Source: Sarea resinae
Lineage: Eukaryota
DNA: 64,000 nt
Direction: 5' to 3'
Assembly (NCBI GenBank): GCA_026026165.1
Contig: JAPEUD010000084.1
Coordinates: forward strand, 1 to 64,000
The notes under the pieces are model-generated. The model searched no databases. It was not told the origin of the DNA and worked only from the letters and a program-made list of their open reading frames with translations. A program made the position numbers and the translations under genes. Below, one piece after another: positions 1 through 64,000 of the stretch; position 1 is the stretch's first letter; each line of letters starts with the position of its first letter.

Positions 1-443
1 CCTGTTGCTCCCGTAGGCCCCGACGGTCCTGTCGCTCCCGTGGGGCCCGAAGCTCCAGTTGCGCCCGTGGGCCCCGATGGCCCTGACGGTCCGCTGGGTC
101 CTGTTGAACCGTTGAAGCCTTGCGGTCCCGATGGCCCCGACGGCCCACTGGGTCCCGTCGCTCCTATTGCACCCGTTGGCCCTGACGGTCCGCTGGGTCC
201 GGTTGAACCGTTAAAACCTTGCGGCCCTGAAGGCCCCGACGGTCCTGTCGCTCCAGTGGGTCCCGAAGCTCCTGTTGCACCCGTGGGGCCTGAAGGTCCC
301 GATGGCCCGCTGGGTCCTGTTGAACCGTTGAAACCTTGTGGCCCTGACGGTCCTCTGGCACCTGTAGGTCCTGAAGGTCCGCTGGGACCGCTGGGGCCTG
401 CCGAACCGTTAAACCCAGGGGGTCCGCCAGGTCCCGCGGGGCC
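1..443 (-). repeat. Collagen-type 9-nt (Gly-X-Y) coding tandem repeat
   Basis: Minus strand translates [42 protein letters not shown] ... GPT GAT, with Gly at every third residue up to the window edge. Confidence 0.95.
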
Positions 444-1224
444 AGTGAAGTTGTTCGCCGAGCAGACGCTCACTGTACACATCAGACATACCCTCAAAGC
501 GATGGAGAGAGCGAACTTACTGCCGACTACTCGCAGATTGACGAAAGTGCAAGTTGGCAATTGAGCACTTGAATTAAAAACAGCGAGAACAGTGTTATTA
601 CTCGTAACACACCAGGACGCGGCACCGTGAGAAAATTGCGCATTCTGCCACAAAAGGGAGCCGTCTGCTGCGGCGGAAAAATCTGTCGTAATGTTTCCTG
701 GTGTGGATGAAGCTTGGAAAACCATATAAGGGACACCAGGGTTTGTGGAATAGAGGTTTCCATTGCCGTCGTACAGCATACCGTCGGTGATATTATAAAC
801 AGTTGAGCCGACACATGAGATTGACATTGCACCATCAGTGCCAAGAAGCCCAGGGATTTCCTGCGCTCGTCGAACCGGACGGGACTTGATTGGCGAGATG
901 GCTAGCTGGAAAGACTCTTCTGAGCTATAGTCCTCGAACTCCTCTTCTGAACTTTCGTTGACGACACGGATTAGCAGGATACAACTGACGGTACCAAACA
1001 GCATACTTGGCATTTCTAGTCAATAACGTGATATCCACTTCCTCCACAGTGACGGTCGATGGCGAGCTATAAGCTTCGGCTGCGAGAGATGTGTTTGTGG
1101 GGGTGTCGGTGACTTCAGAGGTGTCATGAGCGGCGATTTCACCCAGCATTCGGGCGTCTAAAGGGACGGCATATTTTGCCGCATAGCCAAGTCGTGCAAT
1201 AGCGAGCAGATAGATGAAGCGCAT
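1..1224 (-). CDS. Secreted collagen-like protein (signal peptide, globular N-terminal domain resembling fungal DUF7908, then a Gly-X-Y region); 3' end lies outside the window
   Basis: Exons 1224-1007, 951-521 and 472-<1 joined by introns GTATGC..CTAAT..AAG (1006-952) and GTAAGT..CTGAT..CAG (520-473). Starts [15 protein letters not shown] (signal-like). Exon 2 reads ...[27 protein letters not shown]...[11 protein letters not shown]...ITTDFS...[16 protein letters not shown]...CTFVNLRVV. Exon 3 gives 49 uninterrupted Gly-X-Y triplets. The DUF7908 label is from memory of the motif. Confidence 0.85.
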
Positions 1225-4004
1225 TGTATCAAGCTGGAAGTTTATGGTTGTCCCTTAGCTTCCTCGAGTTCGGAAATCGAATAACTGGAAAGCAAAAAAA
1301 AGAAGGTAAAGCCTGAGATATTATCTCATGCCCTGACAATGAACGAGAGTAGCAGCGTAGGACGACAATGGACGACAAAAGCTACCCAGTAGATGTTTAT
1401 AAAGCAACAGCGAAAGGCACCAGGAACCCACAGAACACCCAAACATCCTGACGGTCAGTAAGGATTTCACTGGAATGAATCGTCGAGTCGTTAGGTATGG
1501 AGGAGAGACTGAGTATGAAAATCTCAGGAATGAACATTCTCGGTTGCGTTCCAAGTTCCGGCAGATGCATGGCAGACCCGAGGAATGATCATCAAAAGTG
1601 AACGGGTGCATAGATACGAAACCCACCCACAAGTTCACGCTATGTGAAGATTGATAGGACACATCATGGTCCGGGTACAAAAGGAAATAGAAGGCGGACT
1701 ATGATTAGAGCAGATCTCCATTTGTAAGACGAGTTTTCGAGTGCGAAACAGCTGATATTCCAGTGCGGATCCACATCAGTATCATCATTTCCTTATTGAA
1801 ACGTCCAGAACTTTCTGTGTTCGTTTTCCTCCTATAAGGAGACGAAAGACTAGGGACTTTCTAGGGATGAGATGGTGTACATAGTGAAACAATCTTGTTG
1901 AAGCGACCTTGGACTTAGCAATAGACCTGGGCAATCCATGGCGGTAAGCACGAGTTGGTTCAAGCACATGGCAGAAGACTCGGATGTTTCTCGCGGCAAG
2001 GGGATGCTGAAAATCAATCGCTTGCCGAAGTGTCTCAGTAAGAGTATGGCAAGGTCTCAGAGTGGTAATCGAGGGGTGATCCCCCTGGGGAACCCATAGG
2101 GCTCTCGTTCGGTAGCTCTTGAACGCTTCGCAGGAGCCCTCGGATAAGTCTGCCGTCGTGCTTCGCGCCATAACCCGGTGGTGGTAGTAAATTCTAGAAG
2201 GACAGAGCACTGCTACTTCCCGGAGCTTCCATCGTGATGAAGTGAAGTATATACTAGCCTTCATCTTCTCACTGATTCAGGTGGCTGTGTATATTCGCTT
2301 CGGGCAAAATGCATCTCTTGAGGATCAAGAGAGAAGTTCCTCGTTCTTCGCAAACAGTCCCAATTGCCCAAAGCACATCACATTGTCGGTCAACCGGCTG
2401 CTTGAGCCTCAGACAATTGACTAAGGATCTCTTGAGGAGCAGCTTGCAGGTTGTCTTCTGTATCTCTGCTTCGGGTCTGAATATCATGTTGAGAGGAACA
2501 ATGTCATCTCAAATATCAGAAGTTGTCAACACAAGAGTAATTTGCATATCCTTTCGGGGTCGCCTTCGCTGGGAGGCTATAATCGGGCAGCTTAATTACC
2601 ACTTTCATCCTTGGGGCCTCAACTGGAAGAGAATTTAACGCCAGTTTTGCAGCGGCCGATTCTCCAAACGTACCCATCAGAGGTCATCTTGCATTTGAGT
2701 TAATCTTTCCTGTAAGTATAATCAGTCAAGAGACGCAAGAAAATACCTTATGATGATTTAATATCCATATGGGAGATCAAGGTTCCATTGTGCCCGTCCA
2801 AGTCGACGGTCAAAGGATGAACGATGATCCGATCGATCAATGAGGTGAGCTGGAGGTGGATACATGTAATGTACGGCCGGGATACCAGCTCCCATTGCTT
2901 GCACTGGTACACGAGATGGGAATTCAAGGTACAGAGTACTTTCTATACTCGTACGCAGTAGAGTACCTACTAGGGCAGCCTGGCGGTATGTGATCTCGTA
3001 CACGATGACCTTGCCCTATCTACCACCGACTAAGGTGGTAGTAGAAGGTACTCCAGCTGTATTGGATTAGGTACCTCAGGTAAGTACCTTAGTATCCAGC
3101 AAGACGCTTTTGGCTTAGTGTCGTAGCTCCCCCAGAATCACGACGATTCTTGTGGGCTCGTGAACAAAGAAAGGGTCCATGTCGGTACCGCTACAGAAGC
3201 TGTAGGACGGAACGGGTACCACTGCTGGACTGTACTATGAGTAAGGAGCACTAGGTACTATGAGTGCCTACTCCGAGTAGTATGTACGGCAGGGTCAGGT
3301 ACTCAAGTAGGTACTGCCAGTGCGCAGTCGGTACGCCGCGCGATGTAGTCGGTACCTACCTTAGGCTCCCTCTATCTGTCCCGCTTAGCCTGAAGTGCCA
3401 CGGTCGCGTCGACTTATATAAGAGAGCTGTCATATCCATCCACTTCATAAGGTATCCACTCACGCTTTTCCGCTCGTCTAAAGCTGTACGGTAGGTAGGG
3501 AAAGGTACAGTTGACGATATCGTAGCGAGCACCCTCCGCCATTATTGTTGCATTTCTCCACACCCGTGCGCGACAGGTGCGCTTCACTCCAAAACAACAT
3601 ACCGACCTCACCTCCAGGGCTACCCGCGAAGTCTTCCGGAATAAATAATCCCTTCCTACCAACGACAGATTGCTTCCTTTACCTGATTAGGTAATCCATC
3701 AGTCCCGCTCGATCTCGATTACGATCGGTTAGCCAGCACTCATTCTAGGGACTCTCCCTACCAAGTACCAATCCGAGAGTTCCTCCACTCCCAGACCGCT
3801 TTGCAGGCCTGGCCCTATATCGCCAAGAGATTCCATCCATGCGCCACTCGCCGCAGCCACTGGGACCTGGATCCAGCGCGACGATTGTGCCTCTGAAACA
3901 CATATCTCACGGTGCGGATTACGCCAAAACCTGATTCACGGATTACACTTGTTTGGACGCGTCAGACTTCGCGGCAGGCTGGCGCTCCATGCCCCCAAGG
4001 AGGA

Positions 4005-6768
4005 ATGCTGCTACGATCACCACCTAGTCTCCACTATCCGATCACCGTCACCGAGCTTCTGAAGCAGCCAAACGACAATGTCGAGAGGTTCGCACCGCTG
4101 TTCTCGTATTACTACAAGACTACGGTGACAGAAGGTAATCGTTTCGGTGATGAGTATCAGATCGAGAAGACTTACCCCTCGAAATTCCTCTCGGACCACC
4201 TGGGTGTCTTGAGAGAGTGGAAGGTTTCCAAGGGCACCGTGATCTCACACAAAGAGTAGGTCGGTCTGATCCCACGTGAGCGACGAGGTGCTGACTTCAG
4301 AGAAGTTTTGACATCGCAGTCATCGATGAACCATGTGCGCACGAGGTACAATTTGGTGGGATGTGCGCCAATTGTGGAAAGGATATGACCGAGTAAGGGC
4401 GCTGAAAGCACTCAGTCTAGTCTTGCGCTCGTTGACCTGGTCGCTATATAGGCTCACATTCAACACCGAGGTCTCCAACACAGATCGAGCGACCATTAAC
4501 ATGACCCACGATAACGTTGCCTTGACCATCAGCCAAGATGAAGCCACGCGCATTGACGAAGAGGCCAAGCGCAGACTGTTAAGTTCAAGAAAGTTGATTC
4601 TCGTCGTCGATTTGGATCAAACAATAATACACGCGACGGTAGACCCGACCGTGGCGGAGTGGCAGCATGATGAGAGCAATCCGAACCATTTAGCGGTCAA
4701 GGACGTCCGAGCTTTTCAACTCATCGACGAAGGCCCTGGCGCCAAGGGCTGTTGGTACTATATTAAGCTGCGTCCAGGCCTGATGGAGTTTCTAAGCAAT
4801 GTGTCTAAAATCTACGAGCTGCACATCTATACCATGGGTACCAGAGCCTACGCTCAAAATATAGCCAATATCATTGACCCAGACCGCAAGATATTTGGCG
4901 ATCGAATCCTCAGTCGAGATGAGAGCGGAAGTCTGACGGCGAAGAACTTACAAAGACTATTTCCAGTAGATACCAAGATGGTTGTCATCATCGACGACCG
5001 AGGCGATGTCTGGAAATGGACGGACAATCTTCTCAAGGTCACTCCTTATGACTTCTTCGTCGGCATCGGCGATATAAACTCAAGCTTCTTGCCCAAAAAA
5101 CAGGAGATTCCCTCGTCGCCAAGAGCTTCATTTGCAACGGTTCCTGCCCTGGACACGGTTCCGGCAGAGGATAGCGCCGCCGGCGAGCCCTTAGCAAAAG
5201 AGATTACACCTGTCGAGAAAACCACGACTCCCGATGAGCAGACAACTGAAGGTCGACCAACTACTACAACAAATACTATGTCTGCGTTGGAGCAGCTTGT
5301 TTCAATGGGCGGAGGCGATGACCCCACTGTAATGCAAGCACAAGCAACTCGACAAGACGAGGCATTGGCCGCTCAACTTCAAGACCGACCTCTTCTTCAA
5401 AAACAGAAACAATTGGACGCGGAAGACGACGGAGAAAAAGACCAGGATCGCAATGGCGACGAACAAGCCATGGGATCGCAAGGACGCCGGCATAACCTTC
5501 TCCAAGACCATGACGTTGAACTTCAGCATGTTGAGCGCAATCTGAGTGTCGTTCATCGGTCCTTTTTCAGCGAATACGACAGAAGGCTTTCCGGCGCTCA
5601 AAGCGGACGAATTGCTGAACTTCGAGGTGAAAAGTACGCCAGGGCAGCCCCTGGTAATATCGAATCGGTAGACTTGCGAATAGTGCCCGATGTCAAATAT
5701 ATAATGCCACAAATGAAGGAAGAGGTTTTCGGTGGCCTGGTTCTTGTTTTCTCAGGGGTGGTTCCAATTGGGGTTGATATCCAGAAGTAAGTATCTTACT
5801 GATCGTGCCAAGGCTAGGCATGTACTGACCTGCCCTCTAGCTCCGACATTGCGCTGTGGGCAAAAACATTTGGCGCTCAGATTTCCGAGAAAATCGGTAA
5901 ACGAACCACTCACGTTATTGCGGCGAGAAATAGAACGGCAAAGGTCCGCCAGGCGGCACGTCATCCGCATATCAAAATAGTTACACCTCAGTGGCTGTTT
6001 GACTCCATCTCGCAGTGGAAACGCCAGAATGAAGAGCCTTACAGCATTCCAATTCATCCCGATGACCGCGCACAGCCAATGGCATCACAGGAGAGCATCG
6101 CAGCTGGTAAAGATGGTTCCTCTCTCGATTCCATAGTCGACGATTCAGCCCTACTGTCTTCGTCGGAAGAAGATGAAGGTGATTCCGAGGATGAAAGCGG
6201 AGCCATTGGTCCATGGACCGAAGAGGTTGACGATCCTGAGGGTCTTTTGCCACCGGAACCCGCGGACCAACAGTCTCCCATCGTCGGTACGGATGAGGAT
6301 TGGAAGTCCATGCAAGACGCCTTGGCCGAGTTCCTAGGATCAGATGCAGAGGACAGTGACAGCGATAGCGTGGTCTCATCGGTAAGTAATCATAGCCAAA
6401 GAAAACGCAAACGATCTCCATCTCCTGGTGAAACGAATGAAGATAATCTAGGCGGGGATGAATCTGTTGATAGTCCCGGCGAATCACATCTGTCGCAAAG
6501 GAAGAGAAGAGCCTATGAGAGGTCTACGGGTCTAAGGGAGGTAGCTACAGCTACTACCACCTCATCCACCGTGTCAAGTCCTACAGAGACTCGGGAAGGC
6601 CAAGGTGGGGATGGCTCAAACGATGAAATCATTGATCATGTTGATCCCGAGGATGAAGATTCTGCTCTGGAGGCCGACCTGGAAGCGGAATTCCAAGCCG
6701 AAATGGAAGCCGAGATAGAAGCCGAAATGGCCAAAGCAGAGGCCGGAGAGCAAGATGCAGGAGACTAA
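4005..6768 (+). CDS. FCP1: RNA polymerase II CTD phosphatase Fcp1
   Basis: MLLRSPPSLHYPITVTELL start; spliced EPCAHEVQFGGMCANCGKDMT; catalytic LVVDLDQTIIHA (DxDxT); KLRPGL, YTMGTRAYA, VIIDDRGDVW; BRCT (LVFSGVVP...THVIAARNRTAKV...WLFDS); acidic tail. Three short introns. Confidence 0.97.
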
Positions 6769-7460
6769 GATTTTCCGCACTGCGGTAGTCTCTGCCACTG
6801 GCCGTTTGTAATTATATCTACTCATCCTGTCGAAAATTCTGCACAGCGTGGTGTCTTGGCAGCAACTGCATTTCTCGGGGAGTTACTTGGTACGACTTCT
6901 ACGCTAGGTTTGCCGATGGTTGCATTGGTGACGATGTATCATTACAGGCATTGAGAGATGAGAATACGAGCTGAGAATATGAGCTATTGGCCTTGATGAT
7001 TGTTTCCGCAATTGAAATGATACGGAAAACACGTCGAGTACGCGGAGGACATGGCTACCTTAGTCTTGCTGGCATAATCTACTGAAGTACCTTATCCATC
7101 TACCTCACTAAGGTACTGTACTATGTACTGAGGTACGCGTACTGTAGGGACTCTACCTAACCTCCCTAAGGTACCTACTAGAGGTAAACTGGTATGAATG
7201 GCTGCAACAGGTACGGTATCTATAAGTATACTTGGTCGAAGAACGACATGCAGATATACATATATCTACTGCCTATTGGGCATATTCACTCAATATGCAT
7301 GGCGGCAAATGTCGGTGTTCCGAGTTTCGCGAGGCTACACGAGGCTACACGTCTTCGTCGCGTCTCCCCACGGCAATAGACGTCTCTTACTCTCCTGTGT
7401 GCTGTAGAGCAGAAAACGCCATAGATAATCTATCCCTCATTGATCTGAAGGTGTATCGTT

Positions 7461-10400
7461 ATGGCCTCCCGCCCAGAGCTCAAGGTAAGCACTCAAGGAC
7501 CACTTATGAAACTCATATCTGTAAGTCAACTAACGGGTCGCCAGGTCGATGATGAAGTGGGCTTTATTCGGTTCTTCCGCGCTCTACCAGCGAAGAATGA
7601 GGAAACGATTCGAATCTTTGATCGCGGTGACTGGTATACAGCACATGGTGATGATGCCGCTTTCATTGCGAGGACGGTAATTGATTGGTTCCTGGATCCG
7701 CGTACTATCACCGTGACTGATCTGAAAATTTGAGGGCAGGTCTACAAGACTACTTCTGTACTTCGACAACTTGGCCGCAGTGACGGCGGTCTTCCTTCGG
7801 TCACTATGACTGTTACGGTGTTCCGAAATCTACTCCGCGAAGCACTGCTCAGATTGGGAAAGCGAGTCGAAATCTGGGAGAGCAGTGGGCGCATGAACTG
7901 GAAAGTGGTTAAACAGGTACAGCAATACAGCTTTGTCATGAGCATTCAGATTTCCGCTGACAGCTGGCTCAGGCTTCACCAGGAAATCTCCAGGATATCG
8001 AGGATGAATTGGGAGGCCAACTCGATTCCGCACCTATAATACTCGCAGTGAAGATTTCAGTCAAAGCTTCTGAAGCAAGGAACGTCGGAGTATGTTTTGC
8101 TGACGCCAGCGTACGTGAGCTTGGCGTCAGCGAATTCCTTGACAACGATCTTTATTCGAACCTGGAATCATTGCTAATACAGCTTGGCGTCAAAGAATGT
8201 TTGATTCAAGCTGAAGGCCAGAAGAAGGATGTGGAACTGGGAAAGATCAAGGCAATTGCTGACAATTGCGGATGTGCTATCGCTGAACGGCCGATTGGAG
8301 ACTTTGCAATGAAAGATATTGAACAAGACCTCACAAGACTTCTCCGAGATGAGCGAGCTGCAGGCACCCTCCCTCAAACGGATCTGAAGCTCGCCATGGG
8401 ATCTGCTTCTGCTCTCTTGCGGTATCTAGGGGTCATGACCGATCCGTCTAACTTTGGTCAATATCAGCTATACCAGCACGACCTCTCACAATATATGAAG
8501 TTGGACGCTTCCGCCGTCAAAGCGCTCAATCTCATGCCAGGCCCTCGAGACGGATCAAAGAACATGAGTCTCTACGGACTCTTGAATCACTGCAAGACAC
8601 CGGTGGGAAGTCGGCTGCTAGCACAGTGGCTCAAACAACCCCTGATGAGCTTGATAGAGATTGAAAGGCGGCAGCAACTCGTTGAAGCATTTGTGACGGA
8701 CACGGAACTACGGCAGACCATGCAAGAAGAGCATCTCCGATCAATACCGGATTTGTACCGACTAGCAAAGAGATTCCAGCGCAAAATGGCAAACTTAGAA
8801 GATGTCGTGAGGGCCTATCAAGTCGTCATCAGGATACCGGGCTTCATTGGAACGCTGGAAGGTGTCATTGATGAGAAATATCGTGACCCACTAGATGCAG
8901 AATATACGACGAAGCTCAGAGTAAGTGAAATTAGGCATGCTTGTATAGACGCTACTAACTTCAGATAGGAATATTCCGACAGCCTAGCCAAATTACAAGA
9001 GATGGTAGAGACAACCGTCGATCTTGATGCTCTCGAACATCATGAATTCATTATCAAGCCAGAATTTGATGACAGTTTACGGACGATTAGGAAAAGGCTT
9101 GATAAGCTGAAGTATGACATGGAGCTTGAACATAGGAAGGTTGGTAAGGACCTCGGTCAAGACATTGATAAGAAGCTTTTCCTCGAAAGTCATCGAGTGC
9201 ACGGCTGGTGTTTCCGATTGACCCGAAATGTGAGTATGGGTGATCCGATTTTGCTTCTGTCCCAGCTGACTCGTCCCCAGGAAGCCGGATGTATCCGAAA
9301 TAAAGCCCAATATCAGGAGTGTTCGACGCAGAAGAATGGAGTCTATTTTACTACCAATTCATTGCAAACGATGCGTCGGGAATTCGACCAACTCTCAGAG
9401 AACTATAATCGGACGCAGAGCGGCCTGGTCAACGAGGTTGTGAACGTTGCCTGTGAGTGTAAAGAAAGCTATTCTGCCCTTCACCTTATGCGCCATCCGC
9501 CATCTCTATGGAGTAGAACACTGAAATTTTAATCCGAGACAATACTGACGTCTAGTTCAGCTTCATATTGTCCTGTCATAGAAAGACTGGCAGCGGTGCT
9601 CTCACACCTCGACGTAATCGTCAGCTTCGCTCACGTCTCTGTCCATGCTCCCACCTCCTATGTTCGGCCAAGAATGCACCCAAGAGGGGAAGGCAACACA
9701 ATCCTGAAAGAAGCTCGTCATCCGTGTATGGAGATGCAGGACGATATCCAATTCATCACGAACGACGTCACTCTTAAACGAGGCGAATCTGAATTCTTGA
9801 TTATTACCGGGCCCAACATGGGAGGCAAATCCACCTATATCCGCCAGATCGGTGTCATTGCTCTCCTGGCGCAAGTAGGGTGTTTTGTGCCGTGCTCAGA
9901 AGCAGAGCTCACCCTATTTGACTGTATACTGGCCCGTGTGGGTGCGAGTGACTCCCAATTGAAGGGTGTCTCGACCTTCATGGCAGAAATGCTCGAAACA
10001 GCCAACATCCTCAAGTCAGCCACATCGGAATCGTTAATTATCATCGATGAGTTAGGCCGCGGTACAAGCACGTACGATGGCTTTGGCCTTGCATGGGCTA
10101 TCTCTGAGCACATTGTTCGCGAAATCGGCTGCTTCGCCATGTTCGCTACCCATTTTCATGAGCTTACCGCTCTGGTGGATGAATACCCTGCCGTCCAGAA
10201 TCTGCACGTCGTGGCACACATCGGAGGTGATAGCAATGCCAATGACGGCTTTAAGGACCACCGTCGCGAAGTCACTCTCCTCTACAAAGTACAGCCAGGC
10301 GTCTGTGATCAGAGCTTCGGCATCCACGTCGCGGAACTCGTGCGCTTTCCAACCAAAGTTGTCAGCATGGCCAAGCGCAAAGCGGACGAGCTTGAAGACT

Positions 10401-10630
10401 TCACATCAAAACACGATGAATCAGCTAGCCTCCTGCAACAGCAACATTCAAAGGAGGATGTCGAAGAGGGTAGCGCGCTGCTGAAGGCGGTGCTGGCGAG
10501 CTGGAAGCGCGAGGTTGAGGGTAAGGAGGGAATGAGTACGAGGGACAAAGTGGAGCGGTTGAGGGAGCTGGTCAAGAAGGAAGAAAGTTTGGTCACAAAT
10601 CCGTTCTTCCAGTCTGTGCAGATGCTTTAG
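7461..10630 (+). CDS. MSH2: DNA mismatch repair protein Msh2
   Basis: [15 protein letters not shown] start, [34 protein letters not shown]-loop [58 protein letters not shown]; six introns. Confidence 0.98.
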
Positions 10631-12366
10631 GTACAACTATTTAAGTTTGGCGTTGCTGTTTGGGTTGGTGGAGATATGTTCGTCACCATAGAAGGTATCG
10701 AAAGGGGTAGGAGTATCGGGTATCTGCAGATTTCAGTACAATAATTTAATCATAGCTGTGTTGGCTTGCAATCTTAGGCATTACTGGGCATTGAAATGCG
10801 TCCGGTCTCGGCGATTCGGCAACTCTTTCAATGCCACAACGTGAATGTCGCTTGTCATTTGCCAAAGTTCCGTTTTTTATTCCACTTTGATGTCAACATA
10901 TTCTACTCCTATATAATCAACTAAAATTGTCAAAGACATAATCTCTAATATACTTTCTATGACAGGCAAACAACCATCTATATCGTCTATATACCAAAAT
11001 ACAGGAAGGATATAAGCCGAGCAAACGTCGCCAAAAAGTTGCATAGTATACTGCTACGGGCAAACACCCGAAAATCATGGGAGCTGTGGAATTGTCAGAT
11101 CCTTGTCGTCAGAATGGAAAGAACACGAAAAGAGAAAACCTTCGAAGCTTCTGATGGCTTTTATGGATGGCATCAGGGAAATGAGGGAAATTAAATGTGG
11201 ACGGTGAGGGAATTTTCCCCTTTTGAGTTGGCGTCTCACAGGTATATATTGCTATTTCAGGGACCTTCGCCGAGGGTGATGAATTTCTGAATACGTAAGC
11301 ATCATGCAAGTCGATGGGTGAGAAGCCAATATCGATGCAAAGAAAGTCAGACATGAACCATCTTGAATAAAAGCTCCAGCTAAGAAGTAAGAATGCTACA
11401 TCGAGCTAGGCCAAAGAGAAGACGGCGTCTTCGCCTTCGCTGCTCGCCGAGGACCAAAACCACAGCGTGGCCGAGCAATTCCGCATTTGCATATGTGAGA
11501 TCAGCAAGGTATGTCATGTCGTTTCGTCAGTAATTGTCAATCTTTTCTTTGAGGCTGAGATTCTATGACTGATTGTTTACAGACAAAGCCCATAGCGTCG
11601 GACAAAAGAGATATCTTTATCGAAATTCAGGGACCCCCCTCTTTCTAGACCTATAGAAGTAGGAATTCTTTGATCATCTTCCAAGGACGCCAAACCTGGT
11701 AAAATCAAGTGCGGTCTTGGCAGAGAGCATCCCGCGGTATGGCCAGCGCAAGAGAGACAGCCCCAGTAAGTGTTGCTAAGTTTTCTTTGTGTGAGGCTTA
11801 GTTGTGCGGCGTGAGATCCGGAAGCTCAATGCCCCATGTGAAGGTTCAGTACCATATCGCTTCTCTTAATTGCTCGGAGGAATTTTTGAACAATTGATAG
11901 TGTAGGGTCCTGAGACAGCAATAGATGAGATGACAGAGAACGTCAGGCTCATTTACAGACTACAACTCAACAGCATTAGTACATCGATTCTGTTTGTTAT
12001 ATGCTCAGAAGAAAGAATCCTTTATTGAGAGGGTTGATATCACCGCTTAACGTGCACGACTTCCAACAAACATCAAAGGAAGTGAATCGAATATTCCTTT
12101 GACTGAAGGAACAATGTAAGAACAATGAGGATACATGTCTATCACGCAGCATACGTCCTGTGGACTATATAACGACCTCCCGCCTCCACTGGATCGACCA
12201 TTGAAATCATCAGTTCAACAGTCCTACCCACCACCATCAGCATCTCCAAAGCACTTGGCCGCTCAAACTCGTTCATTTCGCCAGTTATTGATCCGCTATT
12301 ACCAGCCTTCTTCCTTTTATTTTTACATACTTACGCTGGCCGTAAGATTTTACCACATAATACAAG

Positions 12367-14052
12367 ATGCCACCAAGACGCAATCCAGGGAACAGGCTTC
12401 CTCGCGGCGGTATGAGTGGCAATGACCGAAGGGTTACAAGATCACAGACCGGAGCAGCTCAACAACAACAGATACCCGGTCAACAGGTACCTCAAGATCC
12501 CGTTCAGCCTCCCCATGTTCAAACTTCTGTTAATCATCCATCTGCTAATCAACCACAAGTCCAACCGGCGCCTGAAGCCGGATCTCCCCCTAACCGTAGA
12601 ACTGCCACAACTCGTGCTCGTCATATCGAAGGATTCCCACCATTCAATACACCACTTCCCGCCAACGTAACAGCAGACGACGTGATGGAAAGATACCATA
12701 ACCACTTGGTTGGAGAAACCTTGCTGATGGTCCGAGAAAGATATACTATAGCTCAGATTGTCAGGAGGCTCAATCAACCACACATCCAACGCACTGCCAT
12801 GAGCCAGAGATCAAGCCACGCGATGAGAAACTTTCGCAGAGATCATCCCAACGTCGTACCGCCAACTTTGATGAGACGTGAGGCCCCCTTGGGAAATGTT
12901 GACAGCGCTTTCCCTTCCGCCAGAGATCCCTTGCCGGAAGGTCTAACAGATGAGCAGATTATTCAGTCGTACCCGAATCATTTGCGGGGCGAGATAGCTA
13001 GCCGTATTGCAGCCGAACTTTTCGAGGATGACTGGGCAGCCTTTGCCGCAGCCGTGACAGCTGCCACTGGCAACACTATGGGTGAGGGAACTCTTCGTCT
13101 CAGAGCGCAGAGGTACCGCGAAAGCCTCCCTGAGCCCCAGCCTGTTCTACAGGGCCGTCCCAACAATAGGGCCGAAAGGAGGGCGCAGAACGAGGCAACA
13201 GGATACCACGATGAAAACGATCAAGCTATGGCCGAGGGACCTGCCTATAATACAAGGGCGCAGCAAAGAATGACCCAAGCGCGGACTTCAACTGGCCCTG
13301 GTTCTGCCGACTTACAGATCGCTAATTTTCCAGGGTCTGACGAAGTTATGCCTGAGGGCTTAGATCCGCGAGAGATTGTCGACCGTTTCCCTAACCACCT
13401 TCACGGCTTGACCCTCGTGCGTGTCCTGGATGAGATCTCAGTGGACGAGATTGCGGCGCGTGTTGGTCACGGTCTTACTCCCGAAAACTTGACAGATAGA
13501 CGTTACGCTGCAGGGAACTGGGAGGAATTAGAGGAATCTTCAGAAGAGAGCACTGACAGTGAGAATCAGAACGGAGAGGAAGCAGATGCTGATCCCGTGC
13601 AGCCTCCCCAGCAGCAACCGGTCCAACCCGCTCCAGTCCAGAACGACCAGCTCGTGGGGGCCCGCCCCAATGAAAACGGGCAGCTATTCGCTGACGACGC
13701 TACTGAAGTCGAGAGGGTCCTCGAGTCGGGTAACGTGGATCCTGGCCTGCTCGACCTTACTCGGAGCCCGCAAGAAGCATACATGGGCCGTGGGAGCGGC
13801 CTTGAAGATATTGAGATGGAATTCGGCCTCAACCAATTGGGTGCCTTCGGAGACCTCGAGGGAATGAATATGGAAGCAAACCATTTCGAGGGCGGCGAGC
13901 CAGAAGGGAGTGTTGAGCAGGCCGATGGAGATGAGGGGCTCATTCAAGACGCTTTCGATGAGTTTATCAACCCGGATATGGTTGAGGATGACGAAGACGT
14001 GGATATGGAGGATAGTGAGAACGACGACGAGGATGTGGAGATGGAGGGTTAG
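12367..14052 (+). CDS. Intronless 561-aa hypothetical protein with three internal repeats and an acidic C-terminus
   Basis: Long uninterrupted ORF; three copies of FP..(L/M)P..l....i...(Y/F)xNHLxG; Q/P-rich linkers; D/E-rich tail. Confidence 0.85.
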   Translation: MPPRRNPGNRLPRGGMSGNDRRVTRSQTGAAQQQQIPGQQVPQDPVQPPHVQTSVNHPSANQPQVQPAPEAGSPPNRRTATTRARHIEGFPPFNTPLPANVTADDVMERYHNHLVGETLLMVRERYTIAQIVRRLNQPHIQRTAMSQRSSHAMRNFRRDHPNVVPPTLMRREAPLGNVDSAFPSARDPLPEGLTDEQIIQSYPNHLRGEIASRIAAELFEDDWAAFAAAVTAATGNTMGEGTLRLRAQRYRESLPEPQPVLQGRPNNRAERRAQNEATGYHDENDQAMAEGPAYNTRAQQRMTQARTSTGPGSADLQIANFPGSDEVMPEGLDPREIVDRFPNHLHGLTLVRVLDEISVDEIAARVGHGLTPENLTDRRYAAGNWEELEESSEESTDSENQNGEEADADPVQPPQQQPVQPAPVQNDQLVGARPNENGQLFADDATEVERVLESGNVDPGLLDLTRSPQEAYMGRGSGLEDIEMEFGLNQLGAFGDLEGMNMEANHFEGGEPEGSVEQADGDEGLIQDAFDEFINPDMVEDDEDVDMEDSENDDEDVEMEG

Positions 14053-15169
14053 GCCGTCTCCCTATCCTTTGACCTGGCTTGTCTCGTCTCCTCTTTTTAT
14101 GTTGTTGTTCTTTTGACAGCCTTTAGCGTCATTTATAGAAGAAACGGAGCTGGCCCCCTCCGTTGGATCAATTGTTTCCCGGCTCTTGCATACGAGCGAC
14201 TTGCATTGCACTGGTGGTGTTGAATGTCATAGCATGCTTCCTTTCCCTTTGTCAGTATGAATGATTCTTATCTGCTAAGTTGAGCTCCGAATAATAATAA
14301 TTGGATTCAAGTCTGCTTCTTTGCAGGATATATGGTGTGAACGAGATAATCGTAAATGCCTGAACGCCTGCGATTGTGGCCCCGTTCGTGGGCTCATTCA
14401 TGTCACTTCATCTCAAATGACGTTCTCCCCTTTCCGGGGGAGTCTCTTTGGAAGAGGAATAGGCGTTTGCGGGCACGTGCACCGCTAAAGAGCTTGTTTC
14501 TCGTCAACGTCTTTTCTTGGCGCTACTATAGTAGGAGCAGGGCAGCAACGGAGTCAAGTATCGGGTACGGATACCGTGGTGCGGCACTCGGCCTTCTTGG
14601 ACGAAGATCCCTAGTACTCTGTACTTCATACCTTGCGCTCGGGGTGACCAGCAACCTCGAATCAATAAGGTAATACCTCTTCCATTGGGCTATCCCGGCG
14701 TAGACTACAGTATTCGGGTTTGCAACAGAATGACTGCTCACTGCGTACAATCCCATCAGATACCCACCGTGCTGTCTTCCCATGATTGACCATCCAGACC
14801 ATCAGGCTTCATCTGCGTCTTCAAGTCGATAATCCCGACTGCTTTCCACTTGCCGTTGGAGAACGCCTCACTCCCTACGTCTTCCTCGACTTGTGCACCG
14901 GCATGTGGCCAGACTCGACTCACGCGGCGACCTCATGACAGCATCAATTAGTTCATAGGATCGAGACGAGACCCGATTACCGCGCCTCAGCCGTCTTCTT
15001 GCGGAGGATTGCCTTCCCACTGCGAGCAACACATACCGACATCTCGAATTAGCTGTCGTCTCACCCGTTCTAGCCGCGCAAGTTGTCGCCCTCCATTCCC
15101 ACTTTTCTCGCGCCGATTTGGTCCCGTCAAGAATCCGATTAGGCATGCTTGGACTATAGCGGCTAATTA

Positions 15170-15564
15170 ATGCACCCCTTCTCCATCCTCACCCTCGGTA
15201 TCTTTGTAGCCGGCTACACCACTGCGAGGTGGGATCTGGTTACAAGACTGTATGAGCTTGCAATATTTGCGTGGGATCACGGCGTTGTGGTATGCTGTCA
15301 TTGCGACTCTTCTAGTTTGATTCGGATCCAATTGACGATGTATCCATTCCACAGACACGTGCCGCCAAGGGATTCTTGATACTCTCAATCTTTTTCTTCC
15401 TATTCATCTTACCGGTCGAGAGAGTAGCTGCACGAGAGATTACTCTGGTACAATACTCCGCTTCCCGCGCATACTGGCAGCCAAGCTGACCCGCTTAGCA
15501 TCCTCGGTCTGGAACCGGCGGAATATCCGCGAGAGAGCAACTGAGACGCCGAGGATCTTTTTGA
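15170..15564 (+). CDS. 92-aa small membrane protein immediately upstream of GPI1
   Basis: Exons 15170-15289, 15355-15447, 15499-15564; introns GTATGC..TTGAC..CAG and GTACAA..CTGAC..TAG, both phase 0. Product MHPFSILTLGIFVAGYTTARWDLVTRLYELAIFAWDHGVVTRAAKGFLILSIFFFLFILPVERVAAREITLHPRSGTGGISAREQLRRRGSF with two hydrophobic segments. Confidence 0.8.
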
Positions 15565-15583
15565 TAGGAGGCGGGATGAGAGT

Positions 15584-17957
15584 ATGTGTGCAAAACATGG
15601 GTCGATGAGGATATTCTGGCCTTCCGATGTCCCTCGTGCCACTTCACCAGGTGTCATAATCGGATGGAGAAATTCGGAGCTAGATGTCTTCGTGGTGACG
15701 ATACTCAAGGATGTCGAGGTTAGCAATATTATCAAGCTTGGTTGAACGAAGATTCTGACATGTGCCATCGTCAGCCGAGGAGTGTCGAAAATGCTCTGAG
15801 AGTCGGCACTCTTTACCGCAATAGCCCACATCCTATCACAAAGATCTTCCTTCTTTGTGGCAAACCATCGATGAATGTCCTTGGTTCAATCAATTCAACA
15901 ACACCATCCAACATTTTCACTCCCTCACATATACATGTCTCTACCAGCCCAACGTCGCGGTTCCCTCGAATCCACTGTCCGAGCCATTGCAACATGACTG
16001 TCCAGGTGATCATGTACGACAGACCTAATTCCACCCGAATGCAGTATTTGTCGTTGAATCCAATCTCGCTTGCTCTGGAGGATAAAGTGGATGATTCGGG
16101 CAAAAGCCTGTCCTCTTTCGACGTCCTTGATGCTGCGGAGAAGAAAGAGCGAGACCGCAAGATGGAGTTGGTTGAGAAGATAAAGATGCATACCGTGATC
16201 AGACACCCTCCGACACAGAAAGAGCTCTCCCTTCCAACGATTCTAAATCAAGTCAATTGCTCTTACGAAATAGACAAGCTCTTGCGGAAGAACATTTCTC
16301 TTGTTGGCACTCGAACGAAAAGAAGCTTGAGCGTGAGTGAGAGAGTAGTGGAATCCGCGACGAGCGTCTGGGAATATTTCGTGTACAGCCTTTGGGACCT
16401 TTTCATCTACTGGATCTACCCTGTGATCACCCGATTGTTTATTGTTGGCTTGATATGTCATCGTATAGCTGCGGAGATGGTCCTCCGGGTTCTAGAATGG
16501 CGACTGAGACCCGACTACTCTGCGTTGAAGGACATTTCTGCTACCGCTCAACAGGTTGATATTCGATTACAGCAATTCTGCTATTGGCCCATACAATACC
16601 TAACCTTGCGTAAGCGCAAGAACGACTGGGAAAGTGTCACGGATAGCCATCCTGACTACATACGCTTCTACAATAGTTTATGGTTGGTTGCGAACGACGT
16701 GATTATCGGTATAGCTATAGGCTCTTATATCATTGAGAATGCTGGCTATGTCGCGCATCAGATAGACAGCATTCTGAGCGCTTACACCGTTGAGGGACTT
16801 CAGCGAATGATTTCCTGGTTGATGGGCTGGCCAGCCGGGCTCAAGCTGAACACCGAGCTGGCTAATTTCCTTGGAGACTTGTTTTTGTGGGTTATTGAGT
16901 ACTGGGCAGGTGGGTGTAGGGTGCCACCTACTAAACGGGCAACGAAAGCTTACCATATTGAACAGGCTGCGTCGCCAACTTGAGGCCTATTCTTCCTCAT
17001 CTAATCTACTTCATCGGCTTCTCGAGCTTTGCCGGAGCCACCATGCCAATCTCCCTCTTTTCAGATCTCCTCTCCATCCTCACATTGCACATATATTCAT
17101 TTTACGTTGCTTCGGCCCGGATCTGGAACTGGCAGCTCAGCATCATCATGTCCCTTTTTCACCTCTTTCGGGGGAAGAAGCGCAATGTCCTCCGCAATCG
17201 TATCGATTCTTGCGATTACGATCTCGATCAGCTTCTTCTTGGGACAATTCTCTTCACCGTATTGTTCTTTCTACTCCCAACGGTTCTCGTGTTCTACTTT
17301 ACCTTTGCATCGGCGCGTATGATCATCATTTCCCTCAAGGCTGTTTTAGATGCTCTTCTAGCTTGCTTAAACCACTTCCCGCTCTTCGCCCTGATGCTAC
17401 GTACAAAGGACTCTCGGCGTTTACCAGGTACGTGGGCCTATGCATTTTTGCATACCTTTGCACGATCGGCGCTAATACGTCTCTAGGTGGGATCCAATTT
17501 GAATTGCAAGATACCCAAGTACTTTCGAACGCTTTCCTTCAAAACCCTGACGCCGCACCTACCTCGTACATAATTCTAAAGGTACAATAAGCACTCTTCC
17601 TCCCCCCCCAGAGCAAATGCTGACACTTTTATTGTATAAAAGTCGGTCCCGCTATCCCTCCGCGCTATGTTCCACCAATACTTCCAACTTGGCGCCCGCA
17701 TCCGCAAACACTACCTCTCTCCGTCCGTGGTCCTCTGCCTCGCTACGGGCCGTTTCGTACCGCCCATTCATCTCAAGAATCTTTATAGCCTGCAATACAG
17801 CATGTTACCTGCTACCCGCGTCGGCATTATGGAAATCTGGTCCCGTCTAACGGAGAAACACCACCTGCAACCTGGCGCGAATATCAAATCCGCCACAATG
17901 ATGACGAATGGAAGGAAGGCGGCTGGTGGAGGGTATTCGAGGAGAAGCTATCATTGA
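15584..17957 (+). CDS. GPI1: GPI-GlcNAc transferase complex subunit Gpi1 (PIG-Q)
   Basis: MCAKHGSMRIFWPSD...VIIGWRNS first exon; LKDISATAQQVDIRLQQFCYWP, YNSLWLVANDVIIG, WLMGWPAGLKLNTEL, SLFHLFRGKKRNVLRNRIDSCDYDLDQLLLGTILFT; four introns. Confidence 0.96.
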
Positions 17958-18515
17958 GGGGACCTGAAATGTCTTTGAGATGAGCATGAGCACGACGGGG
18001 CGAACTTGGCTAACATGGCGTTGGTTTGGTTCCCATAAACTGTAGATAATGTAAGGTATACACACCTGACACCTGCACTTGCCAGCCCTGAGGACATTTC
18101 AAGTTACAGGCATTCACTCCCTTGGAACGTGCCGCAGTAGATTATATCTAAGGGTACGGTGATACGAAGTACAGATTACCGGACGTCGGGTGCTAGACGC
18201 GGCTTACACGCTGAGTCCACAGTACTTCGAGCACAGGTGCCTAGCTTAGCATAGGGCAGGGTGCTACGAATACCAATGGAAGTAATGTAACTCACGTATC
18301 AAGGTTGAAGCGAGACTAGAAGCCATGGACTTCCAAATGAATTTGAGAGCTTTTGATGCTTCACAATAGAATCAACAGAACCCCAACGAAGACACGAAAA
18401 CACGAAAACACGAAAACATGAAGCGCAATCATCACAAGTAATTACTCTAATTGATGTGGACAGGGGCGGAGCTTGAAATCCTCCTGCGACAGCACCGACA
18501 ACTGTGCCATCCACC

Positions 18516-21180
18516 ATGGACTTCTCACAGGATTTCAAAACTCTCCAGGAGCAAATCTCACTCTCGCTCATCAACGCCACCAGGACGGTGGGGCAGATTG
18601 CCAACGAAGATCTAGCTTTTCAGCGCTCTTTGGATCCTTCCCTTGCCTCAACACTCGACGAAGAAAATGCTCGTCTTCTCAATATTGCTCAACGGCTGTT
18701 CAAAGCAGCTTCGTCTGGGTCTGAGATTGAAATGCCAGCACTACCCGATGCTGATGCGCTGGAGAATAATTGGCGAGCTGTCGTCGACGTAGTGGATAAC
18801 TTACTCGAGAAGGCGGATACCTGTTTGGACGAGTACACCGGCGTCATCAAAAGACTGAGCCCAGCGCGGCAAGAACGGGTATGAGCTACATTCTCCACCA
18901 ATTACGAGCTTAACACTGATGGCACTCTAGGATTCCACCCCCAAGTCGAAGAAACTACGGCCAACGAATGCATTCCGTACCCAGAATATCCCCAAACCGC
19001 AACGTCTTTTCAATCATGTTCCTTCGAACGACGAGACAGTCCCGTTCAAGCCGTTGCTCACTTCCAAGCCACATGCCATAGTACCTCTGTCCGAAAGCCT
19101 CTCTACTTTCCTGGGTGCGAATGGCTCTACACAGTAAGTCTCAGCCATTGAGCTTTCCCATGGAAACTGGCAAATGAGTGAAGTAATGTACTTATGTTCA
19201 TATCAGGTTCAAGCATCCTTACGAGGAGGAGATATCGCAATATGAGTATCCGGCCTCTGTTTATCAGAATGCCGAACCGATTCCATATCTCCCATTTGAG
19301 TCAACCGAAGCGGAATTTGTCGACACTCCAGAAGCCGTATTATCTATGTTAGCAGAGCTAAAAGCTGCCAAGGAAATCGCCATAGATCTAGAACATCATG
19401 ACACCCGTTCATACACTGGAATTGTGTCGCTAATGCAAATTAGTACGAGGAATAAGGACTGGGTTGTTGACACATTGAAGCCATGGAGACGGGACTTGCA
19501 GGTGCTCAACGAAGTCTTTGCCGATCCCAACATCTTAAAAGTAAGCAATGGCTCAGCCTGTGTCGGAAGCCTTTTATGTTGACAGATTAGGTTCTACACG
19601 GCTCCTTTATGGATATAATTTGGTTGCAAAGAGACCTAGGGCTTTATATCGTGGGCCTTTTTGATACGTATCATGCGGCTCAAGCTTTAGGCTACCCTAA
19701 ACATAGTCTTGCGTCTCTACTTGCCAGATTTGTCGACTTCGACGCTGACAAGCAATATCAGATGGCTGACTGGAGAATCAGGTATGCTTCCTTGAACTGT
19801 GATGCATGGTTTTAGCTGACCATTCATAGGCCCCTACCAGAGGAAATGTTTAAATATGCTAGAGCGGATACCCATTTCCTGCTCTACATTTTCGACTGCA
19901 TGCGAAACGAGTTGGTGGACAAGTCTTCTCGATCCAGCGACTCGTCAGACTATGTAGTACATGTTCTAGAGCGCTCCAAGGATTATGCTCTGCAACGGTA
20001 CGAGCGACCTATCTACGATGAGACTCGCGGGCTGGGCCAAGGAGGTTGGTACGATATGCTGAGTAGGACACCGGCTTTGTTCTCAAAAGAGCAGTTTGCG
20101 GTTTTCAGAGCTGTTCATCAGTGGCGGGATACCGTGGCTAGACAAGACGATGACAGTCTTCACTATGTCATGCCGAAACATGTGATATTCAGTATCGCGA
20201 AAGCGACTCCAACGGACATGCCATCCTTATTAAGCGTCTGCCATCCAATCTCACAGCCTGTCAGATCTAGAGCAGGAGAGCTCTTAAGCGTCATCGAAAA
20301 GGCTAAGGCCGCTGGCGCCGAAGGGCCAGAAATGCTAGAGATTTTACGCCCAGCGGCCTCTCGCCGAGGTCAACATATACCGCAAGCAGAAGTATCATCT
20401 AGCAAAATGGATGTCGACGAGGTATCTGACCAGATCGAGCATTCGAAAGCCTTGAAATCGACGGAAGGTCTCTCCGTTAGAAGTGAGATCTCCCATTTTT
20501 GGGGGAAATCGTTTGGCAGCAGTCTCTGGGAAGGATTGGCAAAGAAATCCTCCGGCGTGGAAGGACTCCGCCTAGCGGTGCCTTTACCTCAACTTACAGC
20601 AGAAGTCTTCAAAGATCCCGGAGAAGATAGAGCTCCTGCGCAGCAGCCAACACCTGTTGTCGATCCAGGCGCTCGGGCCGAGCATCAACATGTCGAAGAG
20701 AGAAAGCCCAGAGAGGACGCCGAGGATGGCATATTTGTCGTCAAGCAGTTGGGAGGGGGCAAGAAAAGAAAAAGCGACGAAATGCTCGACCCGTTTTCTT
20801 TGTCTACCACGAGCGACGCTGAAGTGTCAACGTCGAACGGGCGTCCATCTTTGGAAGAAGACCAGATCTCCATCAAGGATGAGGATGCCGCGGCAAGGAA
20901 AGCCGCTCGAAAAGCCCAGAAAAAGCTTGACAAGAGGCGTCGGAAAGAAGAGGCGCAAAATGCAGACGGCAGTGCAAATGGACAGGGTGGAGATTCGAGC
21001 GGGTACGATCGTTCCCAGGCTTTCGATTATACGAAAGCCGAGTCTGTGTTACACGCGAAGGACAGTAAAGCGCAGTCGGCAACGTCGAAAAATCCGTACG
21101 CCAAATCCGCGGACGCGCCAAAGGGAGCAAGGAAGTCTAGACAGGAGAAACCAGGAAAGAGCTTTACATTCAAGCACTAA
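18516..21180 (+). CDS. RRP6: Nuclear exosome 3'-5' exonuclease Rrp6
   Basis: N-terminal PMC2NT-like DLAFQRSLD...[22 protein letters not shown] motifs [50 protein letters not shown] ([12 protein letters not shown]); lysine-rich tail. Confidence 0.96.
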
Positions 21181-23552
21181 TCAGCTGGGGCGCCACGTAG
21201 CGGTCTGGCAGACGGCGTGAATATACCTTACTCGCTAGGATGAAGTGCGTAAGTCTCCGCATTCTGGAGGCTCAAAGATTGTGTGCGGACCTCTTGCGGG
21301 TCTGTGTGTCAAGTGTGCCGGGCGCTTCAGGCGCTAGATAGGATTATGGAATCTGCATTGCTCGACCCTTGAAGCTCCGGATTGGCAAACATCATTGCCG
21401 TGCGCACAATTAGCGAGAGGCATTTGCCATCTTAAATATCGTCCGGACGGCCTTGGCCTGAATTCATACAGGATTGCGCCGTCTCAACTCAACCTAGAGG
21501 GGTACCGCAATGGATCTTTTATCGTGCTCTGTAGAGTAGTAAAGAGCGGGTAATCTAGACGTGACACTCCACACTCCACAGCGAAGGAGAGCTCAATGAT
21601 GCTAATACAAATATCGACGCTTCAAAGGCACACTGCGAGTGAAGTATTTGGTAGAGCCGGCCAGACAGCAGCAGATTGACGATCTGTGGCGATTCCCTCC
21701 CATTTAGGGAAGATCTGGGGCGATAGTTGCTGGCTGTACGAATCTACCGCCGTGGGAAGGCAACAGGCCAATGAACACTTGTGATTGCGGTCCTGATACG
21801 GGAGGGGCAAAGTTAGGCAGCTTCGAAGGCGCGTCGATTGAGGCACGCGCATGGCACAATATTTGCATGACTAAGGGACGTGTACAGATGAAGTAGTATT
21901 CCGTCCCTTGATAAGGAACGAGTGAGACTTGGCGGAATCACTATATATACGATATAAGATGCTCCCGAGTCCTATGCTCGTTGGGAGTCTGCGCATGGTT
22001 GTTCCGTTGCCTTGAAGCTAGAGGTTTCTTTATCGATTCGATACATTGCGTGCAAGCTGCCTGGGAAGTGGAACCTGGTAGTCCGTACGCTAAGGGAGGT
22101 GAGGTCCGGTATTGAGGCAAGTACGAATACTCCGGAGTACATGAGGTACCTACCTTACCTACCTGAGGAGAGTGAGGCGAGGCCGTGGGAAGAGATGATG
22201 ATGGATCACTCTGAAACGCGCCGAGGATGGCTGGGATGGACTTAGCGCGACCTGGGGTACAGGCTGTTGTTGCACGAAAGAGAGCTTGACGTGGAGTAGA
22301 CAGTACGGACGAAGAGACTCCTCGGCCCTTCACTAGGACGGCGGACCCTCTTGATAGCGCACTGGATGTGTCCGAGATAGGCCAAGGGCGCGAGGGAGTA
22401 CTCCATAGTAGTACTTGCACATGTGCAGTCTTTGGCCTGCTCCCTAAGGTACTCACAATGCCGCTGGTTCTTCTGGATCTCACGGTGCTGCATGACTCTG
22501 ATCGGAGAGTCGTTCTACGAGTACAGAGCCTGACTGAGGTGCTGCTATCCATTGCGCAGATGGCGACGACAAGGGGTTTCACGTGAAGTGTCGCACGAGG
22601 AATGCGAGAGACGACCATCCATTTGATGAGACGCTGATTTCAGGTACGAGGTACCGGACCGTACTCTGTACCGACGGTAGGTACCCTGTAAGATTCTGTA
22701 CCTGATCCATGCCGGATTCGACCTTGCGCCCCCCCAATGTGGCCCTGAGCGTGTCCATCCAATGCAGACGATACGAGGGATCAAGTGGTCGTGGCCGTAG
22801 TGTGTGGCCGGGTTCGTCTTCTGATGGCCATCGACGACAATAGCAGAGATTACTCTACCTTACGAGTTAGTAGTCAAGCTTCCTTGCCTTGCCTTAGTGT
22901 CTTGACTGACGGAGTACATACGAGTAGTACTGCGATCCATCCCTTACCATGTGGATGCCGGTGGCCCTATTCGTACTCTACTCGTGCATTACCTGCCTGC
23001 CTTCGGGAGGCAGGTTAGGTAGGTCAGGCACGAAGTACGAAGTACTCCCGAGGAGAACAAGATTCATCATCGTCATCACACTAAGGTACATAGTAGTCGT
23101 CCGAGGCTCCTTGCTCTCTCGCGATAGTAAGGTAGTCAGGTCAGAGCAGAGCAGAGGAGAGCAGAGGAGAGCAGAGCAATTCACGAGAAGACAGAACGTT
23201 GGACACTGAGACCCGCCCCTTGCCTATCTTCCATTGGGTAGACAGGTCTGTAGACAGGTCTACTTCTATATCATCTGTTACTGATTGCCTATCTCGGTAC
23301 TTCGTACTATCCATGTACCTTATGATTCATCTTTGCTTCTGAAAGGCAGGTCTCCGTACCTCTGGAGGACGTGATATACTCCGTACTATCATGAGTATTA
23401 CTGCACCAACCGGTTCAATGCTGCCAGGCGCCCTGGGGAGTGCTATTGTAGTCTCCCTGTGTGGATTCGTACTCCGGAGCAGAGCATCGAAGCTGAGATG
23501 CAGGATCGGTGAAGTGGCCAGTCTCTGATGGCGCAACGCCTATTCGTAGGTA

Positions 23553-23572
23553 CACACACACACACACACACA
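23553..23572. repeat. (CA)10 microsatellite
   Basis: Direct reading. Confidence 0.9.
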
Positions 23573-24299
23573 TACACAAGACCCTGCACCGCCCAAATCT
23601 CCCTGCTTGCCCACTAAGCTCTTATCCTTCCCCGACTCCCCCTCTAATTCCACCCTTCTAGATCTACCCACCATCATCATTTACAAGTCTGCATCTGACT
23701 CTCGAATGATCTCGCTCAAAGTCGCTCCTTGCTTCCGATCACACAGCAATTTCCCATCATTGCCGATTCTGAAGCGCTTCTACCTCGTTCCCTCGAAAGT
23801 CGCAAAGCCGCCAGCGAGATTGCTGGATCCCTCGTCCCTTCGCCGACAGTACGTTGATGCGACGAGCCGAATTGTCCAATCGTAATCCTGCATCCGACCG
23901 AAACCTGACAATCTTCAAACCGCGAATTTCGATCGCACTTACAGCATCTTCCCATAGCGAAAGTTTGACGGCCTTTCTCCGCACGACCAAGGAAACGTGA
24001 ATGTTGTGACTGACAACCTTGGAGTCGGAAGGAGACAGACTGGTACCAGATTCCCGACCCACGCCCGCGATTCGCAATCACCTTTCAAGGCATTGAGCAG
24101 ATCTCGATCGAGTAAGCGACAGAGGTCGCCATCGCTGTTTCCGACCAGCAGCGCCAGCAGGACGTCCTTGGCCAGGTTCTTTTTGTTGAATAGGTCCAGG
24201 CGGTACCGCGCTTCGTAATAGGAAGCTGTGGCTTCTGAGGCCTGTCCAGCACACTCTTCTCAGCATTACCTGCATTGCTCAGACAGCCGGATAGGAGAC

Positions 24300-26962
24300 A
24301 TGTCGGTCGCGACGATGCTACAGACACCATCAAGGGCTTCATCGTCCTCGACATCTTCGTTCATTCCAGTTTCTCGACAGAACACAATGTCTTCCCATGA
24401 TGGCCGCTCCGTGCGGCAATCGAAGCGATACTCCGTCACAGCACTGTACCTCTCAATGAATGCAAAGGACAAGGATTTGGAAATCGATGATGATCTGGCA
24501 AAAGGTAGGAGCGTCTATCTTTGAGTCTCGAGGGGATCGCTCACATCCTGTTAGCTCAGAAGACATTACGGGACTTAAAGGCAAAGATCTCGTCACAGTC
24601 AAAGAAGAACTTCGTATTAGAAAAGGACGTTCGATATCTTGACTCGAGGATAGCCTTGCTCATCCAGAATCGCATGGCTCTAGAAGAAGTAAGTCTTCTA
24701 GCACCTCTACATTCTGATGTTACGACTGATGGTTGCGAATAGCAAAATGAGATGGCCAGCCATATGGATGATGCGACAGACGTGCAAGAAGGTTTCTTTC
24801 CCAATGATGACAAGACTCAGAAATACGGGAACTTGCTCTTCCTGCTGCAATCGGAGCCGCGACATATTGCGCATCTCAGTCGGCTCGTCACAATGGCCGA
24901 AATTGACTCTTTACTGCAGACTGTTATGTTCACCATCTACGGAAATCAGTACGAGAGTCGCGAGGAGCATCTGTTGCTAACCATGTTTCAAGTGAGTCAT
25001 TTCTTTCGGCTGGGAAGGAGCATCGGGCCTTCGTACTGACCCTTGTGCAAACAGTCTGTTTTGACTTATCAGTTCGACAATACCCCTGAATATTCCTCTC
25101 TATTGCGCGCAAATACCCCTGTTTCTCGAATGATGACCACTTACACACGCCGTGGTCCGGGTCAGAGCTATCTGAAGGTGGTTTTGGCGGAACGAATCAA
25201 TTCATTGATAGAATTGAAGGACTTGGATCTCGAGATCAACCCACTGAAAGTATATGAGCGTATGATTGCTCAGATCCAGGAAGACACCGGAAGCCTGCCA
25301 CTGTCTCTGCCAAAGGGTGTCACGGCAGAGCAGGCTGCGGAGAACGAGCAAGTCCAAGCCATCATTGCGCCCCGATTGACGATGTTGATGGAGATCGCAA
25401 ACACATTCTTGACAACCATCATCGATGGCTTAGAGGAGACACCTTATGGCATTCGATGGATCTGCAAACAAATCCGAAGTCTGTCGAAACGGAAATACCC
25501 AGATGCACAGGACCAGGTCATATGTACACTCATCGGAGGCTTCTTTTTCCTTCGTTTCATTAATCCGGCCATTGTTACACCGCGCTCCTATATGCTTATA
25601 GATGGCACGCCCGCCGAACATCCACGGAGAACATTGACTTTGGTATGTTAATTGTATCCAAGCAACGCGTTCCTTTGGATTAATAGTTTCGCAGATTGCC
25701 AAGATGCTCCAGAACCTGGCGAATAAGCCTTCTTACGCCAAAGAGCCCTATATGGCCAAACTGCAACCCTTCATTCATCAGAACAAAGAGCGCGTCAACA
25801 AATTTTTGCTTGACCTCTGCGAGGTGCAAGACTTTTACGAAAGTCTCGAGATGGACAACTACGTCGCCTTATCGAAAAAGGACCTAGAGCTCTCTATTAC
25901 ACTCAACGAAGTATACGCTACGCATTCACTACTCGAGAAGCACAGCGCTGAGCTGGTTCGTACTGCCTATGAGACTGGTGAAGGAGCTTCGCTAACGGTA
26001 GCTGCAGGGCAAGGATGAGAATTCGCGGTTGAACGTTCTATTGCAAGACTTGGGTCCCGCGCCGGCCCAGTTACCCAGAAAAGAGAACAGAACTATCAAT
26101 GTGCCTCTGTTCAGTAAGTGGGAGACAGGAATTGATGACATGACAGCAGCGCTGGATGTTACGCAAGAGGAGGTCTTCTTCATGGAGGCTAAGTCCACTT
26201 TCGTACAGATCATGAGGTCATTGCCATCCAATTCTTCTGTATTACGGAGACCTCTCAGACTTGACCGGGTCGCCGAGGTTGCCGCAACAACCAAGAATGA
26301 CTCGGTAATGGTCAGGAAAGGGATCAGGTCGATGGAACTTTTGAGCCAGCTGCAAGAACTCGGTATCGTCGACAAAGCCGATTCGTTTGCGCTCCTACGA
26401 GACGAAGTCGAGCAAGAATTAGTTCACCTCGGATCACTCAAAGAAAAAGTGGTGGAAGAGAGCAAGAAACTGGATGAAGTGTTCCGGACCATCCGCGATC
26501 ACAACAGCTATCTCGTCGGTCAGCTCGAGACCTACAAGTCCTATCTCCACAACGTGCGTAGCCAGTCGGAAGGCAAGCAGAGGAAACAGCAGAAGCAACA
26601 AGTGCTCGGGCCATACAAGTTTACCCATCAGCAGCTCGAGAAAGAAGGAGTGATTCAGAAGAGCAACGTGCCAGACAATCGACGAGCGAACATCTACTTC
26701 AACTTCACGAGCCCTCTGCCAGGGACCTTCGTCATTTCACTACATTACAAAGGTGAGCCTTGCGATTGATTTCGTGTGGGCGATGGCTAACTAGTTCAAA
26801 GGGCGCAATCGCGGTCTCCTGGAACTTGACCTCAAGCTCGATGATCTGCTGGAGATGCAAAAAGATAACCAAGAGGAGCTCGACTTGGAATACGTCCAAT
26901 TCAACGTTCCTAAAGTCTTGGCGCTCCTGAACAAAAGATTCGCGAGAAAGAAGGGCTGGTAG
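24300..26962 (+). CDS. gapA: Ras GTPase-activating protein (A. nidulans GapA / S. pombe Gap1-Sar1 type) with RasGAP C-terminal domain
   Basis: [45 protein letters not shown] arginine finger; [38 protein letters not shown]; ends FARKKGW*. Six introns. Confidence 0.93.
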
Positions 26963-28297
26963 GTCGAGCAAGAACGGTAACACGCAAGGGAGTATCCTTC
27001 CATCTTTAATCGCACCTCTTCCGGAAGGAACCCCACGTTCTTAGGGAAGGACTTGTGTTCTCGGCGATTGGTTCATTTCGGAGTCTTCAGCTGTTCCCAA
27101 CAGCGGTGTCGGACATGGTTTTGATTTTTTTTTTTTTTTTCGGGATACCTTGGGGGATTCGATGAATGTCACAACTGCGAGGGGTGCAATAGGCTTTAAC
27201 TGTAGGGAAATGGGCAAGTGCTAAATGCTTCTCGAGTGCGCGCCCTGCTTATCACATCCCACATTTCTTTACGTCTTTTCAGTGATAACGCTTTCTCTAC
27301 ACGTTCGCGGGGATATGAGGGAGCGCCTTCATTCGGCAAGGAGCAGAGCGGGTCTCATTTGTGAGCGTCTCAATACTCCATTATATCTTTTCAGAGCGCG
27401 GTGCTTATCACCATGTGCGGCTGGGCCGGCAGAGCGATGGGACCGACGGCTTGACTGCTTTGGAGGTGGCGCCGTCGGGAGCCCTTCGAGGAGATTTGGA
27501 TAACATGTGTATAGTAATAAGACTTGAATCATGACGGGGTTTCCAGTCGATTGCTTTGGGCACGACAGAAATGAAGTAGTGATGAAGTAGGCAGTTGATG
27601 ATGATACTAAGGAGTGAGTGCTTTGTGGTGAGCAAGGCTGCCTATCTACCTCGACCGTGCTACCATTGCGTCGTACATAGTATTTGATGCTGGCAATACG
27701 CCTTTCCTTATCTCGTCATGTAGCAGTACGAAGAGGTACCTGCTGACAGCGGCGACCGCGGTGCGATCCAACGTACAGAGCATGTACTTCTGGCGGCCGG
27801 CTTCGGAATGCCCTGTGCAGTAAGGTCCACGGGTGGCATGAGACAGTGACGAGACAACGAGACAACTGCCAGACCGACAGCTGTGACGAGGCAAAGTCCG
27901 AGTCGCCCGACGCTCGTCCTTTGACCCTGGAGAGTTACTCACACACTCGCACTCTCACACTTCAGTACATGACCTTATTCATGGAAGCCTAGCTCTGACA
28001 CTTCCACTTCTCTCCCACAAACAACACCTTCCTTCCTCTCCTTTCCTCTCCTCTGCTCTCGACTCTGCCCTCCGTCCTCTGTCCTCTGACCTCTGACCTC
28101 TCTCCTCTCTCCTCTCGTCTTGATCTAACTCTGGTGATCGTGCTTCTATCCTGTCGTGCCTCATAATCGATCATCTTCTTCTTCTCTTCAGCCCTCGTTG
28201 ATTGCTGATTGATCTGAATTCTTTGCTTATCCGGACTTGACTTGAGATTCGACTCGTATGATTATCGTCACTTCCCCCTGCCATCACCGTCGCCATC

Positions 28298-28960
28298 ATG
28301 TCTGAGTATATCGCGATCCCTCGACGCCGAGGTCACCACGCCGACGAGCAGGCATCTGGCTCGTCTTCGTCTTCATATTCGTCCTCTCCATCTGCTTCTC
28401 CACAGATGCGGACGCCGCAGTCGAACTCAACGCTGTCGCCATCACATCCGATAGCCATTCCATCTGCACGCTCACAGCTGAATCGTCGGCCTTCGATGTT
28501 GAGTGAGTCATCCTAAGGTCTTGCGAGAGCCATGACCATGTTGTCAGACCCAGACTGCTACAGTGAAACAGACCCTTCCGAGCCAATAGCTGACAGTACC
28601 AAGGCTCGTCTCTTTCAAGGCAAGAGCACACGGTCGTGAACGTCGGACACCCGGACGGGCCTCCACGGCTGGTGAGTCGTCCGGCTGCAGCTCTCCCCCG
28701 AGCCTAGCACGATCCAGTGTCACTAATATTCCCACCTCCTCCAGATAACTTGCGTCAAAGCATCCCAAGGATTTGACTGGAATCAAGGTACAGACCCTAA
28801 TGTTCCTCGTACGCTTGTTATGAGGATTACTAACCGCAAGATAGAAATCTTCCTCCCCTCATACGCCGACTACGAGTACACAGCGCTGGATCGTAAGAAA
28901 GATCCCGTCCATGAGATTGTTTTGACGGATGCGGAGGCACGCGCCTTATTCCCCGAATAA
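28298..28960 (+). CDS. Small uncharacterised protein (about 140 aa), Ser-rich N-terminus
   Basis: Four exons (28298-28502, 28604-28671, 28745-28787, 28845-28960) with canonical introns give an open frame ending ...RRPSMLSSSLSRQEHTVVNVG...ITCVKASQGFDWNQEIFLPSY...DPVHEIVLTDAEARALFPE*. Confidence 0.85.
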
Positions 28961-29419
28961 GCTCATTGCACACCTCAAGTCATTCGTTGAATTTGAGCGA
29001 CCGTCCAGGAGGCGTTTCATATCGGGGCGTCGGGGCGTCGGGGTTTCTCGGGCCTTTATCTTTTTCCACTACAGGAGTCGAGTAGCTCCAATTGCTTGCC
29101 TCGCCGGCGTTGGTAAAGGGTTGCTATTTGTCTCGATCCGGGTTGATTACTATCTGTGTTCGCGATCTGCGGGGCGCAGCGAGAGCTCCGGGAGCACGGG
29201 GATAAGGACGGGTTTGACCGGGTTCGCGTTCTGCAGATAGTCTCCCCTCTGTCTTGTGTCTTCTGTGCCAAGTGCTGTCTCGCAATTGGCGTATTGTCTA
29301 TATCAATGGCCTTCTACTACCTCGAGAGTATCTCATATCGTTAGCAACTGTTACTCGGCTTGAAACTCGAATCGGTATTCCATTAGATACACCCGTACTA
29401 CTTCCGAGAGCGACCCCAC

Positions 29420-29473
29420 CATCTGATAGCGTAGATACATCTGATAGCGTAGATACATCTGATAGAGTAGATA
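29420..29473. repeat. 18-bp tandem repeat x3 (CATCTGATAGCGTAGATA)
   Basis: Two perfect copies and a third with one mismatch. Confidence 0.9.
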
Positions 29474-29775
29474 AGGTACCTATCAAGTGAAGCAGTACTA
29501 CGTAGTACTTCAGTATGGACGTCACGGCTCTTGCCTTCCCGTCGACGGAGTACTCCGGTACGACGCGCCCACTCAACATCAAAGTCGTGAAGCGTGCAGT
29601 GGCCTTGACCAGAAGAGTCCGCGCCCAAACAAACAACAACAACGTTAACAAGCCGCAGCACCAACACCTCACCACCCATAGAATCTTGACCTCGATATCA
29701 TCAGGACCTGGAACCCGTGCCAGATACTCCCGAGCAATCCATTCGTCAATAAGATATAGCACGACCTCAGCACAA

Positions 29776-30059
29776 ATGGCCACGGCAATCCCACACTCGG
29801 CCGCAACACCCTCTCACCGGCGCATCGAGCTGCAATCCCCGGCCGACCTCTCACATCTCATCAACAACGTCTCACGCGCGGCGAGGGCGCGATTGGACCT
29901 GCATTTACCGCCCATCGAGCCCGAGAAGGGCGGCGCTGCCGAAGGGGACGGCGAAGACGCGCTGAGGAAGAGAGTGGGGGAATTGGTTGAGGGGGTATGT
30001 CCATGTCCTGCCTGTGTCCGTTCTTCATGAGTCAGCACCTGTGGAAAGGGAGAATGGGA

Positions 30060-30100
<41 letters not shown>

Positions 30101-30768
30101 TGTGTGTGTGTGTGTGTTTGCGCGTGCGTGGCAAACGTACGATGACTGGAGACCGAAGAGATAGGCTGACGCTTTGTTATTGTTGATGCACGGGCAAATA
30201 GTACATCGAGGAAACCTTTCTCTCCGCGTCGCATTCAATCTCTATTAATGGGCTTGATGCCAGCGAGGCAGATGTCCACGCCGCTATCTCCGGGACCGCG
30301 TCGAGTACCCAGGATATCGAAGGTATCACACAATAATCATCCTGTCCCATCCCGTCCCGTCCCCTTCCACAGCCTCGCTCCCCCCTCCCCCCCACTCCAA
30401 ACTCGTCGGAAAGACATCAGCATGAGGCTGATGCCCCACGATCTTGATACAGAGTACGAGCCCTACAACCCGAACCTAGCAACCCGTCTACAATCCCTGC
30501 ACGCCCAACTCGAGCGCGAAACCCTGCGTCTCGCGACCCTGCGCGCTGACGCCCCCGCCGCGGCCGCGGCCGCCTACCGAGAGAAATTTCTAGCGTCGCT
30601 CGCCGCGGACGACGACGTGTTCAAAGCCCAGGCCAGGGATGCAAGCCGCGGTCCTCCTGGTCTCGCACCTCACAAAGGCGAAGAGGGGGAGGATGGGCGT
30701 GAGGATGCGGATGCCAAAATGGAAGACGGCGAGACGCAGAAAACGTCGGGGGTGCGAAGACCGGCCGA

Positions 30769-30815
<47 letters not shown>

Positions 30816-31003
30816 CGCCAACAACGGGCTTGGAGCTGGGCTTGGCGCTGGATGAACCCCTGAGGGAGAGGTGGTCGGACTTGGAATCGACGTACGGCGA
30901 CGCTGTCGCTGACCTCGGCCGGGAAAGAGACGGCATTGCGGAAGCGAGAGCGAGGCTCGAGAGGGCGGGCGAGGCCGTCAAGTATCTCCGGGGGAGGAGG
31001 TAG
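29776..31003 (+). CDS. NSL1: Kinetochore MIND-complex protein Nsl1/Mis14
   Basis: HRRIELQSPADLSHL...RLDLHLPP...LRKRVGELVEG|YIEETFLSASHSISINGLD...|EYEPYNPNLATRLQSLHAQLERETLRLATLR...ARARLERAGEAVKYL; two introns. Confidence 0.85.
30063..30116. repeat. Compound (AG)18(TG)9 microsatellite in NSL1 intron 1
   Basis: Direct reading. Confidence 0.95.
30779..30808 (+). repeat. (ACG)10 coding microsatellite (poly-Thr in Nsl1)
   Basis: Direct reading. Confidence 0.95.
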
Positions 31004-31621
31004 AGAGAGAGAGAGAGAGCGAGAGCGAGCGTATGGCGGAGTACTGAGCGGATGGTTTCTTTGTTCGAATCGTGTGCGATGCACGACGGTTCAGGGATTG
31101 AACTAGAAAGAAAAAAAAGGTTGACGGAAGTATCTGCTTGGGGCGCACTTTGCTACGGCGTTGTCGAGGACTACTGAACCGACTGCAGAATTTGTTTTGT
31201 TTCAGGTCAATTTCGCGCAGGCTGGGCAGGGAGAGGAAAGGTTTGGGGGGGGGGAGAGGGATGTTTCGGTAGCAGACACTGCTTGCTTGACGAGTGAGAT
31301 TCACTCGATGGATCAATCGATTGATTGATGACAATGACGAGACTTCACGGAGCACGGCACAACTACAAACGTAGGCAATTCTTCACGTCTTTGATATATC
31401 TTTTCCGGTACTCATCTAGGTAAAATTCAAAGAATTCAGGAAATTCAGGCGGTTCAATGACTTGCCGTGGAGAGCGGAGCCTCGTGTTTTCGTTGTTTCA
31501 TTGGTTTGTTTGTTCGGTTCATTCAGTAGACCAAGCTCCTTCCTGTGGACCCTTTCCCCGTTGCCGTCCGCTCCTTCAACCACTTGCCCGACGGGACCCA
31601 CCCATCCTTGGTCAATCAGAC

Positions 31622-32885
31622 CTACGGAGCAATAGCCGCCTCTGCCCCCTCCTTCACCTCTCCTCCAGCAGGGACTTGCTCAGGTGGTGCTCCGCCAGCC
31701 GTCGGCACTGTCGTCTCTGGTTCATTAACGATGACGTTCTCGTCCTTCTTTCCAGCCTCATCGCGCTCCCACTTCGGCGGCTTCGCCCACTGCGGATCGT
31801 GCCAAGGTCCATCATCGCTGAGCGCACAACCGCCAGGGCAGTCGCATGTGCCGCCGAACTCCTTGGGCAGATTCTCCTTGGGCACTTGAGCGAGGAGCTC
31901 GGATTGGTACCCCGAGCCTAGCACGTGGATCTTTTGCACGGTGACGGGGTCGAGGAAGCCCTTGACGACGCTAAACACGGACGAGAAACCCCAGGGAGCA
32001 TTGATGAGGTAGAATTTCCCCAGACGCTCGGGATAGTAGTTCTGCGAGATGGTCGACGCTTGACGCACGTAGCCGTAGACGGAGGGGACCTTGGAGATGC
32101 CGACCCCCTTGAGGTCCATGATAGTGCAGCAGGTCTCGAGAAGGGTGCCGGATTTGCGAGAGCAGGCGGGCAGGCGTGGGTCTGTCAGTTTTTCATATTC
32201 GACGACGAGGTTCTGCAACATGCGATCCGAGGTCGTGATCTTGTACATGGCGTTGAGGTCAACTTTGCCGAGTTGCTCGATGTAGACTGGCCGGCCATCC
32301 TGTCAAGATCGTATTAGATTTAATGGTGGCAGAGGTAGAGAGGTGGTGGGGTCAAGAGCAGAGAGAGCGCACCTTGTCAGTTTTGTGGTAGTATTGCGGG
32401 TAGTATTCGAAGACTTGGGCCTTCTCGGGGTAGTCGAAGTTCCGGACCAGGTCATCGACGCCGAACTCTTTCCGCCATTTCTCGCTGTCGATGAACCTAG
32501 CCACTACAGTCAGTACATTCAAACGAAGGATCGGTCTCTGCCCTCATCATACGTACATAGCCTTGGCATGTTCGACATTGAACTTCCTCGCCCGTAGGAA
32601 TCGAAGCTACAGGAACGTTCAGGAGTCAGCATCAGATCAGCCCATTAACTTTTCTCCCTTCACATCACCAGCATCCATCCGCATCGCACAGCATACCAGA
32701 GTGAGCGTATCCAGTCTTTCTTTATATCCCAGGGACTCGAGCTGCATTCGGAACAGGTTCACTTGCGCATCCTGCTCGGGCGTCGTGTGGCCAGGGTGCC
32801 CACTTTGCGGGGTAGAGCTGGTGGTGGGGAAGTCGTAGTCATCGTATTTGGGATCCAAAGTCATTTTCGGGGTTTCCGCCGCCAT
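31622..32885 (-). CDS. SEC14: Phosphatidylinositol/phosphatidylcholine transfer protein Sec14
   Basis: [120 protein letters not shown]. Confidence 0.97.
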
Positions 32886-33491
32886 TTTGACGAGCAGATG
32901 GGGGATGGTATTATCTCGGACTTTGTAGGTTGCAAGAAAGGAAGAAGAAGGCGCCTCTGTGCAGCTCCTAGAGGAAGGGAGAGTGTTTACGACAAGGCGA
33001 CCGCTTGGCGTGACGACTCGACCGTTTGTGTGCAGGACGCAACAATCAGGTCGCCGAGAAGAGGGGAGAAAGGAGATGGGCCCAGCGTAGGTGGGACGAT
33101 AGGCGCCTATGGAATCGCAGGTGTTGATTCGAATATTGGAGGTTGAGGTTGGGAATGGGGACACTGCAATGTCGATGTGCTTGTCCTTGCGTGGGGCCAA
33201 GGTCGAGTAACGAGGGACGAACATCAACTCTGCTAAACCCAATCCAGCCAGGTGAACGTCAAGAGGCGAAGCGCTCGCAGTACGGAGTCTCATTCCCTCG
33301 AAAACCTACGTGTCCACGTGCACCAGTCACTCTCTACTCCTATTCGCACCAGAGCGGAATTGTCTTCGGATTTGGGATTCTTAATATACAGGGTCGGATA
33401 TCTAATACACCATCTCCATGACCTATACCCTCCTGTCCTTGATTCGATCCACCCATCCTCCCACCTACCCATCTATCATCATACAAAACCT

Positions 33492-36400
33492 TCACCCAAA
33501 ATACCTATCATCATCATGTCCATCGTTAGAGACGTCTTCAAAGGAGAGTAGACCGCCACCAGATGTCACTTACCTTGGTTCATCAAAGACATGATATCTA
33601 TGACCACGAACACCCTCGCCTCTAAACAATGCGGGGAACCGCAATCCGGGTGACATCTGATCCTCAGGAACTTGGGCCTCCGCGTCGTCGGCTTGACCAA
33701 CCACGAATTTGCCGACCTGTATGAGAATGAGTATCCATGCCCTAGAACGAGAACCCCCTGAGAGCCTACCTGGATTTCCGTATCCGTAATGGTCGACCTA
33801 CTGACCCTGGCATAGCCAGTCCGCCGGAGTCCCTTGTATAGAATGTATTCGCACCATCGATCCCAATCGCTAGCGTCAATGTCCTTCATCCCACTCTTCT
33901 CGCTGACCCAGGTATTGTAGTTGCCTTCCAAGGGCTTCGTCACCAGGTAGCTGAGCAAGATGACCGGCCGAGGAGAGGCGCCCATTATAGAAGAGAGAGC
34001 TTCAGTCTGCAGGCGACGATCCTCGGGATCTTCTTCCTGGCCAGAATGGAAGACGACCACATCGACGAGCTCGCCATACATATCGAGCGTAGCGTGGATA
34101 GCAGGAGCCAGCTCGCCGACGGGTGACGGCAGCAAGTGATGAGTCGAGTTGAGGATGGGGAATTTCGATAGCAGCGCACATCCCCATGTGTGCTTGTTTG
34201 GACCTGGACCGTAATCGACATACATTCCAAGGTCTTCCGCGAGGTACTGCGTGGTATCCCGATTGCCCATGATGATTCGCTGGAGGTCCGATTCGAGCAA
34301 ACCCATGACATCGATCTCGAGCTCTTTGATAACATCTCGCATCCGCCTTTCTGATGACCACATGTCGTTGTCAAGCGAAAAGTGAATCGTCCAGATGCCC
34401 ACTGTCACGACTTTATCATCCTTATGATATGGGGTATAATCATAGGAAGGGAAGCGGAGGTACGCAATCGAAGCTGACAGTAATTGGAGGGCGATCAAAA
34501 CATAGACGTAGTAGGACCGTTGTCTCCGTGCTGCGGCATTTATGAACTTGTTCCTGATTTTTGTACGAGGCGTGCCCGAAGCAGCGGCAGAAAAGACACC
34601 TGCGCCAATGAACAGCATTGTGGCAGTCATGACCCAATCAGTGTGCTCCCGCATCAGAGGTCCACCAGGTACGAATGCGTAGGCAACGACCCAGACATGG
34701 GCCAGAACCATGACATTGTAAAGGAAGAAACCCAGCCCAAAAGTGGCAGTTGGCGAATGGCGAGTAGCAGACGTAATTAGAACTGGGGCTACAGCCATGA
34801 GATAGACAGCTAGGACGAGTCCACCATAGTAACCAAACCAGTTGCTATAGCACGTTAGCACGGCAGCCGCAATTGAGCCTATACCAAAGAACGTCCAGCT
34901 TCGTGCAAAGTTCTCGTAAAAGAGCCCAATCATCAGGCCCGCACCCATTGCAAAGATTGTGTATGCCCCGTGTGGTACCGCGAGAGGTCCTCTGACGGGA
35001 TATCCTTCCCAGACCCAAGAGATCATCGTGCTCGAGTCTGAAAGAAGCGAATGCATTCCAAAGAAGAGGCCAGCCAGACCCAGGCCTGCCAAGACCGAGG
35101 GGCCCTTTTTACCGTTAGGCGCAGGTAGATCTCCTCCAGTACCGCTCACTTTTCGGGTGGACCTCAGGACTGCAAGCACGGCCAAAGTAAAGCCTAATTT
35201 ATTCCATCCGCCATTATCAGCATGCATGATTGGCCAGATGGGGTTGTTTGTCCAGAAAGCAAATTTGGCGATGCTGGATGCAATTAGGCCGATACTCCAA
35301 GCAGAGATTCGGGCCTCGAGCCTTGCCGGGTGCGAACGCTCTGAATACCACGTGGCGGACCATCCAAGACATGACATCCAGATGGCGAAGCTTACTGCGA
35401 ATAGTCGATATTCGGGCGATTTCGTGATATAGGCAAGCAAGCCAGTAAGCGAAAGCAGATGCACGATGCGAACATTTCGAATCACCACATTGCGGAGTGG
35501 CCCGATTCCAAGGAAGAGGGGCGAGATTGTTGCCATAACCATGACCTCGTATCCAGAGATGCCCATATGCCAAAGAGGGAAATCTAAGTCAATCAGCTTT
35601 ATTTGCGGATGGTGTTTTTTAGGAATAGCTCTTACACCAGACCAGAACACCCAAGGATGTCAACATCGACCAGAATACAAACTATGAAGGCCTATCAGCA
35701 TGACACCCATTGTAGATAGAATGAACGACCACGTACACCGTTGTAGACATCTGCAACGGCATCAATAGCTTCTGCCCACGAAAAGCCTTCACCGAAGACT
35801 CTGCCTATTGGTTTCTCTTTTCTAATCACCGTAATCAATACACGATTAAAGGGACGACGATATGGGAAGATCTTCACGTACTCTTTTTCGAGAACAGCAT
35901 CGGATACCATTTTGGAATTTCTGCATCATATCAACGCATGTTCAAGGGACACGTGAAATCGTAATAGTTGCAATGAACATGTGATCTATCTACTTTGGAA
36001 GCCATTGGACGTACCCTCTGCTTGCCCCGGTAACGTCTTTTACAACCAATTCAAACCCTTGGAAATCCAAGGCAGTCACAGCGTCAAACGCAACGTCGAA
36101 AAGGATAAGAGACCACTCGAAGAAGGCATAGGTAGTGTAAGCTAAACAAATATTAGCAGGCTGGAAGCAATGGCCGCAAAGAACGCATTCATACCTCCAG
36201 GCACCTTGTGGACCTTGTGCTGAATGAAGAAGTATATCAATGGCACCAGTGTGCCAAAGAAAAGGGATGCCAGTACTTTTCTGTACTTAACGGCCTTCGG
36301 ATTGGGCGGGCTCAGAGCCAGACAGCCCAGAGTCCAGGGAAGGGTAGCGACGAGGTAGGAGATCATAAAGATATCATGCCAATCGTGGTCATCGGTCGAT

Positions 36401-37051
36401 GTGATATATGTCCATCCACCGCAAGTAAGGGTTCGAAAGAGGCCAGTAAATGCGACGACTTTCGGAAGGGTGGCACCGGGTCTTGCGGTCAGAACATACC
36501 AGAGAAACACCAAGGCAAACCGAGGGCCTAAGAATATTGCTGAGTTAGATCAAGAGAGCATGACTGTGTATTCCCGCGTACCGGATGTTATAGCGATGAA
36601 TAATTGAAAGACTGAACGTTCGGGATAGCGATCCCCAATAGTGGCCGAAACGGAAGGGAACCACTCTTGCGGGTAACCCTAAGTATTGCGCCGTCAGAAT
36701 GGAGTCTGTGGAGGGTCGATGGATTGAGATGCTAACATAGTGTTCGTTCTCGACAATCTTATAGTAATGGAGTTTTCTAAGATGGTGGTCAGCTCGATTG
36801 GTTCAGATGCCGAGTCTGTCAAGCTTACAGTCCGGTAATGAGGGCACCCAGGAAAGCAGCTGCGAAACATCAGCTATCAGTCACCGCTTAGAGGGTGGGA
36901 ATCATATATATCTACCATAAGCAGCGACAGTATGTGCCCACGAAATCCATTGGCCAGAGAACTAGGCATTTTGAGAATGAGACCTTGAGATTGTAGAGAT
37001 CACCAAACTCACGGCGACCACGGCCTCTCCGTCTTTATACTTCCGCACCAT
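33492..37051 (-). CDS. CWH43: Cwh43 / PGAP2-interacting protein (GPI ceramide remodelling)
   Basis: Frag1-like N-terminus ([49 protein letters not shown]), [65 protein letters not shown]; about 11 introns; last exon RYFG*. Confidence 0.96.
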
Positions 37052-37632
37052 TGTCACCGGCACTGAGTCTGTGCTCAGGATACCATCAACATCAAGACCA
37101 GAATAAAAAGATAAATGAAGGTAAAGAATTGGAAGATTCGGCCTCGCTGTCGTGGAAGACGCTCTGAGACCCCTAAGAGTGATTGACGCTCGCGGACCCC
37201 GGAGGTTTCCTTTACGAGGCAATACCGTCCGGGCGATCCTGACCTAGTCCTCAAACGGCACCAAGCTCACCATCCATCCATACCTTCTCACGTGATGGCT
37301 AGATCTTTTGTTTACGTTCACTCCAAGTCACGAGAATCCAAAACAATAGTATCATTAATCTGGTTAATAAATGTTATAAATGTGAATATCTTTCGTAGAA
37401 GCATTGGTTGAGATAATTAACAGTACAATCGATGCAGCACGCTATTGCATTTACGCTCGAGCGCGAACCCAAGAGCCCTCTCAGCTCCCTCATCCCACAA
37501 GGCTACTATAATGACATCTGCCAACATTTATACGCGCTCTCGGCAGCCAGACCGCAACTACAGCCTCCCCCACGAACCCCACGCGAGTTGCTAATGACTT
37601 GTAAAACAAATGAAACGTCCCTCCACGACGAT

Positions 37633-40578
37633 TTACGACGCATGTGCCTTGGCCATCGTGTTGAGCGCGCTACCATTCTTGAACCATGAGATTTGTCCCT
37701 CGTTGAAAGTGTGCGAAAGGGAAGCCTCCCACGTCTTCCCATTCTTGGGGTGTACCCTGAGCGTCAACGGCTTACCAACAGCCAGCTCGGTGCAAAGGAG
37801 GTCGACCTTGTCATCGGGGTTGATCTTATCGTAATCAGCAGGGTCGCTGAAGACCAATGGAAGCATTCCTTGCTTCTTCAAGTTGGTTTCGTGGATACGG
37901 GCGAAGCTTCGGGTGATGATGGCAAGGCCACCAAGATGTCTCGGCTCAAGCGCAGCATGCTCTCGCGAGCTTCCTTCACCGTAGTTCCAGTCTCCGATGA
38001 CAACCCACTTGATTCCCCGTCTCTTGTAGTCACGGGCAGTTGCCGGGACGGCGTCGTATTCTCCAGTAACGGCGTTCTTGACCTTGTTTGCTTCACCGTT
38101 CTGGGCATTGATGGCGCCAATAAGCATGTTGTTCGAGATGTTGTCTAGATGTCCACGGTACTTGAGCCATGGGCCAGCCACTGTTTGAGAATTAGATACG
38201 TCTGCTTCGAATTCGAAAAGGGAGACTTACTTGAAATGTGATCGGTAGTCGTCTTGCCTTGGGTCTTGATCAAAATCGGGAGGTCAGTGGCATCCTTGCC
38301 ATCCCATGCATCGAATGGCTCGAGCACCTGGAGACGGTCGCTGGTGGGAGCGACAGCCACTGATACAGCAGAGCGATCTTCAGGAGGGGCTTGGTAGGTG
38401 TCACGGCCAGGGTCGTAGCCCCTGGATGGAAGACCATCGCCAGTTGGGGGAGAAAGGAGGAAGTCGTTTCCGTCCTTGTCCTTGAGGGTATCGGTGAGAG
38501 GGTTGAATTTGAGGGTACCAGCTAGAGTCAGAGCAACCACGAGATCTGGGGAAGTGACGAAAGCATGGGTGGCAGGGTTGGCATCGTTACGACCAGTAAA
38601 GTTTCGGTTGTACGAGGAGATGATGGAGTTTGGCTCGCCCTTCTTGACGTCACGACGATCCCACTGGCCGATGCAGGGACCACAGGCATTGGCAAGGACC
38701 ATACCGCCAAATTCCTCGAGAGTCTCGAGCTGGCCATCACGTTCAATGGTGGCACGAATTTGCTCGGAGCCGGGAGTGACGGTAAAGACAGATTTAGCTT
38801 TCAGACCGTGATCCAGAGCATCCCGAGCGATGGAGGCAGCGCGGGACATGTCCTCATAAGAAGAGTTGGTGCAAGATCCAATCAAGCCAACCTTCAGGTC
38901 CTCAGGCCACTTGTTGGCGTCGACAGCCTCTTTGAACTTGGAGATCGGGGTAGCAAGATCGGGAGTGAAAGGTCCGTTGATATGGGGCTCAAGCTCGGAC
39001 AGGTTGAGCTCGATGAGCTCGTCGTATTCAGCGCCTTCATCCTCCTTCAGCTCCTTGGCGTAGCTCCGGGCGAAGTCGCCGATTTGCGATCGCTTGGTCG
39101 CGGCAAGGTAGTCGTACATGCGATCATTGAAAGGAAAGAGCGATGTAGTAGCTCCAATTTCGGCACCCATATTGCAGATAGTTCCCATACCAGTTGAAGA
39201 GAGCGAGTCGACACCGGGTCCGTGGTACTCAACGATCTTACCAGTCCCACCCTTCACGGTAAGGATACCAGCAACCTTTAGGATGATATCTAGTATCTTT
39301 GTCAGTATCAACTTAGATCGTATCGTTTCGAGGATAGCCTGGCGTACCCTTTGGTGAAGTCCATCCAGACATCTCGCCGGTTAGTTTAACACCAATGACC
39401 TTGGGGGCCTTCAACTCCCAAGGAAGGTTCGCCATGACATCCACGGCATCAGCGCCACCGACACCAATAGCGGCCATGCCGAGACCACCAGCATTGGGCG
39501 TGTGGGAGTCGGTCCCAATCATAAGACCACCTGGGAAGGCGTAGTTCTCGAGAACAATCTGGTGAATGATACCAGAGCCGGGTCTCCAGAAACCAATGTT
39601 GTACTTGGCACAAGCGCTAGACAGGAAGTCGTACACCTCCTTGTTGATGGATTGAGCTCTGGCAAGATCCTTCTCACCACCAATTTGAGCCTCGATCAAG
39701 TGATCGCAATGAACGGTGGTTGGGGTGGCCACAGAGGGCATACCAGCCGACATGAATTGAAGAATAGCCATCTGCGCGGTGGCGTCCTGGCATGCGACGC
39801 GGTCGGGACGGAGCTTCAGATAAGAAGTCCCTCTCTCAATCTCCTGGCCGTGGGGGTCGTCAAGATGGGAATACAAGATTTTCTCGGCATACGTGAGGGG
39901 TCGGTTCAACCGGGCCCGCACGATGGAGAGGTTTTCTGACATCTTCCTAAATTTCCATGTCTCAGTAAACGCACGCCATTTCGCTAAACAAAACGTCCCA
40001 CTGCGCTCGCTCTGATGAGCAACCGCTGGCAGCAATCGTGAAGCGACATCTTCACCAGCTTCTGCTTGAGTGTACCAAAACAATCATACGTACTTGTAGT
40101 TGATGTAATGACCCTAATTACGACCGTCAGTCAAGTTTCACGATAATTATAAGAGACATATAGAAGTTTCCCTTTGCACCGAGCATAGCCGAGGACAAGA
40201 TCAGAGGAAGAGAAATTTGTTACTGACCTTCTCCCAGTTGGTCATTTCGACCTTCTTGTCGAGGGGATCATCTCTGACGGTTGCCAGTGTCCGCATCTGA
40301 GGAGCCTGCAGGAATTTCATGTCAGTATTGTGTTTTTGAGCAGTCGAAATTGCAGAGGACCCGAGCCATCCTTGGGAGGACGGCAGATCATAGTGAGTTC
40401 ACGTACAAGGCGAAGACTGGGCGCCTGTGTTCCATTATTGTCAGTCAAAGCCGTCCGAGAACGCAAAAGAGTAATGAGAAAAAAAAAAAGCACTGTTGGC
40501 GGCTCTCAGAAGGAGGTCGTCGGGGGATCGCAGACGTACCAGCTTGCCCACCCGGGCAAAATGCCTTGTGGAAATCAT
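37633..40578 (-). CDS. ACO1: Mitochondrial aconitate hydratase
   Basis: Presequence [54 protein letters not shown], Fe-S ligands GSCTNSS and [30 protein letters not shown]. Confidence 0.98.
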
Positions 40579-40724
40579 CTTGAGGCACTTGTCTCTGTAC
40601 GACGTTGCTAGTACCAAGCTCCTCGCCAATATCCGGCGTGTGTTGGAGTGGAGAGAGGGTGAAGACAGAAAGTGAAGCTTGTCGGAGGGTGAAGTTTGAG
40701 GGCGGGAGGAGTTCGTTATCAAGA

Positions 40725-40744
40725 AACTCCGCTGGCCGAATTGG
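40725..40744 (-). promoter_or_regulatory. Candidate CBC:HapX site (CCAAT-N12-RWT) upstream of aconitase
   Basis: Minus strand CCAAT TCGGCCAGCGGA GTT, about 150 nt upstream of the ACO1 ATG; aconitase is a known HapX-repressed gene in Aspergillus. Confidence 0.4.
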
Positions 40745-41031
40745 AGCTAAAGGCTCGGCTGTGACCTTGGGTACCGGGTGTTGGCCAATTACGGCAGAAG
40801 GTGGAGGAGAAAGTCTGTGGTCCCGACAACCGGCCGATCAAAGAATTGCAGACACCAACTGTCACCCATATAGAAGCCAAACGGAGGGGATTGAGCGTCA
40901 GGATCAACGGAGATGATGAGAGCCCGATCACGGATGGCACCAAGAGAAGAATGACAATGATATCGAGTGAATAGCTTCACGATCTCGTCGTCGTGTTGAC
41001 GGCCATGTTCACTTTGCCGCCGTTGCCCCGG

Positions 41032-41051
41032 CCAATCACTGTCTGCTTATT
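41032..41051 (+). promoter_or_regulatory. Candidate CBC:HapX site (CCAAT-N12-RWT) upstream of aconitase
   Basis: CCAAT CACTGTCTGCTT ATT, about 450 nt upstream of the ACO1 ATG. Confidence 0.4.
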
Positions 41052-42373
41052 CGCTTATTCTACGTAGTACTCTACTCCGCAATAACTAAGGTACGAAAGG
41101 CGGAACCGCGAAAGGTGACAGAGTATCTGGTCAGGTATGAAAGACCTTCTCTTCCCTACGTTGCGATACGACGGGGCTCGGTCTCGGGTACCTTCATGCG
41201 CTAGATGGCCACTTAGAAGAGGATCCCCCGGACGTACATCTCCATCTGTACTCCGTACTCCGTACTTTACGTAGTATTTTCTCGAACTTCAAGCTCGTCC
41301 GAAGCGTCAGAGGGGTACTTGGTGTAGAGTACTCCATAGTACACTGGTCGGTATCCGTACCGCTCTGTCGTGGGCTGGAGGTGTGTTTTCCCTCGGCGGC
41401 ACGCATGGAGACGGTCCAGTAGGTACGTAGCAGATACGGATTTTCCGGTGCAGACGAGAATCCTGGAGGCAGATTACTTCAGGCATTTTCCTATTGGATT
41501 ACAGCATGCCGCATAAATGCCGCCCTCTCTCCCAGCTTGAGGCTCGCACGTACGGAGGTAGAGATCGATGATGGATGGATGGCGACAGAGACGAGACGGA
41601 GCCGCCTACTCTCCTCCGACGAAGAGGATGGAGGGAACCTTGGAGTACTTGGTGGTCCGGGAAATCTCCGTCTAGACCAAGCCCCGAAAGTTCGAGCGAC
41701 CGCAGTAGCTTCGAGGTACCTTCCTGGGGCGCCGATCATCGTCCTCCGGGCATTCCAAGTTCAATTCCCGAGGTTCAAGGGGTCTCGTCCCCCTGCGCAC
41801 CGGCGCACCTGCGCACCTCCTCCACGCTTGTTCTCTTCCTTGGTCCTCACCCTTGCCCTTTCCTCTTCGAGATGCTTTGCCTACTGAGAACTTGGAGGAA
41901 GCACGCCTTCCAACCTACTATGTACTGAAGTATGCGCTCATGCTAATTATGTAATCACGTCAAGGTCTGATTGGCTCAGACCTGAAGGTAGGTACGAAAG
42001 ACTTCCCACTCTTAGTACGTGTACTTCGAGCGAGTACCTTAGGGCAGAAAATTTGATGAGATGGATTCCAGCGCGAGGATTTCTAGGGCAGGTACCTTTC
42101 GTGGTAATCCAAGACCGGTGATACACTTCATCCACTATTATGGGAAGTAGAAGCTAGCAGGAGAGTCAAGAAGTACTAGGAGTACGTCGTAGTAGTATGG
42201 GTCAGTCTGTAGAGTAGAACTTGTAATATCCTCATTGGGCTTGGCCATCTTTACGCTCGCCGTAGACCATCTGCAGCCCTAGTCACCGCCTTTGCAAGGT
42301 GTAAACACTCATCAACGTCCTATCGATAATTTTCCTCCGCCAATATCCATCCGCAGAATATCATATTACCGTC

Positions 42374-42935
42374 ATGGGGGCCATCCGAAGATCCAAGACA
42401 AAGCGTCGCACAAGGTATGCGCTCATTGACTGTCCTCGTGTTCAGAAGTGGCCACCTAGAAGTCGCAGCAAGCAAATTATGTTCCAGCTAATCACGATGT
42501 ATTTTCAGAGATCTCGATCAAGTGCACGCAGATCTACGCTCCGCCCGCCATCTTTCCCAACACAAGGACAGCAAGCCAGCCGAGGACCTGCCGGGCCTTG
42601 GAAAATATTACTGTGTTGAGTGCGCAAAATGGTTCGAAGGTGAGGATGGTCTTGTCAAGCATCGTGGCGGAAAGAGGCACAAACGGAGGTCAGTCCTGAA
42701 GCCTTTCGAGTCCGAGTCTCGGATCGCGAAGGAACTTTAAAGACTTATGCTTCATAGAATTCGCATGCTTCGAGAAGAGCCATATTCGCAAAAGGAAGCA
42801 GAGGCTGCTGTCGGTTTGCGAACAGATAATGGGACACGCCTGACTGCTGCCAAGTCCGGAGATGGCACAGAGCTGGTGAAAGAGGTGGAGATGGAGACCG
42901 AAGAGAGTGCGGACGCGAATAATGTCATCTCATAG
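42374..42935 (+). CDS. BUD20: Bud20 / ZNF593 C2H2 zinc-finger ribosome biogenesis factor
   Basis: MGAIRRSKTKRRTR|DLDQVHADL..EDLPGLGKYYCVECAKWFE..HRGGKRHKR|RIRMLREEPYSQKEAEAAVG; two introns. Confidence 0.95.
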
Positions 42936-43829
42936 AACATAGCTCGTTATACGTTTACGATATTGATGTCTGCTGCGTTGGGTGTTAGGCGTTAGGCATT
43001 CGAGGATTCTTGCTGCCTTTTTGCAGTGGGTTTAGGTTTCCAGTGGCCTCAGGTGCCATTGGTGAACAGCTAAAGGTTTAGCAGAGATGGAAATATCAAT
43101 CGATTCAAAGAAGTCCTACAACACCTTTTCTCGCAGTCTGTACCTGGTCGTTTAATTCTTCAGCAGGATGAGCTGAAAAGCTTGCTAGGGCATAATGCAC
43201 CACGCACCCAATTATTCAAAACGTCGGCCTCGAAACTCTAGTAACACACGTAATAGATGATCATCCCGATATGATTCCACAAATCTGTAAAGCTACTTCC
43301 TACATCAAATCGCTCGTCATTTTGAGCCACCAGCGCTTGCCCATAGACCATTCGAATATTACCCGTGCTATCCAATTATGGAATTTGAAGTATATGAATC
43401 TGTAGGCTGTTTGGGAAGTGATCTAAGGACTGCTCGGAGGCTAATATCACAATATATCAGATTTGATTACTGTGGTAGTTGACTACCTAAAGGTAGGATC
43501 GCTCACCTAGGTACCTAGTAGGTAGGCAACTTCCATTACCTTCCAGGTTATATCAGGTAAGGTAGGCATCAGCATCGCCTAAATCAAACCTCTCCGCCCT
43601 CACCAGTAGCTTAGGTACCATTGGGTTGCATACTGCCTAGTCAGTCGCCCATTCTTTCCAAATCCTAGCTATCCTGTCTACACAGCGTATGAACACAACC
43701 ACAACCAGTTGAATACCTTCAGGTAGTCTGGAAGATGTCGTCGCTGGATACCCGAATACTCAATACCTAGAAAATCATCTCCACATTGTTGTCTAATGTA
43801 CAAGTCAAGATTTGGGAAAAGAATAGAAT

Positions 43830-44822
43830 ATGACGATGACTACGTCTTTCACGCCCAAGGTCGAATTATTCGGCGGCGCTATCACGGTTGATATTCCTAA
43901 TGGCTTCGCAGATGTCAGGTATGCTCCTACAAATATTTTCCTGATCTACTCTCTAGCGTCTTCCCCTTTTCAGATCAAAACCTATGTTAGAGCACAAGAC
44001 CAGTACCTTCATCATCTAATCATGCACGTATCTGACCCTCTCCTACAGCAACATCCGCCAGGTGCCAGATCACCAGGAGGTGTACATTGACGTGAACGGC
44101 TACACGAGTATCATTTTTGAGATTACAGAGCATGTTGAGAAAGATCAAGCCAGTACTGATGAAGAGGCAATCAAGTATCACCTCGATGATATCGCTGAAG
44201 AGCCGGGTGACAGGCTTGAAATCTGGTCACTGGACAGTGTGAGATTTGAGAAGATTGCGTAAGGAGAAGTTTTCTATATTCTCCCCCTTTTGGATTTATT
44301 TTTTGCCGGTGCTGGCTTGCATTGCGTCCTTTTATTTTTGGACTAGCTCCTGCCTAGCATCTTCGTCATTCTACCATTTTCCAACGCTCTTACCTCTCCG
44401 TGCCGTTCACCATTCCAGAGTTCTCAGGTCCAATTTCACTCCATTTCAAGTCTTTCAGCTTCAACCCACTTGCCCTTACTTTGAAAGTGTACAAGTCAAA
44501 TCATCTTTTCACCACTAACATACCAACCAGCCCTTCCTACTCATCCTACACCATCCTCGCAACCCACAAACCCCAGCAGCAACCCCAACGGCCGCCAAAT
44601 CCACAACACACTACTATTCTCCTGACCCTTCTCCGGCTGCCCGAAAAGAAGACGGACATCCTGATCACCATAAACATACCATACATCCCCAGCGAAGCGG
44701 CTCGGGAACAGATTGACTTCGAGGCTGGAAACTTCGGCTCACACGTCGAGGCCATGAAAGAAGTGAGAGAGCGAGTGCTGAAGAGCTTTGAGATTAGGGA
44801 TTGGGGACTTTTTGATGCCTGA
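43830..44822 (+). CDS. MOG1: Ran guanine nucleotide release factor Mog1
   Basis: ELFGGAITVDIPNGFADVS|NIRQVPDHQEVYIDVNGYTSIIFEITE..YHLDDI..LLRLPEKKTDILITINIP..SFEIRDWGLF; two introns. Confidence 0.93.
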
Positions 44823-45069
44823 TTTGAGAGATGGGTGATCTGGGTTGCAGTCGAGCTCTTTTGAGATTGTTATATTGCGAGAAAACTTAGAATCTAGTGA
44901 AGACTTAAACCATTTTTATCATGAAAATGGGTTCTCGTTCAAAAGTCGTGATCAATCATTTGATCTTGCCACCCATCTACAGTTCAACTACTCGCTGCAA
45001 CCTGCAAGCCGCAAAGTAAGAGTATAATTACTTCCAGCAGAAAAGAACTAGCCCCTGACATCCAGCATT

Positions 45070-46361
45070 TCAAGCTCGCCCAACCTGTTTCGCTACCTTC
45101 GCGTCAGCCACCCGGCGACACAGGAGGCCCCTCAGCCGATCTACCAAGTCGATCTTGCTTCCCGTAAGCATCACGTCCCGATTTACTGCCTTATGTAAGG
45201 CCAGGTTTTTCTTCAGCGCTTCCAGTGTCAGATTCGGCACGTGGCGAGGATCCTGGACGTACCCCAGTGGGATCGAGGTGGAGTAATAGTCACCGCGCGC
45301 ATTGAGGTAGCTTAGACAAGGCTGGGGAAGAGTGATGAGGCGGCATGCTAGAGGGAGAGCGTAGACCAATGAGCGTAGACAGGACATTGTGATCGAGGTC
45401 CCTCGCAGGTGGAGAGCAGTGAGTCTCCAGAGCGCGGTTAGAGGGACACGAGCGTCGTCGTTGATCAGAGGATTGCCTGAGATATTGAGGTCGAATAGCG
45501 TTTGCGCATGAGTGGCCAGATGAAGTAGGTGGTGAGTGCCAATGTCCGTACTTGAGAGGTTGAGCGTTTCCAAGGCAGGAAGGAGACGAAGAGAGGAAAT
45601 GTCGTCGACGGTGATGGTGATGCGGCTCAGATTGAGGTTTGAAAGTGTCACAAAAGTGCCGAGGCTGAAGAAGGCGGAGAAGAATCTCGCACGGAGGTGG
45701 TCGGTTTTGATGGACCCGGTCAGGGATATGGACCAAATCGGCTCATGCTCGAAACAGGACAATATGCTCGGCGACCACCAGCCACGGTCTGACAGGATGG
45801 TTGCGATCTCCTCCTGGGTACGCGCTTCTGTGATAGGACTCAGATCAGAGACGATGTCCGACCCATCTCGTCTGGCCTCGAGGTGGGCGATCACTCGAAG
45901 ACGGAAACGGTTCAGTGGCTCTTCGACTTGGCACCGCTCTTGATCTAGTCCCAGAATCAGAAAAGGCGAAGGAGTGTTCACTTGAGTCGAGCATATGGAT
46001 ACACCAGCCAGAACAGGGAAAAGACATATTCTATGGAGCGGGTAGGATAACTATGGCCCGGACGGCTATACAGACCTGAAAGTGAATCCTCAGACTGATT
46101 GAGTTCAGTTGCAGCGGAAGGCAGAGGCTGGGGCGTCTTAGGATGGTCTTGCCGCGAATGTGTCTTCACGGGCGTCGAGCTCAGGTTTGCGCTCCTTTCC
46201 TGCAATGCTGCTCGGGCCTTGGGGCTCCGACGTTCGAGCTGAGGCGGCTTGTTAAGTCTTTTCCTAGGAGGACCAGAGGAGTTGAAGTCCGAGGAGGAAT
46301 CTGCTGGCTTGCTTCTTTTCTTCCCGCAAGACGAGGCCATGGATGATGGCATAGAAATCAT
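45070..46361 (-). CDS. Leucine-rich-repeat (RNI-like) protein with a C-terminal SAP-like motif and basic N-terminus
   Basis: Exons 46361-46076 and 45944-45070 (intron GTCTGT..CTGAT..TAG). LxxLxLxx repeats (LSNLNLSR, LETLNLSST, LFDLNISGN, LTALHLRGT); LTLEALKKNL..LTGSKIDLVDRL resembles SAP; KKRSK and PPRKRL are NLS-like. Start codon uncertain. Confidence 0.75.
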
Positions 46362-46811
46362 CGACTTCGATCACATCACGGCATGGCCTTTCTGGCGTTT
46401 CTGGCCTGGTAGCGAACCAAGCACGATCGAGCGGAATTGAGATGCAGTCACAGTATGCGGCAGACAGCATCTCTCTCTCCTAGAGTCATATCCCACAGTG
46501 ACCCTCCCAATCCAGCAAAACCCAAGCGTCATTAGTACCTTGCATGTTGAGACCGACAGGAAAGAAGTCATTATATTCTAGGGATCATGATTACTGCGCA
46601 CCCTGATCATTAGCGACGAGGGGCCGAGGACCCCTGGGACCAGTATACTGCGTATCTTCGTACATTTCAACCACGCCAACATAGCCCCGCGGCACAGCAC
46701 CGTCTTCGATAACATGACATTTATGACTCACGAAATGGCGCTCTCTCTTTCTTCAAATTTGTGCTCCTCTCCACTTAGTCTCAGCTCCAGTCATCGAATA
46801 TCGATTTGAAT

Positions 46812-49800
46812 ATGGCTGAGGTTATCAATATCGCTCCGGGAATTGCGGGCCTGCTTAGCCTGACGACCGAGGTCTTCAACATAAGCTCCGACTTCAGTAA
46901 TGTTCACCGTGCGAACGAGGCTGCTAATAGCCTGCTCCAAGAGCTTCAGTCACTCAGACGAGTTCTGGCCCAACTCAAGGAGCTGACCGACAAAGATGAA
47001 GAAGGTGGACTTCTGGAATCGAACTCCTCTCTTATCCTAGCTAGTGAAGATATTGGGCTATGCCGCGCAACTCTCAAAAATATACAGAAAAACTTGGAGA
47101 AGCATCCTGACACCTCGGAACAATATGGAAGGGTGAAATCTCTTACTTGGCCGTTCTCTGAAGAAAGGACTCAAGAGATTACTTGCATGCTGCATAGGCA
47201 TTTTTCTTTGTTTCAGTCTGCATTAAACGCCGATGCATTGTATGTTGCCTAAGAGCTCGTCTATAAAAGTAAAACTAAGCATTCAAAGCCCTTCTGGTAC
47301 GGAGACATTGAACGAGATACGTGGTAATCAGCTAGAGAACAGCGGTAAGAACTGGCAAATCCCAAGCTTGTCGTTATGCTGATTCTTTTATGCAAGGCGA
47401 AAACCATCCAGAAGGCTTGGACTGGCTATCGCGCATAAACGTACGTCAGAGGCACCATGACATATCCAGTAGGCGTCAGGATGGCACTGGAAGATGGCTA
47501 CTAGAAGACATCGTCATCAATGATTGGCTAGAGGCCAATAATTCCACCAGAGTTGTTTGGTGTCCTGGAGATCGTAGGTTCTCTTGGCTTGCCCTTCTCC
47601 AGAGAATAGGTTTCTAATTCCGAGCAGCTGGTACTGGTAAAACCGTCATGACGTAAGTTCAAGACCTTTCACGACAACAATCCTCTAACTCCATCCTCAG
47701 TTCCCTACTTATTGACTATATCGAAAGCAAAAATGATACCGAGGACGTTGGCATAGCCTTCATGTATTTCGATTTTCAAGATCCAAAGATGCAGACCGCA
47801 TCTGAAATTATAGCAAGTCTAGTTCATCAACTTGCTAAAAGGACAAAACATTTACCACGAGATCTCCGAGACCTTTATGGGGAGCTCAAAGATGGTCTGG
47901 GACAGCCACAATTTAATCCGCTTCTTGCTGTCCTAAAGTCTCTTTGCAACAACTTCAAACAAACGTACATCATTCTCGATGCTCTTGATGAATTTGGTGA
48001 TTTAGGAGAAAGAGAGATACTATTGTCGTCTTTGATCCCGCTCACGCAAGGCTCTCTTAAGCTATTGGCTACAAGTCGTCCGAACCACGTCGATCTCAAA
48101 CTGCAATTTGACAACGTACCTCAGGTCGAGATCAGGGCACCAGAAGATGACATCAGAAACTACGCCAGGGAAAGAATGGGAGCAGACCAAGATTTTACGC
48201 GACAAATAACTCCCTCCTTGGAAGAACAGATCATCAATACTGTTGCGCAACGAGCCTCTGGCATGTGAGTCTTCCTACAAGCATCTCTCAGATGAATAAT
48301 CATATGGCCCACGACCGTGTAGCTATAGAAATTTCTTTGAGTGACATCAGTATAGGTTTTTGATGGCTGTTCTCCAGCTGGAACTTGTCTGCGCCCAAAG
48401 GACTGTAACAAGTGTCTTGGACTCTTTGCAATCACTGCCGTCAAAGCTTGAAGATACCTACCTTGAGACCCTGGAAAGAATCAAGCGCCAACAAAGAGAC
48501 AATGGATTTCTTGCTATGAGGGTTCTGCATTGGCTGATTTATGCAAAGCGGTCATTGCGTGTCCATGAGCTTTGCCATGCTCTGGCCATTGAATGGGACG
48601 ACGAAGAAGAAGAAGAAGAAGAAGAAGAGAAGCCGCTTAGTCGAGAGAAAGAAAACCTCATGGAGCCAGGAAAAATCGTCGATGTATGCGCAGGTCTTGT
48701 CATAATCGAGCCAGAAAGTGGAATTGTTCGGCTGGTCCATCCTACGACAGACGAATTTTTGAGGTCGAGAAGAGAATCCCTTTTTCCGAATGCTGAGAGT
48801 GACATCTGCGGAACCTGTCTTGCCTGCCTTTCTTTTGACAGCTTAGGTCGTTACCTTCTGAGCGAGTACAATGCATACCACGAAATCATGCTCCAATACC
48901 CCCTTTTCCCTTATGCTAGCAGTTTCTGGTCATCACATTTGCGAGGAGAAAGAGAGTGGATACATCAAAAAATTGCACTCAGCTTCATTTATAAGCCTTG
49001 GTTCCTCCAGGCTGTCCTTTTAAATCATACTATGCGAGGTTTCCAAATGATTACAAGCTCTTCATCCATTTTACATGTCGTGGCCACGCTAGGAATGGAG
49101 TTTCTCCTATCATTGGTTCTTGACAAAAAGGTACCAGTCGACGAGAGAGACGAAAATTTGAGGACGCCTCTACATCTAGCAGCTAAGGTTGGGGAGACAG
49201 GAGTTGTTCGCCTGCTTCTGACCAACAATGCATGGATCGATGCATGTGACAAGAATGGATACACTCCATTGCTTTTCGCTGTGGAATCTGGGGAGATGGA
49301 AGTCGTTCGATTGTTATTGGACAGGGGGGCAGATGCCGACATATTGTGCTTCGGCGGATGGAGTGCTTTCCATCAGGCCCTATATTGGAGGAGTAGAAAG
49401 CAAGAGCCGATCGGAATGTGGAAAGGCGGGTCAGAAGTCAACGCTCAAGTATCCTGTGGTTATACTGCATTGCACTATGCTGTTTGGAGGAGAAACGAAG
49501 AAATGGTGCAGGTGCTGTTGGACTACCATGCCGATTATGCGACGGCAGACACGAGGGGTATGCGTGCATTGCACTATTGCGTGGATTCAATTGGGTTTCG
49601 GTCGGGAAAGTGTGATATTGTACAGGCTGAGCGAGTCCTGCGGCTACTCCTGGACAAGGGTGCTGGTCTGGAAGTGAAAGACCAGGGAGGGAGGAATGTT
49701 TTTCAGTATGCCGTGAGGAATGGACCTGAGTCCATGATGCGGCTGCTGCTGGATAGCGGAGCAAATTGCAAGGCGAGGGACGACGTTGGTAGAACCCCAT

Positions 49801-51425
49801 TGCACTATTCTGCATTCTATACAGGCGGGTCGCGAAATCAACCTCAGTGGCTCGAGATCGAATCAGTACTGTTGCTACTGCTGGATAGAGGGGCCGATCT
49901 GGAGGCAAAGGACATCAAAGGAAAGACGGTGCTGCGGTATGCCTTAGAAAGGAAATTCGATTTAATGGTGCGACTTTTGCTAGAGAATGGTGCAGACTAT
50001 CGGATGACTCTCTCGCATTCTGCGGCCCTCGAGAGCTATGTGGGCAAGTTTCTTCTGAAGAGAAAAGAGATCGAGGTGGCAGTGTTGCTACTGCTGGACA
50101 AAGAGGTTGACCTTGAGGCAAAAGGCAAATCAGGAGAGATCGTGCTCCCATATGCTGTGGAGAGAGGATTTGAATTTTTGGTTAAATTATTGTTAAGAGA
50201 GGGGGCAGCTTATCATGTGAAAGCTGCATCGCAAAGAACTTTGATGCACAGGGATGCGATCCGAAGTTCCCAAAGCGAGAGACCTGAGGTGAAGGACGAG
50301 CGCGACGTGGTAGCAAAACTCCTACTGGACAAACCGTTCGATCTCGAGGATGAAGCAGAGATCATTGCTTTCCATTCTGCCGCGGCGAGAGGTCTTGAAG
50401 GTTTGGTTGGGATATTTCTAGATAGAAGAGCCTGTCCGGATTTCAAAGGTGGCCATCGAGTGACTGCGTTTCGCCGCACTTTATTGGAGGGCCATGAGGG
50501 GGTGCTAGGGACGCTCCGAGTAGATCCAAGCAGATCACGGAACGAGAGACAAATGGATAACGAAGCAAGCGTTCGATTGATCTCCGAAGGTAGTCGATCT
50601 TCAGAGGCAGAAGTCGCTAGGAGTTGGATCATCTTACACGATGCCGCCCTGCAGGGGCACAAACGTCTGGCTCTACTGATGAAATATAGGGGCATAAATC
50701 TCTCGGCAAAATTCGAACTCGGCTGGACGGCGTTAATTTTCGCCTCGTGGGCAGGCAGCGAGGAGGCCGTACGGTTGCTACTTGATGGCAGAGTCGACGT
50801 AAATGCCAAGGACGATGATGGATATACCGCCTTGCATTACGCGGCGGAGAACAATGTCGAGCCGGTTGCGCGATTGCTGTGTCGCGGAGGGGCCGAATTA
50901 AACGCCAAAACTCTGTTTACGGGCAATTCAGCGCTGCATCTCGCTGTTCAGGGCAAGGATCAAGTCAAGAGAAGGTTAGATTGGAGTCAGAAAACCGATG
51001 TTGGAGGCGACCAGGACGTGGCCAAAGATGAGCAATCAAGAGGAGCGGCAGATGAAAGTCGAGCAAGGGCGGATCGAAAACAAGAGTTGCTCTTGCAATT
51101 ACTCTTAGAACGTGGATCCGATATCAATTCCACCAATCGCCGAGGCCAAACTCCCCTTCACATAACAGCGGAGCGCGGGGCGGATCGTCTTGTGATCTTG
51201 TTACTGGATGCCGGAGCCAAGATCGACGCGGCGACGGGCGACGGTGAGACGCCTTTGGATCTAGCTATGATGAACGGGCACGCACTCACGACGAAGCTGC
51301 TTTTGGAGAGAGGCGCTAAAGCTGGCAATGGAAACGGCACGGGATGGAACACTGCGGACTGGGATGATGGAGAGGAGCTTGACCTTGTCGTAGTTTTGCA
51401 GCGGCTGTCTGCTCCGAGAGAATGA
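46812..51425 (+). CDS. Fungal NLR-like STAND protein: HeLo-like N-terminal domain, NACHT, ankyrin repeats
   Basis: MAEVINIAPGIAGLLSL..ELQSLRRVLAQL..KSLTWPFSE (Helo_like_N pattern); LDWLS..GTGRWLL; spliced P-loop WCPGDPGTGKT; Walker B YIILDALDE; LLATSR; SGMFL; CAGLV..LVHPTTDEFL; many TPLH/TALH ankyrin repeats. Five introns restore one open frame. Confidence 0.92.
48603..48626 (+). repeat. (GAA)8 coding microsatellite (poly-Glu in the NLR)
   Basis: Direct reading. Confidence 0.9.
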
Positions 51426-52544
51426 TCTTGGGTTTTCGCTTTGCTCTTCCGCTGCTTTTTTTTTTGTCGTTACTGCTTTTTGGCACTGGTTTTTGGGGGT
51501 CGAGTCTATTTACCACGCCTTGGGCGGGTGGGCCGGGGAGGAAAAGGGGCTGGATCTTGCGCTTTCTTAAGTCATTTATCATGCGCTCTTTGTCTCGAGG
51601 CTGAGCAAATTTGAGAGGCTACTCGATGCTAATTTTCAACATATCTTTACCTACAGTACTGAGTATACGAGTAATGAGCCCGGAGATCTGAATGGCACCT
51701 TCCTATGCTTAGTAGCGAGAGCTTCTGTAGTACCGAGAATGAGTAGATAGGTGAGCTACCTACCTTACTAAATGATATAGGCATATGGTTTGTATGCAGG
51801 TGTTTAGATGTACAGGCGACAGCCGCCATTACGGAAGGCACAGGCACGGCCTGGAGCAGGCAAAGGAGTAGGGAATGCTGCTTCCAGGTGTCGGTCTTTT
51901 GAACCTTTGATGACAGTCAGTAACAGCAGTAGATTGATTGCTCTGTATGGAGACAATGGGCCGCCTCTACGGATGGCTTCTACGTCTATATATATGCAGA
52001 GTAAAATTAGTATGATCTATACTCAAATGCTCTCCGACTGTATAATACTACTTTGGAGCTTCCGCAAGAAGTTTCCTAGATTCTCCTACATCGCAGTGTT
52101 ATATCAGCTCGTGCTGTTTATTTTTTTACATCTATCTACAAATCGATGCTGATCGTGTTAGAATATAAGCCATCTATTGCCTTGCCTTTAGGTTCGTATG
52201 GATTCTGGTAGTCCCGGCAATAGATGGTTGAACAGATATTGATGTACGTCAGAGCCTGAGATATATAGGAGGAAGGAGCGAACAGCGTCCTCAAGTACGT
52301 GAGGTAAACCACTGAGTTTTTTGGATGGGAAGGACCACAACATCTCTCCTCGACTCCTTCTATGAACAGTAGCATTAGTCCTAGTGATAAAAACATGACA
52401 GTGATCATGTTTCCTCCGCTGTACTCTCTCTTCTCTAGCCATCGCCATCACCAAGAGCCTCACCATCACCAAGACCATCATCACCAAGGCCAATACCAGC
52501 AATCGCAGCAGCTATAGGAAGGTAAGAGTGGCAAGTTTTTGGGC

Positions 52545-52943
52545 ATGGCTGACTCTCTTGTAGTAGCAGGACTCGTGGTAACGGTGTTGGCAGCCCCAAT
52601 CACACTCGCGTGGGGTTGGGTGTTTGCCTGGCTTGGGATAGGTCCTCGGCCTATCCCAAGCCAGCGCCAACATCTAGCAGAAGGGACCTCGGAGGAAACC
52701 GTTAATAGCGGGATTCCATTGCCGAGTCTGGCGCTGACGGCTGAACTCGAACACAACCGTCAGTTTGGCCCGCCCAGGCATCATCGCCGACCTGGTGGTA
52801 GCTTGCGCCCCCGTTCCGCGCGGAGGGATCCTCGCTGCCGCACGATGGAAGGCCCTGACGCTGATGAAGGTGAGGACAAACTGTACGTGTTGTGGTCGTC
52901 TCAGCCTGAGGCTCCGGAGACTGGCCCGAGCAACTCCTCCTAG
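52545..52943 (+). CDS. Possible small orphan protein with an N-terminal hydrophobic segment
   Basis: 132-aa ORF starting MADSLVVAGLVVTVLAAPITLAWGWVFAWLGIG; no recognisable family. Confidence 0.35.
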   Translation: MADSLVVAGLVVTVLAAPITLAWGWVFAWLGIGPRPIPSQRQHLAEGTSEETVNSGIPLPSLALTAELEHNRQFGPPRHHRRPGGSLRPRSARRDPRCRTMEGPDADEGEDKLYVLWSSQPEAPETGPSNSS

Positions 52944-53344
52944 ACGGCAATCTTTTTTAACCCGAGGCCAATGCTTCGGGGATGACGAACAGAATGCTGC
53001 CGTGGCCACGGGTGGCCCCCATATGGGGGTCCACCAGCGTCGAGCTCGCACTTCTTCGTAGTGCTGGTGACAAGTAGCCTATACATGGTGAAACTATGAC
53101 GAGCTCTCAAAGATCAGTGACTGGCGAATGAGAGTTTGAAACAGTAAGTTGGCTGTTCAACGTCTAAAAGTGTCTGATCGTGGCTAATAGGGAAGACGCA
53201 CGGGAGCTCTACAATCCCTCGAGTAGATATAGTACAGACGGAAAACAGTACAGTAGAGAAGAGAATGAGGGGAGGGACTTCGACATTCATTTCTCGAAGC
53301 AAATATACCTAACCTGCACGTAGAAAGTACAATCTCATTGTATC

Positions 53345-54547
53345 CTAGAAAGCTGCTCGTCGTCGATCATCATGCCAATGGAGATGTATAGTCTTCCAAG
53401 GATCCGCAGACCGTGGAATTCCGATTCTGTCCCAGACTGTAGGATAGATTCTTTGAGGCCCCCACCGCCTCGATCTGCCCCCACTAATATTCCCAAAGTT
53501 GCGCCTGGTCCAAAATTTGCATAGAGCATGCTTGCGAGCCTCCGCAACGGCAGCAGTGTCCCCCATGTGATTCGGCAATATATCGGCTTCTGACGCGACT
53601 GTGCTGGCCGGAAATGGTCCTTCGAAAGTAGTTGAGCACCAACGGCAGGATCTTAAGTCGTCACATCGCGGACAAGAAGTACTTAAGGGGTGCGTCTCTT
53701 GACAGCGAAGGGTCTCATCCAGCCAGGTATCTAAATTCCTATGCGGACAACAGAGTCGAGTAGATCCCTTCCAGGTATTTATATTTCGAGGGGGACGACA
53801 GAGCCCTTTGGATGACGATTGGGTTTTCCTTGGAGGCTCCAGGCGCTTCTCCTCCGTACGAGAAAGAAAACCCGCGACTTCGTAGACGGTCGTGACGACC
53901 AATTGGCCGTTAATCTCTCGTCTGGGAAAAGAGATGCTGATGAGAACCGTCCAGGGTCCATAAGATTGACGACACCGATGCCAGAAAGGGCCACTGAGCA
54001 CATCTTCGTCGACGCCAGCAGGAACGGCAGCACGCTTGAGTTTGTCCCCGGACGTAGCCTTGATACAAGGACACAAATCGACGATACCGCCTTGTTTTTC
54101 CCGGAAACATAGTAGAAATCCACTATTGAGCAGAGTGAACTGGCTTGGACGGTGAAGCTGATGACAGTTTTGACACGGCTTCCACCTGTCGGGTTGATCT
54201 TTTGCCAACAAGCCTAGAAACTCCCAACGTCGAGGTTGATACTTCTTTGGACGAACCGAACGCCCATCCTCAAAGCTTTCGGGAAGCCAGAGGTATTTGG
54301 ATGGCTCGGCAGGAAGTTGGAGCTCTGGGAAGTGAGTACCCAACGTAGCGAGAAGGGGTTTGCTGCAGAGAGCAAGAGAAGCTTGATACGGTGCCGGTAG
54401 GAATGAAGCAATATACTGGACCAATTCCGGTGGCAGTTCGTGAATCATGCATCGTTTGCCTTGACGCGGTTCAGGTTCCTCCAAGCAAGTCTGCCGTCGC
54501 GACAATATCTGGAACAGTCGACCCAGAGTTGGCTTGGGGAAGACCAT
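53345..54547 (-). CDS. F-box-like protein with Cys/His-rich C-terminal region
   Basis: Intronless 400-aa ORF; IHELPPELVQYIASFLPAPYQASLALCSKPL (F-box); CQNCHQLH, VDLCPC, WHRC, LCCPH, CPRC, CRWCST, RRNFG. Confidence 0.8.
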   Translation of the reverse strand: MVFPKPTLGRLFQILSRRQTCLEEPEPRQGKRCMIHELPPELVQYIASFLPAPYQASLALCSKPLLATLGTHFPELQLPAEPSKYLWLPESFEDGRSVRPKKYQPRRWEFLGLLAKDQPDRWKPCQNCHQLHRPSQFTLLNSGFLLCFREKQGGIVDLCPCIKATSGDKLKRAAVPAGVDEDVLSGPFWHRCRQSYGPWTVLISISFPRREINGQLVVTTVYEVAGFLSRTEEKRLEPPRKTQSSSKGLCRPPRNINTWKGSTRLCCPHRNLDTWLDETLRCQETHPLSTSCPRCDDLRSCRWCSTTFEGPFPASTVASEADILPNHMGDTAAVAEARKHALCKFWTRRNFGNISGGRSRRWGPQRIYPTVWDRIGIPRSADPWKTIHLHWHDDRRRAAF

Positions 54548-54967
54548 CTTGCTTGACGGAGGTCACAGTTGGCGGCCGGAAAGCTTGCCGTGCAGAGGAT
54601 ATCTATCATTCCAAGCACATACCATGTAGATGAAGGATCCTGTCGTGGTCGCATTTCCAATGAAGCCGTGATGGATCTCGGGATCTTGACAGACACGAAG
54701 TGCAAGAGGGCCGCTACCTGCCCAGGTGCTACTTTGTAGTAGTATTTACTACTGGACCTCACCTCCAGCGAGATCCTCCACCGCCACCCATTGTTTGGAC
54801 CTCTTTCCCGCCGTCTCATTGTCCCCATGAAGTAATTCGTACATGGCGAGGCTGCCCCTCATGGTCTCGCCTCTCTCCGCTCCGACGAGTACCCCCATTG
54901 TTCGACATCCCACCGCTGTCCCCGAAAGACACGGCCTTCAACCAAGACTCGCATCGATCTCGCACCT

Positions 54968-56959
54968 ATGGCCAACCACGACATCTCCCTGTCGGACCTG
55001 CCCGACGAATTGATACAGAACATCTTCCACTATCTTGCCAGCCCGTCACTCGCTCCTCTCCGGCTGGTCTCAAAGCGTTTCGATGCGCTTGCAGAAGAAC
55101 CGCTTCTTTGGCGGGATCGCTGTTGGACCGAATTTCACTATTGGGACCCAAGGCACTCCATACAACGGAAGTTCACAGAGCCGGCGGCTCTCGTCAACTG
55201 GAAACAGCTTTATATATACCGTTTTCGAGTCGACCGTAGCACTACCACGGAACTCAATAGTCTATTGACCAGCCAGACCGGTCGGATCGAGAAAATCCAA
55301 ACCATTGCAGATCATGGGTATGACGCAAAGGATACGCTGTTGAGGCATACGCGGTGTGACTGCAACAGCGAAGATGTTCTCGCTCGTCGGTAAGTGGCTT
55401 CCATGCTCCAGACTGCCAATACCACTCAGGCTAATGATCAACAACAGGTACTACGCTGATGCCGTCCTCGGATGCATACAGCGGAAGCTAGCCATCGACG
55501 AGTGGTGCAAGATCAAGGATGGCCAGGATGTACCTTTGGAAAGGGCTCTGGGCGCTTTTGATATGTTTGTAGTGCAGAATCGTGAGCACGACCTGGACGA
55601 GGTGAGTTCTTGGGGAGTGCTACGATCTAGGTTTGAAGCAGCTGACCACGGGATCCAGATATCGGAACGCCTAGATGAATTGGCGCAACATTTCAGGGAC
55701 ACATACTCGGATTTTGACACCTTATCGCCAAGAAATCAAGCTCTTCAGCTACTCGATTTTGCGCGTACAAAACGCCTCACTGGCTTGGATGAAGGACACA
55801 ACTATAGTGATATCAAAAACCGGTTTCTTGGTATTGCTCTATTTTCCGAAGATCATTCATCTCTGCCATTGCTTTCCGTTACAATCTACTGCAGCCTGGC
55901 ACGGAGGCTTGGCTTGGATGCTCGTCCGTGTGCTTTCCCATTCCACGTTCACGCGATAGTTCAAGCCCCCGCTGAAACCACTCTCGATGGAAGATCCAGA
56001 GGGTCCAGTGAGGGCGAAGAAAGGCAAAGAATGTTCCTGGACCCGTGGCGGTCCGATACAGAGATCCCTCTCACCGACCTTGAGGCCCAATTGCGGCACA
56101 TAGGTGTCAACCCGTCAGAGTTTTCTTCCTACCTAGGCGCATCACAACCCAATGAAATGGTACTCCGAAACGCCCACAACATCATAAACGCCATCCAAGA
56201 AGCGCGTGAAGACGACCCTTCTAGTATCGTGGGCGACCATTTTCCGAACCTAGACAGCGCCTTCTACGGTGCCCTGTGGGCATCTTTACTTCTCGGGCCT
56301 CTCCAAAGGCGCCATCATGTGGGAACTCTCGTTCGGAGACAATACCTCCCTTACGTCGTCCGCCATTTCGAAACCCACTTCCCCATGGATGCTTCCTTGA
56401 TCGAAGATTACATCCTCCCCCTATTCGTGAACGCGCCCGAGTTCACTCAGCTCTTGGAAACCGTCCGTGTCATTCGTGCAGGCGACTCGGTTCCCAAACG
56501 CGTCTTATCTCGCGCTGGCGTCGCCGATCCATCTCAATTACCCAAACAGAAAGTCGGAAGCGTGTTTCGCCATCGACGTTATGCATACGATGCCGTCATA
56601 ATCGGATGGGACGCCGAATGCCAGGCCGGCGAACACTGGATGCAGCAGATGGGCATCGATCGTCTCTCGCGCGGGAGGCATCAAAGCTTCTACCATGCGC
56701 TGTAAGTCACTGCTCTATCGTCCGGCATATCAAGTGCGATTCATACCTGCCTGATTGGTACTCGTACTAACTCATTTCTTGCCGTCAAAGTGTTGATGAT
56801 CAAACCGTTCGCTACGTCGCTGAGGAGAACCTCCAGATCATTCATCCCGAGCAACCGCCCGCGGATCTGCTGATCTCTGCGGGAAAATATTTCAAGCGTT
56901 GGGATGCCGAACGCTGCGTATTTGTTAGCAATATCAAGGACGAGTATCCCGATGACTGA
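54968..56959 (+). CDS. F-box protein with transglutaminase-like (SirB1-type) and YccV/HspQ domains (FBXO21-like)
   Basis: SLSDLPDELIQNIFHYL..LRLVSKRF..LWRDRC; SLPLLSVTIYCSLARRLGLDARPCAFPFHVH; VGSVFRHRRYAYDAVIIGWD..QSFYHAL|VDDQTVRYVAEENL..AGKYFKRWD..EYPDD*; three introns. Confidence 0.9.
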
Positions 56960-57916
56960 TCAGATCACCATACCTTATACTATCCTGCCATAGCTATGTT
57001 CTCCGCGAGAAACCTGGATTCGTCATTTCGGTAAAGGAAACAATGGGAAATAAGACGTAACGAGATGAAATCGGGGGAGACCGTTGGAGTAGAGAACGGT
57101 ATCTTTTCTGTGTCTGTCTGGCAATCTCAACGTAGCTTTGTACCAGTGCGATTCGGTCAAACACGAGGGAATATTGCAAGTACTTGTTCAACCATTTCTC
57201 TGTCCTAACATACGTGCTGGCTACATATGTCTCCCCTCATCACTTAAATCGAGGCCGAGGCGGCGAATGACAAGTGACCAATGAAGCTACGTTTGCACAC
57301 AATGTGACTATAGACATAGAGGAAGAGAAAGCATAGTTGCCAGACCCCGTCAGACTCCGTCAGATTCCAAGGGGCATCAGAGATACATTTATCAGAGCAG
57401 GCAGCCTTGGCATAGAGTACTTGAATGCATAGAGCTAGATTTTCGAGCTGCATAGGCCCTTGTCTATGTCAATGATGCTATGTTGATGCTGATACAGTGA
57501 ACCTCTATGGTATCATGCTGCTGCCGAGACGAACAGAATCATTAGGAAAACCCCCCGGTGAGGGTGGTATTAGGAGGAAAAGAAGCTGAAGCAGGCAAGG
57601 TATCTATCGAGAAAAAAAAATTGCAAGCAAATACGCCCGCTAGGGAGACCGACTAAATGAAGAAAATATCGGAATATTAAGAGAGAGGGTGGCCAGGAAA
57701 GGAAACACAGTGACAAGAATTAAGTGTGTGTGAAGATAATGCACACCTTAGTGCGTATTGGTGAGAAGAGTGCATCCATCTGTGTTTCGAGCAGCAATGA
57801 GCGAAGTTCATATGTCACAGCCCCTTGGCGCCCTACTCCCGCAACCTACGCGCCTGATCTTAGTCCATCCCACCCGCTCGAATCAATCGTCCGCGAAACT
57901 CCTACCACGAGCAGCT

Positions 57917-59317
57917 TTACCAGCTACCGCTAGTAAATCCGACACGAGCCTTCAGCGCCTGTGTCTCAGCCCTCGACAGCCCCTCTACCTTGCCCGACTC
58001 CAGTTGCGTGAGTATGGGAGGGGCCTGGCATTTCTGCAGTGCAAAGAGGAATTCCACGATGGCGTTCTCGAAGCGGTCGACGGGATGTCGGGATGATAGG
58101 GTTTGTAGGTGGGATTCGGCTGTTTGGGGCTGGGCTTGAGGGAGGGGCTGGGAGGATGGTTGCACTGGCGGGGCCGATGCTGGAGAGGGCGGTATGAGCT
58201 GTGAGGAGAGCGGGTCAGTCAGACGTATGAATAGAAGATGAGACACTGGGAAGATATCAAAGATCAGTACCTCAAGAAAATGCTCAGCGCGCGCCTGTTT
58301 CCAGCCCCTAACTTCCTGCATTCTCGCCTCTGCATCTACCATCTCCACGTCTTGGCGGCCCTCATCTTGCTCCTGGAAAAACATAGCATTCACTTCAACC
58401 TGCTCAACGCTCTCCTCGCCTCCCTCATCCCTTTCATCCAAACCCCAAGCAAATGCTTCTCTCAAGGCCCCTAGGCCCTGTGCCCCGCAGATGAGGTATT
58501 GCTCTATTACGGCTTGAACCATGTATTCGCAAGCCATGTTGATCCACGGTCCGGAGATGGACTGGTTGGCCGAGAAGCGCACTACCTCTGCTGAGAGTGC
58601 CATGAACGATGGCAGTGTGTCGAGGAGTGATGGGCCCGAGGGGGTGCCATAAAAGCAAGACGGGAATTCAGAGGTAGGCGGTACGCCTAGTCGGGTCAGG
58701 ACTTGGGTGCGATTGTAGTCTAGGGAGGCCTGAGGGAGCGGGAAAGTTGTAGTAAAGAGATCCAAAGACGACTCCGGGGGTGTGTGCATATCGCCGAGAC
58801 AGGGCGGAGTGTGCGAATACCAAGTGTCTGCGCGCCTGCGATTCTTCTGCCTCAGCCTTTCGAGGGACTGTAGCGGCGGAGTCGACGAAGAGGGATAGAG
58901 ACGACGGATGAACAGGTTTGTGAATTTGAGGAGGCTAAGACGGAATCGCAGATATGCTGGCGCTTCATCGGTCGTATGCTTGAGCTTGAAAATTGTGAGG
59001 AAACCTGTCAAATGACGATGATGTTTGTCAGTTGCTGTTCATGCTGACCCATGCATTGCAAAGACGCACCGTCGACCATGCTCAAGGGGAGATCAGCCCC
59101 AGAGCCGAGGAATGGCTCCCTGCCCGCCCGCCGGGCCTTGCACTCATCGAGGAGGGCTTTGTTCGCAGAGGAGAGGAGATAATCTAGGATCATCTACGAG
59201 CGAACAGGTCAGCGGCCTGCAGTTGCGGTGCTTTCTCACGCACACAGGCGCATCTACCTCATCCACGTCAAGCGATAATGTGGGGTCGGCACACTTCGCA
59301 TCCGGTGAAACTGCCAT
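57917..59317 (-). CDS. Uncharacterised fungal protein with a LisH-like N-terminal helix
   Basis: MAVSPDAKCADPTLSLDVDE|MILDYLL..SMVD|GFLTIFK; LLDTLPSFMALSA, WINMACEYMVQAVIEQ, EAFAWG, PPILTQLESGKVEGLS; three canonical introns. Confidence 0.8.
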
Positions 59318-59569
59318 GGCTACTGCTACTCATGCAGGATATCTGCCGTGGAACAGAGGGACTAGGGGTAAGGTGAGGTGAGGTGAGGTAAGGTGAACGA
59401 GTGGCGACGAGAGCCTGAGGAGGCAGTACTCCGTAAGCGGGGCTGTGAAATAGCCAGGGAAGATATGCACTATACCTCGACAATGATTAAAGAGAGTATT
59501 TCGTCGGATACAACATCATAATGAGTGAATAAATGAGAGACTAAATGACTGGCGGAATGAGAGCGGCAG

Positions 59570-59593
59570 GATGATGATGATGATGATGATGAT
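59570..59593. repeat. (GAT)8 microsatellite
   Basis: Direct reading. Confidence 0.9.
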
Positions 59594-59718
59594 AAGTGAT
59601 AGGAGTACCTCGATTGTATTGCTGGAACGTGGTGCAGCTACGGACAGGGACTTCTGAATGATGATAATGTCCAAACTCCATGCGTGGATGCATTATTATC
59701 GATAGTACACCCGGAGTA

Positions 59719-61072
59719 CAGTTCCGTGTCATAAGTCTTAACGATTTTCGCGAAAAATCGCGAAAATCCTACCACACCACCTTCAACCTAGTGCCTCCAG
59801 GCCACGATAACTCGATGCCGCGCGCTCCGTTAGCCAGGATCTCTGGGAATAAGAGTCAGAGGAAGGAGATGACCCCGTACGAGCGAGGAAAAGTGGTTGG
59901 GATGGCCCAGGTTGGCACACCACCTGCTAAGATCGCGCGCTCGCTCCAACTCCCTGACGCGACAGTGCGATCTATTATCGCTATCACCCCCTCTCGCGCC
60001 CAGGGGGAATCGCTGCCTCGATCAGGAAGGCCTGTTACTTATTCAGACCGTGATCTTCGAAGGATCCTACACACAGTACGAACAAACCCTGCGATTACCT
60101 ACCAAAATCTAGAGAAAGAGTTAGATCTACACATCTCAAAGTCTACCTACTATCGCATCCTTAAACAGCATGGTATACAAGATTGGAGGGCTAAGAAGAG
60201 GCCTCTATTAAAGGAGAAGGATGCTCAGAAGCGTCTAGAGTGGGCACAGACACACGAGCACTGGTCTGTAGAAGATTGGAAGAAGGTTATCTGGAGCGAC
60301 GAATGCTCAATAGAACGAGGTTCTGGAAAGCGACGCACCTGGGTCTTTCGAACGCCAGAACAGAAGTGGAATAAGGAGATGATTGAGCCGTACGCAAAGG
60401 GAAAGGGTGTGACTGTCATGGTATGGGCTGCCTTCTGGGGTGAGGGCCGCTCAGACCTAATTCGTATGGTCCGCGATCCAGAAGGTGGAGGGTTTAGTTC
60501 CTGGTCCTATGTGGAGATTCTTGAGGATAATCTCAAAGCTATATAGATGCCAGGCATGGTATTCATGCAGGACAATGCTCCTATTCATAAATCCCACTAT
60601 ACAACAGCCTGGTTCGAGGAGAGCGGTGTTACAGTCATGAAGTGGCCTCCTTACTCTCCTGATTTAAACCCTATTGAGCATGACTAGTTTCCACTCAAGG
60701 AAGGAGTCTATACAGCACGCCCTGATATAGAAGAAGTTGGTGGATCAAAGGAGAAGGTAGCAGACATCTTATTTACCGCATTAGAAGGGTCCTAGGATCA
60801 GATTTCATCGAGTCATCATAATAAGTTGATCGAGAGTATGCCAAGGAGAGTTATGTGTGTGATCAAGGCAGATGGATGGTACACCAAGTATTAGCCACTT
60901 TTATTAAATTTCTAAAGAGGCAGAATCAAAGCAATGAATCTCATGTATAACATATTTTAATTTCAATTAATTCTCTATATTAGTCGTTGAGTTATACGGT
61001 GTTGAAGTTGTGTGGATTTGGTGGTCTGCTCGCTCGAGATGCCGAATCGCGAAGACTTTTGACCTAGTACTA
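59719..61072 (+). mobile_element. Tc1/impala-like DNA transposon (about 1354 bp) with imperfect TIRs and TA target duplication
   Basis: TA|CAGTTCCGTGTCATAAGTCTTAACGATT (59719-59746) versus AATCGCGAAGACTTTTGACCTAGTACTA|TA (61045-61072): 20/28 match as an inverted repeat. Encloses a transposase. Confidence 0.85.
59815..60894 (+). pseudogene. Tc1 DD34E transposase with three premature stops
   Basis: HTH, RSGRP, AKKRPLL, VIWSDEC, VMVWAAF, FMQDNAPIH, WPPYSPDLNPIE (34 residues between D and E), GWYTKY*. In-frame TAG at 60544, 60685 and 60793. Confidence 0.93.
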
Positions 61073-61529
61073 TATGTCTTGGAACACTGCCCGAGTAGTT
61101 ACGTGGAAAGACAAAGTACTAGAGTACAAAAGCACGACCTCATTGAATTTCGTGCCTGCAGTAGTGCCAGACCTAAACCCGGTCCCGCGTGCCCCCTGAT
61201 TTGCTGCCGCCTTGTAAAACGGGTATCTGTACGTAGTACCTGTGGGGTATCAACTCCCGGATCTACTATTTACGTCTTTGGCTTCATCTGCCGACGCCAG
61301 TCGCATGCTACTACGTAGTACTCGTCTCACGAATTGGTAGGTAGGCGAGTAGGCAAGGCTTCGTCCAAGGCGCTGTATTATCGTTGAAATCTGTCTGGAG
61401 CTTTGCCAGCTATGCTAGATCGATCCTCCCATGGTGGTCAGTCAGCCACCTTATCGCTTCAGACGGCGCTCCAGACGATGATCCTTTTCCTAAGGCCACG
61501 ATTACCCCATCCTGCCGTCAAGGTTTGCT

Positions 61530-63261
61530 TCACATGCCGCCCTCGGCGTCTTTGACCAGGTCCTTCAGAACTCCTTTCTGTGACAGCATTTGCAACCATC
61601 GCTGTATTGCCGGGCCGTAATCATACCTACGGTGCGCTGCGCGCTCTTCGTCCAACCGCTGTGACTGCATCTCTTCCATGATATTGACCCTCAGCCCGAC
61701 TTGCTCTGTTATAAGCTTTCGGCGTAGATCAATGAGCAAAGAAGAGGACGGTTCCGACAGAACGTCTTGGATCGCTGTTGGTAACACGGCCTTGTCCAAT
61801 GCTTCCTGAGTCAGACCAAAGATAAGGTCTGGACCGATGATCACCCCTTCAGCGGCTGCATCTTGGTCCACGACGAAATCCTTCCACTCGGGAACGACAA
61901 TATCTAGCCTCTCATGAACTGCATTGATGGTCTTAACATTTACCGCAAGCTTAGAAGAAAGAGTTAGAAGAGGGTCCCCAACTAGGCCCAGAAGGCCAAA
62001 TTCGATTTGATCGGATTCGTATGCGGCCATCCGTGCCTCTAATTCCGGCTTCACGAGGCTCAACCAATCCTCCCCTTTGACATCACCTAAGAACGTGAGC
62101 TACCAATCATGGGATCGAGGTTAGAAGGCTACATACCTAGCTTGAGAGGCTGTCTTTCCAAGCCATCAAGCTTCCAGACCTGGTTGTCGATGGGCATAAA
62201 TGCAATGAAATGGAAACCGGCGGTTTCGTCGTCCTCATCACCATTAGAATACGCCACCTTCGTCTTCTTTGCCTTTGCTTGATTCTTCAATGTCAAATCG
62301 CCGTTGAGCATATCCATCTTCCTTTCATAAGGTTAGCCAGGAACTAAGATACATAATGGGGAACCAAGGAATAAGGGTAGACCGTATTCTCGGATCCTAG
62401 AGATTATCACGGATTGGGGCAGGAATTGGGGGACTTCCTAGCAGGCGCCCCCACTTTGCGCAAGAGAACTAATCAGAGCATCATAACACTGGAGATGTAG
62501 ACTGACCGTGCAAATGAGTTGTGAATCCGCTTAACAAATTCAAAATTGTTGATCTGATCTCCACGAAGCGGCGGTGGGAAATCTCGTGTAAATTCTTTGA
62601 ATTGCTGGAGGTTTTCGCCGAGCTCTATTTCGGGGATATTGTTGACGATGTTGAGGAGGGCGACGCTCGCGCAGGCATTGCCCACAGTCTAGCCTGCTAT
62701 AAGTCTCAAGAAAGCAACGCCTCTGAAGCATAGAGAATAGGCACTCACTTGATTTGCAAACCAAACATTCTCAGGACAGCTTGTCTCGTGCTTATCTGGG
62801 TCTTCCTGTCTCCAACGAAACAGGAATATCAGGCCATAAACGGGTTTTCTAGATATCTTGTAAGATTTGAGACATCTCGTACCGGCGCAATACGTTCTAG
62901 GCAATCGTAGATGTACTTACGGGAGCATTGCAAGTAGCTCTGCATCTAGACCAAATACCTCCTGAACTTTGATGCCTTTTACGCCAAATTCTTTCAGAGT
63001 CACGTTGAAGAATGCCTATAGAAGCAATAAGCATCCCCATGGACCGGCTTCTCCAGCGGATAGCTTTGATCAGAATCTGGCAGAAGCTTGACCTACAGGT
63101 TCAGACTCGATTTCACAGAAACCCTCCCAATGCTTCCTGTCGTGTTCTGTCGCAGTGGCCGAGGGACTGTTTGGAAACACCTTGAGCGGTGACAAGTCGT
63201 GGCCATCAGCCGTGCCATTATTCGTGCCATCGAGGCGTCTTCTTTTATATTGTTCGGCCAT
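61530..63261 (-). CDS. Ubiquitin carboxyl-terminal hydrolase, peptidase C12 (UCH37/BAP1-like)
   Basis: FCEIESEP|AFFN..FGVKGIKVQEV..PVYGLIFLFRW..WFANQ|TVGNACASVALLN (Cys)..IHNSFAR..FHFIAF (His)..KLDGL (Asp)..RRYDYGPAIQRWLQML. Confidence 0.93.
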
Positions 63262-63861
63262 TGAGAGGTATTTCTCGGGCAGTAGACGGAGGGATAACAG
63301 AGCGGCAAGAGAGACTAGGATACGAAGTGTGTACGAGGTGTACGAGGTGTGTGATGTAAGAGTATGTGTGTAGATGAGAGGTCTATTTGTTTCGTGTCTT
63401 TATCCGTATATTTTGGTTGCACCATAATCTTCAGGCGACGCGATTTGAATGGAGAATTGAATTGAATTGGTTTACCACAGGCTGATTCACTGTGCCCAGA
63501 GGTGATCATGCACATAGCATACCTTACATACTGCAAATGTTGATACCTCGTACCTGGATTACCTATGAGAGTACGGTATCAATTTCGTACTTCACTCCCC
63601 AAGAAAGGACATTTAAGTATGGAAGCCATTCCAGCTCCAATCCCCACCTTCTATCTGATGGATGAAGGAAAATACGCGTGATTGACAAATACGTGAAGAG
63701 AGCGGTCGCATGACCAAGACGGGCACGCCAATTTAGAAGTCATTGTTCGCTCTTGGGTCATGACCATGATAGATGGGTCCCTGCTTGCGACAGCAATTGA
63801 AGGTATCTACTACGATTTTGCGCACATGTATATATCATGATAGTGAAGCAAGTAGAGATGG

Positions 63862-63862
<1 letters not shown>

Positions 63863-63898
<36 letters not shown>
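63863..63898. repeat. (CAG)12 microsatellite
   Basis: Direct reading. Confidence 0.95.
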
Positions 63899-63899
<1 letters not shown>

Positions 63900-64000
63900 G
63901 ATGGGGGGTTCAATATAATATGACGTTCGCCATAGCTGAATCCTAGAACTCCTACTAAATTGATGCAAAATTCCTGTTACAATGCACAAGCTATGGTGTC

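What the first reader, a model, noticed from the sequence alone, without database searches (positions are those of the whole stretch)
15170..15600. Hidden spliced 92-aa membrane microprotein ends 19 nt before the GPI1 start codon: probable bicistronic unit
Seen: three exons with canonical phase-0 introns give a 92-aa protein with two hydrophobic segments. It ends in a double stop (TGA TAG, 15562-15567), and the GPI1 ATG follows at 15584 in a different frame. Nineteen nucleotides leave no room for a terminator plus promoter, and neither read-through nor retention of intron 2 (in-frame TGA) can fuse the two. Established: the GPI-GlcNAc transferase contains tiny membrane subunits (Eri1/PIG-Y, DPM2), and human PIGY is itself made from a bicistronic mRNA. 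Inference: this is a eukaryotic dicistronic or conserved-uORF arrangement, and the microprotein may be an undescribed partner or regulator of Gpi1. I do not recognise it as Eri1/PIG-Y. My unverified recollection is that similar sequence is wrongly fused onto some annotated fungal Gpi1 proteins.
Basis: partly seen in the sequence, partly recalled or inferred. Interest (0 to 1): 0.8.

Follow-up and report, generated by a model that had tools for sequence, protein, structure and literature searches.

The report
Conserved fungal microprotein–GPI1 two-gene unit
A strongly conserved 92-residue membrane microprotein gene sits only a few bases upstream of the GPI-anchor gene GPI1 across filamentous ascomycetes, most likely sharing one messenger RNA, and gene predictors often wrongly fuse the two.

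Summary
The three-exon, 92-aa ORF (15170-15564) is present as described, and the GPI1 ATG (15584) follows its stop after 19 nt.

**The microprotein is a real gene.**
- Exon 1 has 1017 database relatives at 90-100% identity.
- 76 of 80 fetched loci give an intact 91-93-aa ORF, with introns at the same two phase-0 positions.
- Synonymous sites are saturated (pS 0.75) while pN is 0.16.
- The last 12 residues are the most constrained part of the protein.
- The family reaches Morchella and matches no Pfam or PDB entry.

**The arrangement is conserved.**
- In 51 of 51 distinct loci that reach far enough, GPI1 starts 6-63 nt (median 20) after the stop, in any of the three frames.
- The microprotein ATG has a pyrimidine at -3 in 52 of 53 loci. 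The GPI1 ATG has a purine there in 47 of 51.
- Two contigs that look like transcripts carry both ORFs with the introns removed.

**Reading.** The best explanation is a subphylum-wide bicistronic mRNA, with GPI1 translated by reinitiation and/or leaky scanning. I found no direct RNA data for this organism. The microprotein's function is unknown, and a role as a GPI-GlcNAc transferase partner is speculation.

The "hidden" label is only partly right. Many genomes annotate the 92-aa protein, and 86 of 240 inspected Gpi1 models (51 of 120 and 35 of 120) fuse it artefactually.

The parts
14053..15169 (+). Intergenic region upstream of the microprotein ATG, about 1.1 kb; candidate shared promoter and 5' leader
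   Evidence: The preceding long ORF on the + strand ends at 14052. This 1.1 kb gap contrasts with the 19-nt gap before GPI1. The promoter itself was not mapped.
15170..15289 (+). Microprotein exon 1 (codons 1-40). The start ATG has T at -3.
   Evidence: Translation. 1017 relatives, 90-100% identical in the 120 listed. pN/pS 0.115. -3 base is T in 46, C in 6, G in 1 and A in 0 of 53 loci.
15290..15354 (+). Intron 1 (65 nt, phase 0, GT...AG)
   Evidence: Every modelled intron lies after codon 40 or after codon 71. Of 53 distinct loci, 32 have both introns, 5 have one and 16 have none.
15355..15447 (+). Microprotein exon 2 (codons 41-71; main hydrophobic helix)
   Evidence: Helix 39-71 in the AF2 model. 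pN/pS 0.35.
15448..15498 (+). Intron 2 (51 nt, phase 0, GTACAA...CTGAC...TAG). It holds an in-frame TGA if retained.
15499..15567 (+). Microprotein exon 3 (codons 72-92, ending ...ISAREQLRRRGSF), then stop TGA 15562-15564 and a second in-frame stop TAG 15565-15567
   Evidence: The C-terminal motif is invariant in 11 of 11 aligned proteins except for K/R at one position. pN/pS over the last 12 codons is 0.073. All six Arg and all six Leu codons are used at invariant positions.
15565..15583 (+). 19-nt spacer between the microprotein stop and the GPI1 ATG. It contains an out-of-frame ATG at 15576-15578.
   Evidence: The spacer is 6-63 nt (median 20) in 51 of 51 distinct loci. The ATG 8 nt upstream occurs in 29 of 51.
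15584..17957 (+). GPI1 (PIG-Q homologue) coding region with introns. Exon 1 is 15584-15718 and the first intron 15719-15774. The later exon borders were not refined.
   Evidence: Pfam PF05024 at E 1.6e-40. tblastn with the L028 Gpi1 gives HSPs at 15584-15742, 15736-16911 and 16956-17852. The terminal ORF ends at 17957. The conserved start is M-x6-[MLIF]-R-[IV]-F-W-P.

Best explanation
The locus is a two-gene unit conserved across Pezizomycotina, most likely transcribed as one bicistronic mRNA.

The first cistron is spliced. It encodes a 92-aa membrane microprotein with a short N-terminal hydrophobic helix, an amphipathic helix, one long hydrophobic helix and a basic tail that ends in an invariant RRRGSF.

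The second cistron is GPI1, a subunit of the GPI-GlcNAc transferase. It begins 6-63 nt after the first stop codon, which leaves no room for a terminator and a promoter.

GPI1 would be translated in one of two ways:
- Ribosomes terminate on the microprotein ORF and reinitiate a few bases downstream. This has been shown to work in fungi with 9-bp spacers.
- Ribosomes leak past the microprotein AUG, whose context is conservatively weak.

The output of the essential Gpi1 would then be coupled to translation of the upstream ORF.

Shown here: the gene is real, the protein is under purifying selection, and spacing, start-codon contexts and intron positions are conserved.

Inferred: the single transcript, the route of translation, and any functional link between the microprotein and Gpi1.
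For: (1) The gene is real.
- Exon 1 has 1017 relatives.
- 92-aa stand-alone annotations exist in Eurotiomycetes, Dothideomycetes, Sordariomycetes and Leotiomycetes. One member is from Morchella.
- 76 of 80 metagenome loci give intact 91-93-aa ORFs with conserved phase-0 intron sites.
- Over 53 distinct CDS, mean pS is 0.747 and mean pN 0.158. Synonymous codons vary freely at invariant residues.

(2) The coupling is conserved.
- 51 of 51 distinct loci that extend far enough have the conserved GPI1 ATG 6-63 nt (median 20) after the stop.
- In the window the upstream intergenic region is about 1.1 kb.

(3) Contigs that look like transcripts.
- L022 (1811 nt) carries both ORFs. It lacks exactly the three introns present in its relatives L037 and L038.
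- L022 is nested among intron-bearing relatives. Its CDS is 94.1% identical to L037, and both are about 90% identical to L033.
- L028 (2868 nt) consists of a 293-nt leader, the intronless microORF, a 29-nt spacer, an uninterrupted 720-aa GPI1 and about 100 nt more.
- In one 90% cluster, 719-aa Gpi1 ORFs lie on Logan contigs of about 2.9 kb, while longer contigs give 301-306-aa pieces. A 92-aa protein also lies on a 2939-nt contig.

(4) Start-codon contexts.
- The microORF ATG has T at -3 in 46, C in 6, G in 1 and A in 0 of 53 loci.
- The GPI1 ATG has G at -3 in 35, A in 12, T in 3 and C in 1 of 51 loci.
- Neurospora shows informative Kozak contexts and leaky scanning (PMC7049704, passages read).

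(5) Precedent.
- A 9-bp fungal intergenic sequence drives reinitiation after full-length ORFs in yeasts and in Aspergillus nidulans (PMC10352335, passages and section 6 read).
- PYURF-PIGY is cited as a characterised human bicistronic transcript (PMC13303939, passage).
Against: - I found no RNA data for the window's organism. No RNA run was listed, which is no evidence either way.
- L022 and L028 come from unnamed metagenome-collection records. Their cDNA nature is inferred, not recorded.
- Sixteen of 53 distinct loci have intronless microORFs, several on long genomic contigs. Absence of introns alone therefore does not prove cDNA.
- No locus has a clear path for pure leaky scanning. 0 of 51 are free of intervening ATGs: 25 have one, 22 have two and 4 have three.
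- ATGs inside the microORF are not clearly depleted: 1.02 observed against 1.26 expected.
- In 29 of 51 loci an out-of-frame ATG lies 8 nt before the GPI1 ATG, 28 of them with a purine at -3. It should intercept scanning ribosomes.
- A GPI1 transcription start inside the small gene cannot be excluded.
Confidence: 0.7

Rival explanations
1. Two overlapping but separate transcripts. GPI1 has its own transcription start inside the microprotein gene, so its 5' UTR overlaps exon 2 or exon 3. The microprotein mRNA ends inside or beyond GPI1. The tight spacing would then reflect genome compaction, not translational coupling.
For: No direct RNA evidence was obtained for the window. Polycistronic read-through transcripts that coexist with independently transcribed ones are reported for 321 loci in Fusarium graminearum (preprint 10.1101/2021.11.08.467853, passages read). 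All 51 loci have intervening ATGs that would hinder translation of GPI1 from a bicistronic mRNA.
Against: A spacer of 6-63 nt kept in 51 of 51 distinct loci across classes is hard to explain without coupling. Even under this model the microprotein mRNA must run into GPI1, because there is no room for 3'-end signals. L022 and L028 carry both ORFs on one spliced-looking contig. The opposite start-codon contexts of the two ORFs fit a shared leader.
Confidence: 0.15
2. The small ORF is mainly a regulatory upstream ORF. Its conserved C-terminal nascent peptide would act inside the ribosome at termination to set how many ribosomes reach the GPI1 AUG. The released peptide would have little function of its own.
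For: The last 12 codons are the most constrained part, with pN/pS 0.073. They are kept even in divergent members whose N-terminus differs (P0226, P0158). The stop lies only 6-63 nt before the GPI1 ATG.
Against: The whole 92 aa is constrained, including exon 1 at pN/pS 0.115. The protein folds confidently as a helical, membrane-like protein at pLDDT 84. From my own knowledge, 92 codons is much longer than known stalling uORFs. The two roles are not exclusive.
Confidence: 0.1
3. One gene with alternative splicing. Exons 1-2 can be joined to an alternative acceptor just before GPI1 (AG 15552-15553 in the window), giving a Gpi1 isoform with an N-terminal membrane extension.
For: In the window the alternative acceptor is in phase with GPI1 (read; 2 compatible acceptors). 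23 of 35 loci with intron 2 have at least one phase-compatible AG. Many database models are such fusions.
Against: 12 of 35 loci with intron 2 have no compatible acceptor, and 16 of 51 lack intron 2 altogether. The GPI1 frame is open for a median of only 9 codons upstream of its ATG. Junctions in the annotated fusions differ from model to model. Exon 3 and its stop are under strong purifying selection.
Confidence: 0.05

Closest known systems
Human PYURF-PIGY bicistronic transcript (and other two-protein mRNAs such as MIURF-MIEF1)
   Same: Two conserved, non-overlapping protein ORFs lie on one strand. The upstream one encodes a small protein and the downstream one a GPI-GlcNAc transferase subunit (PMC13303939, passage read).
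   Different: The downstream cistron here is the large subunit Gpi1/PIG-Q, not the tiny PIG-Y. The upstream ORF is spliced. The spacer is only 6-63 nt. The unit is conserved across a fungal subphylum. No sequence relationship to either human protein was tested or found.
Glarea lozoyensis glpks3-glnrps7 operon and its IGG1/IGG6 intergenic sequence
   Same: A fungal (Leotiomycetes) bicistronic mRNA in which a very short intergenic sequence allows reinitiation on the second ORF (PMC4471562, search listing and abstract start; PMC10352335, passages and section 6).
   Different: That case is a lineage-specific secondary-metabolism pair. This one joins a microprotein to an essential housekeeping gene and is kept in every class sampled. 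The spacer sequences here are not conserved. I did not see the IGG6 sequence, so no comparison was made.
Eri1 / PIG-Y and DPM2, the small membrane subunits or regulators of GPI-GlcNAc transferase
   Same: Small size, predicted membrane helices, and a link (here only genomic) to the first enzyme of GPI synthesis (PMC3184424, passage read).
   Different: No detectable sequence similarity: Pfam found nothing at E<=10 for four 92-aa members. No PDB sequence match (best E 1.7) and no fold match. Association with the enzyme is untested.
Conserved-peptide regulatory uORFs (such as the fungal arginine attenuator peptide; recalled, not looked up)
   Same: An upstream ORF whose peptide sequence, not its RNA, is conserved, ending just before the main ORF.
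   Different: Three to four times longer, spliced, hydrophobic, and constrained over its whole length.

Membership tests
Gpi1 / PIG-Q (Pfam PF05024), downstream gene | Match to the Gpi1 family profile above the curated cut-off | tested here: met
   139.7 bits against a cut-off of 22.2, E 1.6e-40, for 15724-16983. 661 relatives at E<=1e-30, best 72% identity.
Eri1 / PIG-Y | Sequence similarity to the PIG-Y family profile | tested here: not met
   No Pfam family at E<=10 for P0008, P0103 and P0032, and only a sub-threshold DUF3593 row for P0055. That Pfam holds a PIG-Y model is recalled, not checked.
Eri1 / PIG-Y | Physical association with Gpi3/PIG-A in the GPI-GlcNAc transferase complex | not testable with these tools
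   No Gpi3 sequence of a matching organism was in hand. It needs co-immunoprecipitation.
DPM2 | Sequence similarity to the DPM2 family profile | tested here: not met
   No Pfam hit. That Pfam holds a DPM2 model is recalled.
Eukaryotic bicistronic mRNA encoding two conserved proteins | Two non-overlapping same-strand ORFs separated by too little sequence for 3'-end formation plus a promoter, conserved across species | tested here: met
   Spacer 19 nt in the window, and 6-63 nt in 51 of 51 distinct loci.
Eukaryotic bicistronic mRNA encoding two conserved proteins | Both ORFs under purifying selection at the protein level | tested here: met
   MicroORF pN 0.158 against pS 0.747. Gpi1 alignment has mean column identity 74% with many invariant columns.
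Eukaryotic bicistronic mRNA encoding two conserved proteins | A mature transcript that spans both ORFs | tested here: inconclusive
   L022 and L028 look like spliced transcripts carrying both ORFs, and the Logan contig lengths fit. Their RNA origin is inferred. No RNA run was listed for the window.
Eukaryotic bicistronic mRNA encoding two conserved proteins | Both ORFs translated from that transcript | not testable with these tools
   Needs ribosome profiling, tagging or mass spectrometry.
Peptide-dependent regulatory uORF | Ribosome stalling that depends on the nascent peptide | not testable with these tools
   Only the conservation of the C-terminal 12 residues is known.

The most novel reading that the evidence does not exclude
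The microprotein is a so far unrecognised, Pezizomycotina-specific small subunit or regulator of the GPI-GlcNAc transferase, a functional counterpart of Eri1/PIG-Y/DPM2. It would be made in fixed proportion to Gpi1 from one mRNA.

Its invariant cytosolic tail ...RRRGSF matches the basic RRxS motif of protein kinase A substrates (recalled knowledge). That tail would be the point where cAMP-PKA signalling meets GPI synthesis in filamentous fungi. It would play the part that the Ras-Eri1 link plays in yeasts (PMC11294708 and the preprint 10.1101/2024.02.28.582498, seen as search listing and abstract starts only).
Probability: 0.2. Interest if true: 0.85.

Novelty: new member of a known kind. Interest (0 to 1): 0.62.

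Why it matters
- **A rare kind of gene pair.** Deeply conserved bicistronic protein-coding genes are rare in eukaryotes. This one involves an essential enzyme subunit of GPI-anchor synthesis, a pathway studied as an antifungal target. It is kept in all classes of filamentous ascomycetes sampled here, from Morchella to Aspergillus, Neurospora relatives and lichen-associated lineages.
- **A natural system for studying translation.** It could show how fungal ribosomes translate a second cistron across a 6-63-nt spacer.
- **An uncharacterised protein.** It points to an extremely conserved membrane microprotein of unknown function.
- **A practical annotation problem.** About a third to two fifths of the inspected Gpi1 gene models are wrongly extended with microprotein sequence. 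The name "phosphatidylinositol glycan, class Q" has spread to the 92-aa protein, presumably through those fusions.

Tried and rejected
**RNA evidence**
- The look-up of sequencing runs for window 14900-16400: no RNA holder listed.
- No whole genome is held for the window.

**Binding to Gpi1**
- Complex prediction with Gpi1 (A2) and the microprotein (A3) returned "no answer": score 0.00, alignments not used, partner fold uncertain. This is no evidence either way.

**Family and fold searches for the microprotein**
- Pfam, PDB sequences (best E 1.7) and Foldseek against PDB (best E 6) found nothing.
- The ESM Atlas returned only its own clusters, "pig-Q" and a 109-aa one, both Ascomycota.
- A profile search of 1.84 billion representatives gave 256 hits at E<=0.001. 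The 12 I inspected belonged to the same family or were fusions. No member from outside it was seen among the 150 listed.

**Readings rejected**
- RNA-level conservation is rejected. Synonymous codons vary freely.
- Fusion by read-through is rejected as a conserved feature. The frames are 20/18/13.
- Fusion by alternative splicing is not conserved.
- Pure leaky scanning is doubtful, because every locus has intervening ATGs.

**Earlier findings and literature**
- Earlier findings of this scan: nothing.
- No paper held the terms bicistronic + GPI1 + fungi.
- Three further searches listed nothing describing this locus.
- The Fusarium Iso-Seq preprint required ORFs of 100 aa, so it would have missed a 92-aa ORF.
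- PMC1266422, the original PIG-Y paper, is not held.
- PMC4599673 holds none of the terms sought.

The analysis was then done with a stored protein read from file.
Full report
**1. The observation**

- The ATG is at 15170. Exon 1 is 15170-15289 (40 aa).
- Intron 1 is 65 nt (15290-15354, GTATGC...CAG).
- Exon 2 is 15355-15447 (31 aa).
- Intron 2 is 51 nt (15448-15498, GTACAA, a CTGAC branch-like site, TAG).
- Exon 3 is 15499-15561 (21 aa), followed by TGA TAG at 15562-15567.
- Both introns are phase 0.

If intron 2 is retained, translation meets a TGA at 15487-15489. The GPI1 ATG at 15584 lies 19 nt after the TGA, in another frame. The large downstream ORF matches Pfam Gpi1 (PF05024, E 1.6e-40). 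My first translation of exon 1 was off by one base.

**2. The small ORF is a real, strongly constrained gene**

Database relatives:
- Exon 1 alone found 1017 proteins at E<=0.01 among 1019 candidates. The 120 listed are 90-100% identical to it.
- Among them are stand-alone 92-aa proteins annotated in Aspergillus, Penicillium, Thermoascus, Delphinella, Lineolata, Karstenula, Phyllosticta, Torrubiella, Coniochaeta and Bisporella.
- These show the same exon 2 and the same C-terminus...HPR-x4-G-[IV]-SAREQL[RK]RRGSF.
- A more divergent member comes from Morchella importuna, so the family reaches Pezizomycetes.
- A profile search of 1.84 billion representatives gave only 256 hits at E<=0.001. The 12 I inspected were family members or fusions with neighbouring genes.
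- No Pfam family, PDB sequence or PDB fold matches.
- The ESM Atlas holds the family as Ascomycota clusters auto-named "pig-Q".

Related DNA loci:
- I fetched 80 related loci from the metagenome collection. 390 pattern matches gave 144 confirmed relatives, and the best 80 were kept.
- I modelled the gene in each locus.
- 76 of 80, and the window, give an intact 91-93-aa ORF. Of the four failures, three have no recognisable end (L021, L058, L070). The fourth (L054) gave no model; its match starts at base 1 and at query residue 6.
- Introns, where present, always sit after codon 40 and after codon 71.
- Among the 53 distinct coding sequences (less than 97% identical, window included), 32 have both introns, 5 have one and 16 have none.

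Selection:
- At invariant residues all synonymous codons are used. For example, six Arg codons appear at R89 and six Leu codons at L87.
- Mean pairwise pS is 0.747, which is saturated. Mean pN is 0.158.
- pN/pS is 0.115 for exon 1, 0.35 for exon 2 and 0.073 for the last 12 codons.
- Conservation therefore acts on the protein, not on an RNA element.

Structure:
- AlphaFold2 with 39 sequences gives mean pLDDT 84 and helices 2-18, 21-36, 39-71 and 82-88.

**3. The link to GPI1 is conserved**

- GPI1 begins with a conserved M-x6-[MLIF]-R-[IV]-F-W-P. The first Met corresponds to 15584 in the window.
- 51 of the 53 distinct loci extend far enough to test. In all 51 this ATG follows the microprotein stop after 6-63 nt, with a median of 20.
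- The two remaining contigs end 18 and 45 nt after the stop.
- The relative frame is spread over all three possibilities (20/18/13).
- All three stop codons are used (TAG 27, TGA 16, TAA 8).
- The second in-frame stop seen in the window is not conserved.
- In the window the gene upstream ends at 14052. The unit therefore has about 1.1 kb of upstream intergenic DNA, against 19 nt between the two ORFs.

**4. Is it one transcript?**

No RNA run could be listed for this organism, and no genome is held. The evidence is therefore indirect.

- **L022.** This 1811-nt contig carries both ORFs. It aligns to its relatives L037 and L038 in four blocks that skip exactly the two microORF introns and the first GPI1 intron. 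Its microORF is 94.1% identical to that of L037. Both are about 90% identical to L033, and both L037 and L033 have the introns. L022 is therefore most simply a spliced transcript.
- **L028.** This 2868-nt contig consists of a 293-nt leader, the microORF, a 29-nt spacer, an uninterrupted 720-aa GPI1 and about 100 nt more. Its Gpi1 is 90% identical to Microdochium proteins.
- **Logan contigs.** In one 90% cluster, 719-aa Gpi1 ORFs lie on contigs of 2918-2939 nt (21 contigs). Contigs of 5-23 kb carry only 301-306-aa pieces. A 92-aa protein also lies on a 2939-nt contig. This fits mRNAs of about 2.9 kb that hold both ORFs. I could not fetch those contigs.

A caution applies. Several long genomic contigs have intronless microORFs (L004, L006, L015, L023). 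Lack of introns alone is therefore not proof of cDNA.

**5. How GPI1 might be translated**

Points for leaky scanning:
- The microORF ATG has T at -3 in 46, C in 6, G in 1 and A in 0 of 53 loci, while the neighbouring positions vary.
- The GPI1 ATG has a purine at -3 in 47 of 51.
- A weak first AUG followed by a strong second AUG is the signature of leaky scanning. Kozak context is informative in Neurospora (PMC7049704, passages).

Points against pure leaky scanning:
- Every one of the 51 loci has one to three further ATGs before the GPI1 ATG.
- ATGs inside the microORF are not clearly depleted: 1.02 observed against 1.26 expected from synonymous shuffles.
- 29 of 51 loci have an out-of-frame ATG 8 nt before the GPI1 ATG, 28 of them with a purine at -3.

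Points for reinitiation after termination:
- It has a direct fungal precedent. A 9-bp intergenic sequence derived from a Glarea lozoyensis operon gave a downstream protein at 31-76% of the upstream one in three quarters of the tested constructs.
- It worked in three yeasts and in Aspergillus nidulans (PMC10352335, passages and section 6).

I therefore favour a bicistronic mRNA with reinitiation, leaky scanning or both. I cannot rank the two firmly.

**6. Fusions are artefacts**

- Of the 120 best Gpi1 hits to the L028 protein, 51 carry the microprotein N-terminus and 60 start at the conserved Met.
- Of the 120 best hits to the window's exon 2, 35 are fused and 53 start at the conserved Met.
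- The junctions differ from model to model, as expected when predictors invent introns to pass a stop codon.
- It probably explains why many 92-aa proteins are named "phosphatidylinositol glycan, class Q".
- A real fusion by alternative splicing is possible in the window (acceptor AG at 15552-15553). It is not conserved: 12 of 35 loci with intron 2 have no phase-compatible acceptor, 16 of 51 lack intron 2, and the GPI1 frame is open for a median of only 9 codons upstream.

**7. Function**

- Nothing here shows what the microprotein does.
- The complex prediction with Gpi1 gave no verdict, which counts neither way.
- From established knowledge, the GPI-GlcNAc transferase contains small membrane subunits (PMC3184424, passage). 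Bicistronic partners are sometimes functionally linked.
- A role as a partner or regulator of the enzyme is therefore a reasonable hypothesis. I put it at about one in five to one in three.
- The invariant basic tail ending in RRRGSF resembles a protein kinase A site (recalled). It is the most constrained part of the protein.

**8. Novelty**

- The protein is already annotated in many genomes, so it is not hidden.
- Four literature searches found no description of the conserved microprotein-GPI1 unit.
- It is best filed as a new, unusually deep and widespread member of the known class of eukaryotic bicistronic genes.
- The window's own organism has no close relative in the protein collection. 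The best Gpi1 identity is 72%, to Geoglossum simile.

Noticed in passing
window 15576-15578; spacers of L001, L004, L009, L013, L015, L020, L026 and others: An out-of-frame ATG lies 8 nt before the GPI1 ATG (pattern ATG-NN-GA-N-ATG) in 29 of 51 distinct loci, 28 of them with a purine at -3. It opens short ORFs of 3-27 codons that overlap the GPI1 start. Its role is unexplained.
   Followed up: partly
proteins P0276, P0302, P0335, P0359, P0360, P0364 and P0149: Some Sordariomycete Gpi1 models of 856-892 aa also carry Pfam PF05254 at the N-terminus. A small gene upstream of the microprotein gene is therefore fused in as well. tblastn with the first 80 residues of P0149 found no such gene in the window.
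   Followed up: partly
proteins P0411, P0421, P0426, P0427, P0429, P0432 and others: About twenty Aspergillus-group models of 1500-1660 aa combine the Gpi1 domain with MutS/MSH2 domains. This is probably another neighbour-gene fusion in annotation.
   Followed up: no
window 15775-16911: The window's Gpi1 exon 2 is at most 72% identical to any listed protein (best: Geoglossum simile). The source organism seems to have no close relative in the protein collection.
   Followed up: no
loci L001-L080: The two microORF introns were lost in various combinations. Among 53 distinct loci, 16 have none and 5 have one. The intronless forms include long genomic contigs such as L006 and L015.
   Followed up: partly
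window 15409-15885, minus strand: A 158-aa stop-to-stop ORF runs antisense across the microprotein-GPI1 junction. No evidence was sought, and it is probably a chance frame.
   Followed up: no
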